This document shows, piece by piece, positions 1-64,000 of a stretch of DNA of 64,000 bases. Source of the DNA: Candidatus Saccharimonadota bacterium. Its GTDB lineage: Bacteria > Patescibacteriota > Saccharimonadia > Saccharimonadales > Saccharimonadaceae. The stretch lies in the NCBI GenBank assembly GCA_013333595.2, contig JABCON020000002.1, positions 16,849-80,848 on the forward strand. The letters are read 5' to 3'. The notes beneath the pieces are model-generated. The model ran no database searches. It was given only the letters and a program-made list of their open reading frames with translations, and was not told the origin of the DNA. Both the position numbers and the translations under genes were made by a program. The first letter of the stretch is position 1, and the number at the start of each line of letters is the position of its first letter.

Positions 1-360
1 ATCAAAGATCTCCAGGCGGCGCTGCGGCGCTACCTGGAGAGAAATCCGTACAATGCGGACCCCAAGCGGGGTCGGGTTAATGTCCGGGTGTCCCTGGGGA
101 CGCTCGGTATTGGTCCGCTGTCTCTTACCCTACGGGGTGAAGGACAAGCCATTGTGATCGACATCTGCCGTATGAGCAGATGCGAGTTCGACGAAACCGG
201 CAGCAAACTTTGGCTGCGCACTAACCGCTACCGCAAAATGAAGCGGTCTGCGGTTATCTGCATCAACTTTAGTGAAGGAACGGTCACTGTGGACCGCGAC
301 TTCAAAGAGTTCCTTGATTCACATCGAAAGGAGGTGACACCAGCCCTCACGCCAGCCTAA
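1..360 (+). CDS. hypothetical protein, 5'-truncated by window edge
   Basis: Frame of ORF 88..360 is open back to base 1 (IKDLQAALRRYLERNPY...); followed directly by a terminator. Confidence 0.6.
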   Translation: MKDLQAALRRYLERNPYNADPKRGRVNVRVSLGTLGIGPLSLTLRGEGQAIVIDICRMSRCEFDETGSKLWLRTNRYRKMKRSAVICINFSEGTVTVDRDFKEFLDSHRKEVTPALTPA

Positions 361-373
361 AATACTAGGCCTT

Positions 374-400
374 CCCCACGCTCTATACGCGTGGGGTTTT
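374..400 (+). terminator. intrinsic terminator
   Basis: CCCCACGC-tctatac-GCGTGGGG followed by TTTT. Confidence 0.8.
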
Positions 401-461
401 CTCTTTCTATGGCGTGGTGGCCGCGGCCCTACTGGTGTGCCGGGCTGCTTACGAGGTGCTC

Positions 462-1739
462 CTACTGAGGCTTACGGGGCGTTGTGTGCTGCTGCAAAAC
501 CTGCCGGTATAGCTGGCAGTAGGCAGTGGCGGTTGCTTCGGGCGATAGATCGGCCAGGGCATGCTGCGCCCCGGCAGCCAGGGTGTGGCGGGTGCTATCA
601 TCTGCCAGTTGCTGCATACCAGCCGCCAGCTGCTTGATACTTGGGCCCACTAGCAGGCTATTGGTCGGGCTTAGGCCAACATCCAGCCGGTCATCGCAGT
701 ACAGGACTGGCAGGCCGGCCGCCAACGATTCAGGGATAACAATCGGCTGGTTATCGAACCGGTACGAAGCCAGCACAAAAGCGTCGGCATCACGCAAGGC
801 CTGGGCAATATCCTCCAGCCGCTGCACTTGGCCAGTAAAGGTAATGCTGGGCTTATGGGTGCCCCTCAGGCTCTTAAGCTTGAGCTTGGCCTTGGTTTCG
901 AGCCGGCTGCGTTCCTGGCCATCACCAATAATGACGAGCTCGCTGCCAGGGATATTGGCTTTCGTAAAGGCACTAATGACGCGCCCCAAGCGCTTTTCTT
1001 TCACCAGCCGGCTAATGCTTACAAAGCGTAGACCGGTGCCGCTGCGGCGGCGGTGGGTACGCTGCAAAATACGCTGAAACGTGCGGTTGTAGCCGGTGGG
1101 GATTGTTGTGCCGGTGATACTAACTGGCCCGGCGGCAGTGCGAATATAGCGTAGCATGTAGTGCGATGGCGTGGTAACAGCCGTGACGGCCTGGGCCACA
1201 ATCGCCTGCGACCGCCAATCAAACCGGGCAATGGCGCTTTCGCCTGGCAGTGTAATACGGCCTGCCCGCTGCGGCCGGGTGCGGTGGGCGCTCGCCAGCA
1301 TATAGGCAACTAACCGGTAGCCCAGGCTACTTAGGCAGGTTAGGATGGGCTGCGTGCGGTGGGCGCCGGCCATATTGGTATGGAAGGTGTGCACGTGTGG
1401 AATACCAAGCTGGCGGGCCAGGCGAGCGCTGAGTAGCAGCGCACCGGTGTCCGTTTGGCTATGGATAATATCAAACTGGTGCTGGCGGGCCAACTGGCGG
1501 GCAAAGCGCCGGCTGCAGCGCACAATACTGGTGTGGCGCGGCAGCCCCGGCAGGCGCCGTGACGGCAAGGCAATGGTGGTAATACCCTGGGGTGGCTCCA
1601 GGCCGGTGGCTGGTGCCAGTAAGGTTACCTGGTGGCCCAGGGCAGTGAGTTCTTCGAGCTGAGTTTGGACGCTCCTACCGACGCCGCTGCTGGCAGGGTA
1701 GATATCATCAATCACAAGGGCAATCCGCAGGCGTTTCAT
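462..1739 (-). CDS. GT4 (GT-B) glycosyltransferase
   Basis: N-terminal RIALVIDDIYPASSGV, DIIHSQT, SRLVKEKR, DNQPIVIPESLAAGLPV; -10 box 7 nt upstream of ATG. Confidence 0.9.
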   Translation of the reverse strand: MKRLRIALVIDDIYPASSGVGRSVQTQLEELTALGHQVTLLAPATGLEPPQGITTIALPSRRLPGLPRHTSIVRCSRRFARQLARQHQFDIIHSQTDTGALLLSARLARQLGIPHVHTFHTNMAGAHRTQPILTCLSSLGYRLVAYMLASAHRTRPQRAGRITLPGESAIARFDWRSQAIVAQAVTAVTTPSHYMLRYIRTAAGPVSITGTTIPTGYNRTFQRILQRTHRRRSGTGLRFVSISRLVKEKRLGRVISAFTKANIPGSELVIIGDGQERSRLETKAKLKLKSLRGTHKPSITFTGQVQRLEDIAQALRDADAFVLASYRFDNQPIVIPESLAAGLPVLYCDDRLDVGLSPTNSLLVGPSIKQLAAGMQQLADDSTRHTLAAGAQHALADLSPEATATAYCQLYRQVLQQHTTPRKPQ

Positions 1740-1795
1740 GGCACTTATTATACCACGAGTGGCCGCCCCAGCGCAGAATACGCTATAATGGGTAT

Positions 1796-2626
1796 ATGTA
1801 TGAACCCCAGTCGCTTGCAGCTATCTACGATGACCTTGGCTGTAGCCAGCACCAGCAGCAGGGTGTTGCCTGGTATGAATGCAACCCCCAGGGGCGCCGG
1901 CGAGTTGTGCTCCTGCATGGTGTGACCGGTGGTAACCGCGATATGCTGCCACTGGCGCGCTGCTACGTTGCGGCCGGCTATGGGGTGGTGATGGTTGGCC
2001 TGCCTGGGCACGATGGCACCCAGCTGCCAGAGCTCGCCAGCTTTACGGACCTGGCTGATTGGCTGCGCCACGCCCTGGGCGTGATTGGCCAGCCGGTGGA
2101 TGCAATTATTAGTAATTCCTATGCCTCGGCTATTGTGTACCAGGCTATGCGCCAGGGCTATATCCCGGCTGATACACCAGTCGTGTTGGCCTGCCCAACG
2201 CCACAGCCGTCATCGATGGCTAATTTGCTACAGGCGGTATCGAGCCACGCCCCAGAGCGCGTTGTATGGACGGCCTACAATAGCACCCCGGTGCGCTCGG
2301 CTCGCACATCCATCCTGCTCCAAACAAAGAACAAAACCGCCCGGGCCTGGCTACACGAATCCGAAAAGCACAAGGCTGCTTACACCACCCTGCGGGCAAC
2401 GAATCTACTTACCTCCCTACTCTATAACGACAACCCGTACCACCACCCCTTACCGCCTGCTTCCCAGGCAGCTACCATCGTTATTATGGGCACCAAGGAC
2501 AATGTGGTCACGGCGGATTCCCGCACCCATATGCAGCGGCTCATGCCCCATGCCCAGTTTATCGATGCCCACGGCGCCGGCCATATTCTGCACTTTGAGG
2601 CGCTAGAATCGTATCCTATGGTATAA
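1796..2626 (+). CDS. alpha/beta-fold hydrolase
   Basis: VVLLHGVTG, LPGHDG, variant nucleophile elbow SNSYA, GTKDNVV, GAGHILHFE. Confidence 0.85.
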   Translation: MYEPQSLAAIYDDLGCSQHQQQGVAWYECNPQGRRRVVLLHGVTGGNRDMLPLARCYVAAGYGVVMVGLPGHDGTQLPELASFTDLADWLRHALGVIGQPVDAIISNSYASAIVYQAMRQGYIPADTPVVLACPTPQPSSMANLLQAVSSHAPERVVWTAYNSTPVRSARTSILLQTKNKTARAWLHESEKHKAAYTTLRATNLLTSLLYNDNPYHHPLPPASQAATIVIMGTKDNVVTADSRTHMQRLMPHAQFIDAHGAGHILHFEALESYPMV

Positions 2627-2633
2627 TAGCCCC

Positions 2634-3887
2634 ATGAGGATTGGGATCTTTATAGATGACTACCTGCCATCTGTGCACGGTGTGGCTACGTCGACAGCTG
2701 CTTTAAAGCAGGCGCTGACTGATTTAGGCCACGAGGTGTTTATTATTGCTCCCAAAAGTGAGGACTACGAGGATAACGACGACCACGTCATTCGCCTGCC
2801 ATCGGCCAAAAACTACGTGTTCGATAAGCGCGAGACGGCCGTTATTTACCCGGGGCTGGCCCGCAAGCTGGATGAATATAAGTTTGATGTGGTGCACAGC
2901 CAAATGCAGTTTTATATGGGTGTGCTGGCTCACAGCGTGGCTCGCCGCCAGAATATTCCCCATATTACGACCATCCATACACTATATAGCGAACTGATTG
3001 ATGACTACCCCTTTATGGTGACTGCTGGGGTGATTGCCCTGACGGTGGCCTTCCCGGTGGTGTTTCGCACCAAGCCGATTCTGCCGGTTAGCTCGCGCGA
3101 GCAGCTTTCTGGCATGGGCCGCGGGGCAATTAAGGATATTCTTTCCCGCCAGGGTTGGCGCCTGACGGCTGCCTTTGCCAACCAGTGCGATGCTTGTATT
3201 TCGCCGTCGCGCCACCTGGCCCAGCTACTGGTAGATGAGGGCGGCCTGCAGGTACCGTGCCATATTATTCCGAATGGCATCCCTATGCAGCGCTACCGCC
3301 AAGCGCGGGTTGGTAATTCACCAATTACCAAGCACCGGGGCGAAAAGTTTATTATTTCTGTAGCCCGCCTCAGCCCAGAAAAGCGCCAGCAAGCACTGAT
3401 CGAAGCCCTGCCGCACATACCCGGCCAGCATATTAAGCTGGTGCTGGTTGGTGGTGGCCCGTTCGAGGCCGAGCTGCGCCAGCGCGCCCAGGAACTTGGC
3501 GTGGCAGAGCGCGTGATCTTTACCGGTATGCAGTCGCCCGAGGCCGTGGCGGCGCTGCTTAAGCAAGCCGATGTCTTCTCGCTGGCTTCGTACCATTTTG
3601 ATAACCAGCCGATGACCTTCCTCGAGGCAGCATCAAGCGGCCTGCCGATCGTCTACTGCGACGAGCGCATGACCGAAGGCTTAACGCCGCACAACGCTAT
3701 TCTGACGAGTGGCATTGAAGGCCAGGATTTTGCGACCGTCTTTAATGAATTATTTGCCGACCCAGAGCGGCTGAAGGCACTCGGCCGCGGCTCGCGCCAG
3801 GTAGCTCGCCAGTTTGATGCTAGCATGCTGGCGCGCAAGGTGGTGGCTGTGTACCAGGAACTAATCGACGCCCGCACTGCCGCTTAG
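2634..3887 (+). CDS. GT4 glycosyltransferase (diacylglycerol glycosyltransferase-like)
   Basis: MRIGIFIDDYLPSVHGVATS, DVVHSQ, IPNGI, ARLSPEKR, DNQPMTFLEAASSGLPIV. Confidence 0.9.
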   Translation: MRIGIFIDDYLPSVHGVATSTAALKQALTDLGHEVFIIAPKSEDYEDNDDHVIRLPSAKNYVFDKRETAVIYPGLARKLDEYKFDVVHSQMQFYMGVLAHSVARRQNIPHITTIHTLYSELIDDYPFMVTAGVIALTVAFPVVFRTKPILPVSSREQLSGMGRGAIKDILSRQGWRLTAAFANQCDACISPSRHLAQLLVDEGGLQVPCHIIPNGIPMQRYRQARVGNSPITKHRGEKFIISVARLSPEKRQQALIEALPHIPGQHIKLVLVGGGPFEAELRQRAQELGVAERVIFTGMQSPEAVAALLKQADVFSLASYHFDNQPMTFLEAASSGLPIVYCDERMTEGLTPHNAILTSGIEGQDFATVFNELFADPERLKALGRGSRQVARQFDASMLARKVVAVYQELIDARTAA

Positions 3888-4363
3888 CGCCACTGCCGCA
3901 TGGCGCGGCGGCTTTCGCGTTCGGCTTGGCGGCGCTTAAGGGTTTCGCGCTTATCGTGCTGCTTTTTACCAATACCAGTGGCAATCACTAGCTTAATGTA
4001 GCGCCCCGTCACAATCATGCGTAGGGGTACAATGGTGCTACCCTGCTGCTTGCTGGCAGCCAGCTGGCTAATCTGGCTACGGCGGGCTAGCAGCTTAATG
4101 GGCTCGGTGCTGATACTACGGGCACCCGGCTTGCCGCGCTCATTGAGGCGCAGGCTAAAGCTGGCGTTATTCAGCCATAGCTCGTGGCCACGGATGGTTA
4201 CAAAGGCGCCCTTTAGCTGCACGTGGCCATCGCGGGCGGCCCGGACTTCGCGCCCCGTCAGCACCATGCCAACGGTTAGCTCATCCCCCAGGGTATAATC
4301 AAACCGAGCCCGCCGGTTGGTGATGTGCGGTGTATTGGTGTGGGTGCGTGGGTGGCGTGACAT
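3884..4363 (-). CDS. smpB: SsrA-binding protein SmpB
   Basis: NRRARFDY, GMVLTGREV, GKKQHDKRETLKRR. Confidence 0.95.
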   Translation of the reverse strand: MSRHPRTHTNTPHITNRRARFDYTLGDELTVGMVLTGREVRAARDGHVQLKGAFVTIRGHELWLNNASFSLRLNERGKPGARSISTEPIKLLARRSQISQLAASKQQGSTIVPLRMIVTGRYIKLVIATGIGKKQHDKRETLKRRQAERESRRAMRQWR

Positions 4364-4429
4364 ATGGGTTTATTATAGCACTGCCGGGCGATTCTAGCAC
4401 TCCCCCCACCCACCTGGTATACTAAAAGT

Positions 4430-5140
4430 ATGCATACACGAATCTTACTGAAACTTTCTGGTGAACAATTACAAGGCAAATTTAGCAGCGGTTTTGATGC
4501 CGAGCGCGCAGTTTGGATTGCTAACGAAGTCAAGCACATTATTGATGCTGGTACGCAGCTAGTGGTGATGATTGGCGGCGGCAATTATGCCCGTGGCGCC
4601 CAGCTGGCGGGCAATGGCATTAACCGCGTTACGGCGGATAATATTGGCATGCTGGCCACCACTATGAACGCCCTAGCCCTGGCGGATGTATTTAATGCCC
4701 AAGGGGTGGAGGCCCGCGCGCTTTCGAATATCAAGGCGGACCAAGTGCTCGACCAGTTTACCCACCGGCGGGCACTGAGCCACCTTACCAAGCACCGCGT
4801 GGTGATTGTGGCTGGCGGCATCGGCCGGCCTTACCTGACGACCGATACAGCTGCGGTTAGCCTGGCCCTAGAGCTTGACTGCGATGTGATTATCAAAGCT
4901 ACCAAGGTGGACGGCGTATACGATAGCGACCCCGCTACCAACCCTGCCGCGACCCGCTACCCGCACCTAACCCTACAGCAGGCGGTAGAGCGCCCTGATA
5001 TTAAGGTGATGGATAAAGCCGCCATTGCCCTGGCAGCGGACTACGGCCAGCCGATTATTGTGTGTAAGCTGCTCGAGCCCGGCACGATTGCCGCTGCTGC
5101 CGCCGGCCAACCGGTGGGCACGCATATCACCAGGCAGTAA
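4430..5140 (+). CDS. pyrH: UMP kinase
   Basis: RILLKLSGE, IGGGNYARG, GMLATTMNAL, TTDTAA, KVDGVYDSDP, KVMD. Confidence 0.95.
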   Translation: MHTRILLKLSGEQLQGKFSSGFDAERAVWIANEVKHIIDAGTQLVVMIGGGNYARGAQLAGNGINRVTADNIGMLATTMNALALADVFNAQGVEARALSNIKADQVLDQFTHRRALSHLTKHRVVIVAGGIGRPYLTTDTAAVSLALELDCDVIIKATKVDGVYDSDPATNPAATRYPHLTLQQAVERPDIKVMDKAAIALAADYGQPIIVCKLLEPGTIAAAAAGQPVGTHITRQ

Positions 5141-5148
5141 GCACTGCT

Positions 5149-5177
5149 TTGACTTCATGCTAGATTTATAGTATAAT
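5149..5177 (+). promoter_or_regulatory. sigma70-type promoter
   Basis: TTGACT-17 nt-TATAAT. Confidence 0.75.
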
Positions 5178-5298
5178 TTGGCACGTGTAGTGGCCCTGTA
5201 TTACCCAGGTGAGCCGCTACAGGTTGTTTGATAGGTTTTTATGTTTACACGGGTGCCGATGGTCGGTGCCCAGCTTTTGTAGAGGAAGGTGAAGGATA

Positions 5299-6354
5299 AT
5301 GTCTTTCGTAAAACGGCTGCGCGCTGGCGTAGCCGCCTTTAGTAACCCCCCGAGTGAGGGGTCTGCGGCGCCACCCGGCGCTGCGGCCACCCCCACCTCA
5401 ACGCCGGCCCCGGCTGCTGCGCCGGCCCCAACGGTCGGTCCTTGGCTGGACCGCGCCCGGCGCGGTACTGTCAAGGCTATTCTTGTCCTCCTGGCCGCAG
5501 TGGTTCTGCTGTGGTTGGGGGGTAAATTACTTGGGGGCTTTTTGGGTTTTATAACCCTGCCCCTCAGCTGGATCGACCCCCTCGATCCGGCGTTGAGTTT
5601 GCTCTATCTGAGCAATCTCAACGTTGTGTTTAGCCTATTATACCCGGTGCTAATTGCACTGGGTATCATCTACGTAGTCGGCCTGGTCTTCGAGGGCCGC
5701 GTCGTGGTCTTTAATGACCGCGACAGTATCTGGCCCGGGCTGCCCTACCTCACCATTTTTTTGGTAGGTGGGGTAAAATGCGCCCATACTGCGCTGGCTG
5801 ACTGGGGGCTGTGGTACACACGGCCCTTCGTCGGCTTCCTGTGTGGAGTGCTGGGCTTTGGCCTGGTGGGCGTGTTCTTTGTAGCACGCGCCCGCCAAGC
5901 CCGGGACCCCAAGCTGGGGTTCCGGCCGGTGGCCGTGGCCCGCGCCCTGGTGGCGGGCTGGTACACCAGCATGTGTATACTGGTGGCTGTAGCCCTGGTG
6001 GGCTATGGTATTACCGCCACCTTCCAGGTGCCGGCTGGTGCCATTCAGGCCAGCTACGTCTGGCATAACTGGTACCTGCTATATTTTGCAATGGTACCGT
6101 TCGGAGCCTTCAACTGGCTCCGGTGCCAGCTAGCTGATCGCAGGAATGGCGTCCCGGATGAGGGGGATTACTACCCCATCTGGGATAGCCGATGCGAACT
6201 ACGGCAGCGCAGTGCGGCACCCACCGCACCACCTGCTGCCGCCGCGCCAGTGCCTGCCGAGGCCCCGGCCGAAGACCAGCCTGCAGCTAAACCTGCCGAA
6301 ACCGGCGAAGAATATAACGACGCCGACTTCGGCAAAGCGGCGCCCCCTGCCTAA
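5299..6354 (+). CDS. hypothetical multi-pass membrane protein with Pro/Ala-rich termini
   Basis: 351-aa ORF, several hydrophobic segments, SD-like GAAGGA upstream, own promoter and terminator. Confidence 0.75.
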   Translation: MSFVKRLRAGVAAFSNPPSEGSAAPPGAAATPTSTPAPAAAPAPTVGPWLDRARRGTVKAILVLLAAVVLLWLGGKLLGGFLGFITLPLSWIDPLDPALSLLYLSNLNVVFSLLYPVLIALGIIYVVGLVFEGRVVVFNDRDSIWPGLPYLTIFLVGGVKCAHTALADWGLWYTRPFVGFLCGVLGFGLVGVFFVARARQARDPKLGFRPVAVARALVAGWYTSMCILVAVALVGYGITATFQVPAGAIQASYVWHNWYLLYFAMVPFGAFNWLRCQLADRRNGVPDEGDYYPIWDSRCELRQRSAAPTAPPAAAAPVPAEAPAEDQPAAKPAETGEEYNDADFGKAAPPA

Positions 6355-6414
6355 GGGGAGCGCGGGGTAGCCCATAGCCGTGTGGCCGCCCCCAGTGTAT
6401 GAACCTATCCAGCC

Positions 6415-6446
6415 AACCCCCGCTCATTACCGAGCGGGGGTTCTTC
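6415..6446 (+). terminator. intrinsic terminator
   Basis: AACCCCCGCTC-attacc-GAGCGGGGGTT then CTTC. Confidence 0.75.
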
Positions 6447-6467
6447 ATTATACGGTGGGCATAAAGT

Positions 6468-6507
6468 AAAAACCGCCCCCTATTGCATATGCTACATAGG
6501 TGGCGGT
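6468..6507 (-). terminator. intrinsic terminator
   Basis: Minus strand ACCGCCACCTATG...ATAGGGGGCGGT followed by TTTT. Confidence 0.65.
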
Positions 6508-6514
6508 GGCGGGG

Positions 6515-6829
6515 TTAGACTACAGTAAATAGCATGGTAGAGCCTTTACTGCCACGGTAAATTCCGTGGAGCAGCCCCTTTTGTTCATGGCCATGAAGGC
6601 CTATCGTGCAGGGTGCGCTAGCTAGAGTCATTTCACCGCCTTTCATAAACTCAGTGAAACCAGCCCAGCTAGTGAGCCGGAGCTTTGTTCCATACTCCGT
6701 TTCTATCTCACAGCCCTCCCGGACTTGCATGGCCGAGAGACGGGACGGCAGTATTGTGATCTCATACTCTCCCTCCATGGGGAAAGAGGTTTGCGAAATA
6801 GCTTTCTGCAAACGGACCGAGGCGCTCAC
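6515..6829 (-). CDS. hypothetical protein (orphan)
   Basis: Part of ORF 6515..6937; GTG at 6829 preceded by GAAGGGAG; TATACT -10 upstream; terminator downstream. Confidence 0.55.
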   Translation of the reverse strand: MSASVRLQKAISQTSFPMEGEYEITILPSRLSAMQVREGCEIETEYGTKLRLTSWAGFTEFMKGGEMTLASAPCTIGLHGHEQKGLLHGIYRGSKGSTMLFTVV

Positions 6830-7025
6830 AGTCGCGCTCCCTTCGTGTCGTAGGTGCACCCCGCGTTCCCCGCGGCGGTGGCTGGCCTGTGTGTAGGCAG
6901 CACGGGCTAGTATACACCAGCTAGCGGTAGCTGGCAAGCCTCTTACTACCCACGCTTTGCGTCTCTGTTATAGCTATATTTTACTGCTTTCTACCCACCA
7001 GGCGGCGGAGTGGTATAATAGTACT

Positions 7026-8726
7026 ATGATTGCCGATATCCACATTACCGAAAAGAGCGTTGCGAGCAAGCAGTTGATGCATAACGTGGCGCTGAGTGTG
7101 GATGATGGCGAAAAGGTCGGTATCGTTGGGCGTAATGGTGTGGGTAAAAGCACCCTCTTTGGTATGCTGGCGGGCCGGGATGATGACTACGCCGGCCGCA
7201 TTACCTACCGGCGTGGGATTACAGTGGCCAGCACCGCCCAGGAGCACCACGGAATGGATACAGTAGCGGTGGTAGAATATATCCTGCAGGGGCTACCGGA
7301 ATACACGCAGCTGCGCCACATTATCGATACCTACCCCGATACAATGGGCAGCAATATGCGCAAAATTACCGAATACACCGAGGCGCTGGAGCGCTTTAGC
7401 CAAAAGGGTTTTTACCATGTAGAAGAAGAAATTACCGCTACGCTGGCGGACTTTGGGCTTGGTGGCCTGGGCAGTGCGCTGCTAGGCCAGCTTTCGGGCG
7501 GGCAAAAGCGGTTGGTAGAAATCATCAAAATCATGCATGCCAAAGCCCACCTGGCCCTGATCGATGAGCCCACCAACCACATGGACTACGCCGCCAAGCA
7601 GCGGTTTATTAGCTGGATGAAGGCCCAGGCGCGTATGGCCATGCTGATTATTACGCACGACCGCGACGTGCTTGGGGAGGTGGATAGGATTATAGAGCTT
7701 AAGGATGGCACCAGCGTCAGCTATCCGGGTAACTACCAGGCCTATCTGCGCCAGAATGCCAGCCGCACTAGCGCCCATATGCATGAGTACGAGGTAACTC
7801 AGCGCCAGATCGATAACCTGCAAAAGCGGGTGCAGTTTGCTCGTAGCAAAAAGGCCAGCTGGGGCGGCACCGCCGATAAGCGCAACCCCTTTGTAGTGAT
7901 GGAAGCCAAAGCTCTGAAGGAAATCAGCCAGTTGCAGGCGCTCGAAAAGCCTAGTTTTTGGATTGATAAAACCTCAGCCGAGCAGCTGGATTTTAAGGCG
8001 TCTGCGCGCTACCGCAAATACAAGGCCCGCAACATCCGCATTGGCGTTGACGGGGACGCCAGCCGTAGTACGCGTGTGCTGGCGCGGGCCAGCGACCTAG
8101 CCCTTGGCTATGGGGATGATATTCTGTTTGAGGGGGTGGCGATCGACCTACGTGAAGGCGAAGCGCTGGAGCTACGTGGCCGCAATGGGGCGGGCAAAAC
8201 CACGCTGGTGCGGGCGTTGCTTGCGGCTCAAGGCCAGGCTAACCCGCACGCTGGTGAGCGTACTAGTACCCTAGCGCCCCACGCACAGCCGGTCATGTAT
8301 AGCGGTGAGTTGTGGCTAGACCCAAGCGCGGTGGTGGGCGTGTACGAGCAAGAAATCAGCCAGCGCTACCTGGCAAAGCCACTTGAAGAAGCCATAGAGG
8401 AGCTCTACCTGGCGCGCGGGCTCAGTATTACTACCACCAAAATCCGCCAACTGTGTGCCGACTACCTATTTGGCGATACGGAGCGCACGACGCCGCTCGG
8501 GCAGTTATCTGGCGGGCAAAAAGCGCGTTTTCAGATTATTCGCATGCTGGCAGGTGATCCAAAACTATTGATTCTAGATGAGCCCACCAACCACCTGGAT
8601 CTACCGAGTATAGAAGAGCTCGAAACTGCCCTGGCGCGCTACAGCGGTGCGATTCTATACATTAGCCACGATGATTACTTCCGTACGCACCTAGGCGGCC
8701 AGGTGGTGCAAATTGGCCCGGCCTAG
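7026..8726 (+). CDS. ABC-F family ATP-binding protein
   Basis: Two ABC domains (GRNGVGKST/LSGGQ/DEPTNH; GRNGAGKTT/LSGGQ/LDEPTNHLD), no TM segments; start placed after TGGTATAAT. Confidence 0.92.
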   Translation: MIADIHITEKSVASKQLMHNVALSVDDGEKVGIVGRNGVGKSTLFGMLAGRDDDYAGRITYRRGITVASTAQEHHGMDTVAVVEYILQGLPEYTQLRHIIDTYPDTMGSNMRKITEYTEALERFSQKGFYHVEEEITATLADFGLGGLGSALLGQLSGGQKRLVEIIKIMHAKAHLALIDEPTNHMDYAAKQRFISWMKAQARMAMLIITHDRDVLGEVDRIIELKDGTSVSYPGNYQAYLRQNASRTSAHMHEYEVTQRQIDNLQKRVQFARSKKASWGGTADKRNPFVVMEAKALKEISQLQALEKPSFWIDKTSAEQLDFKASARYRKYKARNIRIGVDGDASRSTRVLARASDLALGYGDDILFEGVAIDLREGEALELRGRNGAGKTTLVRALLAAQGQANPHAGERTSTLAPHAQPVMYSGELWLDPSAVVGVYEQEISQRYLAKPLEEAIEELYLARGLSITTTKIRQLCADYLFGDTERTTPLGQLSGGQKARFQIIRMLAGDPKLLILDEPTNHLDLPSIEELETALARYSGAILYISHDDYFRTHLGGQVVQIGPA

Positions 8727-8818
8727 CTCCGTATACTACGCGCCCCGCGCGTGCTGGCTTAGTATCCCCGCGTGGCTGGGGCAGTCGTGGCTACTATAGT
8801 ACGGTAAACTAGTATAGC

Positions 8819-8857
8819 AAACCGCCCGGGGCTCTATAGGCAAACCCGGGCGGTTTA
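8819..8857. terminator. bidirectional terminator hairpin
   Basis: AAACCGCCCGGG...CCCGGGCGGTTT between convergent genes. Confidence 0.7.
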
Positions 8858-8884
8858 GGGTTTAAGTAGTGTGTGGGCTGCTGG

Positions 8885-9157
8885 CTAGTCTTTAAGCAGC
8901 TGCTTTTGGCGCAGTGATTCTTCAAGCGCCGGGCGGTCAAAACCAATGATGATATCGCCATCGATATCGGTGACTGGTACGCCGCGGAAGTCGCCATCCA
9001 GCTTAGCCATCAGTTCATCGTGGGCGGTTTTATCGGCTTCAATATCCTTGCTGGTAAAAGCTACACCCAGGCTTTCCAGCCACTGCTTTTCAGTCTGGCA
9101 AAAGCCACACCAGCTGGTGCTATATACCGTTACCTGTGGGGTTGTGCTATCACTCAT
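8885..9157 (-). CDS. glutaredoxin/NrdH-like redoxin
   Basis: VYSTSWCGFC, GVPVTDIDG, IIGFD; SD GGAGG. Confidence 0.9.
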   Translation of the reverse strand: MSDSTTPQVTVYSTSWCGFCQTEKQWLESLGVAFTSKDIEADKTAHDELMAKLDGDFRGVPVTDIDGDIIIGFDRPALEESLRQKQLLKD

Positions 9158-9300
9158 TCGTGTTCCTCCGTTTAATGCTACTTACTAGTATAGCAAAGTG
9201 TGGGGGTGCCTGGCTAGCATGTCTTGGCTTCGTCCTTGCGAACGGGGCTGATAGGCGCGAGCACTGGCCCAGGCGATTACGAAACGTTATAATAAACCGT

Positions 9301-10179
9301 ATGATACCCTCCCCCGCCGCACCACCACAGGCAGGCGCTGTACGGCTGCCAGGTGGCGTCGTTGTGCGCTATTGGGTCTATAATGCGCAGTCGGCTGGCC
9401 CTAGCATGGTGCTGGTGCACGGCTTAGCAGGCAGCCACCATGGGTTTGAGGCACTGGCCGCGCAGCTACCAGGCGTGCAGCTGATTGTGCCCGATGTGCC
9501 GGGCTTTGGCTACAGTAGCCTGCCACCTCGGCGGGACTGGACGGTCGCGGGCCTTGCGCGGCTGCTGAACCAGTTTGTGGCGGCGCTTGCTATGCAGTCG
9601 CCACCCTACCTGCTGGGGCATTCTATGGGTGGCCTGGTGGCAAGCTGTATGGTAGCGCAGCGCCCAGAGCTCTACCAGCGCAAGCTTGTGCTGCTGAGCC
9701 CCGTCCCAACCCCAGTTACGTGGCGGGATTCACGCTGGCCAGGCATGCTGGCGGGTGCAGTGCATTACACAATTGGGGCCACAACTGGCCCGGTTGGTAG
9801 CCGCTTGGTGCGCAGCAAGGCGCTGACGTGGGCGGTAACGGCCGGTATGCTGCGGACGCGCGATACACGGGTGCGCCGCGCTATGCACCGGCAGAATTTA
9901 TACCACCGCACCCTGGTATCGAGCCCGCAATTTTACCGCCAGCTGTACGGTGATATCAATGCCCGCGGCGCGATTGATTACACCCCCACCCTACGCCGCC
10001 ACCAGGTACTGCTGATTGCTGGGCTGAAGGATAACGTCACCCCTACCAGCCAAATGGATCGGCTGGCCCAGGCGATCACCCCAGCTCAATACGTGGTGCT
10101 GCCGGGCACGGGCCACTTGCTCCATATGGAAGCCACCCTGGCTATTGCTGGGGCAGTGCGGCGGTTTTTGGTATGCTAG
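9301..10179 (+). CDS. alpha/beta-fold hydrolase
   Basis: VLVHGLAG, DVPGFGYS, GHSMGG, GTGHLLHME; start after TATAAT. Confidence 0.9.
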   Translation: MIPSPAAPPQAGAVRLPGGVVVRYWVYNAQSAGPSMVLVHGLAGSHHGFEALAAQLPGVQLIVPDVPGFGYSSLPPRRDWTVAGLARLLNQFVAALAMQSPPYLLGHSMGGLVASCMVAQRPELYQRKLVLLSPVPTPVTWRDSRWPGMLAGAVHYTIGATTGPVGSRLVRSKALTWAVTAGMLRTRDTRVRRAMHRQNLYHRTLVSSPQFYRQLYGDINARGAIDYTPTLRRHQVLLIAGLKDNVTPTSQMDRLAQAITPAQYVVLPGTGHLLHMEATLAIAGAVRRFLVC

Positions 10180-10183
10180 GGGT

Positions 10184-10924
10184 ATGAGTACGTCCACCCG
10201 CGCCCCGCATGCCGTTAGTATCATCATTCCCGCCTATAACGAGGCCGCGCACATTGCCCGCTGCCTCGGTGCCCTGGTGCCGCAGCTGTCCCCACACGAC
10301 GAAATTATTGTGGTTGATAATAACTCGACCGATGCAACTGCCACGATTGCTGCTGGCTACCGCCAGGTGCGCCTGGTGCCAGAACCGCGCCAAGGCATTA
10401 GCTATGCGCGTACAACCGGTTTTAATGCCGCCCGCAACCCCATTCTGGCCCGGATTGATGCCGATACGATTGCCCACCCCAACTGGCTAGCTACGATACG
10501 GCATCAGTTTGGCGCCGCGGCAGACCTAGGTGCGCTAACGGGCAGCATTGCCCTGGCGGAATTTTCGCCCCCCGGTTGCTTTTGGGTACGCTGGTATTTT
10601 CGGCTCTTCCGGGCCTGGCACCAGCGGCGGCTTGGGGTGGCGCCGATGCTGTATGGCAGCAATCTGGCACTGCGCCGCCAGTTATGGCACGCGGTAGCGC
10701 CGCAGCTAAGCCTGGGCGATAGAACAATCAGCGAGGATCTTGACCTTACCCTGGCGATTCACGCTCGCGGTGCCGTGGCCCGCCACTGCCCGGCTATGTT
10801 GGTAAAAACCCACTTGCTTGCAGCCATCGTTAACCTACCAAAGCAGCGCCACTACTACCAGAACGATAGCCGCACCCTAGCCAAATACGGCCGGGTAGCC
10901 GGGCGGCGCCCACCTAGGCTGTAA
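10184..10924 (+). CDS. GT2 glycosyltransferase
   Basis: SIIIPAYNE, VVDNNSTD, IDAD, SEDLDL. Confidence 0.9.
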   Translation: MSTSTRAPHAVSIIIPAYNEAAHIARCLGALVPQLSPHDEIIVVDNNSTDATATIAAGYRQVRLVPEPRQGISYARTTGFNAARNPILARIDADTIAHPNWLATIRHQFGAAADLGALTGSIALAEFSPPGCFWVRWYFRLFRAWHQRRLGVAPMLYGSNLALRRQLWHAVAPQLSLGDRTISEDLDLTLAIHARGAVARHCPAMLVKTHLLAAIVNLPKQRHYYQNDSRTLAKYGRVAGRRPPRL

Positions 10925-11057
10925 CTGGCGCTACGGCCCGGTGCCGCGGGCCCCTACTGTGTATTACTGGGCTTGGGCCCATACGACTTTACATCCTGCA
11001 CCCCAAGTGGTATGCTAAACGTGTTCCTGTTGCCGATACGGAAAGGAGGTAGCCAAG

Positions 11058-11768
11058 ATGGCTACCGCGTTTGTTAATAATTCTGAGTTCTCCAATGACC
11101 CCGCTGAGGCGGTGATGACTATCCGCACCGCCCGCAAGGGCGTGGTGCGGGCTGCTTTGGTTGCCTTGGCTATCGTCGTGTGTAGTGTGGCTGCGGCTGT
11201 CGCCGTGGTGCGATATAGTCACATTGCCCACTGGGCTAAAATTCTTTTTATTTTAGTCGTAATTTGCCATATCATTTTGGCAGCGGATAATATCAGTTAT
11301 GCGTTGGACCGCCTGTGGCGTCTCCCTGCCTACCAAGCTCTCCAGTGTGAGCGGCAGCGGCTGGGGTACTACCTCGGCCGTTTGGCAGCCACATGCCGCC
11401 CCGGTGTCGCGTTGGAATGGCGCAGTGTAGACTGCGCCTACAAGGCGTGGCAGGCTCGTACCGCTGCCGGTGCGCCGGCCGGCGTGCGTATACTGGTACT
11501 GCACGGCGCAGAGCTGAAGCGGTACCAAGTGTGCCGTTTCGGTGCCGAGCTGGTAATTTGTCAGACGTACCAGTTCGATTCTACTACCGCCGCTGCCGCC
11601 GCTTTTGAACGCGGTATCGTTGATGGCCACGCTGCAGCTGAGGTTTTCGGTGAGGATGATCCACACATCCTCCGTCAGCTAAATACCATTTTCGAACAAC
11701 TCACAAGCCAGGAGGTGATACAGGTAGAACCCCCGGTGGGAGGGGAATTCCCCACCCGCACCGTGTAA
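11058..11768 (+). CDS. hypothetical membrane protein (orphan)
   Basis: Two N-terminal hydrophobic segments; TTTACA-17-TATGCT promoter, SD AAGGAGG, terminator. Confidence 0.7.
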   Translation: MATAFVNNSEFSNDPAEAVMTIRTARKGVVRAALVALAIVVCSVAAAVAVVRYSHIAHWAKILFILVVICHIILAADNISYALDRLWRLPAYQALQCERQRLGYYLGRLAATCRPGVALEWRSVDCAYKAWQARTAAGAPAGVRILVLHGAELKRYQVCRFGAELVICQTYQFDSTTAAAAAFERGIVDGHAAAEVFGEDDPHILRQLNTIFEQLTSQEVIQVEPPVGGEFPTRTV

Positions 11769-11774
11769 CAGGTT

Positions 11775-11809
11775 AACCCCCATGCAATTGCATGGGGGTT
11801 CTTTCTTTT
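11775..11809 (+). terminator. intrinsic terminator
   Basis: Palindrome AACCCCCATGCAATTGCATGGGGGTT followed by CTTTCTTTT. Confidence 0.8.
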
Positions 11810-11977
11810 GCTATATGGCCTGCTGTTGTGCCCATGATACCATTACCCCTGTAATAGTATAGTTTTTATACTATAGTACAGTAAATTTACATAGCTAGAT
11901 CAGCCTGATAGTATACATTATATACTGTAAGCAGGAGTCTATTGCTAAAAGGTACATTTTATGTTATAATCCTGGCT

Positions 11978-12484
11978 ATGAAGAACGAGCACTCCCCCCG
12001 CCGGCTACAGCTAGTACAGCAGGAAACCCCACCCCACGACACCTCGCACACACCAAGCCAGCCAGCTAGCCCGCAGCCACATAGCTCGCGCCAGTTTGCA
12101 GAGCGCCGCGCCGCGCACGAGCAGGCGCGCCAGTTCGAGGCGAGTATCAACCACATGGCGGAGCTTGCCCTGCAGCAGGCCTTAGGTGACCCAAGCCGCC
12201 AGGAGTGGATACAACACCTACGCCAGAACACTCTTACCCAGGAGGTTGACCCCCAGGACTACGAGACGATGCAAATGGCCTTTAGCATGGCTATGAATTT
12301 TGCCCTGATGAATGACCGCCAGGCGGTGATAGATAAGTGGAGTCAGAAGCACCAGCCCGAGCCATCTAATGAGGATCACACACCGGCTAGCGCTACCTTA
12401 GAGCAGCCAGCCGATGCAGCACCCCGAGTATCTGTAGACCCTGGCGCGGATATTATCGCCTTCCCTGGCCGGGCCCAAAAGTAA
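11978..12484 (+). CDS. hypothetical Gln/Pro-rich protein
   Basis: ORF 11942..12484; ATG 11978 follows TTGCTA-17-TATAAT (alternative TTG start at 11942). Confidence 0.65.
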   Translation: MKNEHSPRRLQLVQQETPPHDTSHTPSQPASPQPHSSRQFAERRAAHEQARQFEASINHMAELALQQALGDPSRQEWIQHLRQNTLTQEVDPQDYETMQMAFSMAMNFALMNDRQAVIDKWSQKHQPEPSNEDHTPASATLEQPADAAPRVSVDPGADIIAFPGRAQK

Positions 12485-12509
12485 AACCCCGCATATAGTA
12501 TGCGGGGGT
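12483..12509. terminator. terminator hairpin between convergent orphans
   Basis: CCCCGCATA-tag-TATGCGGGG with A-tract on the left. Confidence 0.7.
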
Positions 12510-12530
12510 AAAGTACTATCACTCCTTTTG

Positions 12531-13088
12531 TCAGATAATAACCTGTTCCGAGTAGTCATACTCGTAAACGGTATCGGGCACACCGTTAGCATTAACGACG
12601 ATGACGCGGACGCGGACTGGGTCCATAGCCCACTCTACAATCGTGCGGCCATCCCGGCCCGTACGGTACGTGTTGTAGCCGATTTTATTACGCTCATAGA
12701 GCGTAAAGAGTAGGCGTTCCTGCGCGCGCGGGTCAGTCTGCCATTTTTCTAGAATGGCAATCACGCGGCGGTTGGTTTCTTCTGCTAGGAATTCTAACTC
12801 GGCTTGCACAGTGCCAATGCGTTCCATCACCGCTTTGCGCTCTGCTATTTGCTGCGGCGGGACAGCCGCGTGCTCACAGGTCAGCAGCTTAATCTGCTGA
12901 TGCGATATAGCTACCCAGCGCCGGTACTGGTCCAGGTAGGAATGGAACTTAGCAAACCTGCTGTAGGGTGATTTGCTAATCTTCCGCATGGCTTTGCGGA
13001 ATAGTTCCCTATCGACTGGCCGTGGCGCAGTCGGCCGTGGGTTAAAATCCGAATTTGCTATTCGCATAATATCTGCGGGGATCTGCAT
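12531..13088 (-). CDS. hypothetical protein (orphan)
   Basis: 185-aa ORF, SD AAGGAG, TATAAT upstream. Confidence 0.7.
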   Translation of the reverse strand: MQIPADIMRIANSDFNPRPTAPRPVDRELFRKAMRKISKSPYSRFAKFHSYLDQYRRWVAISHQQIKLLTCEHAAVPPQQIAERKAVMERIGTVQAELEFLAEETNRRVIAILEKWQTDPRAQERLLFTLYERNKIGYNTYRTGRDGRTIVEWAMDPVRVRVIVVNANGVPDTVYEYDYSEQVII

Positions 13089-13166
13089 TTTTAAGCTCCT
13101 TCGTTAGGGTACAGTCGGGAATGATTATACCCACTGTAGCAAGTCTGTGGTATAATAGCAAGAATT

Positions 13167-14408
13167 ATGCCAGAACATACTCATGGGCGCCGCAACCGCC
13201 GCCCCAATCACACGGCCCGTGCGCCGAAAGCCGGCCGGCCCACCCGCAGCCGTACCAACCATAACCGCCGCCGTAAGGCCGGCAGCCATAAGCAGCACAT
13301 TCACCCAAGCAAGTTTATCCACAAAGCTGTACCACCGGTAGAGGAAGCCCCCTACCAGCCTACACATAGCTTTGCCGACTTTGGCTTTGGGCCAGAGCTG
13401 ATGTACAATATCCGCACCAAGGGCTTTACTAGCCCAAGCCCAATCCAGGACCAAGCCATTCCGGTGGTCCGTGATGGGCGCGATATCATCGGCCTGGCCA
13501 ATACCGGTACGGGTAAGACGGCGGCTTTTTTGCTGCCAATTCTTGAGCGTATGAGCGGCATTATGGTGCGCCCCAGCGTACTCGTGATGGCGCCCACGCG
13601 GGAGCTAGCCCAGCAAATCCACGCCGAGGCCCAGAGCTTTAGCTGTGGCCTTGGGGTGACGGCGGCCCTAGTGGTGGGTGGTGAATCTGCCGAGCGCCAA
13701 ATCCGCCAGCTCAAAAAACGGCCGCATATTATCATTGGTACACCGGGCCGGCTGAAGGACTTACTACAAAAGCGCCAGTTAACGCTTAAGAATATTAGTG
13801 TGCTGGTGTTAGATGAGGCCGATAGAATGCTGGATATGGGCTTTTTGCCAGATATTACGGCTATTACCAAAGCCTTGCCTACGGAGCGCCAGAGCCTCTT
13901 CTTTTCGGCGACCATTACACCGGAGATTGAGGCACTGACCCGTAAGCTGCTGCGCGACCCACGCACGATTAGCGTCCGCACGGGCGATACCAGCGACCAT
14001 GTGGAGCAGGATGTTATCCCTACGCGCGATAAAGCCCACAAGCTGGAAGTACTGCAGGGCTTGCTAGATAACGAGCAGTACCAAAAGGTGCTGGTGTTCG
14101 GCGAGACGAAGTACGGCGTGCAGCGCCTGAGCGACCAACTCAGCAAAGCCGGCTACCAGGCGGTGGCGATTCATGGCAATAAAAACCAAGCCCAGCGCCA
14201 GCGAGCCTTGCGCGATTTTAAAACCGAGGCTGCGCGGGTATTGGTTGCAACCGATGTTGCTGCCCGCGGGCTGGATATCCCGGATGTAACCCATGTGATC
14301 AACTACGATACGCCCCAAACCTACGCCGACTACGTACACCGGATTGGCCGGACCGGCCGCGGCGGTAAGCGTGGCCACGCCCATACCTTTATTCAGGAAG
14401 ATAAATAG
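13167..14408 (+). CDS. DEAD-box RNA helicase
   Basis: Q motif, ANTGTGKT, PTRELA, TPGRL, DEAD, SAT, ARGLD, HRIGRTGR. Confidence 0.95.
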   Translation: MPEHTHGRRNRRPNHTARAPKAGRPTRSRTNHNRRRKAGSHKQHIHPSKFIHKAVPPVEEAPYQPTHSFADFGFGPELMYNIRTKGFTSPSPIQDQAIPVVRDGRDIIGLANTGTGKTAAFLLPILERMSGIMVRPSVLVMAPTRELAQQIHAEAQSFSCGLGVTAALVVGGESAERQIRQLKKRPHIIIGTPGRLKDLLQKRQLTLKNISVLVLDEADRMLDMGFLPDITAITKALPTERQSLFFSATITPEIEALTRKLLRDPRTISVRTGDTSDHVEQDVIPTRDKAHKLEVLQGLLDNEQYQKVLVFGETKYGVQRLSDQLSKAGYQAVAIHGNKNQAQRQRALRDFKTEAARVLVATDVAARGLDIPDVTHVINYDTPQTYADYVHRIGRTGRGGKRGHAHTFIQEDK

Positions 14409-14468
14409 CCGAGTAGCTGGTAAGCACTCGGCTCTATAGAGTTATAGCTACACTAGCGGCTGGCTGTA

Positions 14469-15128
14469 TTACTTGCCGGCCGTTTGTGGCTTGGGTGTTT
14501 CGATATAGTACATACTGAGCTTGCGGCCAGTAATATAGAGCGCAATAATACTTGCAACCAGCGCTAGCAGTGTGGCAAGGTTGCCAATCATTGTGGCGGC
14601 TGTGTGCGAGGCACTCGCGCCAAGCCCTGCTACCAGTGGCGTAATAATTGATGTCCCGCAGGCGCTGCAGCCGAGGCCAAGTGCTGCCAAAAGGCCAGTT
14701 GCCCCAGCCTGCCCCGCAGTACGGGCGGCTTTGCTAAACTGCCGCTGCTTGCGCACGAGGTATACCATAGCCGCCAGCAGCAGCCCTTGTAGCAAGGCAA
14801 TACAGAGCGTCCCAAGTAGCAGCCACGATACCCCGTACGACCAAATCGATGTAAAGGTACCGGCCAACAGCTGGAGCTTGGTGCCAACGGGGATCGTCGG
14901 CGTGCCCAGCACGTAGCCAAGCAGGTCCATATTATTGAGCCAAAACAGCACCGTATAGATGATAACCCCACTAGCAATGGCCAGGCATAGGTAGCTTGGG
15001 TTGTGGCTAAAAAAGCTGCGCAGCGTTGCAAAGGAATGGCGAATACGGGTGCCAAGGGGTGGTTTTACGATACGGGCTGGCTGCGGTGTGGCCGGCGCAG
15101 GGGTGCTATGGGATTGTGGCGTGGGCAT
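14469..15128 (-). CDS. membrane protein with GCxxCG motif
   Basis: About 4 TM segments, LGLGCSACGTS; starts 1 nt after the dsbA-like stop, with SD GAAAGGAAG. Confidence 0.75.
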   Translation of the reverse strand: MPTPQSHSTPAPATPQPARIVKPPLGTRIRHSFATLRSFFSHNPSYLCLAIASGVIIYTVLFWLNNMDLLGYVLGTPTIPVGTKLQLLAGTFTSIWSYGVSWLLLGTLCIALLQGLLLAAMVYLVRKQRQFSKAARTAGQAGATGLLAALGLGCSACGTSIITPLVAGLGASASHTAATMIGNLATLLALVASIIALYITGRKLSMYYIETPKPQTAGK

Positions 15129-15129
15129 G

Positions 15130-15828
15130 TTACTTCCTTTCTGGTTGCGTTTTGGCGGCTTCGAGGGCGGCATTAATCACTGGTACAAACACATCGTACG
15201 GCGGTGCACCGTTATAGCCTTTGCCATTGATGATAAAGTGCGGCGTGCCGTAGCCACCGGTGGCTAGGACTTCTTTTTTGTGGTTCAGGATGCTATCGGT
15301 GTAGCTGGCAGCTTCGGTGCATGCTTGCCAGGCTGGCAGTGATACACCACTGGCGCGGGCGATTTTGGTGAGGCCAAGGTTGGTAAAGGGCGATACATCA
15401 CTGGTGCTACCGTTACCACCCCCACTCGCGTGGGCTTGGGCCTGGTAGCCAGCCTCCACAAAGGCAAAGAATTTGCCTTGCTCGTGGGCGCAATAGGCAC
15501 CGTTGCTGGCTGCGACTGACTCTGGCCCATAGGTGCCGAGCATTTTGTACTTAAGGCGAGCCTTGCCGGTTGTGACGTAGTCTTTGGTAATGCGCGGGAT
15601 GACTTGCTCGTGAGCGCGGCGGCAATCTGGGCATAGCAAATCCAGGTAGATGACGATCTCGACCGGGGCGGAGGCCTTACCGACCGTGACGTTCGTTTTG
15701 GGTGATGTATCGATATTAGGCTGAGTCTGTGGTTGCTGGCCGGGCCGCACTACCAGGAACCAGTAGCCCGCGGCAACTGCTAGCAGGGCAACAAGACTCG
15801 CGCTGATTATAAGTAAGCGTCGTTTCAT
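15130..15828 (-). CDS. DsbA-family thioredoxin-fold protein
   Basis: N-terminal anchor, YLDLLCPDC, AYCAHEQGKF, GTPHFIING. Confidence 0.9.
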   Translation of the reverse strand: MKRRLLIISASLVALLAVAAGYWFLVVRPGQQPQTQPNIDTSPKTNVTVGKASAPVEIVIYLDLLCPDCRRAHEQVIPRITKDYVTTGKARLKYKMLGTYGPESVAASNGAYCAHEQGKFFAFVEAGYQAQAHASGGGNGSTSDVSPFTNLGLTKIARASGVSLPAWQACTEAASYTDSILNHKKEVLATGGYGTPHFIINGKGYNGAPPYDVFVPVINAALEAAKTQPERK

Positions 15829-15898
15829 AGTGCTCCCGCTAGTATACCATGGCCTACCTCAGGCGTAAATGACCCCGGCTTGGTCTGCTATATTTACC

Positions 15899-16099
15899 TT
15901 ATATAGCGGGTGGTTTACTGGTTAAATACCAGCCACCATCGAGCCCACGGTATACGTATAGCTGCAGGCTTGGGTTAAGGAGCATGCGCTCATCGGCAGC
16001 GGCCTGAGCCTGGCGCTTGGTAGCAAACCGCCGCTTATGCTGCGTGGTATGCATGGGTTGGTAGGGCTGGTGTGGTGCGTAGCGGTGTTTACGGGGCAT
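15899..16099 (-). CDS. small hypothetical protein
   Basis: 66-aa ORF (KRRFATKRQA...YVYRGLDGGWYLTS) divergent from the atp operon. Confidence 0.55.
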   Translation of the reverse strand: MPRKHRYAPHQPYQPMHTTQHKRRFATKRQAQAAADERMLLNPSLQLYVYRGLDGGWYLTSKPPAI

Positions 16100-16148
16100 A
16101 ATAAGTTGTTGGAAAACGGTATCGTCCGTGGTATAGTACTAGTGTAAC

Positions 16149-16433
16149 ATGAGTGTGAGTAAAAAAGTACCGGGGCCACCAGGCCCTCAGGTCAGTGCTG
16201 TGCCGCTTATGGTGGGCACGTTTGTGGATGTCACCTGGCGTATGTTTGTGCCAGTGCTGACGGGTACTCTTGCGGGGTGGCTGATTGATAAAGCCGCCCA
16301 CACCCGCCCAGTATTTATTTTAGGGGGACTGGGGCTTGGCGTACTCGGCTCTTGTCTCTTAACGGTAAGGCTATATAAAAAGGTAATTCGTAGTATGCAG
16401 AGCGATCAGAATAGTAAGGAGCAACAATCATGA
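16149..16433 (+). CDS. AtpZ/AtpI-family protein
   Basis: Two-TM protein with GWLID, first gene of the atp operon. Confidence 0.75.
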   Translation: MSVSKKVPGPPGPQVSAVPLMVGTFVDVTWRMFVPVLTGTLAGWLIDKAAHTRPVFILGGLGLGVLGSCLLTVRLYKKVIRSMQSDQNSKEQQS

Positions 16434-17281
16434 CCTATGGGCTCGCCACAACATTTGCGGCCGCTAATTTACATATAGATATTAAGGCTGCGCCGGTCTT
16501 TCATATTGGCTCGTTCCCCGTCACTAACTCAATGCTGATGGGTATAGCCGGCTACGCCCTAGTGATTATACTGTTTTTTGCAGTGCGCCGGGCGCTGGTA
16601 AAGGGCAAGAAGGGCTACCTTACCAGCCTGGTAGCATGGGTGTTCGAAATGCTTTACGGTACAGTGCGCCAGGTCATCCAGAATGATACCATTGCAAAAA
16701 AGGTGGCGCCCCTATCAATCACGCTCTTTTTTGTGATTATCGTTAACTACTGGCTTGGTATTCTGCCAGGCGTTGGTACCATTACGGTGGATAGCCACGG
16801 CACACCACTACTGCGCGGGCTGGTCGCCGATCTGAACGTTACCTTTGCCCTGGCGATTATTAGTATGGTTATGGCCCAGGTGTATGCGGCCCGTGTGCAT
16901 GGCTTTTTTGGTAACCTTGGCCGCTACTTCCGCAACCCATTTAAGGACCCAGCCGGTGCCTTTGAAGGCATTCTAGAGCTGATTGCGGAGTTTTCCCGCC
17001 TCCTGGCGCTCAGCTTGCGTCTATTTGGTAACGTGTTTGCGGGCGAGGTGCTGCTGGTTGCTGTGGCCTATGTGGCGGCCTACTTTGCCTCTATTGCCAT
17101 GCTGCCGTTTATGCTGTTTGAGCTGTTTATTGGTACCGTACAGGCCTACGTGTTCTTTATGCTGACGACGGTGTTTATTTCCCTGGGTACCGCCCACCAC
17201 GACCACGGCGATAGCGCCGGCACACCCCCCTCTTCTTCTGATCACTCCCCTGCTGATACACAACTCGCTGCAGGCGGGTGA
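16430..17281 (+). CDS. atpB: ATP synthase Fo subunit a
   Basis: ADLNVTFALA, SLRLFGNVFAGE, QAYVFFML. Confidence 0.95.
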   Translation: MTYGLATTFAAANLHIDIKAAPVFHIGSFPVTNSMLMGIAGYALVIILFFAVRRALVKGKKGYLTSLVAWVFEMLYGTVRQVIQNDTIAKKVAPLSITLFFVIIVNYWLGILPGVGTITVDSHGTPLLRGLVADLNVTFALAIISMVMAQVYAARVHGFFGNLGRYFRNPFKDPAGAFEGILELIAEFSRLLALSLRLFGNVFAGEVLLVAVAYVAAYFASIAMLPFMLFELFIGTVQAYVFFMLTTVFISLGTAHHDHGDSAGTPPSSSDHSPADTQLAAGG

Positions 17282-17331
17282 ACAAGACGAGTATACTAAC
17301 GTAACAGTAATTATAAGGAGATATTACAACA

Positions 17332-17544
17332 ATGGAATCACTCGCATTTGGTATGACATACGCTATTTCGGCCGCAGCTGCTGCTTTTGGCGCTGGTATG
17401 GTTGGTATGGCTGCTATGAACGCTGCTGGCCGCAACCCAGAAAAGATCAACGAAATCCGCACCCTGATGATCCTTGGCATCGCTTTCATCGACGCCCTGG
17501 CTATCATCGGCTTTGTGGTTGCTATTCTGGTTAAAGTACTCTAA
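17332..17544 (+). CDS. atpE: ATP synthase Fo subunit c
   Basis: GRNPE loop, GIAFIDALAI with conserved Asp. Confidence 0.95.
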   Translation: MESLAFGMTYAISAAAAAFGAGMVGMAAMNAAGRNPEKINEIRTLMILGIAFIDALAIIGFVVAILVKVL

Positions 17545-17562
17545 GGCGCGGGCTTTACGATT

Positions 17563-18108
17563 ATGATGCAGACTATAACAACTGTTGCAGCCGCCCACGG
17601 CGAAAGTGCGGATTTGTTTGCGTCGCTTGGCATTGATTGGCGGATGCTTATCTTCCAGATTATTGCCTTTGCCCTGCTGCTGTGGGTGCTATCGAAGTTT
17701 GTCTTCCCAGTGATTGTCAAAGCAATTGATGAGCGCGAAGCCACGATTGCAAAAGGCCAACGCCTGGCAGAAGAAGCCGCCGAGCGTGCCAATACGGCCC
17801 AGGGTGAAATCGCTGCTATGATGGCCAAAGCCAAGCGTGATGCAGCCGAAATCATCAACGACGCTAAGGATCAGGCAACGCAACTCGCAGCAGATTCTGA
17901 CAAAAAGGCTAAGGAGCGTGCCGAGCGTATCGTTGCCAGCGCGCACGATGATATTGCCCGCCAGATTGCTGATGCCAAGAAGGCCTTGCATAATGAAACG
18001 CTCGAGCTCGTGGCCCTAGCGACAGAGAAAGTTGCTGGCCAGGAGATCAGCAAGAAGCTTGACCAACAGGCAATTACCAAGGCAGTTGACGCAGCGGAGC
18101 GCTCATGA
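17563..18108 (+). CDS. atpF: ATP synthase Fo subunit b
   Basis: LGIDW..FQIIAF TM segment then coiled coil; operon position. Confidence 0.92.
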   Translation: MMQTITTVAAAHGESADLFASLGIDWRMLIFQIIAFALLLWVLSKFVFPVIVKAIDEREATIAKGQRLAEEAAERANTAQGEIAAMMAKAKRDAAEIINDAKDQATQLAADSDKKAKERAERIVASAHDDIARQIADAKKALHNETLELVALATEKVAGQEISKKLDQQAITKAVDAAERS

Positions 18109-18494
18109 GCGGGCAGGTTTCGCGCCGCAAACTGGCTGAGCTGGTAGCCGACCGTTTATTGAGTGGTGATACGGATGTTATCACCCAGCTGGCCGCCTAC
18201 TTGGTCGATACCCACCAAACCCGTCGCGTGGATGTCCTAGTGCGCGATATCGAAACGGCCCTGGCCCGCCGCGGTACTGTGGTGGCAGATATCGCTAGTG
18301 CTCATGAACTGAGCCAAGCGATGAGCCAGCGCATCCGCCAGTTTGTGAGCCGGCACACGGGCGCATCGCAGGTTGTACTACGGACTCACCATGACCCAGC
18401 ACTGCTGGGTGGTGTGCGTATTACCACGCCAACGGCCCAGCTTGATACCACGATTCAAACAAAATTGCAGCAATTACGAGCCGCAAAACAGTAA
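18105..18494 (+). CDS. atpH: ATP synthase F1 subunit delta (short form)
   Basis: C-terminal DPALLGGVRI...LDTTIQTKL; operon position. Confidence 0.85.
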   Translation: MSGQVSRRKLAELVADRLLSGDTDVITQLAAYLVDTHQTRRVDVLVRDIETALARRGTVVADIASAHELSQAMSQRIRQFVSRHTGASQVVLRTHHDPALLGGVRITTPTAQLDTTIQTKLQQLRAAKQ

Positions 18495-18512
18495 CGATTA
18501 AGAAAGGAATGT

Positions 18513-20042
<1,530 letters not shown>

Positions 20043-20044
20043 GG

Positions 20045-22328
<2,284 letters not shown>

Positions 22329-22332
22329 GCGT

Positions 22333-22761
22333 ATGATGGACTTTCGCTTAGTAACAATGGCTGGGGTCAAGGTGAACGAGCGGGTATATTCCGTCACGCT
22401 CCCTACCATTACGGGCGAGATTTCTGTCTTTCCCAGCCACGAACCGCTGGTTACTATTGCCAAAAATGGGGTAATTACGGTACGATTTAATAAGGATGAT
22501 GACGACACCAAGCTAGAATACTTTGCTATTTCTGGCGGGGTGGTCGAAATCAACCAGCGCAGTATTAAGGTGCTGGTAGACGAAGCCGACCATAGCGACG
22601 ACATCATCGAGGCCGAAAGCAAGGCTGCGCTGGAGCGTGCTCTTGCCATGCAGGCCGAAGCTACCAGCCAGGTTGAGCTCGATAAGGCTCACCAGTTGGT
22701 AGACCGCCACGCTGTGCGCCTAAAAGTCGCCGACTTAAAGCGCCGCCGCCATCGCCAGTAG
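22333..22761 (+). CDS. atpC: ATP synthase F1 subunit epsilon
   Basis: GEISVFPSHEPL, FAISGGVVE; last gene of the operon. Confidence 0.92.
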   Translation: MMDFRLVTMAGVKVNERVYSVTLPTITGEISVFPSHEPLVTIAKNGVITVRFNKDDDDTKLEYFAISGGVVEINQRSIKVLVDEADHSDDIIEAESKAALERALAMQAEATSQVELDKAHQLVDRHAVRLKVADLKRRRHRQ

Positions 22762-22788
22762 CGTTGGTACAGCCCCACGGTTCCCTTC

Positions 22789-23270
22789 TGTTCTTTAACC
22801 ATGCGTTTGGCTCGCCCAATTCGCCGTGCATCACAAACATCCTACCCACCTAGCAGGCCGTGGCTGGCCTGTTAGCAGGTAGGATGGCACAGGCTAGAGT
22901 TCGGGCTTATGTATTTATATTCGGCCGGTGGCGCGGCCATCACAAGAGCCACCATGGTAACAAACGGCAACTGAACAGACGGGTCACGACGGAGCCAACC
23001 ACAGGCTACCCGGCACGTGCGAACGGCTACCACTAAGCCGCAGCAACTGCACGCGTGGTACATATAGTATATTGCTGGAACTATAACCAGTTGGCAGGTA
23101 GTATAGGCAGGCCACCTATAGTGCCGGCCTGGCCTGGTGTAGTTCGCGCACAAACATATGAGCGTGTCGCCGCCGGCGACCTGGTGCCACTGCCGCCGTA
23201 GTATATGGCCATGCTAGCAGCCATTATACCGCAGCGTTGGTGCACCACTCATCTGCTTGTGTAACAGCAC
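22789..23270 (+). ncRNA. candidate structured RNA / long 3' trailer of the atp operon
   Basis: No plus-strand ORF >60 aa; boxA-like TGTTCTTTAACCA followed by several nested helices; terminator at 23277-23305. Confidence 0.4.
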
Positions 23271-23276
23271 TCACTT

Positions 23277-23305
23277 CCGCAGCCTATTTAGGGGGCTGCG
23301 GTTTT
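23277..23305 (+). terminator. intrinsic terminator (atp transcript)
   Basis: CCGCAGCCT...GGGCTGCGG followed by TTTT. Confidence 0.75.
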
Positions 23306-23311
23306 GAGTTT

Positions 23312-23346
23312 AAAAAGAAAGACCCCCATACTGGCTGCATGGGGGG
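23312..23346 (-). terminator. intrinsic terminator
   Basis: Minus strand CCCCCATGC-agcca-GTATGGGGG then TCTTTCTTTTT. Confidence 0.8.
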
Positions 23347-23355
23347 TGGCAGGAG

Positions 23356-23865
23356 TTACTCACGGCAGTCTACCGGCAGGCGGTAGACGGTGGGCAGCTC
23401 CTGCCCGGGTACGACAACCGCGACATTATACTGCCGCTTGTTATCGACCCGAATGTGTTTGTAGATGGGAGCACCCTCCTGATAGTGCTCCCGGCGCATG
23501 AGCTCTACTCCCTCGGCGGAGGAACCAAGGGGTGTAGCGGTGATAGAATAATCACCGCTGGCTGGGGCGGTGCCCCAGGCCCGCAGCCAGGCGAATACCT
23601 GGCCAGTCTCCTCATTGGTGGTGCAAAACTGCCACACGGCAGTCTTGTCAACCCCAACCTTTTTGCCACTATCGCCCTGGGGGCGCAGCGGTTCGACCAC
23701 CCCATCCGGGCCCGGTGTGGGCTGCGGCGGGGCGGGGTTAGTAGCAGCTACCGGTTTGGTAGTAGCTACTGTCGTGGTGGCAGGGGGTTCGGCCGGGGCC
23801 GGTTGGCCACCGGTGGCGATCCCCAGGGCTGCCAGGATGGCAGCTAGCCAGGTTGTAAAGTCCAT
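23356..23865 (-). CDS. putative secreted/anchored protein with Pro/Thr-rich linker
   Basis: Hydrophobic N-terminus, PAPAEPPATTT linker, C-terminal domain with two Cys; SD AGGAG. Confidence 0.75.
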   Translation of the reverse strand: MDFTTWLAAILAALGIATGGQPAPAEPPATTTVATTKPVAATNPAPPQPTPGPDGVVEPLRPQGDSGKKVGVDKTAVWQFCTTNEETGQVFAWLRAWGTAPASGDYSITATPLGSSAEGVELMRREHYQEGAPIYKHIRVDNKRQYNVAVVVPGQELPTVYRLPVDCRE

Positions 23866-23932
23866 AGGCTTCTCCTAAGCCTCGCGTGCGGTACCCCACC
23901 CGGCTGGTGGGTGCACATAGATATTATACCAT

Positions 23933-23961
23933 AAAAATCCCCCTTGCTGGCTGCAAGGGGG
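23933..23961 (-). terminator. intrinsic terminator
   Basis: Minus strand CCCCCTTGC-agcca-GCAAGGGGG then ATTTTT. Confidence 0.8.
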
Positions 23962-23972
23962 TGGATACCATG

Positions 23973-24473
23973 CTACGTGCCGCAGTTGGGCGTGTGTAGC
24001 TTCATGGTATCCTGCGTCAGTGATGACGCTTGGTTGTTATCACCTCCTGTCCGTGTGATGGTGCGGATATGGACATCAAGGTCTGTACCCTGGGGGACCT
24101 GCAGGTCAGTTACCTGCAGGCGACCATCTGGCCCCGGGCTGCCAGTAAAGATCACACGAGGTTCAATAAAAACCTCGTTGCTCCCCGTCGACTCAGCAAC
24201 TGAGAGCTGAATCGTCGTGCCGGCGGCCTCCGATGGGTCGGCGGCGATGCCGTCAACATGGAGGGCGGCTCGGCCCGGCCGCCTGCAGAAGGCTCGAATT
24301 GAGCCCTCCTCCCCCAGTTTGGGGGTGCTGGCAGTAGCCACCTTGTGGGTGGCGCGGGGAGCACTGGATAGCTCACTGCTACCCAGTGCCCCGGCAACCG
24401 GGGCAGTCAGACTTGCTACCGCCAAGGCGGTAGCAACGGTAGCGACGGACAAGCGTGTGGTGAAGGCGTTCAT
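23973..24473 (-). CDS. putative secreted protein
   Basis: Signal peptide MNAFTTRLSVATVATALAVASLTAPVAGA then LGSSELSS; two Cys; SD GGAGG. Confidence 0.75.
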   Translation of the reverse strand: MNAFTTRLSVATVATALAVASLTAPVAGALGSSELSSAPRATHKVATASTPKLGEEGSIRAFCRRPGRAALHVDGIAADPSEAAGTTIQLSVAESTGSNEVFIEPRVIFTGSPGPDGRLQVTDLQVPQGTDLDVHIRTITRTGGDNNQASSLTQDTMKLHTPNCGT

Positions 24474-24682
24474 AACCTCCACCTCCTTTCAAAGAAAAAA
24501 GGATGAACAAGGTACAAAGTACCTGGGTGTGTGTATACAAAATAACGCACCATCCCAAGCACTTCCCTTATACTATCATAAAAATGCCTATATGTACAGT
24601 TTATGCTATAAATTTAAAACCCCCAGCCGGCACACACCATAAGTGCATACCAGCCGAGGGGGGCGACTGACTGCAGCAAAGC

Positions 24683-25417
24683 TTAGCTGACTTTACTACA
24701 GTCAATCGCTTGGAAGGGGAGTTTGACCGTCCCGTGATTGATCACGAGCCGGTAAATCCCCTCCCGGTTTTCGGCCCCTTTGTGATAGAGTTTGAACTCT
24801 ATCGCCTGGGGCGCTTCCCCGGCCGCCGCGTTGGTTACCGGGCTTTCCGGCTCCACACGGCGATTGATAGAGGTTTCACTCTCCCCCTTGGGGGAGAGCC
24901 GGTCGAGGGTGACGGAAACATAAGAATCTGGGACCGCCACGACCTGCATTTTCACGAAGGCCGCCCCGTCGCGGCAGACGACGGGGACGCCATCGTACTC
25001 CGCGGCAGCCGTGGGGTACTGCCACCCCTTTGGTGCTGCGGAGATGACCTTGCGGGTCTCCTGGGAGTAACGCCAGTCCGGCGTTTTCTCCCAAGACCAC
25101 CCAATGGGCTTGATGAAGAAGACGTCTTCGTCTTGCCCTAAGTTTTTACCGGGTACCTTAACATAAGGCTTGCCGGATTTAAATCCTTCCTCCGAGGGGC
25201 TCGGAGGAAGCGGATACTGATGATCGGCAGCGGGTGCTACCGATGCCGACGCCACCGGGGTGGTGGCGCTGACCGTGGAACTGCTGCTAGCAGAGGAGTG
25301 AACCCCTCCGCCAGCAGCAAGACCGGCTACAATGGCTACCAGCAGCGGCGCCTTCAGCGCCGCAATAATGCTGGCGAACCATGTAGCTAGCCCATGTGAG
25401 ATAGTTGGAGCAGCCAT
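24683..25417 (-). CDS. putative secreted/membrane-anchored protein
   Basis: Hydrophobic N-terminus, Ser/Ala-rich linker, two Cys; SD AAAGGGGG. Confidence 0.75.
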   Translation of the reverse strand: MAAPTISHGLATWFASIIAALKAPLLVAIVAGLAAGGGVHSSASSSSTVSATTPVASASVAPAADHQYPLPPSPSEEGFKSGKPYVKVPGKNLGQDEDVFFIKPIGWSWEKTPDWRYSQETRKVISAAPKGWQYPTAAAEYDGVPVVCRDGAAFVKMQVVAVPDSYVSVTLDRLSPKGESETSINRRVEPESPVTNAAAGEAPQAIEFKLYHKGAENREGIYRLVINHGTVKLPFQAIDCSKVS

Positions 25418-25525
25418 AGTGGCCACCCCCTTTCATTAGTCGTAGGTGCTGTACGTTGAATCCTACCCGGCATGGTAGGCGTACTAACTATAGTATAGCA
25501 TAAAACGCCGGCTTAGCCAGTGCAA

Positions 25526-25559
25526 GGAAAGACCCCCGCGAGCGTGGCGGCTGCGGGGG
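25526..25559 (-). terminator. intrinsic terminator
   Basis: Minus strand CCCCCGC...GCGGGGG then TCTTTCC. Confidence 0.7.
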
Positions 25560-25574
25560 CAAAGGGTAACTCAC

Positions 25575-26195
25575 CTACCTTTCTGTGATCTTTTGCATCG
25601 GCGTACAAATATACAGGGCCTCTACTGTTGAGAGGGCCACGGTGCCATCGGCCGAATAGATCTTAAATACTATTCGGTCGCTGTTTGGCGGGGTTGGGTC
25701 GAATTCACGAGTAAAGTCGATGATATCACCGTACTTGAGCTCACGCGATGAGTACTCAAAGCCCTCGTTTTCATACATCAGGTTGTAGGTGCCTGGCTCG
25801 CCCTCGTAGCGTCCGTACACACGCGCGGTACGGGCTTGGCAATCCACGGTGAGGCTCTCAACACTACCGAGCCGCGGTGCGTTGACCGCTGGTGGCTGCG
25901 GGGTCGGCTCTGGTTCCACACTTGGCGGCGTGCTCGGCGCTGGTGCCGGCACGCTGCTGGCCGGTGTGGATGGCTCTGGCTGCTGGGCCGGCGAGCTCGG
26001 CTCGGGCTGCGGGGTGCTGCTGGGCTCAGTGCTTGGCTGGGCGCTGGGCGGCGGCGTAACCGCAGTGGTGCTGGTCGTGGTGCTTGGTTTGGGTGCCGGC
26101 TGTGGCGGCGGCGTGACGCCACTAAATAGGTAGCCCACGATGGCCACGATGGCCAGGGCAGCACCGGTTATGAATTTGAACAGTGGGGCGAACAT
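25575..26195 (-). CDS. putative anchored protein with long Pro/Ser/Thr linker
   Basis: N-terminal TM segment, QPEPS-type low-complexity linker, two Cys; SD AAAGGAGG. Confidence 0.75.
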   Translation of the reverse strand: MFAPLFKFITGAALAIVAIVGYLFSGVTPPPQPAPKPSTTTSTTAVTPPPSAQPSTEPSSTPQPEPSSPAQQPEPSTPASSVPAPAPSTPPSVEPEPTPQPPAVNAPRLGSVESLTVDCQARTARVYGRYEGEPGTYNLMYENEGFEYSSRELKYGDIIDFTREFDPTPPNSDRIVFKIYSADGTVALSTVEALYICTPMQKITER

Positions 26196-26364
26196 AGTCC
26201 GCCTCCTTTCTACTCGGAGGATGTGCGTTGGTCCACCGGCGGTGGCGCACCGCACCATTATACCATAAGCGTCATACAGGGCAAGAGCTTTTGTAGTTGG
26301 TGTGTATGGGATACCGGGTACTACCTGTATGGCGGCGGCCGTGCAAGTGGTGCGGCACAAGGGT

Positions 26365-26394
26365 AAGCCCCACGCGTGTGGCGATGCGTGGGGG
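26365..26394 (-). terminator. intrinsic terminator
   Basis: Minus strand CCCCACGC-atcgccacac-GCGTGGGG then CTT. Confidence 0.65.
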
Positions 26395-26402
26395 TGGGAT
26401 GA

Positions 26403-26894
26403 TTACGTTTTACAGACGGAGGTCAGTACCTGAGCCTCCTTTATATTAAGCTCGCGGGCGGTCCTGATGTGGACCCACTTGCCGCTTGGCACGACCCAGG
26501 CCATGCCGAAGCTGTCATCGGTGATTTCGTAGTCGGCACTAAAGCCGTCATCATCAAAACCACCGTCCTTATTGGCGACGTCGATATCGACCACAACTCT
26601 GTTGTAGTCGTTGGTAGCGGTAAAGCCGGTTGTTTCCAGCCGCATGACGGTGTTCTCGCCCTCGCAGCGGAACTGGAGGGTGGGCTCATCGCCTGAGATG
26701 ATATCGCTTGCGTCACGAACGTCCCCGTCAGTGGCATTGACGGGCTGCCCTAAGCTGTAGAAGTCACCGTACCATTCGGTGACTTTAAACTCCTTGGCAC
26801 ACGCTGCCGTGCTTACGGCAAGGCAGAATCCTAGCACCAAGGCAACGGCGGCCTTGGTAACGGAACGAGCGGTGGTCGTGGTGTAAGTAGCCAT
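26403..26894 (-). CDS. putative lipoprotein/secreted acidic protein
   Basis: Signal peptide ending STAAC (lipobox-like); SD AAGGAGG. Confidence 0.72.
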   Translation of the reverse strand: MATYTTTTARSVTKAAVALVLGFCLAVSTAACAKEFKVTEWYGDFYSLGQPVNATDGDVRDASDIISGDEPTLQFRCEGENTVMRLETTGFTATNDYNRVVVDIDVANKDGGFDDDGFSADYEITDDSFGMAWVVPSGKWVHIRTARELNIKEAQVLTSVCKT

Positions 26895-26957
26895 AATGGC
26901 CACCTCCTTGTGATAGTACGGTGCAACGGGCCTCCCCCGCTGCATACCCTTAGTATA

Positions 26958-27911
26958 CTACAGGCCGGCCGCGGCAAGTAATGCTCGTGCTTGTGCGGTG
27001 CTGGTAGTGGCCATCAGCTGGGTACGGAGCTCCTTGGCGCCAGCAAAGCCCGTTAGGTAGATTTTATAAAAACGCTTGAGGGTTTCGTACGGGCGGCCTA
27101 GCTGGGGTTGCCAGTGGTCGAAGAGATCGAGCTGGTAGCGGAGTAGGCTTACCAGTTCGGCCTGGCGCTTAGCTGGCTCTGGCGGCACTGGGCGAAAGCA
27201 GAACGGGTCGGCAAACACACCGCGGCCAATCATAATCCCATCAACCCCTGGGTGCTCGGCTACAAGCTGCAGGCCGTGGGCTCGCCCGGTAATATCGCCG
27301 TTAATGGTCAGTAGGGTGTGCGGCGCAATCGTATCGCGCAGGGCTACAATGCTGCTAATAAGCTCGTAGTGGGCTGGGACTTTGCTCATTTCCTTTTTGG
27401 TGCGTAGGTGGATGGTAAGGTTGGCGATGTCTTGGCTCAGCAGCGCCGTAAGCCACGGTTGCCACTCATCCACCCGGCTGTAGCCAAGGCGGGTTTTGAC
27501 ACTGACCGGCAGGCCGGCTGTTTTGGCCGCCGCAATAGAAGCAATGGCTCGCTGCGGCTGGCGAATTAGGGCTGCGCCACCGCTTTTGATAGCGCTTTTG
27601 GCCGGGCAGCCCATATTGATATCGATACCGGCAAACCCAAGACGAGCACAGTGGGCAGCAAACTGCTGCATATCGCCCGGCTCGCCACCCCAAATTTGGG
27701 CAATCAGTGGCTGCGGGCTGGCAACGCGCACTAGGCGGCCAGCAATGGCTTTATTGCCAGCGTGCACCCAGCCAGTGGCATTGGCAAACTCGGTGAAGAA
27801 GAGCTCTGGCGGGCCGGCCTGGCGCACCACCTGGCGAAAGACAACATCCGTCACGGCCTCCATAGGGGCCAAAGCAAAGAACGGGCGCGGCAGAGTATCC
27901 CAAAAGGTCAT
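26958..27911 (-). CDS. dus: tRNA-dihydrouridine synthase
   Basis: ALAPMEAVTD, IDINMGCP, VSVKTRLG, INGDI, MIGRG. Confidence 0.93.
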   Translation of the reverse strand: MTFWDTLPRPFFALAPMEAVTDVVFRQVVRQAGPPELFFTEFANATGWVHAGNKAIAGRLVRVASPQPLIAQIWGGEPGDMQQFAAHCARLGFAGIDINMGCPAKSAIKSGGAALIRQPQRAIASIAAAKTAGLPVSVKTRLGYSRVDEWQPWLTALLSQDIANLTIHLRTKKEMSKVPAHYELISSIVALRDTIAPHTLLTINGDITGRAHGLQLVAEHPGVDGIMIGRGVFADPFCFRPVPPEPAKRQAELVSLLRYQLDLFDHWQPQLGRPYETLKRFYKIYLTGFAGAKELRTQLMATTSTAQARALLAAAGL

Positions 27912-28042
27912 TGCCCTATTATACCACGGTGGGTTGTGTGCTATATCCAGGTGGTGAATATGGTAGCGCCAGTGCTATATGGCCCCGCACGCAGCAGCTA
28001 GGGCAAAGAAAACCCCCGCCGGTATTGGCGGGGGCGCCGAAA

Positions 28043-28204
28043 TTAAAATCTAAAGCTCGGCCTCCCGTTCACTTTGATATCTAGGTTCTTTACGGATTGC
28101 ATATTATATTTATATGCTTCCTGTACCATACGTACTTCCTCGGGGGTGCGTGCCCCGGCGGGCTTGTTGGCAGCAGCTTCATAGTCGCAGAGGTTTCTAC
28201 GCAT
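28043..28204 (-). CDS. small hypothetical protein (53 aa)
   Basis: MRRNLCDYEAAANKPAG...; own -10, structured leader, SD AAAGGTGA and terminator at 28005-28034. Confidence 0.6.
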   Translation of the reverse strand: MRRNLCDYEAAANKPAGARTPEEVRMVQEAYKYNMQSVKNLDIKVNGRPSFRF

Positions 28205-28376
28205 TTTCTCACCTTTCGGCTCGGGGCACCCTATATGGTAGGGTACCGAATGTACGATACACGCCCGGTTGGCGCGTGCATGGCTGTAGTATACCATATA
28301 GCGGGGCTATGGGGAATACTTCCCTACGGCGCTGTGCGCGTCGCAGCAGGCGGGTTGCGGTACCCCGCTGCCCCCG

Positions 28377-31300
28377 CTAAATACGCCCGGCCCGCAGGTC
28401 GTCTTCGAAGGCCAGGACGCCTTGGTAGTCTGGCGAATAGCTACTGGTATCAGGGAAATCCAGCGCCTGGATATGCCGCCAAATTGCGCTAAGCAGTGCA
28501 TCAAAATCATCCAGCTCGCTCTGAGTGACCTGGCCCAGTTCGAGGCTGGTAATATCGCCGGCCTTGGTGGGCTCGATAAACTGCAGCTCGCCGCCAGCAA
28601 AGTGGTAGTGGCGCCAGTGCTGGGCTGTACTGGCAAGCAGCCGGTAAAAGAGCAGCTGCTGGCGGTAGGTGTGGGCCTGGATCTTGTGGTAATCCGTGCT
28701 GGGGCGCCAACTGCTAAGCGGCGCGCTGGTTTTGTAATCAATAACCCGGATGGTTTTGGCTGTTTCATCCACCGTGGCGACATCAACCTTACCGGTGAGC
28801 GCAACGGGCCCAAGCTGGGCCTGCTGGCGGGCAAAGCTAAGCTCGGCTTGCTGGTTGGGTGTAAAGCTCGCCTGCTTGTGCGCCAAGAAGGCCGTCAGTG
28901 CCTCGACACCCTTGTGGCGAAAGTGGGCGTGCTCTTGCTGGGTAAGCTGCTGCCGAGCCAGCTGCTTGGTGAAGGTGCTGATGATAGCGCTCGCCGGCGG
29001 TGGTGTGCCATGGGCGCGGGTGTGGTCGTGGGCAAACTGGAGCGCAGCGTGGATGGCGGTGCCATAGCCAGCGTGCGGGCTGGTAGCGGCTGGCATATGC
29101 AGCAAGTGGCGTAGCAAAAAGGCCTGCGGGCCACCACGGGCCACGTTAATAAAGGCATTAACATGGGTTGCGCTGAGGCGGTACTGAGCCAGCGCACCGG
29201 CCAGGTACTGCTGCATGGTGGCATGGGGTAGGCTCAGCAGTGGGCTGTACCACTCGGTCGTAGCGGTGTGCTGTGGGGCCAGGCCGTCTACATTAGGTGT
29301 AGCGTGGGTGGCTGTATGTACGGCTGGGGCCGCAGCCAGGAAGTCTGCTATGGCAAGCTCCTTGCCGCTATCGGCTTGCTCTGCCTGGGTGATATACAGT
29401 TGCTGCCGGGCACGGGTCATCCCCACAAAGAACAGGCGCAGGCGTTCCTCTGCTGAGTTAGTGCTGCGGCGCAGGCGCAGATTGGGCGGGTAACTAATGG
29501 TCGGGGCGGGGCTACGCACACGGCTCCCCCACGTGGTATTGGTGGCATCAAGCAGGTAGACGGTATCGAACTCCAGGCCTTTACTGGCGTGGGCGCTCAT
29601 CAGGCGGATGCTGGTGGCTTCATCACCTAGTTGCTGCTGGCTGGTAATGCTGGTGCCGCTGGCCGTGCACTGGTCGATAAATTCTAGCATATCGCCCAGG
29701 CGGGGCTGGGACTGGTGCGGCTGATGCTCGCGTAGGGCCGCGCGGATAGCATTCAGGTTTTGAATATGGGCTAGATAACGCTGGTTGCTAGCTGCCAAAA
29801 AGTAGCCAGCCAGTGGCGAGCTGTAGTCACCTTGCTCCCCCACCGTGGTAGAGTCATGCTGCTTGTGCGTGGTGCCAGCGCTGGTAGTGGGTTGTGGCAT
29901 AGTGGTGCCTACCAGCGTATCCAGGATGCGCTCGAGCGGCGTAACCAGGCTGGCCTGCGCGCAGCTAAGCAGCCACTGCGCCAGGGGTTGGGTGGCCGGT
30001 ATCGTTTGCATAACTTCGAGCCACAACTGGCGCTTGCGGTAAGCTGCCAGGCTCACCTGCCATAGGGTAGTTGGTGCAATATCCCAGGCTGGGTGCGCTA
30101 GGAGTTCGGGCAGCAGAGCGTTGGCGTTATCGTGCTCCCCCCGAGCCAGCAGCAGCACGACCCGAGCCAGCAGCACCAGCTGGGTAACGAGGGGGTCCTC
30201 TAGCACATTATCGCGCTGCTGGTAACTAACGGGTATACCCTGCTGGGCCAGGTACGGCAAAAGTGCAATCAGGTCTGCATGGCGCCGGCCAAGCACTGCG
30301 ATTTCGTGGGCCGGTGCGCCCGCCGCAAGCTTGGCAGCAATACTCTGGGCGACCCAGGCGCGCTCGGCGGCTTGAGTGGGCAGGGTGACGCGCTCGGCGG
30401 TACTCCCGCTACGGGGCTGCGCATGGGCCGTGAGGGTTTTATCGAGCTGCGGCAGGTGGGCCTCCAGCCGCTCCGTGCCCTGGGTAATGACCTGCCGGGC
30501 TGGGGTTAAAATTGCCTCCACGCTACGGTAGTTATCGGTCAGGGTGATGAGCTCTGCACTCGGGTAATGCTCCATAAACTGCAAAATATTACCGACATCC
30601 GCCCCCTGGAACCCATAAATCGCTTGGTCATCATCCCCCACGACTAGGAGGTTTGGGTTGCCTTCGTGGACGGGGCTACTGGTAAGGATATCTAAAAGGC
30701 GCATTTGTGCGAGGTTGGTATCCTGGAACTCATCTACCATGATGTACTGGTAGGTTTCTTGCAGTTCGTACGCGAGCTCTGGGTGGGTGCTGGCGGCGTG
30801 AATAACCTGGCCAATCATATCATCAAAATCGTATAGCTCGGCGGCCTGGAGTGCTGCCTGGTAGCGCTGGTATATAGTCACCAGGGCATGGAGCCGCGGC
30901 TGCTGCTGGCGGGCTTTGAGCACCACATTGCCACGGGCGTCTTTGGTGAGCCATTGGTTCTTCCAGGCGGTGAGCGGCGGTGTGGTTTTAGCGTGGGCAT
31001 GGGCCTCGGCACAGGTGCGCTCCAGGCTACGCAGTAGTACGCTACTCAGGCGTGGCACGCCAGCAACCGGGGTGGGCTCCTGGATATGGTGTAGCTGCTG
31101 GGTGGTGTCTTCCAGCGCGGCCAGGGTGGCCTTGCTAACGCGGCTGCCGTAGGCTGCTACCAGCAGCGGCTCGGCCGTATCGATCACCTGCTGGTTGGCT
31201 GCCAGGATGTCTTGGAGCTCACTGGCGCTCAGGCCGGCACGCTTGATATCCGATAGCGAACTCAGAATGCCTTTGGTGGTTGTAAAGCGGCCGTTCATGA

Positions 31301-31715
31301 TGGTTTTGAGCGGGTTGCTGGGTGGTAGCTCATGTAGGATATCCGTCACAATACGGTGCCGGGTCAGGTCATCCGCTGGGCTAAACTCCGCACCATGGTA
31401 AAAGTACTGCCGGTAGCGGCTCATGATTTCACTGCCAAAGGCGTGGAAGGTATAAATGCTCACATTGTAGGCGTCGCGGCCGATGATACTGGCCAGGCGT
31501 TTTTGCATCGCTATAGAGCCACTTTCGGTAAACGTGAGGCACAGGATGGTTTCGGGCAGGGCATCCGTCTGGCGCAGGATGTGGGCAGCCCGCATACTGA
31601 GGAGCTCGGTTTTGCCGGTACCCGGCCCCGCTACCACCATGACGGGGCCATCGATATGATCCACGGCGCGGCGTTGGTTGGGGTTGAGGTTAGCGTAGCG
31701 GTGTGTAAAATCCAT
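28377..31715 (-). CDS. UvrD/PcrA-like helicase fused to a C-terminal PD-(D/E)XK nuclease domain
   Basis: AGPGTGKT, VDEFQDTN, GDDDQAIYGFQGA, NYRS, HASKGLEF, VGMTRAR; C-terminal GKVD...VIDYKT. Confidence 0.92.
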   Translation of the reverse strand: MDFTHRYANLNPNQRRAVDHIDGPVMVVAGPGTGKTELLSMRAAHILRQTDALPETILCLTFTESGSIAMQKRLASIIGRDAYNVSIYTFHAFGSEIMSRYRQYFYHGAEFSPADDLTRHRIVTDILHELPPSNPLKTIMNGRFTTTKGILSSLSDIKRAGLSASELQDILAANQQVIDTAEPLLVAAYGSRVSKATLAALEDTTQQLHHIQEPTPVAGVPRLSSVLLRSLERTCAEAHAHAKTTPPLTAWKNQWLTKDARGNVVLKARQQQPRLHALVTIYQRYQAALQAAELYDFDDMIGQVIHAASTHPELAYELQETYQYIMVDEFQDTNLAQMRLLDILTSSPVHEGNPNLLVVGDDDQAIYGFQGADVGNILQFMEHYPSAELITLTDNYRSVEAILTPARQVITQGTERLEAHLPQLDKTLTAHAQPRSGSTAERVTLPTQAAERAWVAQSIAAKLAAGAPAHEIAVLGRRHADLIALLPYLAQQGIPVSYQQRDNVLEDPLVTQLVLLARVVLLLARGEHDNANALLPELLAHPAWDIAPTTLWQVSLAAYRKRQLWLEVMQTIPATQPLAQWLLSCAQASLVTPLERILDTLVGTTMPQPTTSAGTTHKQHDSTTVGEQGDYSSPLAGYFLAASNQRYLAHIQNLNAIRAALREHQPHQSQPRLGDMLEFIDQCTASGTSITSQQQLGDEATSIRLMSAHASKGLEFDTVYLLDATNTTWGSRVRSPAPTISYPPNLRLRRSTNSAEERLRLFFVGMTRARQQLYITQAEQADSGKELAIADFLAAAPAVHTATHATPNVDGLAPQHTATTEWYSPLLSLPHATMQQYLAGALAQYRLSATHVNAFINVARGGPQAFLLRHLLHMPAATSPHAGYGTAIHAALQFAHDHTRAHGTPPPASAIISTFTKQLARQQLTQQEHAHFRHKGVEALTAFLAHKQASFTPNQQAELSFARQQAQLGPVALTGKVDVATVDETAKTIRVIDYKTSAPLSSWRPSTDYHKIQAHTYRQQLLFYRLLASTAQHWRHYHFAGGELQFIEPTKAGDITSLELGQVTQSELDDFDALLSAIWRHIQALDFPDTSSYSPDYQGVLAFEDDLRAGRI

Positions 31716-31813
31716 ACCACTATTGTAGCAGCTCCCAGGCTGCGTATGGCATGACTATAGGCGCCTGGCAGTCGGTAGCTCGTCCCATAAGCGGTATGGT
31801 ATAATAAACCTAT

Positions 31814-32302
31814 ATGCAGGCAAAACAAACAACAAACCTGGCTATTACCAATACTGCCAAGCGCTACTTTGGCATCACCGTGCAGGTGCGCCAGATGGTG
31901 GGCGAGGCGCTCCCTATTAGCCACACGGGTACCGCCTATGTGTTTTTGAGCCATAAAAAGCAGCTCTATGCCCTGATTCAGGCTCAATCTAATTACACCT
32001 TGGGCGACGTTAAGCGCATCATTACCCGCATGGGTCTGAAGGCCGAGCATTATCTGCCGCCGGCTGCGCAGCCGAGCTACTTTGATGATTTTGCCGCCGA
32101 GCGGTTCCGCGAAACCTACCCTGGCCGCACACCCCACACCGAGGACGACCTACGCTTTTTTAAAACTCTGGCGCCGTATAATCCAGCCCTGGTGGCCATT
32201 AGTGAGGTCAAGCACGGCGAAATTAAGCAGTTCGATGCCTCCTCCCCCAGCCAGTGGCGCCCGGCCGCAACCTTTATGTACCGGCGCATGCCAACCAGTT
32301 AG
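31814..32302 (+). CDS. conserved hypothetical protein
   Basis: 162-aa ORF with -10 box just upstream; resembles a family I associate with Saccharibacteria (not verified). Confidence 0.75.
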   Translation: MQAKQTTNLAITNTAKRYFGITVQVRQMVGEALPISHTGTAYVFLSHKKQLYALIQAQSNYTLGDVKRIITRMGLKAEHYLPPAAQPSYFDDFAAERFRETYPGRTPHTEDDLRFFKTLAPYNPALVAISEVKHGEIKQFDASSPSQWRPAATFMYRRMPTS

Positions 32303-33126
32303 TTGGGCCGTAGCGTCTGTGTTACAAATGTATCAAGCAATGTATTGACTATGTCTGGCTGGTCTGTATTGGAATTGTGCCCAGCGTTTGCAATCCAATG
32401 TACAGGTTCTGCGGTGGTCTTTTGGTATGCTTTTATATATCGTACACATGAGCCCGCACGGTCTTCTGTACCGCAAAGGATCATATGAGGGCATGTTAGC
32501 TTGTACGGGAGATTTTTCTGGACTGCTTTGGCTAGTATTGTGTAGCCATGGCCTGCAAGCTCAGCGTACCTTTTTTGGTTGCCAGCATAAACCATCATCA
32601 TATCGCGCATAAGCTGCTGGCCGTATTCTGTCACTGCTACTCCCTTCGCCCCTGCTTGTAGTAGATATTTCCATGGGCATAGTTTGTAGATCGGTGTTAG
32701 CTTCGTAAGAAGCCATAACTCAATTGCTGTGTAATATTGCCTTTGAAGGGAAGGCGAATCGATGAGCACAAGGCCTTTGAGTTCTTCTGGAAATAACTCT
32801 GCATAAACTTGCCCTACGTAACCTCCCTTAGACTGGCCAATTATAACTGGTGCGGTCATACCCTCGTGCAGTAATATTTGCCGTAGCCATGTTGCTTCGT
32901 CAAATAAATCAAAGCTAAGGTCAAAAGGATACGACGCGGCGTGCCCAGGTGCATCCCACACGAGTATCGTATATGTATCTTTAAAGTAGGCTATTTGCTT
33001 TTCAAATAGTCTGTGGTCAGCAGTGAGGCCTGGTAGGAATACAAGCTGGACTGCTTGAGGCTTTGCGGGCTGTGTCACCCAGTAGTGAATTACCCCAGCT
33101 GGCGTTGTGTATGTTCTTTCTGTCAT
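32299..33126 (-). CDS. alpha/beta-fold hydrolase, AT-rich (probably acquired)
   Basis: FLPGLTADH, WDAPGH, GQSKGG, NAGHNSNTD; visibly lower GC than flanks; SD AAGGA. Confidence 0.88.
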   Translation of the reverse strand: MTERTYTTPAGVIHYWVTQPAKPQAVQLVFLPGLTADHRLFEKQIAYFKDTYTILVWDAPGHAASYPFDLSFDLFDEATWLRQILLHEGMTAPVIIGQSKGGYVGQVYAELFPEELKGLVLIDSPSLQRQYYTAIELWLLTKLTPIYKLCPWKYLLQAGAKGVAVTEYGQQLMRDMMMVYAGNQKRYAELAGHGYTILAKAVQKNLPYKLTCPHMILCGTEDRAGSCVRYIKAYQKTTAEPVHWIANAGHNSNTDQPDIVNTLLDTFVTQTLRPN

Positions 33127-33153
33127 TTCTAGAACGTTCCTTTTCTTACTGTG

Positions 33154-34458
33154 TTATGATTTTCTATCAAGTACGACCACATGCTCTATATGGGGTGTAC
33201 GGGGGAAGAAATTGAACCCTTGGTGGGCACGAATGCCATAGCCAGTTGCCAGGAGCGCGACATCGCGGGCCTGAGTAACCGGGTTGCAGCTCAGGTAGAC
33301 AATCCGTGGCGGCCGGGTGGCGAGTAGCCGTTCGATCACGGCTGTGTGTAGGCCGGCCCGGGGTGGATCCACAATGATTGTTTTGCCAGGCTGAATATAA
33401 TCAAGCGCTTGCTCACTAGCGGCCAGCACGGCGGTCGCACTGCCCTGCCGGCCAAGCTCGGTAATGGTAGCCTTCATTTGCTGCACAGCAGCCGGGTTGA
33501 GCTCAATCAGCGTTACGTCATCACCACCAATCGTCAGGCCAATGCTCCCTACGCCGGCGTACATATCAACCACTGGTGCGCCTGGCTCGGCCACCCATGG
33601 CTGCATGTAGCGTAGGGCTTGTTCGTAGAGGGGCACGTTAACCTGGAAGAAGCCATGATTGGTGTAGCAAAAAGGAACGCCAAGAATAGTATCGGTCAGG
33701 GTGTAGGTACCCCAGGCTTGCAGTTGTGTGGTTAGGACGCTGGCTGGGCTTTTGGGGTTAGAATAGATAAGCTCAAACCCGGTTGCACCAGTTGCGCGTA
33801 GTTCGGCTGGGGTAAAGGCAGGGAAATCCTCTTCCTTAACATACAGGCCAGCCGTGACGCGCCCGGCTTGGTCGCAGCGCAGTAGTATGGTTTTGAGCGC
33901 CCGGGCTTCAACCCCCCGCTGGCGGAGAACATCGCGCACCTGGCGGGCTACGTGGTTGATATTAGCCCGTGCTAGGCTGGTGCCATCCACCGGCACCTTA
34001 CCCTTGCCACCCCGTTTAAAAAAGGCTAGATCCAGCTGGTTCTTGTCGGTATCCCACCACCAGCTAAATTCTACCTTGTTGCGGTATTCGTACATTTGCC
34101 CATCTGTCTGCACGGTGATTGGGTCTGGCAGTACAATATTGTGGAGCTCAAAGGCTTCTTCAATCAAGGCGGCTTTGTAGTGGCTTTCGCGCTCGGGGGC
34201 CATAATTTGCCACGGGCTAGTGCTGAGGTAGCTTGCTGCATCCCGCGGTGTGGTGCGTTCTGAGCTTGAGGTAGTAATATCAATCGCAATGCCTTCTGCG
34301 TAGTTTGATTTGCGCTTGGTCTGCTGAATAGTCGCGACTTCGCCGGGCAGAGCGCCCCAGGCAAATATCTTTTTACCACTTGGCAATGTGCCAATGGCTT
34401 GGCCACCACCAACCAAGCTGGTGAGGTGGACATCGTGGTGCAGAACGGGTCGTTTCAT
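33154..34458 (-). CDS. TrmA/RlmD-family RNA m5U methyltransferase
   Basis: GALPGE, YRNKVEF, FFQVN, DMYAGVGSIG, VDPPRAGL, YLSCNPVT, FFPRTPHIE. Confidence 0.93.
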   Translation of the reverse strand: MKRPVLHHDVHLTSLVGGGQAIGTLPSGKKIFAWGALPGEVATIQQTKRKSNYAEGIAIDITTSSSERTTPRDAASYLSTSPWQIMAPERESHYKAALIEEAFELHNIVLPDPITVQTDGQMYEYRNKVEFSWWWDTDKNQLDLAFFKRGGKGKVPVDGTSLARANINHVARQVRDVLRQRGVEARALKTILLRCDQAGRVTAGLYVKEEDFPAFTPAELRATGATGFELIYSNPKSPASVLTTQLQAWGTYTLTDTILGVPFCYTNHGFFQVNVPLYEQALRYMQPWVAEPGAPVVDMYAGVGSIGLTIGGDDVTLIELNPAAVQQMKATITELGRQGSATAVLAASEQALDYIQPGKTIIVDPPRAGLHTAVIERLLATRPPRIVYLSCNPVTQARDVALLATGYGIRAHQGFNFFPRTPHIEHVVVLDRKS

Positions 34459-34496
34459 GCTGTTTATTATAGCACTCGCTGCAGGGCGTTGCCTGG

Positions 34497-34525
34497 TTGA
34501 CTTTTTAACATAATTATGATACCAT
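34497..34525 (+). promoter_or_regulatory. sigma70-type promoter
   Basis: TTGACT-17 nt-TACCAT with extended TG. Confidence 0.65.
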
Positions 34526-34602
34526 GTAACAATACGTTTGCAAGCACGTCAAGCGGCTATGTATGCAATAAATTTAGCTAAAATGCGGAGAATAAACGAA
34601 CA

Positions 34603-36522
34603 ATGACAACAGCCCACGCCCCAGAAGCGCCAGCAGCAAAACCAAGCCTTGATGAGTCGATCAAGACCCTACGCAGCGAGCTAGCCACCAGCCCGCAGGA
34701 TGACCAAGCCTACTACGACGAGCGCTTTAACGCTCTGGTAGAAGAGCATGGCCTGAGCGCTGATTTGTGCCTAGCCTTTGCCGGCGTGGAGCGTGATTTT
34801 CGCTCGCCTGGTAGCCTCGCTGCAAAGCTACAGCAGGATCTTGCCCCCCTGCCCCCAGCAGAATCAGCCCCTGCAAGTGCCCGCCGCCGTATGCGCGCCA
34901 TGGGCCGGGCAGCTCTGAACAAAATTGGCCTGATGGGCCAGAGCTTGCAGCGCACGGTGCAATCTGTGCGCGAGCAGTACACCACCAAGGGTAAGCACGA
35001 AAAGCCAGCTAGCCATAAACTACGCCTTAAGTTTGCTGGCGCTGTCATGGGCCTAATGGGCGTTGGCGCAGCTGCGACTGGCCTCGGCGGGAGCCACGAG
35101 CTACCGCGCCAGGAGCATAGCTACAGTGCCGAGCAAGCAAGCGATGACACCACGGCGCATGGTGGCCCAATTGAGCTTGCTAGCCACAAGGTGCTGATTG
35201 GTGGTATGGGTGATAAGACTGGCCAGTTCCTGCGCTCGGTGATGGCCGCTGGTGGCGAAAATATGGCCGGCGCTAGCTTGGTAGAATACCCAGCCTCGGC
35301 CGCACCAATTGGTGGCGTTGATACCTTTGACCAATCTGTTACCAAGGGTTCAGAAGCAGCTTATAATGTCATCCAAGCTGAGCGTGCTGCCGGTAACCCC
35401 GTCGACATTAGCGCCTATTCCCAGGGTACGGTGGTGCTGCAGCGAACGCTAGAACGCCTGCGCCAAGAAAACGGTGGCAACCTACCACCAGATGTGCATG
35501 CTACCTATTTTGCAAGCCCGAACACGCCACATACAGGGCTGTATAATGCAGGTTTATTCCAGGCGGCCAAGCCAGTGCTCGGCCCGCTTGGTGCCCAAAA
35601 GGAGCTAGAAGATTACCCGCTGCAGCCAGGCACAGCTACTGCAGCTATGACGACTGATGTGGTGGCCAATAGTGCCAATCGCCCCCTTACCACGCAGCTA
35701 AGTTTGGCACTTGGCTATGCGTTTGGCGATGGCCACGCTAAGCCAAGCCAGGCAGATATTGCCGATACAACCCGCACCACGACGCGCCAGATTGATGGCG
35801 TTACCGTGCACTCCGTCAAGCCTATTGGTACCCAAACAGCTGCCCTGCGCGCCGCCGAGCAGCATGGTATGCTGGTGACCCCAACGGCCGATAAATTTGG
35901 CCAAGCCCTTGCCCCACAGGGTGATGTTGGTGGCGAAAACCCTGGTGTTAATATGGATGAAGTCGTCAAAACTGGTGCTCAGCTGATCGACGAGACGGCT
36001 CAGTTCCACGGTATGGCTAACCCGCACCTGGCGGAGGCAGCTGCCAACGTGCAGGGCCTCGGCCAGATTGGTCAGGGCGAAGTCAATAGTGATACCAACC
36101 AAGGCGGTGGCGAACCGGCTCAGGATATCGCTAGCCAGGTAGTGGCCGGTATAAATCAAGCTAACGAGGCCGTGCAAGCTGCCCAGGGCGAGGCAGTTGG
36201 CAGTAGCGAGCAAGTGTACGCTGCCAGCGATATCGCCAGCCAAGTGCAGGCCGCCGGTGAGCAGTTCCAAGTAGCCAGCGAGCAAGTTCAGCAGCAGGTT
36301 GATGCCTTTATTGGCGCGCAGGCCCCGCAGGGTGACTATTACCAGGCTCCTGCCGCCGCACCGGTGCAGGAGGCCCCAGCGCCTGTTATTGCCCCAATTG
36401 AAGTGCCGCAGGAATTTGCTGGCCAGGTCCCGCAAGAGGCCCAGAATGCAGTCAATGCTGCTAACCAAGCGATTAACGATATTAATAACGCCGCCGCTAA
36501 CTTCCAGATTCCGCGCTTGTAG
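34603..36522 (+). CDS. membrane-anchored PE-PPE/cutinase-like serine hydrolase with Q/A/P-rich C-terminus
   Basis: IGGMGD, VEYPAS...FDQSVTKG, AYSQG elbow, ASPNTP..G, DVVAN, GDGH; TM segment near aa 143-161. Confidence 0.75.
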   Translation: MTTAHAPEAPAAKPSLDESIKTLRSELATSPQDDQAYYDERFNALVEEHGLSADLCLAFAGVERDFRSPGSLAAKLQQDLAPLPPAESAPASARRRMRAMGRAALNKIGLMGQSLQRTVQSVREQYTTKGKHEKPASHKLRLKFAGAVMGLMGVGAAATGLGGSHELPRQEHSYSAEQASDDTTAHGGPIELASHKVLIGGMGDKTGQFLRSVMAAGGENMAGASLVEYPASAAPIGGVDTFDQSVTKGSEAAYNVIQAERAAGNPVDISAYSQGTVVLQRTLERLRQENGGNLPPDVHATYFASPNTPHTGLYNAGLFQAAKPVLGPLGAQKELEDYPLQPGTATAAMTTDVVANSANRPLTTQLSLALGYAFGDGHAKPSQADIADTTRTTTRQIDGVTVHSVKPIGTQTAALRAAEQHGMLVTPTADKFGQALAPQGDVGGENPGVNMDEVVKTGAQLIDETAQFHGMANPHLAEAAANVQGLGQIGQGEVNSDTNQGGGEPAQDIASQVVAGINQANEAVQAAQGEAVGSSEQVYAASDIASQVQAAGEQFQVASEQVQQQVDAFIGAQAPQGDYYQAPAAAPVQEAPAPVIAPIEVPQEFAGQVPQEAQNAVNAANQAINDINNAAANFQIPRL

Positions 36523-36549
36523 TCTCGCCTATTACTCCGCGTACCATAC

Positions 36550-36582
36550 AACCCCCGCGTACGGATGACCAAGCGGGGGTTT
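36550..36582 (+). terminator. intrinsic terminator
   Basis: AACCCCCGC...GCGGGGGTT. Confidence 0.65.
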
Positions 36583-36625
36583 ATGGTGCCCGGTGGGCCG
36601 CGTGGGTGGTATACTAAAGGCATAT

Positions 36626-38662
36626 ATGCAGGGGAATGAATCGAACCAAGGTGAACGGGGGCCGGATTGGATAGAGGACGACCCGTACCTGGCACCGTAT
36701 CGGGGTCAGCTTGCCGAGCGGAGCCAGCGGCTCCAGGCAGAGCAGCAGCGGCTTGTGGGTAGTACTACTCTGCTAGAGTTTGCCAGCGCTTACCGCTCCT
36801 ATGGCCTGCATACGACGGCTGATGGCTGGGTGCTGCGGGAGTGGGCGCCGGCTGCAACGGCCATCTACCTGGTATGTGATGCTAATGATTGGCGTGATGA
36901 TGAGCGCTACCAGTTCCACCCCGCTCGTGGTCGTGATAGCGGCGACTGGGAGCTGACCATCCCCGCCCAGGCGCTGCATCATGGCAGTAGCTACCGCCTG
37001 CATGTACACTGGCCAGGTGGTAGCGGTTACCGTATTCCGGCCTATGCTGGCTATGTGGTGCAAGACCCATCCACCCATAGCTTCGATGCCCGCGTGTACC
37101 AGCCACCCCGCCCCTACCAGTGGCGCCACACCCGCCCACTCGCCCGTAGGGGCGACGAACCCCTCCGTATTTACGAGGCCCACGTTGGCATGAGCACTGC
37201 CGCACCCACGGTCGCAAGCTACCAGGATTTTACTAACCTGCTGCCACGCATTGCTGGCCTCGGCTACAACGCTATCCAGCTGATGGCCATTGCCGAGCAC
37301 CCGTACTACGCCAGCTTTGGCTACCAAGTGACCAACTTTTTTGCACCGAGCTCGCGCTTTGGTACACCAGATGACCTACGGGCCTTGATTGACGCGGCCC
37401 ATGGCCACGGCTTGCTAGTGATTATGGACCTGGTGCACTCCCACGCTAGCAAAAACCCCACCGAAGGCCTGGTAGATATAGCTGGCCAGCAGGCGCAGTA
37501 CTTTTACCCTGGTAGCAAGGGCCACCACCCGCAGTGGGATTCGCGCTGTTTCGACTACACGCAGCCAAAGGTGCTGGAGTTTTTGCTAAGCAATTGCCGC
37601 TACTGGCTCGAAGAGTTCCAGTTTGATGGTTTCCGCTTTGATGGCGTGACGAGTATGCTATACGACCACCACGGCCTGGGCAAGGATTTTACCAGCTATA
37701 GCGACTACTTTAGCCCGCACACTCACCAAGCGGCGCTCACCTACCTGGCGCTGGCCAACCAGCTGATTCACCAAGTGCTGCCTGGGGCTATTACTATCGC
37801 CGAAGATACCAGCGGCATGCCGGGGCTGGCTGCACCAGTTGAGGAGCCTGGTGGGATTGGGTTTGATTACCGCCTGAGCATGGGAGTGCCAGATATGTGG
37901 ATCCGCCTGCTTGAGGAAGTGCCCGATGAAGCCTGGCCGCTGGGCGATATACTGCACCAGCTGACTCAGCACCGGGCAGAAGAACGCACTATTAGCTACG
38001 CCGAAAGCCACGACCAAGCCTTGGTAGGTGATAAAACGATTAGCTTTCGGCTGATGGGTAGCCTGATGTACACCCATATGCACACCAGTATGCGCCACCC
38101 GCGTATCGAGCGCGGCTTGGCGCTGCATACAATCATTCGTTTGCTGACGGCCAGCACCAACCACGGCGGCACCCTCACCTTTATGGGTAATGAATTTGGC
38201 CACCCAGAGTGGATTGATTTCCCGCGCCAGGGTAATGATTGGTCCTACCACTACGCCCGCCGGCAATGGCACTTGGCAGATGATGATGAGCTATACTACG
38301 CCGCCTTGCAGCGGTTCGAACAGCGTATGAATACTTGGCTTGCCCAGCTGCCACCACATACGCCTATTACCCACCAAGCGGTAAACCAAGCAGATGGCAC
38401 CATAAGCTACCAGCGCGGGCCGTACCTGCTGGCGTATAATCTATCGCCGCAGCAGTCGCAGGTTGGCTACAGTGTGCCAGCACGCCCGGGGCAGTACCAG
38501 GTGGTTTTTAGTACCGATGACGAAGTGTTTGCTGGCCAGCAGCGCATCAGCCATACAGTAACCCACCATAGCCAAACGGCAGCCGATGGTAGCGCCTCTG
38601 TGCAGCTTTACTTACCAGCCCGGACTGGCGTGGTGCTTAGGCGGCTTGGTGCGGAAAAATAA
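36626..38662 (+). CDS. glgB: 1,4-alpha-glucan branching enzyme (GH13)
   Basis: REWAPAA, IYEAHVGM, FGYQVTNFFA, DGFRFDGVTSM, IAED, YAESHDQ, FMGNEFGHPEWIDFPR. Confidence 0.93.
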   Translation: MQGNESNQGERGPDWIEDDPYLAPYRGQLAERSQRLQAEQQRLVGSTTLLEFASAYRSYGLHTTADGWVLREWAPAATAIYLVCDANDWRDDERYQFHPARGRDSGDWELTIPAQALHHGSSYRLHVHWPGGSGYRIPAYAGYVVQDPSTHSFDARVYQPPRPYQWRHTRPLARRGDEPLRIYEAHVGMSTAAPTVASYQDFTNLLPRIAGLGYNAIQLMAIAEHPYYASFGYQVTNFFAPSSRFGTPDDLRALIDAAHGHGLLVIMDLVHSHASKNPTEGLVDIAGQQAQYFYPGSKGHHPQWDSRCFDYTQPKVLEFLLSNCRYWLEEFQFDGFRFDGVTSMLYDHHGLGKDFTSYSDYFSPHTHQAALTYLALANQLIHQVLPGAITIAEDTSGMPGLAAPVEEPGGIGFDYRLSMGVPDMWIRLLEEVPDEAWPLGDILHQLTQHRAEERTISYAESHDQALVGDKTISFRLMGSLMYTHMHTSMRHPRIERGLALHTIIRLLTASTNHGGTLTFMGNEFGHPEWIDFPRQGNDWSYHYARRQWHLADDDELYYAALQRFEQRMNTWLAQLPPHTPITHQAVNQADGTISYQRGPYLLAYNLSPQQSQVGYSVPARPGQYQVVFSTDDEVFAGQQRISHTVTHHSQTAADGSASVQLYLPARTGVVLRRLGAEK

Positions 38663-40397
38663 ACTGTAGGTAATCCTTCAGCATGCGCGCACCAGATATA
38701 ATTGGTACGTAGGCAGTTAGCTGACGCCGAATAGCTGCCGCATAGTCGCTTGGCTGGCGGCACAGCGTAGCAGCCTGCTGCATATGCTGGAACACGCTTT
38801 CCCGGGTGGCTGCATCGGTGCGGCCAGTCACCTGCAGGCACGCCAGTGGCGCTACATCCGCCACGCCACCATCCGCGGTAGAAATCAGCAGTTTAAGATT
38901 AGCGATATCTTTCTCCCACGACGTGCCGCACGCCTCTAGCCCAACCATCGGGATATTAATGGCAATATCCGACCCATAGGCAAGCGCTCGGCTAACCACT
39001 TCGTCATAATCCTGAATATAGTGCACGCGGCGGCGCAAGATAGGGTCAGCATCAATTGTTGCCAGCAGCGCGCTGAGGCGCTCCTGCATAGGGGCATCGT
39101 GTGGGTGGGCGTTGCCAGCTATCAGGTAGTAGGCGTCGGTTGCGTCCAGTAGCTGGGCAAGTTTAGCTGGATCCTGAAACAGCAAATCGGGGCGCTTATA
39201 GTGGGCAAAGCGGCGTTTAAAATCAAAGCTAATAGCACCAGGTGGAATGTAGATTGGCTGGTTGTACTGGTTGCGGCGCTCGGCCAGAATGCTATTCATA
39301 TGGGTGCGGCCGGCAGCGCGGCACGCCAGCACTGCCTCAGTGGGGATGCGAGCCAGTGCTGCCTGGTAATCTGGCGTGGGCATGCCGCAGGCGTCAAGCA
39401 CACCGTGCTGCTGGTAGAGCTGCATGATTTCGGGCAGGACCCAGTGGTGCATATCAATCCCATTCGTCACCGTTGCAAAGCGGACTGGCCGGCCACTACT
39501 ACTGGTAAACTGGGCGGTTTTACTATGCAAGCGCGAGACGCCGTTTTTGGCTTCGGCAAGTTCAATCGCCAGCGTGCTGAGATGGAGCTGCCCATCACGG
39601 CACTGCTGCTCCAGCCAAAGGCGTACACTGGGGCTGCTAATATTGGGGTAAATATATTCCTGGCATTGGCTGGTGGTAAAGCTACTTTCGGCGGCTTGCA
39701 CCAGGGTGTGGTTGGTATAGATGGTGTGTTTGCGCACGTACACTAGGGCTTCGTATAGGTTCATGCCCCCGCGGCAGAGTTCATCCAGCCGGGCAATCGC
39801 CGCAAAAACGGTGGCTGTTTCGTTCAGCTGTATCACGCTCGGCCGCACACCAGCCAGGCGCAGGGCGTTATAGCCGCCAAAGCCAAGCGCAACTTGCTGG
39901 TACAAGCGGTGGTCGCTGCTGGTGCTGCCAGCATAGAGTGCCCCGTAGTTTGGCTCCGATATCGTCAGCAGCCGGGTGCTGCCAATCTGCTTGGTGAACA
40001 CCGCTAGCTGGGCACTGGGGTGGCTGGCAAAATGTATGGGCGTATCCTGAATGTATTGGTAGCCGTGCTCAAGCGGTGTTTGGGTGGTGGTGCTTTGTTC
40101 CTGGTGCCCGCCCTGTAGTGCGGTGTGACTAGTCTGGCGGTAGAATGGCGTTACCACAACGAAGGGCACCTGCAAGCGCTCGGCGATGCGGCGCATATCT
40201 GCAGCCAGAATACCGAGCCCGCCGCCACCTTTGATGCCGTTGGCTTCATCGTAGAACTCCAGCGTCCAGTAGACGTACGGGCGGTGCGCACTCAGCTGCT
40301 TAGCCAGCCGTGTGCGGCAAGTTGCATCGCAAAAGGCGCTAGTGTCCTCGATGCCACTGGGTTGGTTAGTATTTGCTGCCTGTGTGTGTTGTTGCAT
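38637..40397 (-). CDS. glgP: alpha-glucan/glycogen phosphorylase (GT35), short form
   Basis: GGGGLGILAAD, YTNHT, NGVSRLH, VTNGI, RRFAHYKR, EACGTSWEK. Confidence 0.85.
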   Translation of the reverse strand: MQQHTQAANTNQPSGIEDTSAFCDATCRTRLAKQLSAHRPYVYWTLEFYDEANGIKGGGGLGILAADMRRIAERLQVPFVVVTPFYRQTSHTALQGGHQEQSTTTQTPLEHGYQYIQDTPIHFASHPSAQLAVFTKQIGSTRLLTISEPNYGALYAGSTSSDHRLYQQVALGFGGYNALRLAGVRPSVIQLNETATVFAAIARLDELCRGGMNLYEALVYVRKHTIYTNHTLVQAAESSFTTSQCQEYIYPNISSPSVRLWLEQQCRDGQLHLSTLAIELAEAKNGVSRLHSKTAQFTSSSGRPVRFATVTNGIDMHHWVLPEIMQLYQQHGVLDACGMPTPDYQAALARIPTEAVLACRAAGRTHMNSILAERRNQYNQPIYIPPGAISFDFKRRFAHYKRPDLLFQDPAKLAQLLDATDAYYLIAGNAHPHDAPMQERLSALLATIDADPILRRRVHYIQDYDEVVSRALAYGSDIAINIPMVGLEACGTSWEKDIANLKLLISTADGGVADVAPLACLQVTGRTDAATRESVFQHMQQAATLCRQPSDYAAAIRRQLTAYVPIISGARMLKDYLQFIFPHQAA

Positions 40398-40579
40398 GGC
40401 CCCACCTATTCTGCTTGTAGTATGCTAGCATTACGTTTATGCCTATTATAGCGGCCCCTGCCAGCCAGATCAACCAAGCCACGCACGCAGCCTGCACATA
40501 CTTGTAATGAGAGGGGTTATATTATATGCGTGGCACTACTCTGGAAAGCCCAGAGTAACCTAACCGTGAGGAGGTTGCC

Positions 40580-40933
40580 ATGAACATTGGACTAGTCATG
40601 TTTGCAGTTCTTGCTGTCGGTGGCGTCGGAATGGCGCTATACAGTACACTTAAGATCTGGCCTTATCGGCGGCCAGGTGTATTAAGTAAACGAGAAATCC
40701 AAAACGTCCTTATTTGGATGTTTTGGATTTGCTTTTTGGTAGACAAGGGCGTCCCGCTCGCCCTTGATGTGGCTAACGGGCGCTCTGTCGCCCCGGTGCT
40801 CGAAAACCACTTTGGCTGGTTTGGGGTGGCTACTATTACCTTTTTGGTCATGAACGTGCTGGTCACGATTTTTACTAGTCGTGACTTTACTATCACGTGG
40901 CAGCCGCACGACTGTTATGGGCAAGATAGATAA
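40580..40933 (+). CDS. hypothetical membrane protein (orphan, possibly truncated)
   Basis: Three hydrophobic segments, SD GAGGAGG, terminator at 41003-41034. Confidence 0.65.
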   Translation: MNIGLVMFAVLAVGGVGMALYSTLKIWPYRRPGVLSKREIQNVLIWMFWICFLVDKGVPLALDVANGRSVAPVLENHFGWFGVATITFLVMNVLVTIFTSRDFTITWQPHDCYGQDR

Positions 40934-41106
40934 GCTATTAGAATCGGTATAGTTATCGGTTTTAAAAATCGACGGAAGGAGGTAAACACAAACTAGCCCA
41001 TTCCCCCGCTTACCAGAGCGGGGGGTTTCTTTTTCTTTGCTAGGTGGGTGTGGAGTGAAGACGAGCGACATAAAACCGCCCTACAGGAGGGCGGCGTATA
41101 ATATCG

Positions 41107-41181
41107 TGGCTGGGATGGAGGGATTCGAACCCCCGAATGCCAGGACCAAAACCTGGTGCCTTACCACTTGGCGACATCCCA
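41107..41181 (-). tRNA. tRNA-Gln (UUG)
   Basis: TGGGATG/CATCCCA acceptor stem, CCAGG-TTTTGGT-CCTGG anticodon arm, GGTTCGAATCC T-arm, encoded CCA; 75 nt. Confidence 0.97.
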
Positions 41182-41302
41182 GTACTCGTTGCGCTGGCTA
41201 TGCCCTACGCACGGCCGGCAACACTGGTTATTGTAGCACAGGCCAGGTGTGATTACTAGCCCCCGCCCTTGGCCGCACGGTGTAGTGTGCTAGACTAAAA
41301 GC

Positions 41303-41932
41303 ATGGTAACAGTCTATTTGGTGCGCCATGCACAGTCGGTTATGAATACGCGCCGCTTCTTGGTGGGCGGGCGTAGCAACCATACTCCACTGACTCAATG
41401 GGGCCGGCAGCAGGCCACGCTGTGTGGCCAGGCGCTCCGTACTCAGGGGATACAGCCGCAGGTCCTCTATGTTTCGCCTGCCGTGCGCACGCAGCAGACG
41501 GCCCAGTTGCTATTAGCGGGGCTTGGGGTGGATATGCCCATGCATACAGATGACCGCCTGCAAGAACTCAGCCAAGGCAGCTGGACGGGCCGGCCGCGAG
41601 TGCTGGTATATAACCCGGTGACGCTAGCAGCTATTGCAGCCCAGGGGCTCGACTTTGCAGCGCCTGGTGGTGAATCAATGCGTCAGGTTGGCGCGCGTAT
41701 GTATGCGTGGCTGCTGGCCGCCCAGGCACAGGCAGCGCAGCAGGGCCATAGCAGCATTATGGCCGTGACCCATGGTATTGCTATTAAATCTTTGCTTGGC
41801 TATATTGCCGACTGGCCACATGCTAAAATCTACACAACCGAGGTTGCGAATGTCTCCCTGACGCAGCTTGAGTGTCGCGGGCCAGCCCGCCGCGATATAC
41901 GCGTGGTAGCCGTGGGCAAGGCGATGATATAA
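41303..41932 (+). CDS. histidine phosphatase (phosphoglycerate mutase family)
   Basis: YLVRHAQS, SPAVRTQQT, LQELSQGSW, PGGES, VTHG. Confidence 0.9.
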   Translation: MVTVYLVRHAQSVMNTRRFLVGGRSNHTPLTQWGRQQATLCGQALRTQGIQPQVLYVSPAVRTQQTAQLLLAGLGVDMPMHTDDRLQELSQGSWTGRPRVLVYNPVTLAAIAAQGLDFAAPGGESMRQVGARMYAWLLAAQAQAAQQGHSSIMAVTHGIAIKSLLGYIADWPHAKIYTTEVANVSLTQLECRGPARRDIRVVAVGKAMI

Positions 41933-42004
41933 GCCAGCCCGCCCTAAGCTGCACAGGTAAAAATTCAGGCCGCGCCCGTGCCCTACGGCTGCTACGGGGG
42001 CCGC

Positions 42005-45000
42005 CTAGAACCGCGGTGGTAAATCCTGCAGGCTGGTGGTAATAAGCCGCTGCGGTTGGATCGTACTGCCCCCTGCCCCGGTGCTGCGGCCCCGAGTGCT
42101 GGTGTAGTGCTGGGCCCATAGGTAAGCATCTGGCCGCAGCGTAAAGGTTTCGGCAGCGGTGCTTTGGTGGGCCTTACCATTCGATTCAGTGTTTTGGTCG
42201 CGGCCGCCACTGCGGCGTAGGTACAGCTGCCCTGCTACCACCGGGCCGTTGATCGTCAGTTGGTTATAGCAAGCCCAGTCATGCCCGCGGGGGGTTTGGT
42301 CATTGCCTGGTAGTAGGCAGGTATTGAGCTTGCCCCGTGGTGCGAGTAGCCAGGCATCCACGCGGTTCGTAGCAGGAGCCACAGCAATGGTATAGGCACC
42401 ATGCTGCCCACTGCTGGGGGCGAGTACTACTTGGGCGAGCGCGGCTATGGTGGGGTACTCCTTCTTGAGCTCGATGTTTTCGGCAATGGTTAGGTGGGCG
42501 CCATCATCCACCAGCAGGATAATAGACTTACCATCATCCAGCTGCCCACCACCCGCAATGGTAACGTGGCTGCCGCGGCGAATATGGTAGACCCCAGCCG
42601 GCAGGCGGTTCAGCACCAGCTTGCCATCGTGGTATAGGCTTGGTGTAACGGGGGTGGCGGTGGCCGTTAAGCTACCAAATTGCCCAGCCATACGGGCAAG
42701 CTCACCATCGACGGTACCGAATGATCCATACGCCTTGATACCTCCTGCCCGTGGCTGGTTGGCAAAGCTAAGCGGCCCAATATCGTGCTGGGGACTCGGC
42801 AGGCCAACCCGGTAGCCAGCACCACTGGCAAAGCCAATAATCTCTTGCCCGGCAATGGCGCCGTATTCCACCCAGCTACCATAGGTGCGCTTAGGTTTTG
42901 GATCCTGGCCGCTTAGCAAAAACTCTTTTTCGTTCGTGAGGGTGCGGATACTACCGCCTGCCATAATATCGCCACCCCGCACCTGGAAACTAGGCTTATA
43001 GCCAGAGGTGGTACACTCAAGCCGCGAAAGGTAGCGTCCATCTGGTGGCGCTTGGTAGTTGGGGTTATAATTGGGGGCGTTTTTGTAGTAGCTTTGGCCG
43101 GCAAATTTAATATCGTTGGTTAGGTTGCTAATATACGTGGCGTAGCAATATTTGGTACCGGGTGGGCTATCGGCTGGGATATGGACTTCGAGCCGGCCGT
43201 GTTCATCCACCTGGCGGTCGCTACCTAGGCTGGCCCCTTTCAGCAGGTTAATAGTTTTGGTGCTTTCGCTGGCGGTAATGGGCAGCTCTGGGCCTAGTTC
43301 GCTGCAGCGCTCCACGCCACCAGCTTCATCACCCAGCTTGCCCTTTAACAGGTTACATACCTGGCCCGGCTCTAGGCCGTTGAAGGACTCATCAAACCCA
43401 TTATTCTGCCGGGTGTAGCCACTACCTGCCCCGGCCCGGATGGCTTGGGCGAGTGTGCCAGGCTTAAGCACCATTTCGATCAGGCGGGCGCGGGCAAACG
43501 GCTGGTTGGTGCGGGTATTGACGGTGCTGCCGCCACTATGCTCGGCGGGGGTGTAGCGGCCGTACTGGTTATAGCCGTGCTTAGCCACCTGCGGTGTAAT
43601 GCGGAAGCGGTTGCCATCTGGTGTGATATTAGCGCGTTCGATGTGGGGGCTGAGGCGGTAGGGCTTGGTGAGTTTAAGGTACAGGTGCGGGAAGACTCGG
43701 CCGCTCGGCGGGGTGCCGCTCAGGCCGTCCATCCAACTGGTTTTGGATTTAGCCCAGTCAATTTGGCGGTTGTGGAGTGCACCAGGGAGCTCCACGCCGT
43801 CCTGGTATAGCTGGTAGTAGTACTGGAAACCATCGTGGTAGTCACGCGTGGTGGGGCGCGGTACCGGCAGCGGCGCTAAGGGGCTTGCTTGGCCACGGGT
43901 CGAGGCCGCCAGGTTGATGGTACCCCAGAACCATTCGCCGGAATTACCATTTGCCAGCAAGCCAATATCACCAATGGTGCCTGGCCCAAACCGCAGTGCA
44001 CTGGTGGTGCCGTGGTTGTAACGCACCAGGCTATCCTTACCATTGCGACTGGCGGGGAATAGACTGATGCCATCCTGCGAGGCTCGGCCGGTCGTTAGCA
44101 TAGTTTGGCGGCTGATGCTACTACCTGGTATGTAAAAAGCATTGCCCTCACCCACCACCGAAAACGCATAGGCCGGTATGCGCCCGGTTTGGTTGCTGGC
44201 ATCCTGGCTGGGGTAGCACTGGTCGGCTGCGTTGTTGCCGTTCACCTGGTACTGGCGTGTGCCAGCCTGTAAAACACCGCGGCTTGCAAGCAGCGGCGCC
44301 AGCGTTTTGCTGATATCAGCTTGGCTGCTACCATTCCGTAGCTGGCTCAGGGCTGTGAGTGTGCGCCACTGGGCCTCTGTGGGCAGGTTGCTGGCAGCTT
44401 GGGCGAGTAGCGTGCTATGTACCGCCGAACGCTGAATATCGCGTGCCAGTACCCCGGCGTATTGCTGGGGCTGCTGATGAGCAGCGATGTGTGGCGTGTT
44501 GCCAGCAAGCTCACGCTGGGCGGTCTCGATATCCCCTTTATGGTTGGTGAGGGCTGGTAGCTGCGGCCAGCCATCGGCCCCCAGGATTGCCGCCCGCTGG
44601 TATAGGAGCGGGTTGGCTGCTGGGCCTTCTACCCCACTGAATGAGTGCGGGCTGGCAAACGCATGCCGCAGCCAGGCTGCGCTGGGCACTGGCGTCGTAG
44701 CAAAACGGAAGCTATAGGCGTAGCCAACGGGCTCGGCAGCCGCCTTACCACTGCGGTGGTAGGTGCCGTCGGCATTAGCCTGCACAATACTGCTATCGTC
44801 CTGGTCCCAGTCGTAAATTGGAATCCGCACAATGGCGTTCACCAGCTGCTGCGTCGTATTGGCGTAGCAGTTATCATCAGCCAGGCCTTTATGGGCGCGG
44901 TATGACCCGCCGCTTGCTGCTACTGGTGTGCTTGGGCGGGCGAGTGTAAGGCACAGCAAAATTGCTACGGCACATAGCCATACGCCCCACCTACCTCGTT

Positions 45001-45019
45001 GCCGCCAGTGCTTATGCAT
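42005..45019 (-). CDS. large secreted/surface protein (about 1000 aa)
   Basis: Signal peptide (VWLCAVAILLCLTLA...VAA), several Cys, Gly/Tyr-rich; no recognised catalytic motif. Confidence 0.75.
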   Translation of the reverse strand: MHKHWRQRGRWGVWLCAVAILLCLTLARPSTPVAASGGSYRAHKGLADDNCYANTTQQLVNAIVRIPIYDWDQDDSSIVQANADGTYHRSGKAAAEPVGYAYSFRFATTPVPSAAWLRHAFASPHSFSGVEGPAANPLLYQRAAILGADGWPQLPALTNHKGDIETAQRELAGNTPHIAAHQQPQQYAGVLARDIQRSAVHSTLLAQAASNLPTEAQWRTLTALSQLRNGSSQADISKTLAPLLASRGVLQAGTRQYQVNGNNAADQCYPSQDASNQTGRIPAYAFSVVGEGNAFYIPGSSISRQTMLTTGRASQDGISLFPASRNGKDSLVRYNHGTTSALRFGPGTIGDIGLLANGNSGEWFWGTINLAASTRGQASPLAPLPVPRPTTRDYHDGFQYYYQLYQDGVELPGALHNRQIDWAKSKTSWMDGLSGTPPSGRVFPHLYLKLTKPYRLSPHIERANITPDGNRFRITPQVAKHGYNQYGRYTPAEHSGGSTVNTRTNQPFARARLIEMVLKPGTLAQAIRAGAGSGYTRQNNGFDESFNGLEPGQVCNLLKGKLGDEAGGVERCSELGPELPITASESTKTINLLKGASLGSDRQVDEHGRLEVHIPADSPPGTKYCYATYISNLTNDIKFAGQSYYKNAPNYNPNYQAPPDGRYLSRLECTTSGYKPSFQVRGGDIMAGGSIRTLTNEKEFLLSGQDPKPKRTYGSWVEYGAIAGQEIIGFASGAGYRVGLPSPQHDIGPLSFANQPRAGGIKAYGSFGTVDGELARMAGQFGSLTATATPVTPSLYHDGKLVLNRLPAGVYHIRRGSHVTIAGGGQLDDGKSIILLVDDGAHLTIAENIELKKEYPTIAALAQVVLAPSSGQHGAYTIAVAPATNRVDAWLLAPRGKLNTCLLPGNDQTPRGHDWACYNQLTINGPVVAGQLYLRRSGGRDQNTESNGKAHQSTAAETFTLRPDAYLWAQHYTSTRGRSTGAGGSTIQPQRLITTSLQDLPPRF

Positions 45020-45097
45020 AGTTGCTTTCAATTGTAGCCACAAGCGCGTGGTTTGTAAAGTTTGGCCCCCTGTGGCGGCAGGCCGTATAATAGGGAT

Positions 45098-47446
45098 ATG
45101 ACGACACAAGAATTCCTGACGATTATCCGCCGCAATTTCCTGGTACCGGTTGTAATTGCGGTCTATGCCCTGGCCTGTATTTTGCTGCTGCTGGGCGAGT
45201 ACCGCGATGCCTGGTTTGTGGCGGTGGTTATTAGTATTAATGTGATTATTGGTGTGGTGCAGGAGATTCGGGCTCGCTATGCGCTCAAAAAGCTGGAGCT
45301 GATGAGCGCCCCCCGCGCCCGCCGCTTGCTGCCGGATGGTGCGACGGAGGATATCCTCTATAGCCAGCTTGCCGTGGGTGACCAGATTCAGCTGATGGCT
45401 GGCGATGAACTGCCGGCTGACGGTGAACTACTCACCAGCCAGGGGCTTGAGGTTGACGAAAGTATCTTAACGGGTGAATCAGTTGCAATCGAAAAGCCCC
45501 GCGGCGCCACCGTGCTTGCGAGTAGCGTGGTGGTGGCTGGTACGGCCACGGCTCGGGTAACGGCTGTGGGCGACGCTACAGCAGCTGGGCGTATGACGGC
45601 CAAGCTGCGCACGTACGACCCAGAGCTGACCCCACTGCAGCGCCATATCGCTACCGCTATTACCATGTTAACCTACGGCGCGATTGGCCTGAGTATCCTG
45701 GTGGCAGCGGTTTACCTGCTGCATGGTATGGACGTAGTCAGCATCTTTAAAACCATCACCAGTGGGGCGGTGGCGATTATTCCTGAGGGCTTGCTGCTTG
45801 CCAGTACGCTCTTTTTGGCGTACGGATCCCTGCGTCTTGCGGCCGCTAAGGTACTACCCCAAAAGCTCAGCGCAATTGAGGCCATGGCTATGCTCAATGT
45901 GCTGTGTACTGATAAAACCGGCACTCTAACGGAGCCCGAGGTTACCTTCCAGTCCTACGAGCCACTGGTGGATGACCAGGTAGAATACCACCGCCAGCTG
46001 ATTGGTATTGCCGCCGAGCAGACCGGCCCAGGTAATAGCACCGGCGAGGCAATCATGGCTGGCTTCCCTGCCCCGAGCGACCGCCACGTGAGCCAGGTGC
46101 TGGCCTTTAGCTCGGAGCGAAAGCTCAGTGGTGTGACGGCGCGCTACGCTGGCTACCAGCCTACCACGATTATTATGGGGGCACCGGAGTTCGTGGGCCG
46201 CTATGCGCCGCTTAATCAGGCCCAGCAGCAGCGGGTGGCTGCCCTAGCTGGTGAAGGTAAGCGGGTACTGCTCGCTGCCATACTCACCCCTGGTACAGAT
46301 GATATTAAGGCAGCCTTGAGCCCTGGCGCACAGTTTACGCCAATTGGCTTGATTATTCTTGCTAATGGTTTGCGGCCCGGGGTGGTTGATACGGTGCGCT
46401 ACCTGCAGGCCCAGGGTGTGTCTATCCGCGTTATTAGTGGCGATAACCCCGCGACCGTCAGTGCAATTGCCCAGCAAGCCGGGGTAGCGAACCCCCATGC
46501 CACCATGACTGGCCAGCAACTAGCTGAGCTACCAGAGGCCCAGTGGGCCCACGCCGTGGCCAATACGACGATCTTTGCCCGCGTTCTGCCAGAGCAAAAA
46601 GAGCGCCTGATTGCAACCTTACAAGCCAGCGGCGCCTTCGTCGGTATGGTGGGTGATGGCGTGAACGATGCTCTGGCGCTCAAAAAGGCTGATCTTGGCG
46701 TGGCGATGTTTTCTGGTGCGGCAGCCAGCCGGCGGGTGGCGGACTTGGTGCTGCTGAATAATTCCTTCAATGCCCTGCCTGTGGGTATGCGTCTTGGTAA
46801 CCGTATCATGCAGGCGATTGAAATCATTGCCACGCTGTTCTTTCATAAAATCACCTACGCGATTGTCCTGCTACTGCTGACTATGGCGCTAGGGCTAGTC
46901 TACCCGTTCCAGCCGCGGCACAATACCTTCCTGAACATGTTCCTGGTGACCTTCCCAACCATTATGTGGACGCTCCTGCCGCCACTCCCCCGCCACCGCG
47001 TTATGCCCCAATACTTTTGGCGTGACTGCGTGCGGGCGGTCCTGCCAATTGCAGCCCTGAGCGGGGCTGCGGTTGCAGCCAGCTACTGGTTACTCACCCA
47101 CGCTGCCGGCAGCGGCCACCAGGCTGGTATCGCTACCACGACGGTCCTGATTGCGGCTTGTTTTGGTATGTATATGGTGTTTTTGGTGCCGCGTATGTTC
47201 CCGCTGGTTATTCAGCGGCCAGCGCGCGTTGCCCAGGCGCTATATGTGCTGGCGTCGGTGGCTACCTTTACGGCTATATTTAGCCTGCCATGGGTGCGCA
47301 GCTTCTTTGATTTTACCCGGCCAGTGCTGCCGAGTGGCTCCTGGCTCGTGCTGCTTGTGGTAGGGCTGCTTGCCACGATGGCCGTGCAGTGGTATATTGC
47401 CCGCCGCGCTGGCCATAGCATTGCTGCCCGGCATACCAAAGCGTAA
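45098..47446 (+). CDS. P-type ATPase (CtpE-like cation transporter)
   Basis: TGES, IPEGL, DKTGTLT, SGDN, GDGVND. Confidence 0.93.
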   Translation: MTTQEFLTIIRRNFLVPVVIAVYALACILLLLGEYRDAWFVAVVISINVIIGVVQEIRARYALKKLELMSAPRARRLLPDGATEDILYSQLAVGDQIQLMAGDELPADGELLTSQGLEVDESILTGESVAIEKPRGATVLASSVVVAGTATARVTAVGDATAAGRMTAKLRTYDPELTPLQRHIATAITMLTYGAIGLSILVAAVYLLHGMDVVSIFKTITSGAVAIIPEGLLLASTLFLAYGSLRLAAAKVLPQKLSAIEAMAMLNVLCTDKTGTLTEPEVTFQSYEPLVDDQVEYHRQLIGIAAEQTGPGNSTGEAIMAGFPAPSDRHVSQVLAFSSERKLSGVTARYAGYQPTTIIMGAPEFVGRYAPLNQAQQQRVAALAGEGKRVLLAAILTPGTDDIKAALSPGAQFTPIGLIILANGLRPGVVDTVRYLQAQGVSIRVISGDNPATVSAIAQQAGVANPHATMTGQQLAELPEAQWAHAVANTTIFARVLPEQKERLIATLQASGAFVGMVGDGVNDALALKKADLGVAMFSGAAASRRVADLVLLNNSFNALPVGMRLGNRIMQAIEIIATLFFHKITYAIVLLLLTMALGLVYPFQPRHNTFLNMFLVTFPTIMWTLLPPLPRHRVMPQYFWRDCVRAVLPIAALSGAAVAASYWLLTHAAGSGHQAGIATTTVLIAACFGMYMVFLVPRMFPLVIQRPARVAQALYVLASVATFTAIFSLPWVRSFFDFTRPVLPSGSWLVLLVVGLLATMAVQWYIARRAGHSIAARHTKA

Positions 47447-47489
47447 GGCACCCCATCTGTGCATGAGATATCGCTGAGCCGCGTGCCCG

Positions 47490-50012
47490 CTAGGCTGTGC
47501 TTGCGGCAGCTATGCGGGTGCGGCAATACCACTTATGTGCTTCGCTGACGATAATTGGCGCCATAATCGCAACCAGGCTTGTCCAGGCAAGGTCTGTAAG
47601 GTCAACCGGTGCTAAGTGGAGTACCTGGCTGCCAAGCGGTGTTGCCAGGCTAGCGGCGTGCAGTGCCAGGGCAATCCCCAGCCCCAGGTAGAAGAGCGGC
47701 GCAGGCGTGCGCAGGCGTACCCATAGGGCGGTTGTGTCGCTGCGGGCGCTAAAGGCACTAGCTAGCTGCATAATCACCAGGAGGTTAAAAGCAATGGTGC
47801 GCGCGTAGGCAATATCGTGCTGAGCCATAAACCAGCTAAAGCCAGCGGTGGTAATCAGTGCCATCGTTAGGGCTGTGAGTACCATACGCACAATCAGGCT
47901 GCGCGGCAGGAGTGGCGCTCGCGGGTCGATTGGTTTATGAGTGAGGACATTGCCCGCTTCTGGTTCAAGCCCCAGTGGGATCACCAGGCAGGAATCTGTC
48001 ACCAGGTTAACCCATAGAATTTGCACTGGCACCAGGGGTAGCGGCACGTTGCAGAGGAGCGAAATCAGCATCGTAAGCATTTCGCCAGCGTTGGTGCCAA
48101 GCAAGTAGTAGAGCATGCGGCGAATATTGCTAATGATTGTACGGCCTTCGCGCATGGCGGTGATGATTGTATTAAAGTTATCATCCAGCAGAATAATATC
48201 GCCTGTTTCGCGCGCAATGCTGGCGCCGCTCCCCATACTGAGGCCGACGTGGGCGCTGCGCAGGGCGGGCACATCGTTGACGCCATCACCAGTCATGGCG
48301 GTGATGTGACGTTGCTTGAGCGCCTGTAGGATGCGGTACTTTTGCTCCGGCAACACGCGGGCAAACACACGCACATCAGCCAGAGCCTCGGCAAGCTCAT
48401 CGTCGCCGAGGTCATCAATCCGGCGGCTATCAAAAACCTGCTCGCGCCGGGTAGCCATCCCTAGCTGCTGGGCAATAAAGAAGGCTGTATCGACGTGGTC
48501 GCCAGTAATCATGCGTACGGTTACGCCAGCCTGCTGAGCCTGCGTAATTGCTCGCTTAGCCTCTGGGCGTAGCTGGTCGGCCACTGCTATAAAACCATCC
48601 AGCTGCAGTGGCAGGGTGGCGACGTCATCCAGGCTTGCTGGTGCCTGCTCCATCTGAGTATGGGCCAGGCCAATCACGCGGTAGCCTTGGGCAGTGAGCT
48701 GGTTCAGCGCTGTCTGGGCGGTACGACGCTGAGCGTGGTTAAGGCGGCAGTGGGCCAGGATCTGCTCTGGCGCACCCTTGACGGCAAGCTGCAGGGTGCC
48801 CCCGGTTTGCCACAGGTTAGCGCTCAGGGCTTGTTCCTGGCTAAACGGGTAGCTTGTATGGGGTTTACCGGCTGGCGTGGCGTGCTGCTCGGTAAGGTAG
48901 GTGGCCATCGCGCTATCGAGGGGGTCGGTGCCGTGGCTACTACTAGCCTGGGTAATGCTACGGGCAATAGCTGGCAGGATCAGCCCCGGCCGCGGTTCCC
49001 AGGTCTGCTCAAGTGCTAGCTTATTGTACGTCAGTGTGCCGGTTTTATCAGTTGCAATGGTCGTAATGGCACCAATGGCTTCAATCGAGCGCATGGTTTG
49101 CACCAGTGCGTTGCGCCCAGCCATACGCCGCATACCCAGCACCAGCACAACCGATATTGCAATCGGCAGGCTTTCTGGCACTGCCGAAACCGCCATGGCC
49201 AGCACAAAGCGCAGTGCCTCCACCAGCTCCATGCCACGCAGTAGCGCCAACCCAAAGGTAATGGCACTCAGCCCAAGCACAACCATAATAATCTGGCGGA
49301 TTAAGGCATCAATCTTTTGCTGGATAGGACTGGGCTCATTCTTGCGGGCAGCTAGCCCAGCTACCGTACCAAATTCAGTGGCGTTACTGGTGGCGCTTAC
49401 CACCATACTCGCACTGCCTGCCGCCACAAACGACCCCTGGTAGAGCATATTGGTGCGCTCGTCAATACGGACTTCGCCCGTGAGTGGTGCGGTGGTTTTG
49501 GCAACCAAGTTACTTTCGCCGGTCAGCTGGGATTCGTTGATACGCAGGCTACTAGCCTGGATGAGCCGGCCATCAGCGGGGATCTTTTCGCCTTCGCTGA
49601 CATGCACGATATCACCTGGCACTAGCTGGCTGGCTGATAGTGCCTGCTCCCGCCCATCACGGGTCACAGTTACCTGCTGCTGGTTTTGGTCCCGCAGGGC
49701 TCGTAGTACACGCCGGGCAGAGGCAGTTTGGATATAAAAAATGCCGGCATTCACCAGCATAATACAACCAATAATCGCCGCATCAACAAACTCTTTATGC
49801 CACAGGCTTAGCCCAGCTGCCACTGCCAGCACGCACATGAATATATCGGCAAAGGGCTCGATAATCACCCGCCAGAGCGGTGTTTTTGGTGGCCTAAGCT
49901 CATTAGGGCCATGTGTTTGTAGGCGGCGGGCAGCCTGCGCGCTGCCAAGGCCGCGGCGCGAACTTCCTAGAGCCGCCAGAGCTGCTGCGGCGGTTTGGTT
50001 ATAATACTGCAT
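47490..50012 (-). CDS. P2-type (Ca2+-like) cation-transporting ATPase
   Basis: TGES, VPESLP, DKTGTLT, KGAPE, TGDH, GDGVND, QILWVNLVTD. Confidence 0.93.
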   Translation of the reverse strand: MQYYNQTAAAALAALGSSRRGLGSAQAARRLQTHGPNELRPPKTPLWRVIIEPFADIFMCVLAVAAGLSLWHKEFVDAAIIGCIMLVNAGIFYIQTASARRVLRALRDQNQQQVTVTRDGREQALSASQLVPGDIVHVSEGEKIPADGRLIQASSLRINESQLTGESNLVAKTTAPLTGEVRIDERTNMLYQGSFVAAGSASMVVSATSNATEFGTVAGLAARKNEPSPIQQKIDALIRQIIMVVLGLSAITFGLALLRGMELVEALRFVLAMAVSAVPESLPIAISVVLVLGMRRMAGRNALVQTMRSIEAIGAITTIATDKTGTLTYNKLALEQTWEPRPGLILPAIARSITQASSSHGTDPLDSAMATYLTEQHATPAGKPHTSYPFSQEQALSANLWQTGGTLQLAVKGAPEQILAHCRLNHAQRRTAQTALNQLTAQGYRVIGLAHTQMEQAPASLDDVATLPLQLDGFIAVADQLRPEAKRAITQAQQAGVTVRMITGDHVDTAFFIAQQLGMATRREQVFDSRRIDDLGDDELAEALADVRVFARVLPEQKYRILQALKQRHITAMTGDGVNDVPALRSAHVGLSMGSGASIARETGDIILLDDNFNTIITAMREGRTIISNIRRMLYYLLGTNAGEMLTMLISLLCNVPLPLVPVQILWVNLVTDSCLVIPLGLEPEAGNVLTHKPIDPRAPLLPRSLIVRMVLTALTMALITTAGFSWFMAQHDIAYARTIAFNLLVIMQLASAFSARSDTTALWVRLRTPAPLFYLGLGIALALHAASLATPLGSQVLHLAPVDLTDLAWTSLVAIMAPIIVSEAHKWYCRTRIAAASTA

Positions 50013-50096
50013 AGGGGTATTATAGCCGCTAGCAGTTTACGGGGCAATACTCACGCCGGTGGCAAGCTTAATCCGTCGGCTCGTTGCAGTAGTGGT

Positions 50097-50163
50097 GCCT
50101 CTTTCCAAAACCAACATCCCGCCCTTGGGGGGTATGGGCGAGATGCTGATTCTGAAAAGCGGC
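50097..50163 (-). ncRNA. long RNA hairpin, core of a candidate ncRNA
   Basis: 24-bp continuous stem (50101-50124/50136-50159); all 5 non-Watson-Crick pairs are G-U on the minus strand. Confidence 0.5.
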
Positions 50164-50241
50164 TCTATGCGCACAAGGCGCGAGTTTGTGGTGGACAACA
50201 TACGCGGCAAGTACAGGATTGATCAGCAAACGTGTTGTGGA

Positions 50242-50709
50242 CTAGCTAATACGGACTAGCTGTAGATTGTTAACCCGCAGGCCAACGCTCCACTCCACAA
50301 CTTCGTTGATGGTACGGCCGAGCAGCGTACGCCCCAGGGGGCTATCGACTGAAATGCGGCCATCGCTTGGGTTGGCTTCGATGCTTTCTACAAGTGTGTA
50401 GCGCACCAATCGCCCGTTTGAATCAACCAGGTCTACTACCGAGCCAAGGGCTACCTTAAAGGCATCGCGGCGGCGTGGTAGTAGCTTGGCGTTATCGAGC
50501 TGGGCTCGCTTTTCGCGTAGCTGCACCTCAAGTGCATCTACCTTAGCGAGTTGCTCAATACGCATAAAGCGCTCCTCGTGAGAACTGGTTTTGTCCATAT
50601 CGCGCAAAATTGCCTGCTCGCGTGTAATCGAGTGTTCAATATGTGCGATAGTTTTTTTAAGCTCCTTTATACCCTTTTTGCTTAGGTACACAGTTTCACG
50701 TGTTGTCAT
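50242..50709 (-). CDS. GreA/GreB-family transcription factor
   Basis: VYLSKKGIKELK, VALGSVV, EANPSDGRISVDSPLGRTLLG; SD GGAGG. Confidence 0.85.
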   Translation of the reverse strand: MTTRETVYLSKKGIKELKKTIAHIEHSITREQAILRDMDKTSSHEERFMRIEQLAKVDALEVQLREKRAQLDNAKLLPRRRDAFKVALGSVVDLVDSNGRLVRYTLVESIEANPSDGRISVDSPLGRTLLGRTINEVVEWSVGLRVNNLQLVRIS

Positions 50710-50755
50710 GGTTTCTACCTCCATTGTTATAGCCTTTCGCAAGGCTATGTATGGC

Positions 50756-50787
50756 AGTATGCCATCTCGGTCTGAAAAAATGCTGAA
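50756..50787 (-). promoter_or_regulatory. putative OmpR/PhoB-type box plus -10
   Basis: TTCAG-N6-TTCAG (11-bp period) ending 10 nt upstream of CATACT (extended TG). Confidence 0.45.
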
Positions 50788-50861
50788 TACGTGGCCGGTA
50801 TTGTAAATTTTACGTGCTTATGCTTAGCGGTAGGCGCTGCCGCACCACTGTAGTGGCACCC

Positions 50862-51872
50862 CTACCCCAGGGGTAGCCGCGCCGTAAAGGAGGTGGTTTT
50901 GCCAGGTGTACTATAAACCGTAATATCGCCGTAGTGGAGGTTGACAATTTTATGTGCCAGCGCCAGCCCAAGGCCGTAACCACTCTTGGTGCTATTGGTG
51001 CCGCTGGTTTCTGCCCGGTAAAAACGGCCAAAAATATGCGGCATGTCTTCTTTGCTAATGCCTGCCCCGGTATTGCTGACCTCGAGGCAGGCGCGGTGGT
51101 TGCGCCGCATCAAACGGACTCGCACGGGCGTACCTGGTGTGCGGTATTTGAGCGCGTTATCAATCAAGATGATCATCAGCTCGGTGATCATTTCGTAGTT
51201 GCCATGGATAATCATCGGCCGTTGTGGCTTGGTAACGATAATTTCATCTGGGTCGCGCGCAAGGGCGCTCAGAGCGCTTGCCAGGGCGTCCTGCAAGGTA
51301 ATGGTAATGTGGTTGATATCGTCGTCTTCCATACGGGCTAGCTTGAGGAGGCTATTAGAAAGCGCCGAAAGCCGCTTGATTTCATCGAGCGTGCTGGTAA
51401 GTACGGCGCGGTAATCCTGCTTGGTAGCCTGGCGGTCGTACAGGGCGACCTCTATTTCGGTGCGGATGGCCGTCAGCGGTGTGCGCAGCTCGTGGCTGGC
51501 ATCGCTGGTAAAGCGGGCTTGGGCCTGGTGGGCTTCTTCGATCGGTTGCAGCGTGCGGCGGGCGCCCATGTAGCTAATCACACTCGCGAGCCCGAGGATG
51601 GCTAGGTTGGTGTAGAGCAAGGTCATCAGGCTGGTGCGGGCAGCGTCGTCTTCCTGACGGTTGCGTAGTTCGCCAAGGTCCACATCGCGCGGGATGGCAA
51701 TGTTGCTTGCCTCTAGCCGGGCATGCAGGGCACCAATCTTGGCCGTCAGCTCATTCATAGATAGACTATAGATGAGGAGGCTAAACATAATACTCAGCGT
51801 CATAATACCGGCCAGGTACCACACCGTCAGGCGGATGGTGGCCGAATGGAACATCGACTGAATATTATACAT
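50862..51872 (-). CDS. sensor histidine kinase
   Basis: Two TM segments, ASHELRTPL, ILIDNALKY, IFGRFYR, GYGLGLA. Confidence 0.93.
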   Translation of the reverse strand: MYNIQSMFHSATIRLTVWYLAGIMTLSIMFSLLIYSLSMNELTAKIGALHARLEASNIAIPRDVDLGELRNRQEDDAARTSLMTLLYTNLAILGLASVISYMGARRTLQPIEEAHQAQARFTSDASHELRTPLTAIRTEIEVALYDRQATKQDYRAVLTSTLDEIKRLSALSNSLLKLARMEDDDINHITITLQDALASALSALARDPDEIIVTKPQRPMIIHGNYEMITELMIILIDNALKYRTPGTPVRVRLMRRNHRACLEVSNTGAGISKEDMPHIFGRFYRAETSGTNSTKSGYGLGLALAHKIVNLHYGDITVYSTPGKTTSFTARLPLG

Positions 51873-51875
51873 CTG

Positions 51876-52550
51876 CTAACCTTCTATGGTATAGCCTACT
51901 CCGCGGACGGTTTTAATGATGCTGGGGCCACCAGCTTTATCGATTTTATTACGCAGGTATTTAATGTAGACTTCTACCGTATTGGGCAGGATATCAGCAT
52001 CAAAATTCCACACGTGGGCAATGATTTGCTCCTTGGAAACAACACGCCCAGCTGAGCGCATCAGGTATTCAAGCAGGGCAAACTCCTTCACGGTAAGCTC
52101 TAGCGGCTTATTGCGTAGGCTCGCTGTGCGGTTGATTGTATCAAGCTTGATACTCTTAGCCTTCAGGATATTCGACTGCTGCTGCTGGGGGCGGCGTAGC
52201 AAGGCGCGTACGCGTGCCAGCAGCTCGTCTACAGCGAATGGCTTGGTAACGTAGTCGTCGGCGCCGGCATCCAGGCCTTCTGTTTTCTGCTCGGTCTCGC
52301 CCAGGGCGGTAAGCAGCAAGGCCGGGGTAGAAATACCGGCTTTACGCAGGGCTTGTAGCATAGCAACACCGTCGTCGTATTCGCCGGGCAGCATGCGGTC
52401 AATAATTAGGCCATCGTATGGTTCGGTGCTGGCCATGGCGTAACCAGCGGTGCTATCGTGCTCAATATCCACTGCGTATCCTTCGCTCGTGAATACTTTA
52501 CTAAGGGCGCGGGCAATTTTTACTTCGTCTTCAACAATTAATAAACGCAT
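51876..52550 (-). CDS. OmpR/PhoB-family response regulator
   Basis: LLIVEDE, DRMLP, GADDYVTKPF, LTVKEFALLEYL, KTVRGVGY. Confidence 0.95.
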   Translation of the reverse strand: MRLLIVEDEVKIARALSKVFTSEGYAVDIEHDSTAGYAMASTEPYDGLIIDRMLPGEYDDGVAMLQALRKAGISTPALLLTALGETEQKTEGLDAGADDYVTKPFAVDELLARVRALLRRPQQQQSNILKAKSIKLDTINRTASLRNKPLELTVKEFALLEYLMRSAGRVVSKEQIIAHVWNFDADILPNTVEVYIKYLRNKIDKAGGPSIIKTVRGVGYTIEG

Positions 52551-52598
52551 TATGGCTATATTATACCAGATTTTCTATATAATGGTACGATTGTGCGG

Positions 52599-54068
52599 CT
52601 ATTTTGGCATAATATAGTGCCATGTTGTGCCGTGCGGACTATCGTTCACGGTAATGCCCTGGGCGCTGAGCTCATCGCGCAGGGTATCACTCGCCTGCCA
52701 ATCCTTGGCGGCGCGCGCTTGGCTGCGCTGGGAGAGTAACTGCTGCTGCTGGGCGCTCAGGTTAGGCGTGCTACGGCCAAGGCTAAGGCCAAGTAGATCA
52801 TCCACCGCGGCAGTAAAGGCAGTTAGCAGTGGCTGGTGGAGCTGCTGGGGCGGCGTACTCAGGATGGCTTTGCAGACACTATCAATAAACGCGACGGCCT
52901 CTGGCGTGCCAAGGTCATCGCTCAGCTTACTGCAGAGCGTGCTGGGCGCGCTGGCTAGCAGCGTGTTGGTTTGGCCAGTTGAGTCCACCGCTGTGGCTTG
53001 CCAGCGTAAGCTTGCGGCCTCCTGCCAGCGCTGGTAGCGGTGGCTCGCTGCATCCAAAATCTCCCAGGTAAAGTTACCTTCGGTGCGGTAGTGCTTACTG
53101 AGGATTGCCAGCTTAAACGCCATCGGGTGTGCGCCGTGAGCAGTAATATCGGCTAACGTGATGATATTACCTAGGGATTTGCTCATTTTGCGGCCATCAA
53201 CCTTAAGATGGTTATTATGGAGCCAAACACGAGCGAACTGCCTGCCGGTCAGGCTTTCGGTTTGGGCGATTTCATTGCTATGGTGGACGGGGATATGGTC
53301 GATGCCACCGGTGTGGATGTCAATCTGGTCCCCTAGCGTCTCGCGCGCAATGACAGAGCATTCAAGGTGCCACCCCGGAAAGCCAACCCCCCACGGGCTC
53401 TCCCACTCCATATCGCGCTGAGCCCCTGGCGGCGATAGTTTCCAAATCGCAAAATCAGTGGCATTGCGCTTGCCAGCGGTGCTAACCCGGGCCCCGGCTG
53501 CTAGGCCAGCGATATCGAGCCGAGCCAGCTGGCCATAGTGCGCCAGCTTGCTGGTATCAAAATACAGCCCATCACCAGGAATGCGGTAGGTATAACCCTT
53601 ATCCTCTAGGGCGCGGGCAAAAGCAATTTGCTGCGGGATATAATCAGTTGCTCGCACTAGGTGGTCCGGCCGGGTAAGGCCAAGTAGGTCGTAGGCTTCG
53701 TGTTCGGCAATAGCCATATACTTGCGGGCGATATCCCAGGCAGTCAGGCCTTCGCGCTGGGCGCCGGCTTGCATTTTATCTTCACCGTCATCGGCGTCAC
53801 TCGTCAGGTGGCCCACATCGGTGATGTTTTGGGTGCGCGTTACCACAAGCCCCGCTGCGCGCAGCAGCCGCACTAGTACATCCCAGTAAATGTAGCTTAC
53901 CCAGTTGCCAATATGTGGCTGGCTGTAGACCGTCAGACCACAGGTGTAAATACTAACCTTGCCAGGGGTCAGTGGGGTTAGCGTATCCTTGCGGCGGGTC
54001 AGCGTATTGTAGAGCTGGATTGGTGCCCCGGCATCTGGTAGGGGCGTGTGGGTGGGGCGACTATTCAT
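52599..54068 (-). CDS. cysS: cysteinyl-tRNA synthetase
   Basis: CGLTVY, HIGN, GFPGWHLECS, DIHTGG, KMSKS. Confidence 0.96.
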   Translation of the reverse strand: MNSRPTHTPLPDAGAPIQLYNTLTRRKDTLTPLTPGKVSIYTCGLTVYSQPHIGNWVSYIYWDVLVRLLRAAGLVVTRTQNITDVGHLTSDADDGEDKMQAGAQREGLTAWDIARKYMAIAEHEAYDLLGLTRPDHLVRATDYIPQQIAFARALEDKGYTYRIPGDGLYFDTSKLAHYGQLARLDIAGLAAGARVSTAGKRNATDFAIWKLSPPGAQRDMEWESPWGVGFPGWHLECSVIARETLGDQIDIHTGGIDHIPVHHSNEIAQTESLTGRQFARVWLHNNHLKVDGRKMSKSLGNIITLADITAHGAHPMAFKLAILSKHYRTEGNFTWEILDAASHRYQRWQEAASLRWQATAVDSTGQTNTLLASAPSTLCSKLSDDLGTPEAVAFIDSVCKAILSTPPQQLHQPLLTAFTAAVDDLLGLSLGRSTPNLSAQQQQLLSQRSQARAAKDWQASDTLRDELSAQGITVNDSPHGTTWHYIMPK

Positions 54069-54095
54069 ATGTATTAGTATAGCATGGCTTGCAGC

Positions 54096-54149
54096 GTCGC
54101 TTTCGTCCTTTTGGACTCATCAGTAGAGACGCACATCTCTAGAGCGAAC
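54096..54149 (-). ncRNA. type III hammerhead ribozyme
   Basis: GUUCGC-UC|UAGAGA-ugugcg-UCUCUA-CUGAUGA-GUCC-aaaa-GGAC-GAAA-GCGAC: complete catalytic core and three stems; predicted cleavage between 54142 and 54141. Confidence 0.9.
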
Positions 54150-54190
54150 ATGACAAGCAGGTGGTTGACAGAGGTTCGCTTGGCTAGATG

Positions 54191-54631
54191 CTAGCTGCTC
54201 TTGAGGAGCTCGCTAACATCAAACACGATCTCAAGGGTGCAGCGATGCTGAACCCTAATATGCTGCCTGCAGGATTCGTGGTCGAATCCTACTTTGGCTA
54301 CTGGAAGCACTTCCTCACTCAGCATTTCGCCGAGCTTGGTTTTGAAGGCCTCCTGCACAGATTTAGATTCATAGTCCACACACACATAGTGTGGCTCTTC
54401 CTCCTCGTAAGTTACGAGGCAGAAGACGAGTACGTCTTTGTCGCAAGAGGCTGTAATGCCCTTGTGTTCGTCGTGCTCGTCGTACTTATCATTATCGATT
54501 GTCTCCAGCACTATCGACCTAAGGTCGATAGTGCTGGTCAGGAAGTCATAGGCCTCTTGGGCATACGACTGCCCGAGAGCAGTGTACTCATCGCGCTGTG
54601 CCTGTAGTGTAGCCGAAGTAATGCGTGCCAT
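54191..54631 (-). CDS. acidic hypothetical protein (146 aa, orphan)
   Basis: ATG 54631 preceded by AAAGGGG; long structured leader; TTGACT upstream. Confidence 0.7.
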   Translation of the reverse strand: MARITSATLQAQRDEYTALGQSYAQEAYDFLTSTIDLRSIVLETIDNDKYDEHDEHKGITASCDKDVLVFCLVTYEEEEPHYVCVDYESKSVQEAFKTKLGEMLSEEVLPVAKVGFDHESCRQHIRVQHRCTLEIVFDVSELLKSS

Positions 54632-54644
54632 GGTAATTCCCCTT

Positions 54645-54806
54645 TCAGGAACCACTCGCTCGCCGCTGACCCCTGTGGTCAACTCTGTACGAAACGAGAT
54701 AGCCCTACTCCAAACTGTGCTTGCAGTAGCGCTACCTCGCTTCGTACGCCCTGCTTGTCAAATAGCACTTTTGGGTAGATGAGTGACTCATCCGCACACA
54801 AAAGCT
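54645..54806 (-). promoter_or_regulatory. structured 5' leader
   Basis: Hairpin 54765-54806, boxA-like TGCTATTTGACAA (54755-54767), 27-bp rod 54687-54747, hairpin GTTGACC/GGTCAGC. Confidence 0.6.
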
Positions 54807-54890
54807 AATATATATATCAATAAATGGAATCGAAGTCAAGTATATTTTACAATTTTGTAGGGGAATGACGTACGGGTACGGCGTGGCGGG

Positions 54891-55877
54891 CTACGCCGCC
54901 GTGGCCTGCAGTGCCTTGGCGGTAGCATCGACAAGTTCGCGTACAATCTGCTCCTCACCTTCGTAAACGCGAAAACCAGCGGCGTATGGGTGGCCACCGC
55001 CACCAAAGTAGCCAGCAACATCTGCTGCAATGGGGCTATTGGCGCGTAGCTTGCCAGTCAGCTTGCCATCGGGGTAGGTTTTGATGGCAACGGCCAGCTC
55101 CACCCCCGTTACCAGGCGCATTTCATCAAGCACCAGTACGCTTGGGTTGTATTGGTCGCTGTAGGCTTCGATTTCACTAAACGGAATTCGCACAAGCGCG
55201 AGCTTACCATCAAGCAGGTATTCAATGCGCTCAATCAGCCGGCCCTTGTAGGCAAGGATTTCGGGCGACTTCTTCATAAATTCACGCCGGGCGGCCTCAA
55301 CAGCCGCTGGGCTTGCACCAAGACTGGCCAGCGCGGCAGCGGTCTGGTACACGGCTGCACTGACCTGCTGCGTAGTAAGGCCCAGGGTATCTGCCAGCAG
55401 GGCCGCTAGCATAGCGTGGGCGGCCGGCTGGTTGATAGGCCAGCCACATGCCGCGGCCATGTTGTAAATCACCTGGCTGGTACTGGCAGCTTCTTCAAGC
55501 AGTAATATATATGGGAAGCTGAGGTCTGGCTCAGTGCCAAGGTGGTGGTCAATTACCAGGACGGGCTTGGTGGTGAGCATATGGCGCGCACCAGGTATGG
55601 CAAGCGTTTTACTGAGCAGTACCTCTGCGCTGGTATCAACAATGATCACTAGGTCGGCCTGGGTATCGAGCCCTGGCTCTACCCTATCCCAGCCCGGCAA
55701 GTAGCGTAGATACTTGGGGATATCAACCGGGCAGTGCAGGCTCACCTGCTTGCCCATCGCACCAAGTATTTCTTCGAGCGCCAGGCTGCTGCCCAGGCTA
55801 TCCCCATCTGGGTTTTCGGCTTGAATAATAGCAATGCGGGTGGCCGCAGTTATCAAATCACAATATTCACTATACAT
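54891..55877 (-). CDS. DHH-family phosphoesterase (NrnA-like)
   Basis: NPDGD, IIVD, IDHH, GGGGH. Confidence 0.9.
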   Translation of the reverse strand: MYSEYCDLITAATRIAIIQAENPDGDSLGSSLALEEILGAMGKQVSLHCPVDIPKYLRYLPGWDRVEPGLDTQADLVIIVDTSAEVLLSKTLAIPGARHMLTTKPVLVIDHHLGTEPDLSFPYILLLEEAASTSQVIYNMAAACGWPINQPAAHAMLAALLADTLGLTTQQVSAAVYQTAAALASLGASPAAVEAARREFMKKSPEILAYKGRLIERIEYLLDGKLALVRIPFSEIEAYSDQYNPSVLVLDEMRLVTGVELAVAIKTYPDGKLTGKLRANSPIAADVAGYFGGGGHPYAAGFRVYEGEEQIVRELVDATAKALQATAA

Positions 55878-55953
55878 CCCTTTAGTATAGCATGAGCTGG
55901 CCGGGTGCTAGGGGGTGGGGCGCCCGTGCCCGCGCCGCACAAGACCATGTAGG

Positions 55954-56574
55954 CTAGTCGAGCTGGCGCCGACCCGCCAGGGCGTGCCCAAGGGTAATTT
56001 GGTCGGCGTATTCTAGGTCAACCCCCACCGGCAAGCCGCGGGCAAGCCGTGTCATGGTGGGGCGCAAGCCTGCCTCAAGAATGTGGCGCTGTAAGAACAG
56101 AGCTGTGGACTCACCTTCTACGCTGGCGTTGGTGGCAATAATAATTTCTTCTACCGCGTCCGTTTGAATGCGGCTGATGAGCTCGGCAATGTGCAGCTGC
56201 TCGGGCCCGATGCCATCAATTGGTGATAAGGCGCCACCTAGTACATGGTAGGTGCCGCTAAACTGGCCGGTGCGCTCCAGGGCAATAATATCAAGCGGCT
56301 CCTCTACCACTGCAACCAGCTGCTTGTTGCGTGTTGGGTCGCTGTAGAGCGCAGAGACATCTTCGTCCGCCCCGATCAAGGCAAAGGTAACCGGGCAGGA
56401 GCGCACCCCAGTGTGGAGCCCGTTAATGGCCTGGGCCAGCTTATGGTTAGCTTGGCTCGTCGTACGCAAAAGATGGTACGCATACCGCTCGGCAGTACGC
56501 GCACCAACACCAGGGAGTGACCCAAGCTCATCAATCACGGCCTGCAGTGCGGCCGGTAGTAGCGGTTGTGCCAA
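55954..56574 (-). CDS. recR: recombination mediator RecR
   Basis: LPGVGARTAER, YHVLGGALSPIDGIGPE, EGESTA, TRLARGLPVG. Confidence 0.95.
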   Translation of the reverse strand: MAQPLLPAALQAVIDELGSLPGVGARTAERYAYHLLRTTSQANHKLAQAINGLHTGVRSCPVTFALIGADEDVSALYSDPTRNKQLVAVVEEPLDIIALERTGQFSGTYHVLGGALSPIDGIGPEQLHIAELISRIQTDAVEEIIIATNASVEGESTALFLQRHILEAGLRPTMTRLARGLPVGVDLEYADQITLGHALAGRRQLD

Positions 56575-56590
56575 CGTTCCCTCTTGCCTT

Positions 56591-56893
56591 CTACATCCCA
56601 GGGATGTTCATGCCGCCCATCAGGGGCTTCATTTTCTCGGCAGCGACTTCTTGGGCTTTTTGCATACCATCACGGATGGCAGCTTCGAGCCAGCCTTCGA
56701 GCTCTTCGATATCCTCAAGATCAACGTAGTCTGGGTTAATGCTAATGTTTTCTACCTTCAGCTCACCGTTGATCGTCACCTCTACCGCTGGGTCGTCGTC
56801 CTCGCCACCAGCTGCGGCAATAATCTGCTGCTTTTTAAGCTCCTTTTGAGCCTTGCGTAAATCATTTAACATCTTCATTTGGTCGAATGCCAT
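56591..56893 (-). CDS. ybaB: YbaB/EbfC nucleoid-associated protein
   Basis: VEVTINGE, ISINP; adjacent to recR. Confidence 0.9.
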   Translation of the reverse strand: MAFDQMKMLNDLRKAQKELKKQQIIAAAGGEDDDPAVEVTINGELKVENISINPDYVDLEDIEELEGWLEAAIRDGMQKAQEVAAEKMKPLMGGMNIPGM

Positions 56894-56972
56894 AGTCTGT
56901 TTAATCCTCCTTGAATTACCTTACTTAGTATACGCTATTTTACGGGGAACGCAAAGCCACGGGCCCTAGGGG

Positions 56973-58481
56973 CTAACGCTGCTTAGGCTCGATGCGACGG
57001 AAAATATAGAGCCGGTCGCTCGGCTGCTGGCCCTGCTGCGAAGCAATGATTTGGCTTGGGCGCTGGCCGCTCTGGGCGGCAGGACTCTGGCGGGTGGCAA
57101 TAATGGTGCGGCTTTTACGCTCCTGGGCTAGGTTAGCCTTTGTGATGGTTACCAGGGGTGGCGTTAGCGGCTTGTCGTGGCGTAGCTTAAGATATAGCTG
57201 GTAGAAACTGCGCTCGTCTGGGGCGACCACCAGGGCTGGCGATTGGTTATGGTAGGTGGTGAGGGTTGTATCAATCAGGGCTAGGTCGTGGGTGATGTCC
57301 TTATTAAGCACTGGGCTATGGGTATAGCTGTAAAAGTAGCGCGTGGCCGAAACCAGCATAATACCGCCAAGCAGCACAGCCAGTGGCAGCAAGGCAAAGG
57401 CGCGTGCATAGGGGTTCTGTGGGAAGAGCCGGTACCAATACCACAGTACAAACTGGACGCCGCTGGCAATCAGGATCATAAAGGGCACCAGTAGGAGCTC
57501 GACGTAATTTGAGGTTAGCAGTACAGCAGGCACCAGTAATACCAGCCAGGTAAGGGTGATGAAGCTCTGCGTGGTGTGGTGCTCCTTAATAAGCCGTACC
57601 AGGCCTACCAGCGCCAGTGCAATTGAGCTGAGGGCAAATACTGGCGTCAGGCTACCATTGGCTGCCAGGCTACGGCCAGTAAAATCCCCGAGGCGTAGTG
57701 CGGTGGTGCTGGCTTGCTGGGCAAGTTCGCTCAGCGGAGCGGGATTACCAAGTATGATGGTCCAGAGGGCGGATGGATTAGCCACGCCCATGTAGAGGAA
57801 CGGCAAGGCGCCCAGGCCGGCAATCAGCAGCACAGTGGCCAGCGTGGTAGCTGCAATGCGTTTATGGATGACGTAGCGCACATATGGGTGCAGCAAGCCA
57901 CCAATTGCAATAGCCAGTAGCATAATGCCACTAAGCGGAGTAAACAAACACAGGCCCAGGCTAGCCGCCAGCAGAATGAGGGCTGCCGTCGTTAGCTTGG
58001 TGCGCTGCTTAGCAAAGCTAGCCAGCAGCAGAATGGTAATAGGCCAAAAGATATGCATGACCATAGGCGTACCATGCTGGGCAACATAGAGGAATGGTGC
58101 CGAGGTAGCCACAATTGCGGTGGTAATAATACTCACATTCGGCTTAAACCAGCGCCGGCACACAACCAGCATCCCAATGGCCGAAAGCCCAGCCAGCAGC
58201 ACCGAAGGCAGCTTAATACTGACGCTACTGAGCCCAAGGCTGGTGATACTGATTTTTTGCAAAAAGTGATACGGCGCATCCACAATAAAGAAGCTGCGTG
58301 GCTCGCCAAGCGACATAGCCGCACTGGTGAGTGCACTCTGCTGTTCGCTTGCATCCAGGCCGCCTGGTGCATAGAGCATTGCCAGCACCAGCATACAGCC
58401 AAGTGCCAGGCCAAGCAGCAAGTAGCTTGCGATAAACCGGAGCCGGTACAGGGGGTAATTGGTTAAGCCGGGTGTTGTCAT
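56973..58481 (-). CDS. multi-pass GT-C-fold (ArnT/PMT-like) glycosyltransferase
   Basis: Many TM segments, PYHFLQ...LGLS..SIKLPS pattern. Confidence 0.65.
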   Translation of the reverse strand: MTTPGLTNYPLYRLRFIASYLLLGLALGCMLVLAMLYAPGGLDASEQQSALTSAAMSLGEPRSFFIVDAPYHFLQKISITSLGLSSVSIKLPSVLLAGLSAIGMLVVCRRWFKPNVSIITTAIVATSAPFLYVAQHGTPMVMHIFWPITILLLASFAKQRTKLTTAALILLAASLGLCLFTPLSGIMLLAIAIGGLLHPYVRYVIHKRIAATTLATVLLIAGLGALPFLYMGVANPSALWTIILGNPAPLSELAQQASTTALRLGDFTGRSLAANGSLTPVFALSSIALALVGLVRLIKEHHTTQSFITLTWLVLLVPAVLLTSNYVELLLVPFMILIASGVQFVLWYWYRLFPQNPYARAFALLPLAVLLGGIMLVSATRYFYSYTHSPVLNKDITHDLALIDTTLTTYHNQSPALVVAPDERSFYQLYLKLRHDKPLTPPLVTITKANLAQERKSRTIIATRQSPAAQSGQRPSQIIASQQGQQPSDRLYIFRRIEPKQR

Positions 58482-58499
58482 CTTGTACCTATTATAGCG

Positions 58500-59849
58500 T
58501 TAATCGTGCCGTTTATCCAGCGACATAAAACGCAGCCGCTCTGGGTGGAAGTAAAGACCAATCTTGCCAGTCGGGCCATTACGGTGTTTGGCAATATAGA
58601 GCTCGGTGATATGGGCGACTTCGGGGTTATCGGGCTCGTAGTAGCCAGGCCGGTAAATAAAGCTAACGATATCAGCGTCTTGCTCGATGCTACCAGATTC
58701 ACGCAGGTCCGAAAGCTGCGGAATGGGTGGTGTGCGACTTTCGACAGTACGTGATAGCTGGCTCAAGGCAATCAGTGGTACGTTAAGCTCACGGGCTACC
58801 AGCTTGAGCCCCCGGCTGATCTCGCTCACCTCTTGCACACGGTTACCATCGTGCCGGCCACTCCCCTGCATCAGCTGCAGGTAGTCAACCACAATCAAGC
58901 CAAGTGGGCGTTCGTGGGCAATACGGCGCGCTTTGGTGCGTAGCTCCAGCACGCTCAGGCCTGGTTTATCATCAATAAAAATCGGTGCCTCAGCCATTTC
59001 GCCCATGGCTTCGGAAAGCTTTTGGAAATCATCGTCACTCAGGTTACCGGTACGGATATTCCAGCTATCCACACCACTGGCATCGGCCAGCATACGGTCT
59101 ACCAGCTGCTCTTTGCTCATCTCGAGGCTAAAGAACAACACCGCTTGCTTTTCGATGGTGGCGACATTGTAGGCCAGGTTGGTTACCAGGGTTGTTTTAC
59201 CCATGGCTGGGCGGGCCGCTAGGATAATCAGGTCGCTGCGCTGGAACCCGGCAGTCATTGTATCAAGGTCTCGGTACCCAGTGCGGATACCGCGCAAGCT
59301 GCCCTTGTTGCGGTGGAGCTCTTCCATACGGTCAAAGCTATCGGTGAGGACGCTTTCCAGGCTGACTAAATCCTGCTTAAGGGACTGGTCGCTGACGCTA
59401 AATAGTTCTGATTCTGCCTGGCTTAGGAGCTCTTGGGTGCTTTGATCTTCATCGTAGCTGAGCTCGCTAATGTCGCTACTGGCCTTTATGAGCCGGCGCC
59501 GAACGGCCTTTTCGGCCACGATTTCGGCGTAGGCCGTGGCATGGGCAGCGGTCGGCACGTAGTTGGTTAGCTCGGATAGATAGGCCGACCCCCCTATCTG
59601 CTCTAGCGTGTCTTTGTTCCTGAGCTCATCTGTCAGGGTCAGCAAGTCCACCGGCTTATGGCGCTCGTATAGGCCTATCATACCAGCAAAAATCCGCTGG
59701 TGGTTTTTATCATAAAAATCCTGTGCCGTGACGAGTTCGCTGGCATCAGCCAGGACTTCCTCATCAAGCAAAATTGCCCCCAGTAGGCTCTTTTCGGCCT
59801 CGAGGTTTTGCGGTGGTATTTTGGCAGTTGGTTGATTATTCGTTGACAT
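58500..59849 (-). CDS. dnaB: replicative DNA helicase
   Basis: PPQNLEAE, AARPAMGKT, VDYLQLM, SQLSR, DLRESGSIEQDAD, KHRNG; no intein. Confidence 0.97.
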   Translation of the reverse strand: MSTNNQPTAKIPPQNLEAEKSLLGAILLDEEVLADASELVTAQDFYDKNHQRIFAGMIGLYERHKPVDLLTLTDELRNKDTLEQIGGSAYLSELTNYVPTAAHATAYAEIVAEKAVRRRLIKASSDISELSYDEDQSTQELLSQAESELFSVSDQSLKQDLVSLESVLTDSFDRMEELHRNKGSLRGIRTGYRDLDTMTAGFQRSDLIILAARPAMGKTTLVTNLAYNVATIEKQAVLFFSLEMSKEQLVDRMLADASGVDSWNIRTGNLSDDDFQKLSEAMGEMAEAPIFIDDKPGLSVLELRTKARRIAHERPLGLIVVDYLQLMQGSGRHDGNRVQEVSEISRGLKLVARELNVPLIALSQLSRTVESRTPPIPQLSDLRESGSIEQDADIVSFIYRPGYYEPDNPEVAHITELYIAKHRNGPTGKIGLYFHPERLRFMSLDKRHD

Positions 59850-61299
59850 CGACTTCCTCGCCTCCGCCCATAAACTCAGCCACGCGCGCGGCGGTGCTAT
59901 CAGTTGGTGGCGGTGGTGTTCCTATAATAACAATCTGCGCCTCGCCAACCAAATAGGCTGTAATTTTGGCCAGCAACGGGCGAAAACGGGTGCTTTCGAG
60001 CTTGTGCTGTGTAAAGGCTTTGCCGGTGTAGATGGTCAGCGTGTCCCCATCGGTGCGCACGGTGCAGGCGCTCAGGATGCTATAAAGCCCTAGTGAGGCT
60101 TGGCGGGCGGCTTCTAGCCAGGCTGCTTGGTCAAAGTCCGCCAGGTGGGCTGGATGCGGAGTGCTAGGAGGCTGTTTGGCAGATGGGGCGGGTGCCGGAG
60201 TGCTAGGGGTAGGCTTAACTGGTGCATTGACCTGGGTGGTGGATGGCTGCGGCGTGTGTGGTGCCATAGGCGCCGGCGTGGCTGGCGGAGTTGTGTGTGG
60301 CGCAGGGCTCGGCTGGTGAGCCGGTGCTGTGTCTGGACGTGGAGGCTGCTGCTCCATTGGGCTAAGGAGCGCAACGAGCAGGGCAACCTCTGGCTGGGTG
60401 GACTGCGGCGTGTGGGCCAGGCCTTCAAGCGTTGTAATCAGCCACGGCTCATCGGCAATACGGGCCCGTACCGCCGCTGCAAGCTGTGATGCCAGGGTAG
60501 CTGGGCTGATGCCACGAGCAACCAGCTCGCTCACCTGGCGCACTATCAGGGCAGGCTGGCGCGCAGCAATAGCAGTGGGGAGCTCATCAATACACTGGCG
60601 TGGGGCCAGGCCAAGCACATCATCAACCAGCTGGGCGGTAATATGCTGGTGGCCACTCTGGAGCTGATCGAACAGGCTAATACTATCGCGCAGGCTACCG
60701 CCACCACGCTCGGCGATGGTCATCAGTGCTTCTTTATCGGCTGTGATCCCCTCTTGCGCCGCAATATGGGCCAGGTGCTGAGCAACAATCGGCGCCTCCA
60801 CCAACCGGAAGTGAAACCGCTGGGTGCGGCTAATGATAGTCGCCGGCAGCTTATCGTAATCCGTTGTGGCTAGGATAAACACCACATGTGCGGGCGGCTC
60901 CTCGAGGATCTTGAGTAGGCCGTTAAAAGCAGCCTTCGATAGCATATGGACCTCGTCAATAATATAGACCTTGCGGGCTGCGTGGGCCGGGGCAACGCGT
61001 GCTTTATCGCGTAGGTCACGGATATCATCAATACCATTGTTGCTGGCGGCGTCAATCTCGATAATATCAAGCGGTTGGTCCTCGCCCGTGTAGGGTAGCT
61101 TGGTAATAGCATGAGCAAGGATACGCGCCACGCTGGTTTTGCCTACCCCGCGCGGGCCGGTTAGCAGGTAGGCATGGCTTATCTTCCCCTGCTGCACGGC
61201 AGCGGCAAGAATACTGGTTACGTGCTCTTGGCCAATAACCTCATCGAATGTATGGCTGCGGTACTTACGGTACAGCGCCTGGCGTGGCGACTTGTTCAT
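59836..61299 (-). CDS. dnaX: DNA polymerase III subunit gamma/tau
   Basis: LYRKYR, GPRGVGKT, EIDAASN, DEVHML, LEEPP. Confidence 0.95.
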   Translation of the reverse strand: MNKSPRQALYRKYRSHTFDEVIGQEHVTSILAAAVQQGKISHAYLLTGPRGVGKTSVARILAHAITKLPYTGEDQPLDIIEIDAASNNGIDDIRDLRDKARVAPAHAARKVYIIDEVHMLSKAAFNGLLKILEEPPAHVVFILATTDYDKLPATIISRTQRFHFRLVEAPIVAQHLAHIAAQEGITADKEALMTIAERGGGSLRDSISLFDQLQSGHQHITAQLVDDVLGLAPRQCIDELPTAIAARQPALIVRQVSELVARGISPATLASQLAAAVRARIADEPWLITTLEGLAHTPQSTQPEVALLVALLSPMEQQPPRPDTAPAHQPSPAPHTTPPATPAPMAPHTPQPSTTQVNAPVKPTPSTPAPAPSAKQPPSTPHPAHLADFDQAAWLEAARQASLGLYSILSACTVRTDGDTLTIYTGKAFTQHKLESTRFRPLLAKITAYLVGEAQIVIIGTPPPPTDSTAARVAEFMGGGEEVDVNE

Positions 61300-61373
61300 T
61301 CCATTTATTATAACAGATAAGCCCCAGGCGCGTTACCGGGGGCTTATGGGTTGTGATATGTGGGGCTAAACTA

Positions 61374-61889
61374 CTACAGCGCAGCTTCGACTGCAGCCCA
61401 GGTTGCATCGGGGTTATCCTCTGGGATAATGATGGTAACTTGGTCACCAATATTAATCCGAAAGTACGTCACGCTTGCCAGCAGAATGCGGTATTCACGC
61501 CCGCCGGCTTCTACGTAGTAGGCACCATCGTGCTGCACCAGGGTGCCAATAACTTGGCGGCGCTCGGTTGGGCCAATTTGCTTATAAATAAAGCCGCCCT
61601 TGTCGGTGATGGTAAGCTTGAGCATATCACCTTCCACTAGCTTAGACTTACTCGCGTAGTTAGCTGGCACGGGGTAATTCTTGCCATCCGGGCCAATCAT
61701 GACCTGGCCATCAAATACGCCTTCAATAATCTTGCCAGCCACATCCTCCTGGCTATTGCGTGGGGTAATAACCTGGCCGTCCTCGCCGAGGATACTAATC
61801 AAAAGCTCCTTAGCAGCGGCCAAGTTTGTTTCGGCGTCTTGAATTAACGATTTAAGACGCTTGACCTGTTTTTCTGGTAATTCAGACAT
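61374..61889 (-). CDS. conserved hypothetical protein
   Basis: IEGVFDGQ..GPDGKNYPVPANYASKSKLVEGD; family I recall as widespread in Patescibacteria (not verified). Confidence 0.8.
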   Translation of the reverse strand: MSELPEKQVKRLKSLIQDAETNLAAAKELLISILGEDGQVITPRNSQEDVAGKIIEGVFDGQVMIGPDGKNYPVPANYASKSKLVEGDMLKLTITDKGGFIYKQIGPTERRQVIGTLVQHDGAYYVEAGGREYRILLASVTYFRINIGDQVTIIIPEDNPDATWAAVEAAL

Positions 61890-61972
61890 AATCTCGCAGT
61901 TCCTTGTCTGTTTTTATCGTGAATATCTCTTCTATTATATACGCTAGTAGCCAGGGGTTGTCAAGTTGATTA

Positions 61973-62533
61973 TCAGCGGCCCGTGTGTGGCGCGCGGCAG
62001 ATAAACCAGTCATCCCGGCCATAGCGGTGGTGCTCAACATGCCAAAAGCAGGCGGCAAGTTCCCCGCTCAGCTGCGTGGCTGGCACGGTAATATGGGCTT
62101 TGTGCGCCGGCACATGGGCTGGGTTAGGGGTGATGATAGCCACAACGCCGGTAGGTTCTAGGAGCGTGCCAATGGCACGAAAGAACGCAGCACGATCCGC
62201 AATAAATGCAACGACGTATTTGCAGGTAATAAGGCCGTAGCGGCAGGGCGGCAAAGGCGGCTTGGTTATATCGCGCACAGCAAAGGTGATGCCCTGTGTG
62301 TAGATAGTGCTTGCCTGTGCTTGGTTAATGGCCTCGGTGGATATGTCAATGCCAGTTACCTGGTAGCCGCGGTGGTATAGGTCACGCGCCAATTGCCCAG
62401 TGCCGCAGCCGATATCTAGTGCTGTTTTGGGTGCGCTGCGTGCCACATGGCACAGCTCCCCTACCTGGTGGGTTGGAAGCTGTCGGTAATCACGCGTATG
62501 GATAGGGCGCGCGCCCCCGGTTGGTGTGGCCAT
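61973..62533 (-). CDS. class I SAM-dependent methyltransferase
   Basis: ALDIGCGTG, VTGIDIS. Confidence 0.85.
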   Translation of the reverse strand: MATPTGGARPIHTRDYRQLPTHQVGELCHVARSAPKTALDIGCGTGQLARDLYHRGYQVTGIDISTEAINQAQASTIYTQGITFAVRDITKPPLPPCRYGLITCKYVVAFIADRAAFFRAIGTLLEPTGVVAIITPNPAHVPAHKAHITVPATQLSGELAACFWHVEHHRYGRDDWFICRAPHTGR

Positions 62534-62716
62534 ACTATTAGTATACTGGTTTGTGCTGCATCTTTCCACAGCCCTACCAGATAACACAGCAGGTTCGTTG
62601 TAAATTTGGGTGGTACGTTATGCCCTAGGGGCCTTGCTATCGTAGCCGTAGCTTGGTATAATGCATGAGCTTTAGCACACCGGGTGCTAATGTTCTTTTC
62701 TGTAGGAGGAGTAACA

Positions 62717-63022
62717 GTGATTCGATCTGCTACTACGTTTAGCATTACCCATATGCCGCCACTGGCTGACCTTATAAAAGGCCAGCCACTCCAGGCTGGG
62801 GGGTATGTATTGCAACCTATCATATATGGAAAGGTTGATGCCGTTATCTATACCCGAGAGGGGGTGGTGCACTTTGAGCGACTACGCTGCGTCGTAAGTC
62901 GTGGTGACATTACAGCCGCCGCTGCTATAGAAGTGACTGGGTGGTATAATGTTACCGCCCGTCGCGGCGAAGCGCGGTTTATCCCGCCGCTACTGGTGGG
63001 GGAAACGCCTGCCGCTGCCTAA
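62717..63022 (+). CDS. hypothetical protein (orphan)
   Basis: GTG start after AGGAGG, TGGTATAAT promoter, terminator at 63034-63065. Confidence 0.6.
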   Translation: MIRSATTFSITHMPPLADLIKGQPLQAGGYVLQPIIYGKVDAVIYTREGVVHFERLRCVVSRGDITAAAAIEVTGWYNVTARRGEARFIPPLLVGETPAAA

Positions 63023-63186
63023 TCCCCCTTATCCCCGCTGCTTTTACCGGCAGCGGGTTTTCTTTGGTTACTTGGCTATGCCGGTTGCGCCAGGCTACGC
63101 TTACGCTGCTAAACCAAAACCACCGCCAAGTAGTGATACTCAGCGGTGGTTTGTTATAACAACCGAGCCGTGCGCGTGCAGCTAAA

Positions 63187-63570
63187 CTATACCAGCTCGA
63201 CGCTTGCACCGGCGTCTTCAAGCTTCTTCTTAGCTTCTTCTGCTTCGTCCTTCGAAACCTTCTCGAGGATGGCACTTGGTGCGTCATCTACCAGAGCCTT
63301 TGCCTCACCCAGGCCTAGGCCAGTGATTTCCTTCACAGCCTTGATAACTGGCACCTTCTGGCCACCAGCGTCCTTCAGCTGAACGGTGAATTCAGTCTTT
63401 TCGTCTTCTGCGGCAGCGTCGCCACCAGCAGCTGGGCCGGCAACAGCAACTGCAGCAGCAGCTGGCTCAATGCCGTACTCATCTTTCAATACGTTCTTTA
63501 GTTCGTTCACTTCTAGAACAGTCAGTTTGGTTAGCTCTTCAGCTAGTTTTTTTACATCAGCCATTGTCAT
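63187..63570 (-). CDS. rplL: 50S ribosomal protein L7/L12
   Basis: [33 protein letters not shown]. Confidence 0.97.
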
Positions 63571-63593
63571 AGCTCCTTTGGTTCGGTTAGTAA

Positions 63594-64000
63594 TTAGTTG
63601 GTTGCCTTGGCTTCAACGCCATCCAGCAGCGCATGCAGGTTGCCAGAAAGGCCGTTGGTAATATCGTGTACCGGTGAAAGCAGTTGTGATACCACCTGTG
63701 CGATGAGCTGATCCTTGCTTGGCAGGCCTGCCAGGGCAGTAATCTCGCTCGTACCAAGTGCCAGGCCTTCGCTACTAAAGCCGCCTACCAGCTCTAGGGC
63801 TGGGTGGTCCTTGCTAAAGCGGTCCAGCACTTGGGCTGGAGCGACCTCATCCTCGGTGCTAAAGGCGTAGATCAACTGGCCTTGCAGCAGTGAGGTGTCG
63901 GCATCTTTGTAGGTATCGTTACTTTCGAGTGCCACGCGTACCAGGCGGTTTTTGACGACCTTGATGGTAACGCCAGCCTCGCGTGCGTGAGCACGTAGTT
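63594..64000 (-). CDS. rplJ: 50S ribosomal protein L10, 5'-truncated by window edge
   Basis: [20 protein letters not shown]; directly upstream of rplL. Confidence 0.9.

Follow-up and report, generated by a model that had tools for sequence, protein, structure and literature searches.

What is a hammerhead ribozyme doing between an orphan gene and a housekeeping gene of a bacterial chromosome? The stretch of DNA analysed here (the window, 64,000 nt from a Candidatus Saccharimonadota bacterium) holds such a ribozyme on its minus strand, just ahead of cysS. In the available portions of two reviews, prokaryotic hammerheads are placed beside small non-conserved ORFs, mRNA 3' processing is proposed for them, and their role in bacteria is called largely elusive, with links to phages (PMC6155905, PMC6765202). 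No description of hammerheads in Saccharibacteria or Patescibacteria was found in the accessible part of the open-access literature, and the portion of PMC10085705 that was available holds nothing on the family described below.

The minus strand from 54149 to 54096 matches the hammerhead described in the initial annotation. The core is intact, and stems I, II and III have 6, 4 and 5 bp. Stem I carries the loop UGUGCG and is followed by the core CUGAUGA; stem II has a G-C pair on the core side and the loop AAAA. Folded in isolation, the 54-mer gave a three-way junction (z = -2.0). The triplet is CUC, and the predicted cut falls at 54142/54141, as had been proposed. The ribozyme has the elements CUGANGA, GAAA and NUH; of its three stems, I and II are closed and III is open. 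The recommended comparison with Rfam models gave no report in gathering mode; in E-value mode the window ribozyme matched Hammerhead_3 (RF00008) with 31.4 bits (E = 2.2e-4), under the gathering score of 48.5, and the ribozyme of cassette L070 (28.6 bits) missed this threshold as well. Because family scores lie below the threshold, Rfam annotation misses the family. A hammerhead descriptor matched only this ribozyme in the 64 kb, and 600 simulated window strands produced one loose match and none of comparable quality. By all sequence tests run, the ribozyme is a type III hammerhead, and it is very probably active in self-cleavage.

The ribozyme does not stand alone: it sits at the end of a larger repeated unit, absent from the initial annotation, which also has a promoter and a structured leader as well as a 5'-3' clamp and a putative anti-ribozyme element. 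In the window, this cassette takes up about 750 nt and consists of a promoter, a structured leader, one orphan ORF, a structured 3' UTR and the ribozyme (Table 1). It is the only cassette in the window, and no direct repeat was found there.

Table 1. Elements of the cassette and flanking genes, in order of transcription (positions in the window).
Feature	Position	Strand	Evidence or remark
DHH/DHHA1 phosphoesterase gene, upstream chromosomal neighbour	54891..55877	-	Pfam DHH and DHHA1; cysS directly adjacent in 48/80 related loci
Cassette promoter (putative)	54811..54839	-	-35-like TTGACT (54839-54834), 17-nt spacer, TG-extended -10-like TATATA (54816-54811)
5' terminal leader hairpin P1 (predicted)	54767..54805	-	Folding; ends conserved across 12 leaders; U-A to U-G in L001 retains the pair
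Box A, leader arm of the 5'-3' clamp	54750..54760	-	Exact complement of box C; pairing 0.87-1.0 in the full transcript; co-changes with box C across the family
27-bp leader hairpin	54687..54747	-	Compensatory C-G to U-A in L001
Second leader arm (predicted)	54669..54683	-	Pairs with 3' UTR 54175-54164, overlapping element B, in the MFE of cleaved and uncleaved transcripts
SD-holding hairpin of the orphan	54635..54656	-	SD at about 54644-54639; SD G residues unpaired at 0.00-0.02, the first G excepted
Cargo ORF, 146 aa, fast-changing alpha/beta protein	54191..54631	-	Without Pfam family; AF2 pLDDT 86.5
Element B (putative anti-ribozyme)	54174..54181	-	Complement of the stem III 5' strand, 10 nt past the stop codon; folding probabilities
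Box C, 3' arm of the clamp	54151..54161	-	Exact complement of box A; immediately ahead of the ribozyme
Type III hammerhead ribozyme	54097..54147	-	Fold, Rfam score, descriptor, family covariation
Extended -10 of the leaderless cysS transcript	54076..54081	-	TATACT
cysS, downstream chromosomal neighbour	52599..54068	-	Pfam tRNA-synt_1e and CysS_C

Transcription of the cassette would start near 54806. The same promoter arrangement stands ahead of 13 leaders. In 45 of 68 cassettes the clamp box, taken as the best upstream partner of the 3' tail, lies 15-75 nt beyond a -10-like hexamer, compared with 16% at random positions. A consensus promoter scanner did not call the cassette promoter of the window. 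The region 54660-54810, the 150 nt upstream of the orphan, folds with z = -7.56 against shuffles. A long leader hairpin of at least 18 bp is present in 31 of 45 cassettes, and the one in the window may be a site for RNase III, which was found in 5 of 5 genomes. The leader was also considered as a degenerate second hammerhead and rejected, as the core is not retained across leaders. Box A as a mere second -35 box was rejected too, as its sequence departs from TTGACA in step with changes in box C.

The orphan most likely starts at the ATG at 54631. The TTG at 54682 had been taken as its start; the ATG gives 146 aa, has an SD and is common to all homologs. These homologs form 11 clusters with 39-97% identity. 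Compared with the strain-level relative L001, 336 of 441 nt of the orphan are identical, against 121 of 122 nt in the 3' UTR and ribozyme. Protein searches found no relative in GTDB contigs, none in viral contigs and one in metagenome contigs, and a profile search added only two distant relatives. The predicted structure had no Foldseek match at E <= 0.001; the best Z was 5.1, with no clear fold match. The fold searches lent no backing to the Atlas matches (0.92; eukaryotic clusters with a minority exonuclease family), which were set aside. The orphan alleles (54191-54631, P0001-P0042) look mosaic, with patches common to distant alleles and some truncated forms of 46-106 aa, which suggests recombination or diversifying selection.

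The neighbours in the window are recR, DHH, cysS and a response regulator gene, not phage genes. The orphan's stop codon ends 41 nt upstream of the hammerhead, close to the 40 nt first estimated. The -10 box of cysS, also reported before, sits 7 nt ahead of the ATG, so the cysS transcript would be leaderless. Most long ORFs in the window have a -10 box 5-8 nt ahead of the ATG, and leaderless translation is therefore apparently the norm in this genome. Elsewhere in the window (45062-50012) lie two convergent ORFs of 794 and 840 aa, labelled P-type ATPase-like from motifs alone.

The proposed search for further copies yielded 70 distinct type III hammerheads of the family in Saccharibacteria genomes, 65 of them preceded by an ORF whose end lies no more than 220 nt away. 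Those candidates that had a paired stem II were fetched and then checked by descriptor; the 74 rows became 70 after one type I-like row and L107 were dropped as chance matches and duplicates were merged. In the order that contains genome G002, the core pattern matched 99 of 401 genomes, many by chance (one unpublished genome was tallied, not used), and by hand count at least 36 of the 401 carry type III hammerheads that passed the descriptor. In five genomes, leaders numbered 1-4 and canonical ribozyme cores 1-3 per genome. The family alignment omits twelve ribozymes of other lengths. Among the 48 of equal length, 98.3% of cells were paired and 12 of 15 pairs had changed on both sides, a level reached by 0 of 500 shuffles, with compensatory changes in all three stems; these figures are biased towards pairing, since the hammerheads were gathered by a pairing descriptor. 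The triplets were CUC (61), CUU (5), CUA (3) and UUU (1). The signature of U in loop I and A in loop II, pointed out for the window ribozyme, recurs in 50 of 51 canonical-size members. The family shares with RF00008 hammerheads the core, the three stems, the NUH triplet and both loop residues; unlike them, it resides in gene cassettes of the chromosome and not on circular RNAs.

A family-derived model matched 19 of 151 genomes across the phylum. In the 14 newly matched genomes tested, the best DHH match was 23-33% in 12 and absent in 2, so these genomes probably lie outside the order containing G002. Most of the ribozymes that were read in these genomes also stand behind an ORF, and the clamp is clear in few of them.

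The cargo is diverse. The 65 cargo ORFs fall into 50 unrelated clusters, range from 50 to 579 aa and sit between ordinary chromosomal genes. Among 66 cargo proteins, 2 had a Pfam match (one below cut-off) and 7 a PHROG match. The cargo of L100, L113 and L142 shares a basic KPKRGRKR motif, has no Pfam or PHROG match, and is possibly a nucleoid-binding protein. An SD precedes 66% of the 65 cargo ORFs and 17% of 517 control ORFs, and housekeeping starts in the window are mostly leaderless.

Cassettes seeded from the leader show where the ribozyme stands in the unit. Of 24 such cassettes, 14 have a hammerhead at the end and 5 an intrinsic terminator. For 3 others no box C lay within reach, and the last 2 were left unclassified, one of them looking like a terminator by eye. 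Hammerhead and intrinsic terminator are alternatives at the same cassette position. It is quite likely that the hammerhead sets the 3' end of the cargo RNA, as the initial annotation had held. Its further suggestion, that the purpose is to separate the orphan from cysS, does not fit the family: in 25 of 56 rows the nearest long ORF downstream runs convergently, and what lies downstream varies from cassette to cassette. These neighbours are housekeeping genes, among them polA, topA, uvrD and the genes for trigger factor and tRNA synthetases; 34 of 45 have Pfam matches.

The two ends of the transcript are complementary. The 11-nt boxes A (54760-54750) and C (54161-54151) change together in divergent cassettes. 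The cassette's own leader ranked in the top 10% of partners for the 3' tail in 40 of 65 cassettes (33 of 50 after dereplication), and its own 3' UTR, which contains B, did so in 30 of 54 after dereplication. A clear clamp is absent in about a third of cassettes. The A:C clamp is highly likely to form.

Box C has a second possible partner. Element B is complementary both to box C and to the stem III 5' strand, and it begins between -5 and +30 nt from the stop codon in 36 of 65 cassettes. In folding calculations, which ignore the loop-loop contact and kinetics, the stem III probability of the window ribozyme was 0.98 for the minimal ribozyme, 0.00 with 110 nt of the 3' UTR and 0.72 in the full transcript. 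The family medians were 0.91 for the ribozyme alone and 0.00 with the 3' UTR. Native UTRs suppressed stem III more than shuffles in 38 of 45 cassettes. The family stem III probabilities, the comparison of UTRs with shuffles, leader restoration, long hairpins and cleaved RNAs were evaluated in 42-45 cassettes whose best upstream duplex follows a -10-like hexamer, the window and L001 being placed by their exact box. The own leader lifted stem III by more than 0.1 in 21 of 45 cassettes, against 5 of 45 with shuffled leaders, and did not restore it in 24 of 45. In the full transcript, stem III probability went up in 26 of 45 and down in 5 of 45. The MFE of the cleaved RNA was the A:C state in 30 of 42 and the B:C state in 12 of 42. 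With suppression after dereplication at 39 of 54 (p = 0.05), gating of the ribozyme by B is plausible, not proven; from the models, we consider the case evenly poised.

On our preferred reading, the hammerhead serves to form the 3' end in an exchangeable Saccharibacteria cassette that expresses a single gene and would yield an end-clamped, nuclease-resistant mRNA by gated self-cleavage; we consider this reading probable, with some reservation. A full sigma-70-type promoter would start the transcript near the position given above, and the leader would fold into the terminal hairpin, box A, the long hairpin and the SD-holding hairpin, as folding and compensatory changes suggest. In the emerging 3' UTR, B may pair with box C and the stem III 5' strand and keep the ribozyme unfolded; the co-variation of B and C is observed, and the inhibition is modelled. 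A ribosome at the stop codon, or box A invading C, would then open B:C, after which the models let stem III form and the RNA be cut. The predicted product is an mRNA of about 665 nt with its ends clamped by A:C. A 3' end with a 2',3'-cyclic phosphate is standard hammerhead chemistry, and such an mRNA could be expected to resist 3' exonucleases. In other cassettes an intrinsic terminator would do the work of the ribozyme. At the DNA level the cassettes may spread and swap cargo, most likely by recombination or gene conversion between the conserved ends. A ribozyme has no power to halt RNA polymerase, and the search for Rho was negative in all five genomes covered (G399, G222, G184, G274, G213); read-through RNA is therefore left unexplained by this model.

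The closest competitor is unlikely but the strongest: the hammerhead would be a plain terminator substitute that cuts constitutively during transcription, A:C and B:C would protect the end after the cut, and gating would not occur. The interchange of hammerhead and terminator fits this reading. So does terminator cassette L056, in which B:C is visible by eye, so that the ribozyme is not needed for its selection. A similar case is the Bacillus velezensis plasmid NZ_AP024502.1 (L314:2036-2561), where an unannotated type III hammerhead overlaps a terminator-like hairpin directly after a 145-aa hypothetical gene; this simpler layout of orphan, terminator and hammerhead has no clamp in its MFE. However, B pairs with at least 3 of the last 7 nt ahead of the cut in 65 of 70 best duplexes. 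B is also transcribed ahead of the stem III 3' strand and has first claim as partner of the 5' strand. These two points argue against the plain terminator substitute.

A wider form of the gated reading seems quite unlikely: that self-maturing mRNA cassettes occur throughout the Patescibacteria, the hammerhead being on only when its own 5' end or a finishing ribosome opens the anti-ribozyme hairpin, and that the end-clamped, cyclic-phosphate-capped mRNA is stored or passed to the host for interchangeable effectors. Export itself is very doubtful. In that case the clamped mRNA would be sent into the host bacterium or kept in store by the dispersing cell, with the cargo ORFs coding for host-directed effectors translated later. 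Cassette genes do depart from the style of the genome, with a full promoter, a leader and a strong SD set against leaderless housekeeping genes, and their cargo is diverse and fast-changing; Saccharibacteria have T2SS and T4SS and live with hosts, according to the available part of PMC10633639. However, the anti-SD is intact in the 16S rRNA of all three loci read, so the SD is no pointer to host ribosomes and was rejected as a sign of translation by the host. In addition, reporters from ordinary cassettes are described as inactive in host cells in the same part of that paper (PMC10633639).

The history of the insertion site bears on how the cassettes move. The 80 best DHH relatives of the window (62-77% identity) came nearly all from Saccharibacteria, Saccharimonadales or similar. 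DHH and cysS are adjacent in 48 of these loci, separated by an insert in 23, and cysS lies outside the locus in 9. In 6 of the 23 inserts a homologous hammerhead stands just ahead of cysS, behind unrelated ORFs. This occupancy pattern indicates that the site is an insertion hotspot and that the ribozyme moves with the insert. A unit of 858 nt, from the -35 box to the end of stem III, occurs at two sites in G002:C4 with 99.65% identity, in a metagenome assembly where misassembly is possible. At the second of these sites, G003 carries the same leader with a different cargo. No target-site duplication was seen by eye at the two G002 sites. With the promoter inside the duplicated unit and no linked RT, exchange at the DNA level between conserved ends is favoured, and the balance tips slightly towards DNA-level shuffling of cassettes. 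Natural transformation is reported for Saccharibacteria in the available part of PMC10633639.

Several other sites drew attention. The gap between the greA-like gene and the ATPase is empty in the window and bears a cassette in G002 and G003. Ahead of cysS in L075, the last 12 nt or so of a hammerhead remain before the cysS promoter, which looks like a scar of cassette replacement. The cassettes L116, L122, L141, L147 and L153 lie upstream of a gene matching Sigma70_r4, four of these also matching HARE-HTH, and cobW-like genes (L083, L088) and tRNA synthetase genes recur beside cassettes; these sites may be further insertion hotspots. Directly after DHH in L050, L051, L068, L070, L076 and L079, the same promoter is followed by a different structured leader, a short basic ORF and an ORF of 300-330 aa. 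Such units may be a second cassette type, and by eye they could hold a pseudoknot.

Movement through an RNA intermediate, as a retrozyme-, retron- or viroid-like circle copied back to DNA, is in contrast very improbable. The size of the units (450-1100 nt), their complementary ends and type III hammerhead, the presence of several copies in one genome and tandem pairs about 0.9-1.1 kb apart would all suit such an element. However, the -35 and -10 boxes, which would be missing from an RNA copy, lie inside the duplicated unit, and inspection by eye revealed no target-site duplication. Cassettes carry a single ribozyme and none on the antisense strand, and tandem ribozymes each end their own cassette. 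RVT_1 was found in 11 of 40 ribozyme-bearing and 6 of 40 other genomes, some of which may be incomplete, and not in the multi-copy genomes G002, G003, G018, G166, G184 and G203; RtcB was found in 0 of the 5 genomes searched for Rho, a set overlapping with that in which RNase III was found. Circularisation and retrotransposition are unsupported by the RVT_1 and RtcB searches and were set aside.

Highly improbable, too, is that these are left-over phage morons or early-gene cassettes whose ribozyme serves the phage, as the phage links in the available portions of the reviews (PMC6155905, PMC6765202) and the few PHROG matches would allow: viral contigs were scanned three times by pattern and once by protein, and none of the matches listed proved genuine (in one pattern scan 80 of 119 listed loci were checked, a hammerhead stood at the match in 0 of these 80, and the pattern matches were discarded as chance), no match was found among annotated phages, and the 45 nearest downstream ORFs included no phage structural protein or integrase.

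The cassettes can be compared with known systems. The adjacency of ribozyme and small orphan ORF is shared with the prokaryotic hammerheads in the available portions of PMC6155905 and PMC6765202, which describe no promoter-to-ribozyme unit, 5'-3' clamp, anti-ribozyme element or terminator swap; the hammerheads of that literature point to phages, whereas the cassette hammerheads sit among housekeeping genes. RAGATH-10 RNA (Rfam RF03147) matches the leader region between box A and the ORF in L048 and L137 with 92 and 56 bits, so one leader subtype has in part been catalogued before. RAGATH-10 spans just about 85 nt, its Rfam line has no assigned function, and it was unreported in the leader of the window. 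The name RAGATH-10 is not used in the main text of PMC5737381; its supplement and older hammerhead alignments may already hold some cassette sequences.

Type I toxin mRNAs such as hok and AapA1 have end-to-end pairing, an SD in a hairpin and alternative 3' structures. The window transcript is predicted to share the 5'-3' pairing and the sequestered SD. However, cassette cargo of 50-580 aa is mostly not a small membrane peptide, the 3' end comes from a ribozyme, and the window cargo is a 146-aa alpha/beta protein, not a small hydrophobic toxin. T4-type PeSL mobile regulatory cassettes and integron cassettes have repeated regulatory ends around unrelated small ORFs and are shuffled. The cassettes of this family differ from them in lying scattered one by one on a bacterial chromosome, each bringing its own promoter as well as an RNA clamp and a ribozyme; no integrase was seen among the 45 nearest downstream ORFs. 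By analogy, the end pairing of the cassette comes closest to that of a type I toxin mRNA, and its putative shuffling to that of PeSL cassettes.

Retrozymes and viroid-like circular RNAs also carry a type III hammerhead in 600-1000 nt, according to the available part of PMC6155905. The cassettes differ in having one ribozyme, a coding cargo and a promoter in the duplicated unit, with no linked RT or RtcB; retrozymes are non-coding units with hammerheads in terminal direct repeats. A cognate RT linked to the structured RNA, as in retrons, is not indicated by the RVT_1 counts. Unlike viroid- or obelisk-like RNAs, the cassettes have no antisense hammerhead and a branched fold; other ribozyme classes were searched with Rfam in 27 loci. 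In a MITE or another element with terminal inverted repeats, the boxes would be the ends, whereas here box A is followed outwards by leader and promoter, box C by the ribozyme, and all are duplicated. Prophage morons differ in their surroundings, the neighbours of the window cassette and of the family being housekeeping genes.

Dozens of independent copies with one anatomy, terminator-ended cassettes as a natural control and a three-element switch make the role of bacterial ribozymes directly testable, and Saccharibacteria are now transformable, according to the available part of PMC10633639. If true, the gating of a ribozyme by translation or by the 5' end of its own RNA would represent a natural control mechanism of a new kind, and one that could serve as a part in synthetic designs. 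The cassette ends mark a pool of genes that Saccharibacteria exchange and diversify quickly, and this pool is a shortlist of candidate host-interaction genes.

Follow-up and report, generated by a model that had tools for sequence, protein, structure and literature searches.

A ribozyme-ended, end-paired transcript between nrnA and cysS and a putative family of mRNA cassettes with exchangeable cargo in Patescibacteria

Self-cleaving ribozymes have been noted beside particular genes in bacteria (PMC5737381), and 33 RAGATH families are called functionally unknown (PMC11061315). The question why bacteria carry them there also concerns a minus-strand transcript with its own promoter that is placed between nrnA and cysS in a Saccharibacteria genome, in a stretch of 64,000 nucleotides analyzed here as a whole (hereafter the window). 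An earlier note on this DNA had described a leader, an orphan open reading frame (ORF) and a ribozyme, and had proposed that the pairing of the two untranslated regions (UTRs) gates self-cleavage; all the sequence strings it quoted were found where it placed them. In the RNA, a 5' hairpin is followed by an 11-bp helix that joins the 5' and 3' regions (the closing helix), a 27-bp rod, an orphan ORF of 146 aa led by a Shine-Dalgarno (SD) sequence, a decoy strand and a type III hammerhead (Table 1), and we consider it very likely that this architecture is real and conserved. Transcription presumably starts near 54806. The promoter was not called by a consensus promoter scanner; homologs of the unit keep a promoter of the form TTGAC-17-TATAAT/TATAAA. 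In the TA repeat of the -10 box and start site (54807-54818; 4812-4825 in L001; L059 versus L062), close relatives differ by one unit, possibly through phase variation.

Table 1. Coordinates of the unit, its flanking genes and a related leader type.
Feature	Position	Strand	Basis and remarks
Upstream flank, DHH-family nrnA-like gene	54891..55877	-	Named from motifs, no domain scan
Promoter	54811..54839	-	Sequence; -35 TTGACT, 17 nt, extended -10 TGnTATATA
5'-terminal hairpin P1	54767..54806	-	Fold; conservation seen in alignment A5 of leaders and in model R1
Arm A, 5' strand of closing helix	54750..54760	-	Fold, anchored comparison, shuffles
27-bp rod	54687..54747	-	Fold; family motif RAGRYGAG/CUCRYCUY close to rod base
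5' strand of predicted nested helix with 54175-54164	54669..54683	-	MFE only; 2-nt overlap with decoy
Hairpin holding the SD sequence (54645-54637)	54633..54655	-	Fold; L001 variant retains hairpin
Cargo ORF, 146 aa, alpha/beta, mosaic alleles	54191..54631	-	Structured at synonymous sites
Hairpin spanning the stop codon	54187..54220	-	Fold
Decoy strand, can pair with hammerhead stem III strand 54149-54143	54174..54180	-	Fold, shuffles
Arm B, 3' strand of closing helix	54151..54161	-	Fold, anchored comparison
Type III hammerhead	54097..54149	-	Predicted cut after C54142
Hammerhead stem I	54141-54124	-
Hammerhead core	54123-54117	-
Hammerhead stem II	54116-54105	-
Hammerhead stem III	54147-54143 paired with 54101-54097	-
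Extended -10 of leaderless cysS	54076..54084	-	Sequence; directly past ribozyme; relatives share arrangement
Downstream flank, cysS	52599..54068	-	Named from HIGH/KMSKS-type motifs, no domain scan
Second leader type	L050 5049-5430, L051, L064, L068, L070 5096, L076, L097, L127

The hammerhead contains all core bases, including the CUGANGA/GAAA core, and an NUH site, and it scores 31.4 bits against the Rfam model Hammerhead_3 (RF00008; E-value 1.6e-4), which is below the gathering score of 48.5; the hammerheads of relatives score 28.9-39.5 bits against the Rfam hammerhead model. Its stems I and II are closed and stem III is open. Covariation was detected at 9 of 15 pairs among 13 sequences, versus 0 of 500 shuffles, stem III being invariant. 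Among units, a hammerhead and an intrinsic terminator are exchangeable at the same site. In Saccharimonadales, about half of the related hammerhead rows are located behind SD-led ORFs without the arms, therefore the ribozyme does not need the wrapper. Three further observations concern hammerheads elsewhere. Four variants (L104, L105, L262 and L264) have an extra A past GAAA or a changed stem III, and possibly have bulged cores. At L224 (about 650-1530, plus strand, genome G911), a near-identical hammerhead pair stands on both sides of an SD-led 123-aa ORF and could release a circularisable unit-length RNA. On a phage contig (L162, 1990-2055), an ORF with a promoter of its own carries an unrelated hammerhead at its 3' end.

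The predicted fold of the whole 721-nt RNA has a z-score of -8.5, with none of 20 shuffles folding as well, and 120-nt windows across the leader and ORF reach z-scores of -3.5 to -8.3, while the flanks are at about zero. The exact 11-nt complement between leader and 3' UTR is present in both the minimum free energy (MFE) and centroid folds, and 0 of 1000 shuffles of the 3' UTR equalled it. The rod likewise agrees with its earlier description, having 27 bp with three G-U pairs and two G.G mismatches, and the rod of L001 carries a compensatory change from C-G to U-A. On the other hand, the two helices that had been drawn nested inside the closing helix did not hold up: GGUUC pairs locally with the SD region instead, and in L001, where AAUUC replaces it, the SD hairpin is kept and the proposed 3' pairing weakened; ACAGAG shares two nucleotides with the paired end of the rod, and the nested helix listed in Table 1 is the one that the model favours. 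The closing helix could be compared in 68 of 96 units, those in which a sequence profile fixed arm A and the cut site fixed arm B (some of the other 28 have another leader, and some are divergent or cut), and at least 8 of its 9 core pairs are present in all 68 of these hammerhead units. Both the GACAAG/CUUGUC core and stem III are invariant across them, which is therefore conservation and not covariation. Two-sided, compensatory changes in the closing helix were seen in terminator-ended units, in distant units and in a second family described below, the arms of all of these having been selected partly for pairing. As for the rod, both sides change at 20 of 25 pairs in an alignment of 23 of 74 rods that was author-chosen, partly for pairing, and rods retain a purine-rich motif. 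In the sequences aligned here, the closing helix, the rod and ribozyme stems I and II appear as covarying elements.

The gating proposal depends on the decoy, which lies past the stop codon. The local helix AGCGAAC/GUUCGCU, which had been suggested to sequester the hammerhead stem III strand, does form when 3'-only fragments are folded. In 58 of 83 UTRs of the family, none of 20 shuffles equals the decoy in its pairing with arm B and the stem III strand; the decoy sequence tracks that of its pairing partner from unit to unit; in the subtype of this copy the decoy is weak. When pairing of arm A was forbidden in partition function calculations, stem III became more costly by over 1 kcal/mol in all 15 units, with the median going from 0.2 to 5.9 kcal/mol, and in MFE folds the same block disfavoured the whole ribozyme fold beyond the same threshold in 26 of 33 units, compared with 3 and 4 of 33 for control blocks; these runs of 15 and 33 units cover part of the unit set, and 7 of the 33 show no gating. 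Blocking the decoy as well lowered the median cost from 4.4 to 0.7 kcal/mol, 14 of 33 units remaining above 1. In this copy, blocking arm A costs 1.6-2.3 kcal/mol, and 3' fragments cost 2.7-7.8 kcal/mol, except for a fragment beginning at the SD sequence, which costs 0; the folding models include neither tertiary contacts nor folding kinetics. In silico, gating by full-length closure is strongly supported across the family but weakly in this copy, and on these models we think that the ribozyme is probably gated in the family and judge gating of this particular copy slightly more doubtful than not. Since the decoy is also kept in terminator-ended units without a ribozyme, gating cannot be its sole role, and it probably also caps the 3' end once the 5' arm is gone. 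Modelling of ribosome-binding site (RBS) accessibility found no clean translational switch between fold states: the median RBS opening cost falls from 11.5 to only 9-10 kcal/mol, and RBS access of the cassettes is not clearly below that of native SD genes.

We compared the locus in the best 80 nrnA relatives, which are 62-77% identical and, where a group is named, titled Saccharibacteria, Saccharimonadales/ia or Patescibacteria. The gap from nrnA to cysS is at most 135 nt in 48 of the 80 loci, inserts are found in 23, and 9 have no cysS in the locus. Because nrnA and cysS are adjacent in those 48 loci, their junction is ancestral and the unit was inserted into it. Among the 23 inserts, six have the same 3' arm and hammerhead right before cysS and other ORFs within, and in six further inserts (L056, L059, L062, L063, L071 and L077) the wrapper ends in a terminator-like hairpin and a U tract. 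Both the empty site in relatives and the different ORFs inside one scaffold that the earlier note had envisaged were thus seen, which supports its suggestion that the element is ribozyme-terminated, has paired UTRs and is undescribed. Collection by script gave 76 distinct units, of which 57 carry a hammerhead and 75 contain ORFs, these forming 28 clusters; allowing for about 3 false units and 3 ORFs that are apparently mis-framed, this leaves about 23 cargo families. The full wrapper, with either a hammerhead or an intrinsic terminator at its 3' end, is found around these families at several sites: after removal of two false units and of units with short flanks, 73 units represent 18 flank classes, 42 of them being at two sites. 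Tandem arrays of units occur, and the loss of a unit can leave a ribozyme scar (L065, L075). In 4 of 14 chosen pairs, leaders are 87-89% and trailers 82-90% identical around ORFs without a BLASTP match to each other, and between this copy and L001 the identity is 94% in the leader, 77% in the ORF and 99% in the trailer.

Within the genus of G001, probably the oral genus Nanosynbacter, 89 of 131 genomes carry the exact hammerhead pattern, at 1-4 copies each and with 0 for the reversed control, and across the order 14 of 401 genomes do. A model of the 3' region (R2) matched 17 of 41 relatives of G002, with up to 7 copies, and the leader model matched 12 of 151 genomes of the family, several weakly, including three matches in G001, two in G003 and seven in G004, one of the seven being false. 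A stricter hammerhead pattern was found in 9 of 301 genomes of the phylum, and by heuristic ORF calls and the author's reading it was placed 3' of an SD-led ORF in 8 of the 9; a looser pattern rang about as often as its control, and only four new loci that passed a stem check were used from it. Six loci in the family of G870 (L222, L223, L233 and L257-L259) have a closing helix of 13-14 bp right before stem III that covaries and is unrelated in sequence to the Saccharibacteria arms, with different cargo, and the two loci folded in full both have 5' hairpins and a leader rod. This second Patescibacteria family appears to carry a wrapper of the same design with unrelated sequence. No copy of the wrapper scaffold was found in a viral contig collection, where five hammerhead-pattern matches were attributed to chance or to an unrelated hammerhead. 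Among five related genomes, reverse transcriptase (RT) is present in one, RtcB in none, and Rho was found in none. Small ORFs, only some of them followed by a 3' hammerhead, are driven by a second leader type (Table 1), which has the same promoter and an SD hairpin.

The 146-aa ORF is confirmed as had been described. Its product (P0001) has no match in Pfam or in a phage collection, and against PHROG only one with an E-value of 0.025. It has only 2 representatives at the 50% level, and a profile search brought 13 clusters of 39-97% identity, all close kin; no longer form was found among 348 candidates, which is weak evidence, and the ORF has no locus in genome contigs or viral contigs and one in metagenomes. 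The AlphaFold model has a pLDDT of 88, and Foldseek returned no match at an E-value of at most 0.001 and the best Z in VIA was 5.1, results that do not in themselves show a new fold. The Atlas placed P0001 at 0.92 to clusters in which 10-22% of members carry PF01612; a DnaQ-like 3'-5' exonuclease was not accepted; there is no Pfam match, no RNase H-like fold was listed, and the Asp of the VGFD motif is not retained in distant alleles. The alleles are mosaic, with four-gamete conflicts rising through 18%, 35% and 55% as distance grows among 25 alleles; the C-terminus may be conserved because of the hairpin that spans the stop codon. P0001 contains no hydrophobic segment, such a segment being present in 4 of the 23 cargo families.

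Cargo proteins as a whole are 73-249 aa long. Of 74, 8 have PHROG matches, to membrane, secreted and unknown families of phages, and 1 has a Pfam match, which leaves few cases on which to base the link to host defence. The Pfam match is the cargo of L125, which scores 45 bits (cut-off 25) as Tad4, a phage anti-Thoeris protein that inhibits type I Thoeris; it has 27 phage relatives, 26 of them from phages named Bacillus, and no sequence match in the PDB. The two best Tad4 matches in the genus lie within cassettes. ThsB-TIR was found in 10 of 131 genomes of the genus and in none of the four with the clearest Tad4-like matches (G163, G169, G174 and G185). Frames of 320-350 aa at L286-L293 and L295 give weak to moderate Tad4 scores, and L286 has no arm motif. 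The PADLOC result was 0 of 44. The cargo coding sequences fold better than synonymous shuffles (median z-score -2.1, versus +0.1 for flanking frames; n=29, p=3.6e-5), the native control frames being the longest open frames nearby and thus possibly wrong in some cases, and that of this copy reaches -8.3. Codon use of the cargo differs from that of the flanks, with AGA/AGG accounting for 38% versus 9% of Arg codons. The cargo of L221 (1674-1946, minus strand), from a low-GC Patescibacteria genome, is weakly like a Saccharibacteria cargo family, that of L131 (1167-1430, plus strand; phmmer E-value 2.4e-5 in a small set).

Elsewhere in the window, five stand-alone orphan genes are SD-led (5299-6354 and 11058-11768 on the plus strand; 23356-23865, 23973-24482 and 24683-25426 on the minus strand). 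Their coding regions are structured far above synonymous shuffles (best z-scores -3.6 to -10.3), which is not the case for most leaderless or atp-operon genes of the window; none has a Pfam match, three have a signal-peptide-like start, and they possibly belong to the same mRNA class without the wrapper. Most stand-alone genes of the window appear to be leaderless: of 36 ORFs examined, 19 have a TATAAT/TATACT box 5-9 nt ahead of the ATG. A DEAD-box helicase gene (13167-14408, plus strand) has a structured 5' coding region (z-scores -3.2 and -5.9), and a tRNA with a UUG anticodon (41110-41181, minus strand) has a strong fold nearby at 40701-40900 (z-score -6.9).

Taken together, we consider it somewhat probable (roughly 55%) that the unit is a member of a family of end-paired, self-contained mRNA cassettes in Patescibacteria, which are stabilised, checked for full length and supplied with different cargo by recombination. 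The layout of promoter, 5' hairpin, closing helix, rod, SD sequence, variable small ORF, decoy and 3'-end device is apparent from the sequence. RNA polymerase would start near 54806, and P1 would shield the 5' end. As the RNA closes, arm A would take arm B from the decoy, freeing stem III so that the hammerhead cuts; mainly full-length transcripts would thus be cut, to give a compact RNA with both ends protected, and where the 5' arm is missing the decoy would cap the 3' end instead. A terminator can stand in for the ribozyme, and cysS keeps its own leaderless promoter. Saccharibacteria are naturally competent, and the mosaics suggest that cargo and modules are exchanged by homologous recombination, with the conserved UTRs as homology arms and no element-encoded enzyme; the similarity of leaders around unrelated ORFs and the scarcity of RT and RtcB in the five genomes are consistent with this. 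Least certain are the roles of the proteins and of the rod: the cargo might consist of fast-evolving, partly phage-type accessory proteins that handle the bacterial host and host defences; the wrapper might supply a stable mRNA for them, with the rod probably bound by a protein.

A more far-reaching reading is that Patescibacteria export these end-paired, ribozyme-trimmed mRNAs, that the closed RNA is recognised at the rod and delivered into the host bacterium, and that host ribosomes then make anti-defence, membrane and takeover proteins from a swappable payload; we think this unlikely. It draws on the epibiotic lifestyle, on structure selected even within coding sequence, on protected and defined RNA ends and a conserved rod motif, on the SD-led cassettes where most stand-alone native genes are leaderless, on the foreign codon use, and on Tad4-like cargo in the four genomes without a ThsB-TIR match, and it would place the window's further SD-led, strongly structured orphan genes in one class with the cassettes. 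However, all four genomes in which the 16S anti-SD was read have it intact and S1 is present in 5 of 5, therefore the cell can translate the cassette RNAs itself and export is not required; a need for host ribosomes through loss of the anti-SD is rejected on the same intact sequences. In Parcubacteria, for which detection of the anti-SD motif is given as 48% (PMC9297842), there are members without it. Moreover, AGA/AGG-rich use would not be favoured by a high-GC host, ThsB-TIR does occur in the genus, no export apparatus is linked to the loci, and we know of no mRNA export from bacterium to bacterium. At the other extreme, the units could be ordinary, highly expressed accessory genes, with an ungated hammerhead standing in for a terminator and a pairing that does no more than stabilise the mRNA. 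The exchange of hammerhead and terminator at one site, the lack of Rho among the five genomes, the many arm-less hammerhead units and the weak gating of this copy all fit this view, but it gives no account of why a decoy should covary and cover stem III, of the rod motif or of the identical order of parts in the second family, and we regard it as rather unlikely.

We find it quite improbable that the unit is a latent mRNA like those of type I toxins, silent until RNase III or 3' processing flips its fold. The 5'-3' pairing, the SD sequence within a hairpin, the long rod, the two competing helices and the presence of RNase III in 5 of 5 genomes would suit such a role; however, a consensus scan of 53000-56000 found no antisense promoter (the scan also missed the unit's own promoter), few cargo families have a hydrophobic segment, the cargo is 73-249 aa long, PADLOC is silent, and the RBS opening cost shifts little. 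Little support was found for the type I toxin suggestion of the earlier note or for its circular or mobile RNA. A selfish element mobilised through RNA, which like a retrozyme or viroid would be circularised and would depend on reverse transcription in trans, or a MITE with DNA inverted-repeat arms, would account for dispersed copies in 18 flank classes, tandem arrays, a terminal inverted repeat joined to a hammerhead, and the two hammerheads around an ORF at L224. Yet units of this family each have a single ribozyme, the promoter is external to the RNA and arms and still moves with the unit, RT and RtcB are present in 1 and 0 of the five genomes, more than half of the 73 units sit at two sites, loss leaves a ribozyme scar, G-U pairs point to RNA, and the viral contigs hold no scaffold copy, so that we consider this highly improbable.

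The preferred reading, an end-paired mRNA cassette, would offer a concrete and testable role for a natural ribozyme, placed under the control of the far end of its own mRNA. Its wrapper also marks, by sequence alone, fast-evolving orphan genes of Patescibacteria as candidates for a role in manipulating the host, an aspect of these bacteria about which little is understood. Should the RNAs be exported after all, they would represent a new route of interbacterial control and possibly a scaffold for RNA delivery.

No earlier description of this cassette family was found in the literature searched, which left most subscription journals outside its scope, and each of the known systems resembles the unit in part. 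RAGATH-10 (RF03147; in Rfam an sRNA of unknown function) scores above gathering (41.2 bits) in one leader subtype, between rod and SD sequence, in 3 of 20 loci (L088, L096 and L109), and did not match the window at an E-value of at most 10; the model spans about 85 nt of that subtype, its pairing uses the 3' strand of the rod, and it is without arms, decoy, ribozyme and cargo. PeSL cassettes of T4-like phages are likewise repeated promoter/stem-loop modules around orphan genes that recombination shuffles, but the abstract presents them as short phage promoter-terminator motifs and includes no end pairing, rod, decoy or ribozyme (PMC2839356). PeSLs belong to phage variable regions, whereas the units are chromosomal, with none in viral contigs, even though the shuffling is similar.

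Type I toxin mRNAs such as hok and aapA have long-range pairing of their 5' and 3' ends, a buried SD sequence and competing folds, all of which the unit shares; unlike them, it has no antitoxin RNA that we could find, its cargo is long, diverse and mostly soluble, and its 3' end is predicted to be made by a ribozyme. Retron ncRNAs also close around a long hairpin by terminal inverted repeats, but the unit has its ORF within the closing helix and, among the units examined, no RT beside it (here the neighbors are nrnA and cysS). With retrozymes and viroid-like circular RNAs, which are highly structured and dispersed and carry a type III hammerhead, the unit has these three features in common; retrozymes are recognised by two ribozymes or terminal direct repeats, whereas there is one hammerhead in the window and one per unit, with an external promoter of its own, a protein cargo, and no RT or ligase in most genomes tested. 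With the type III hammerhead itself (RF00008), the ribozyme shares the complete core, the three stems, the NUH site and covarying stems I and II, but besides its lower score it differs in ending a chromosomal mRNA, in competing with a decoy and in being exchangeable with a terminator.
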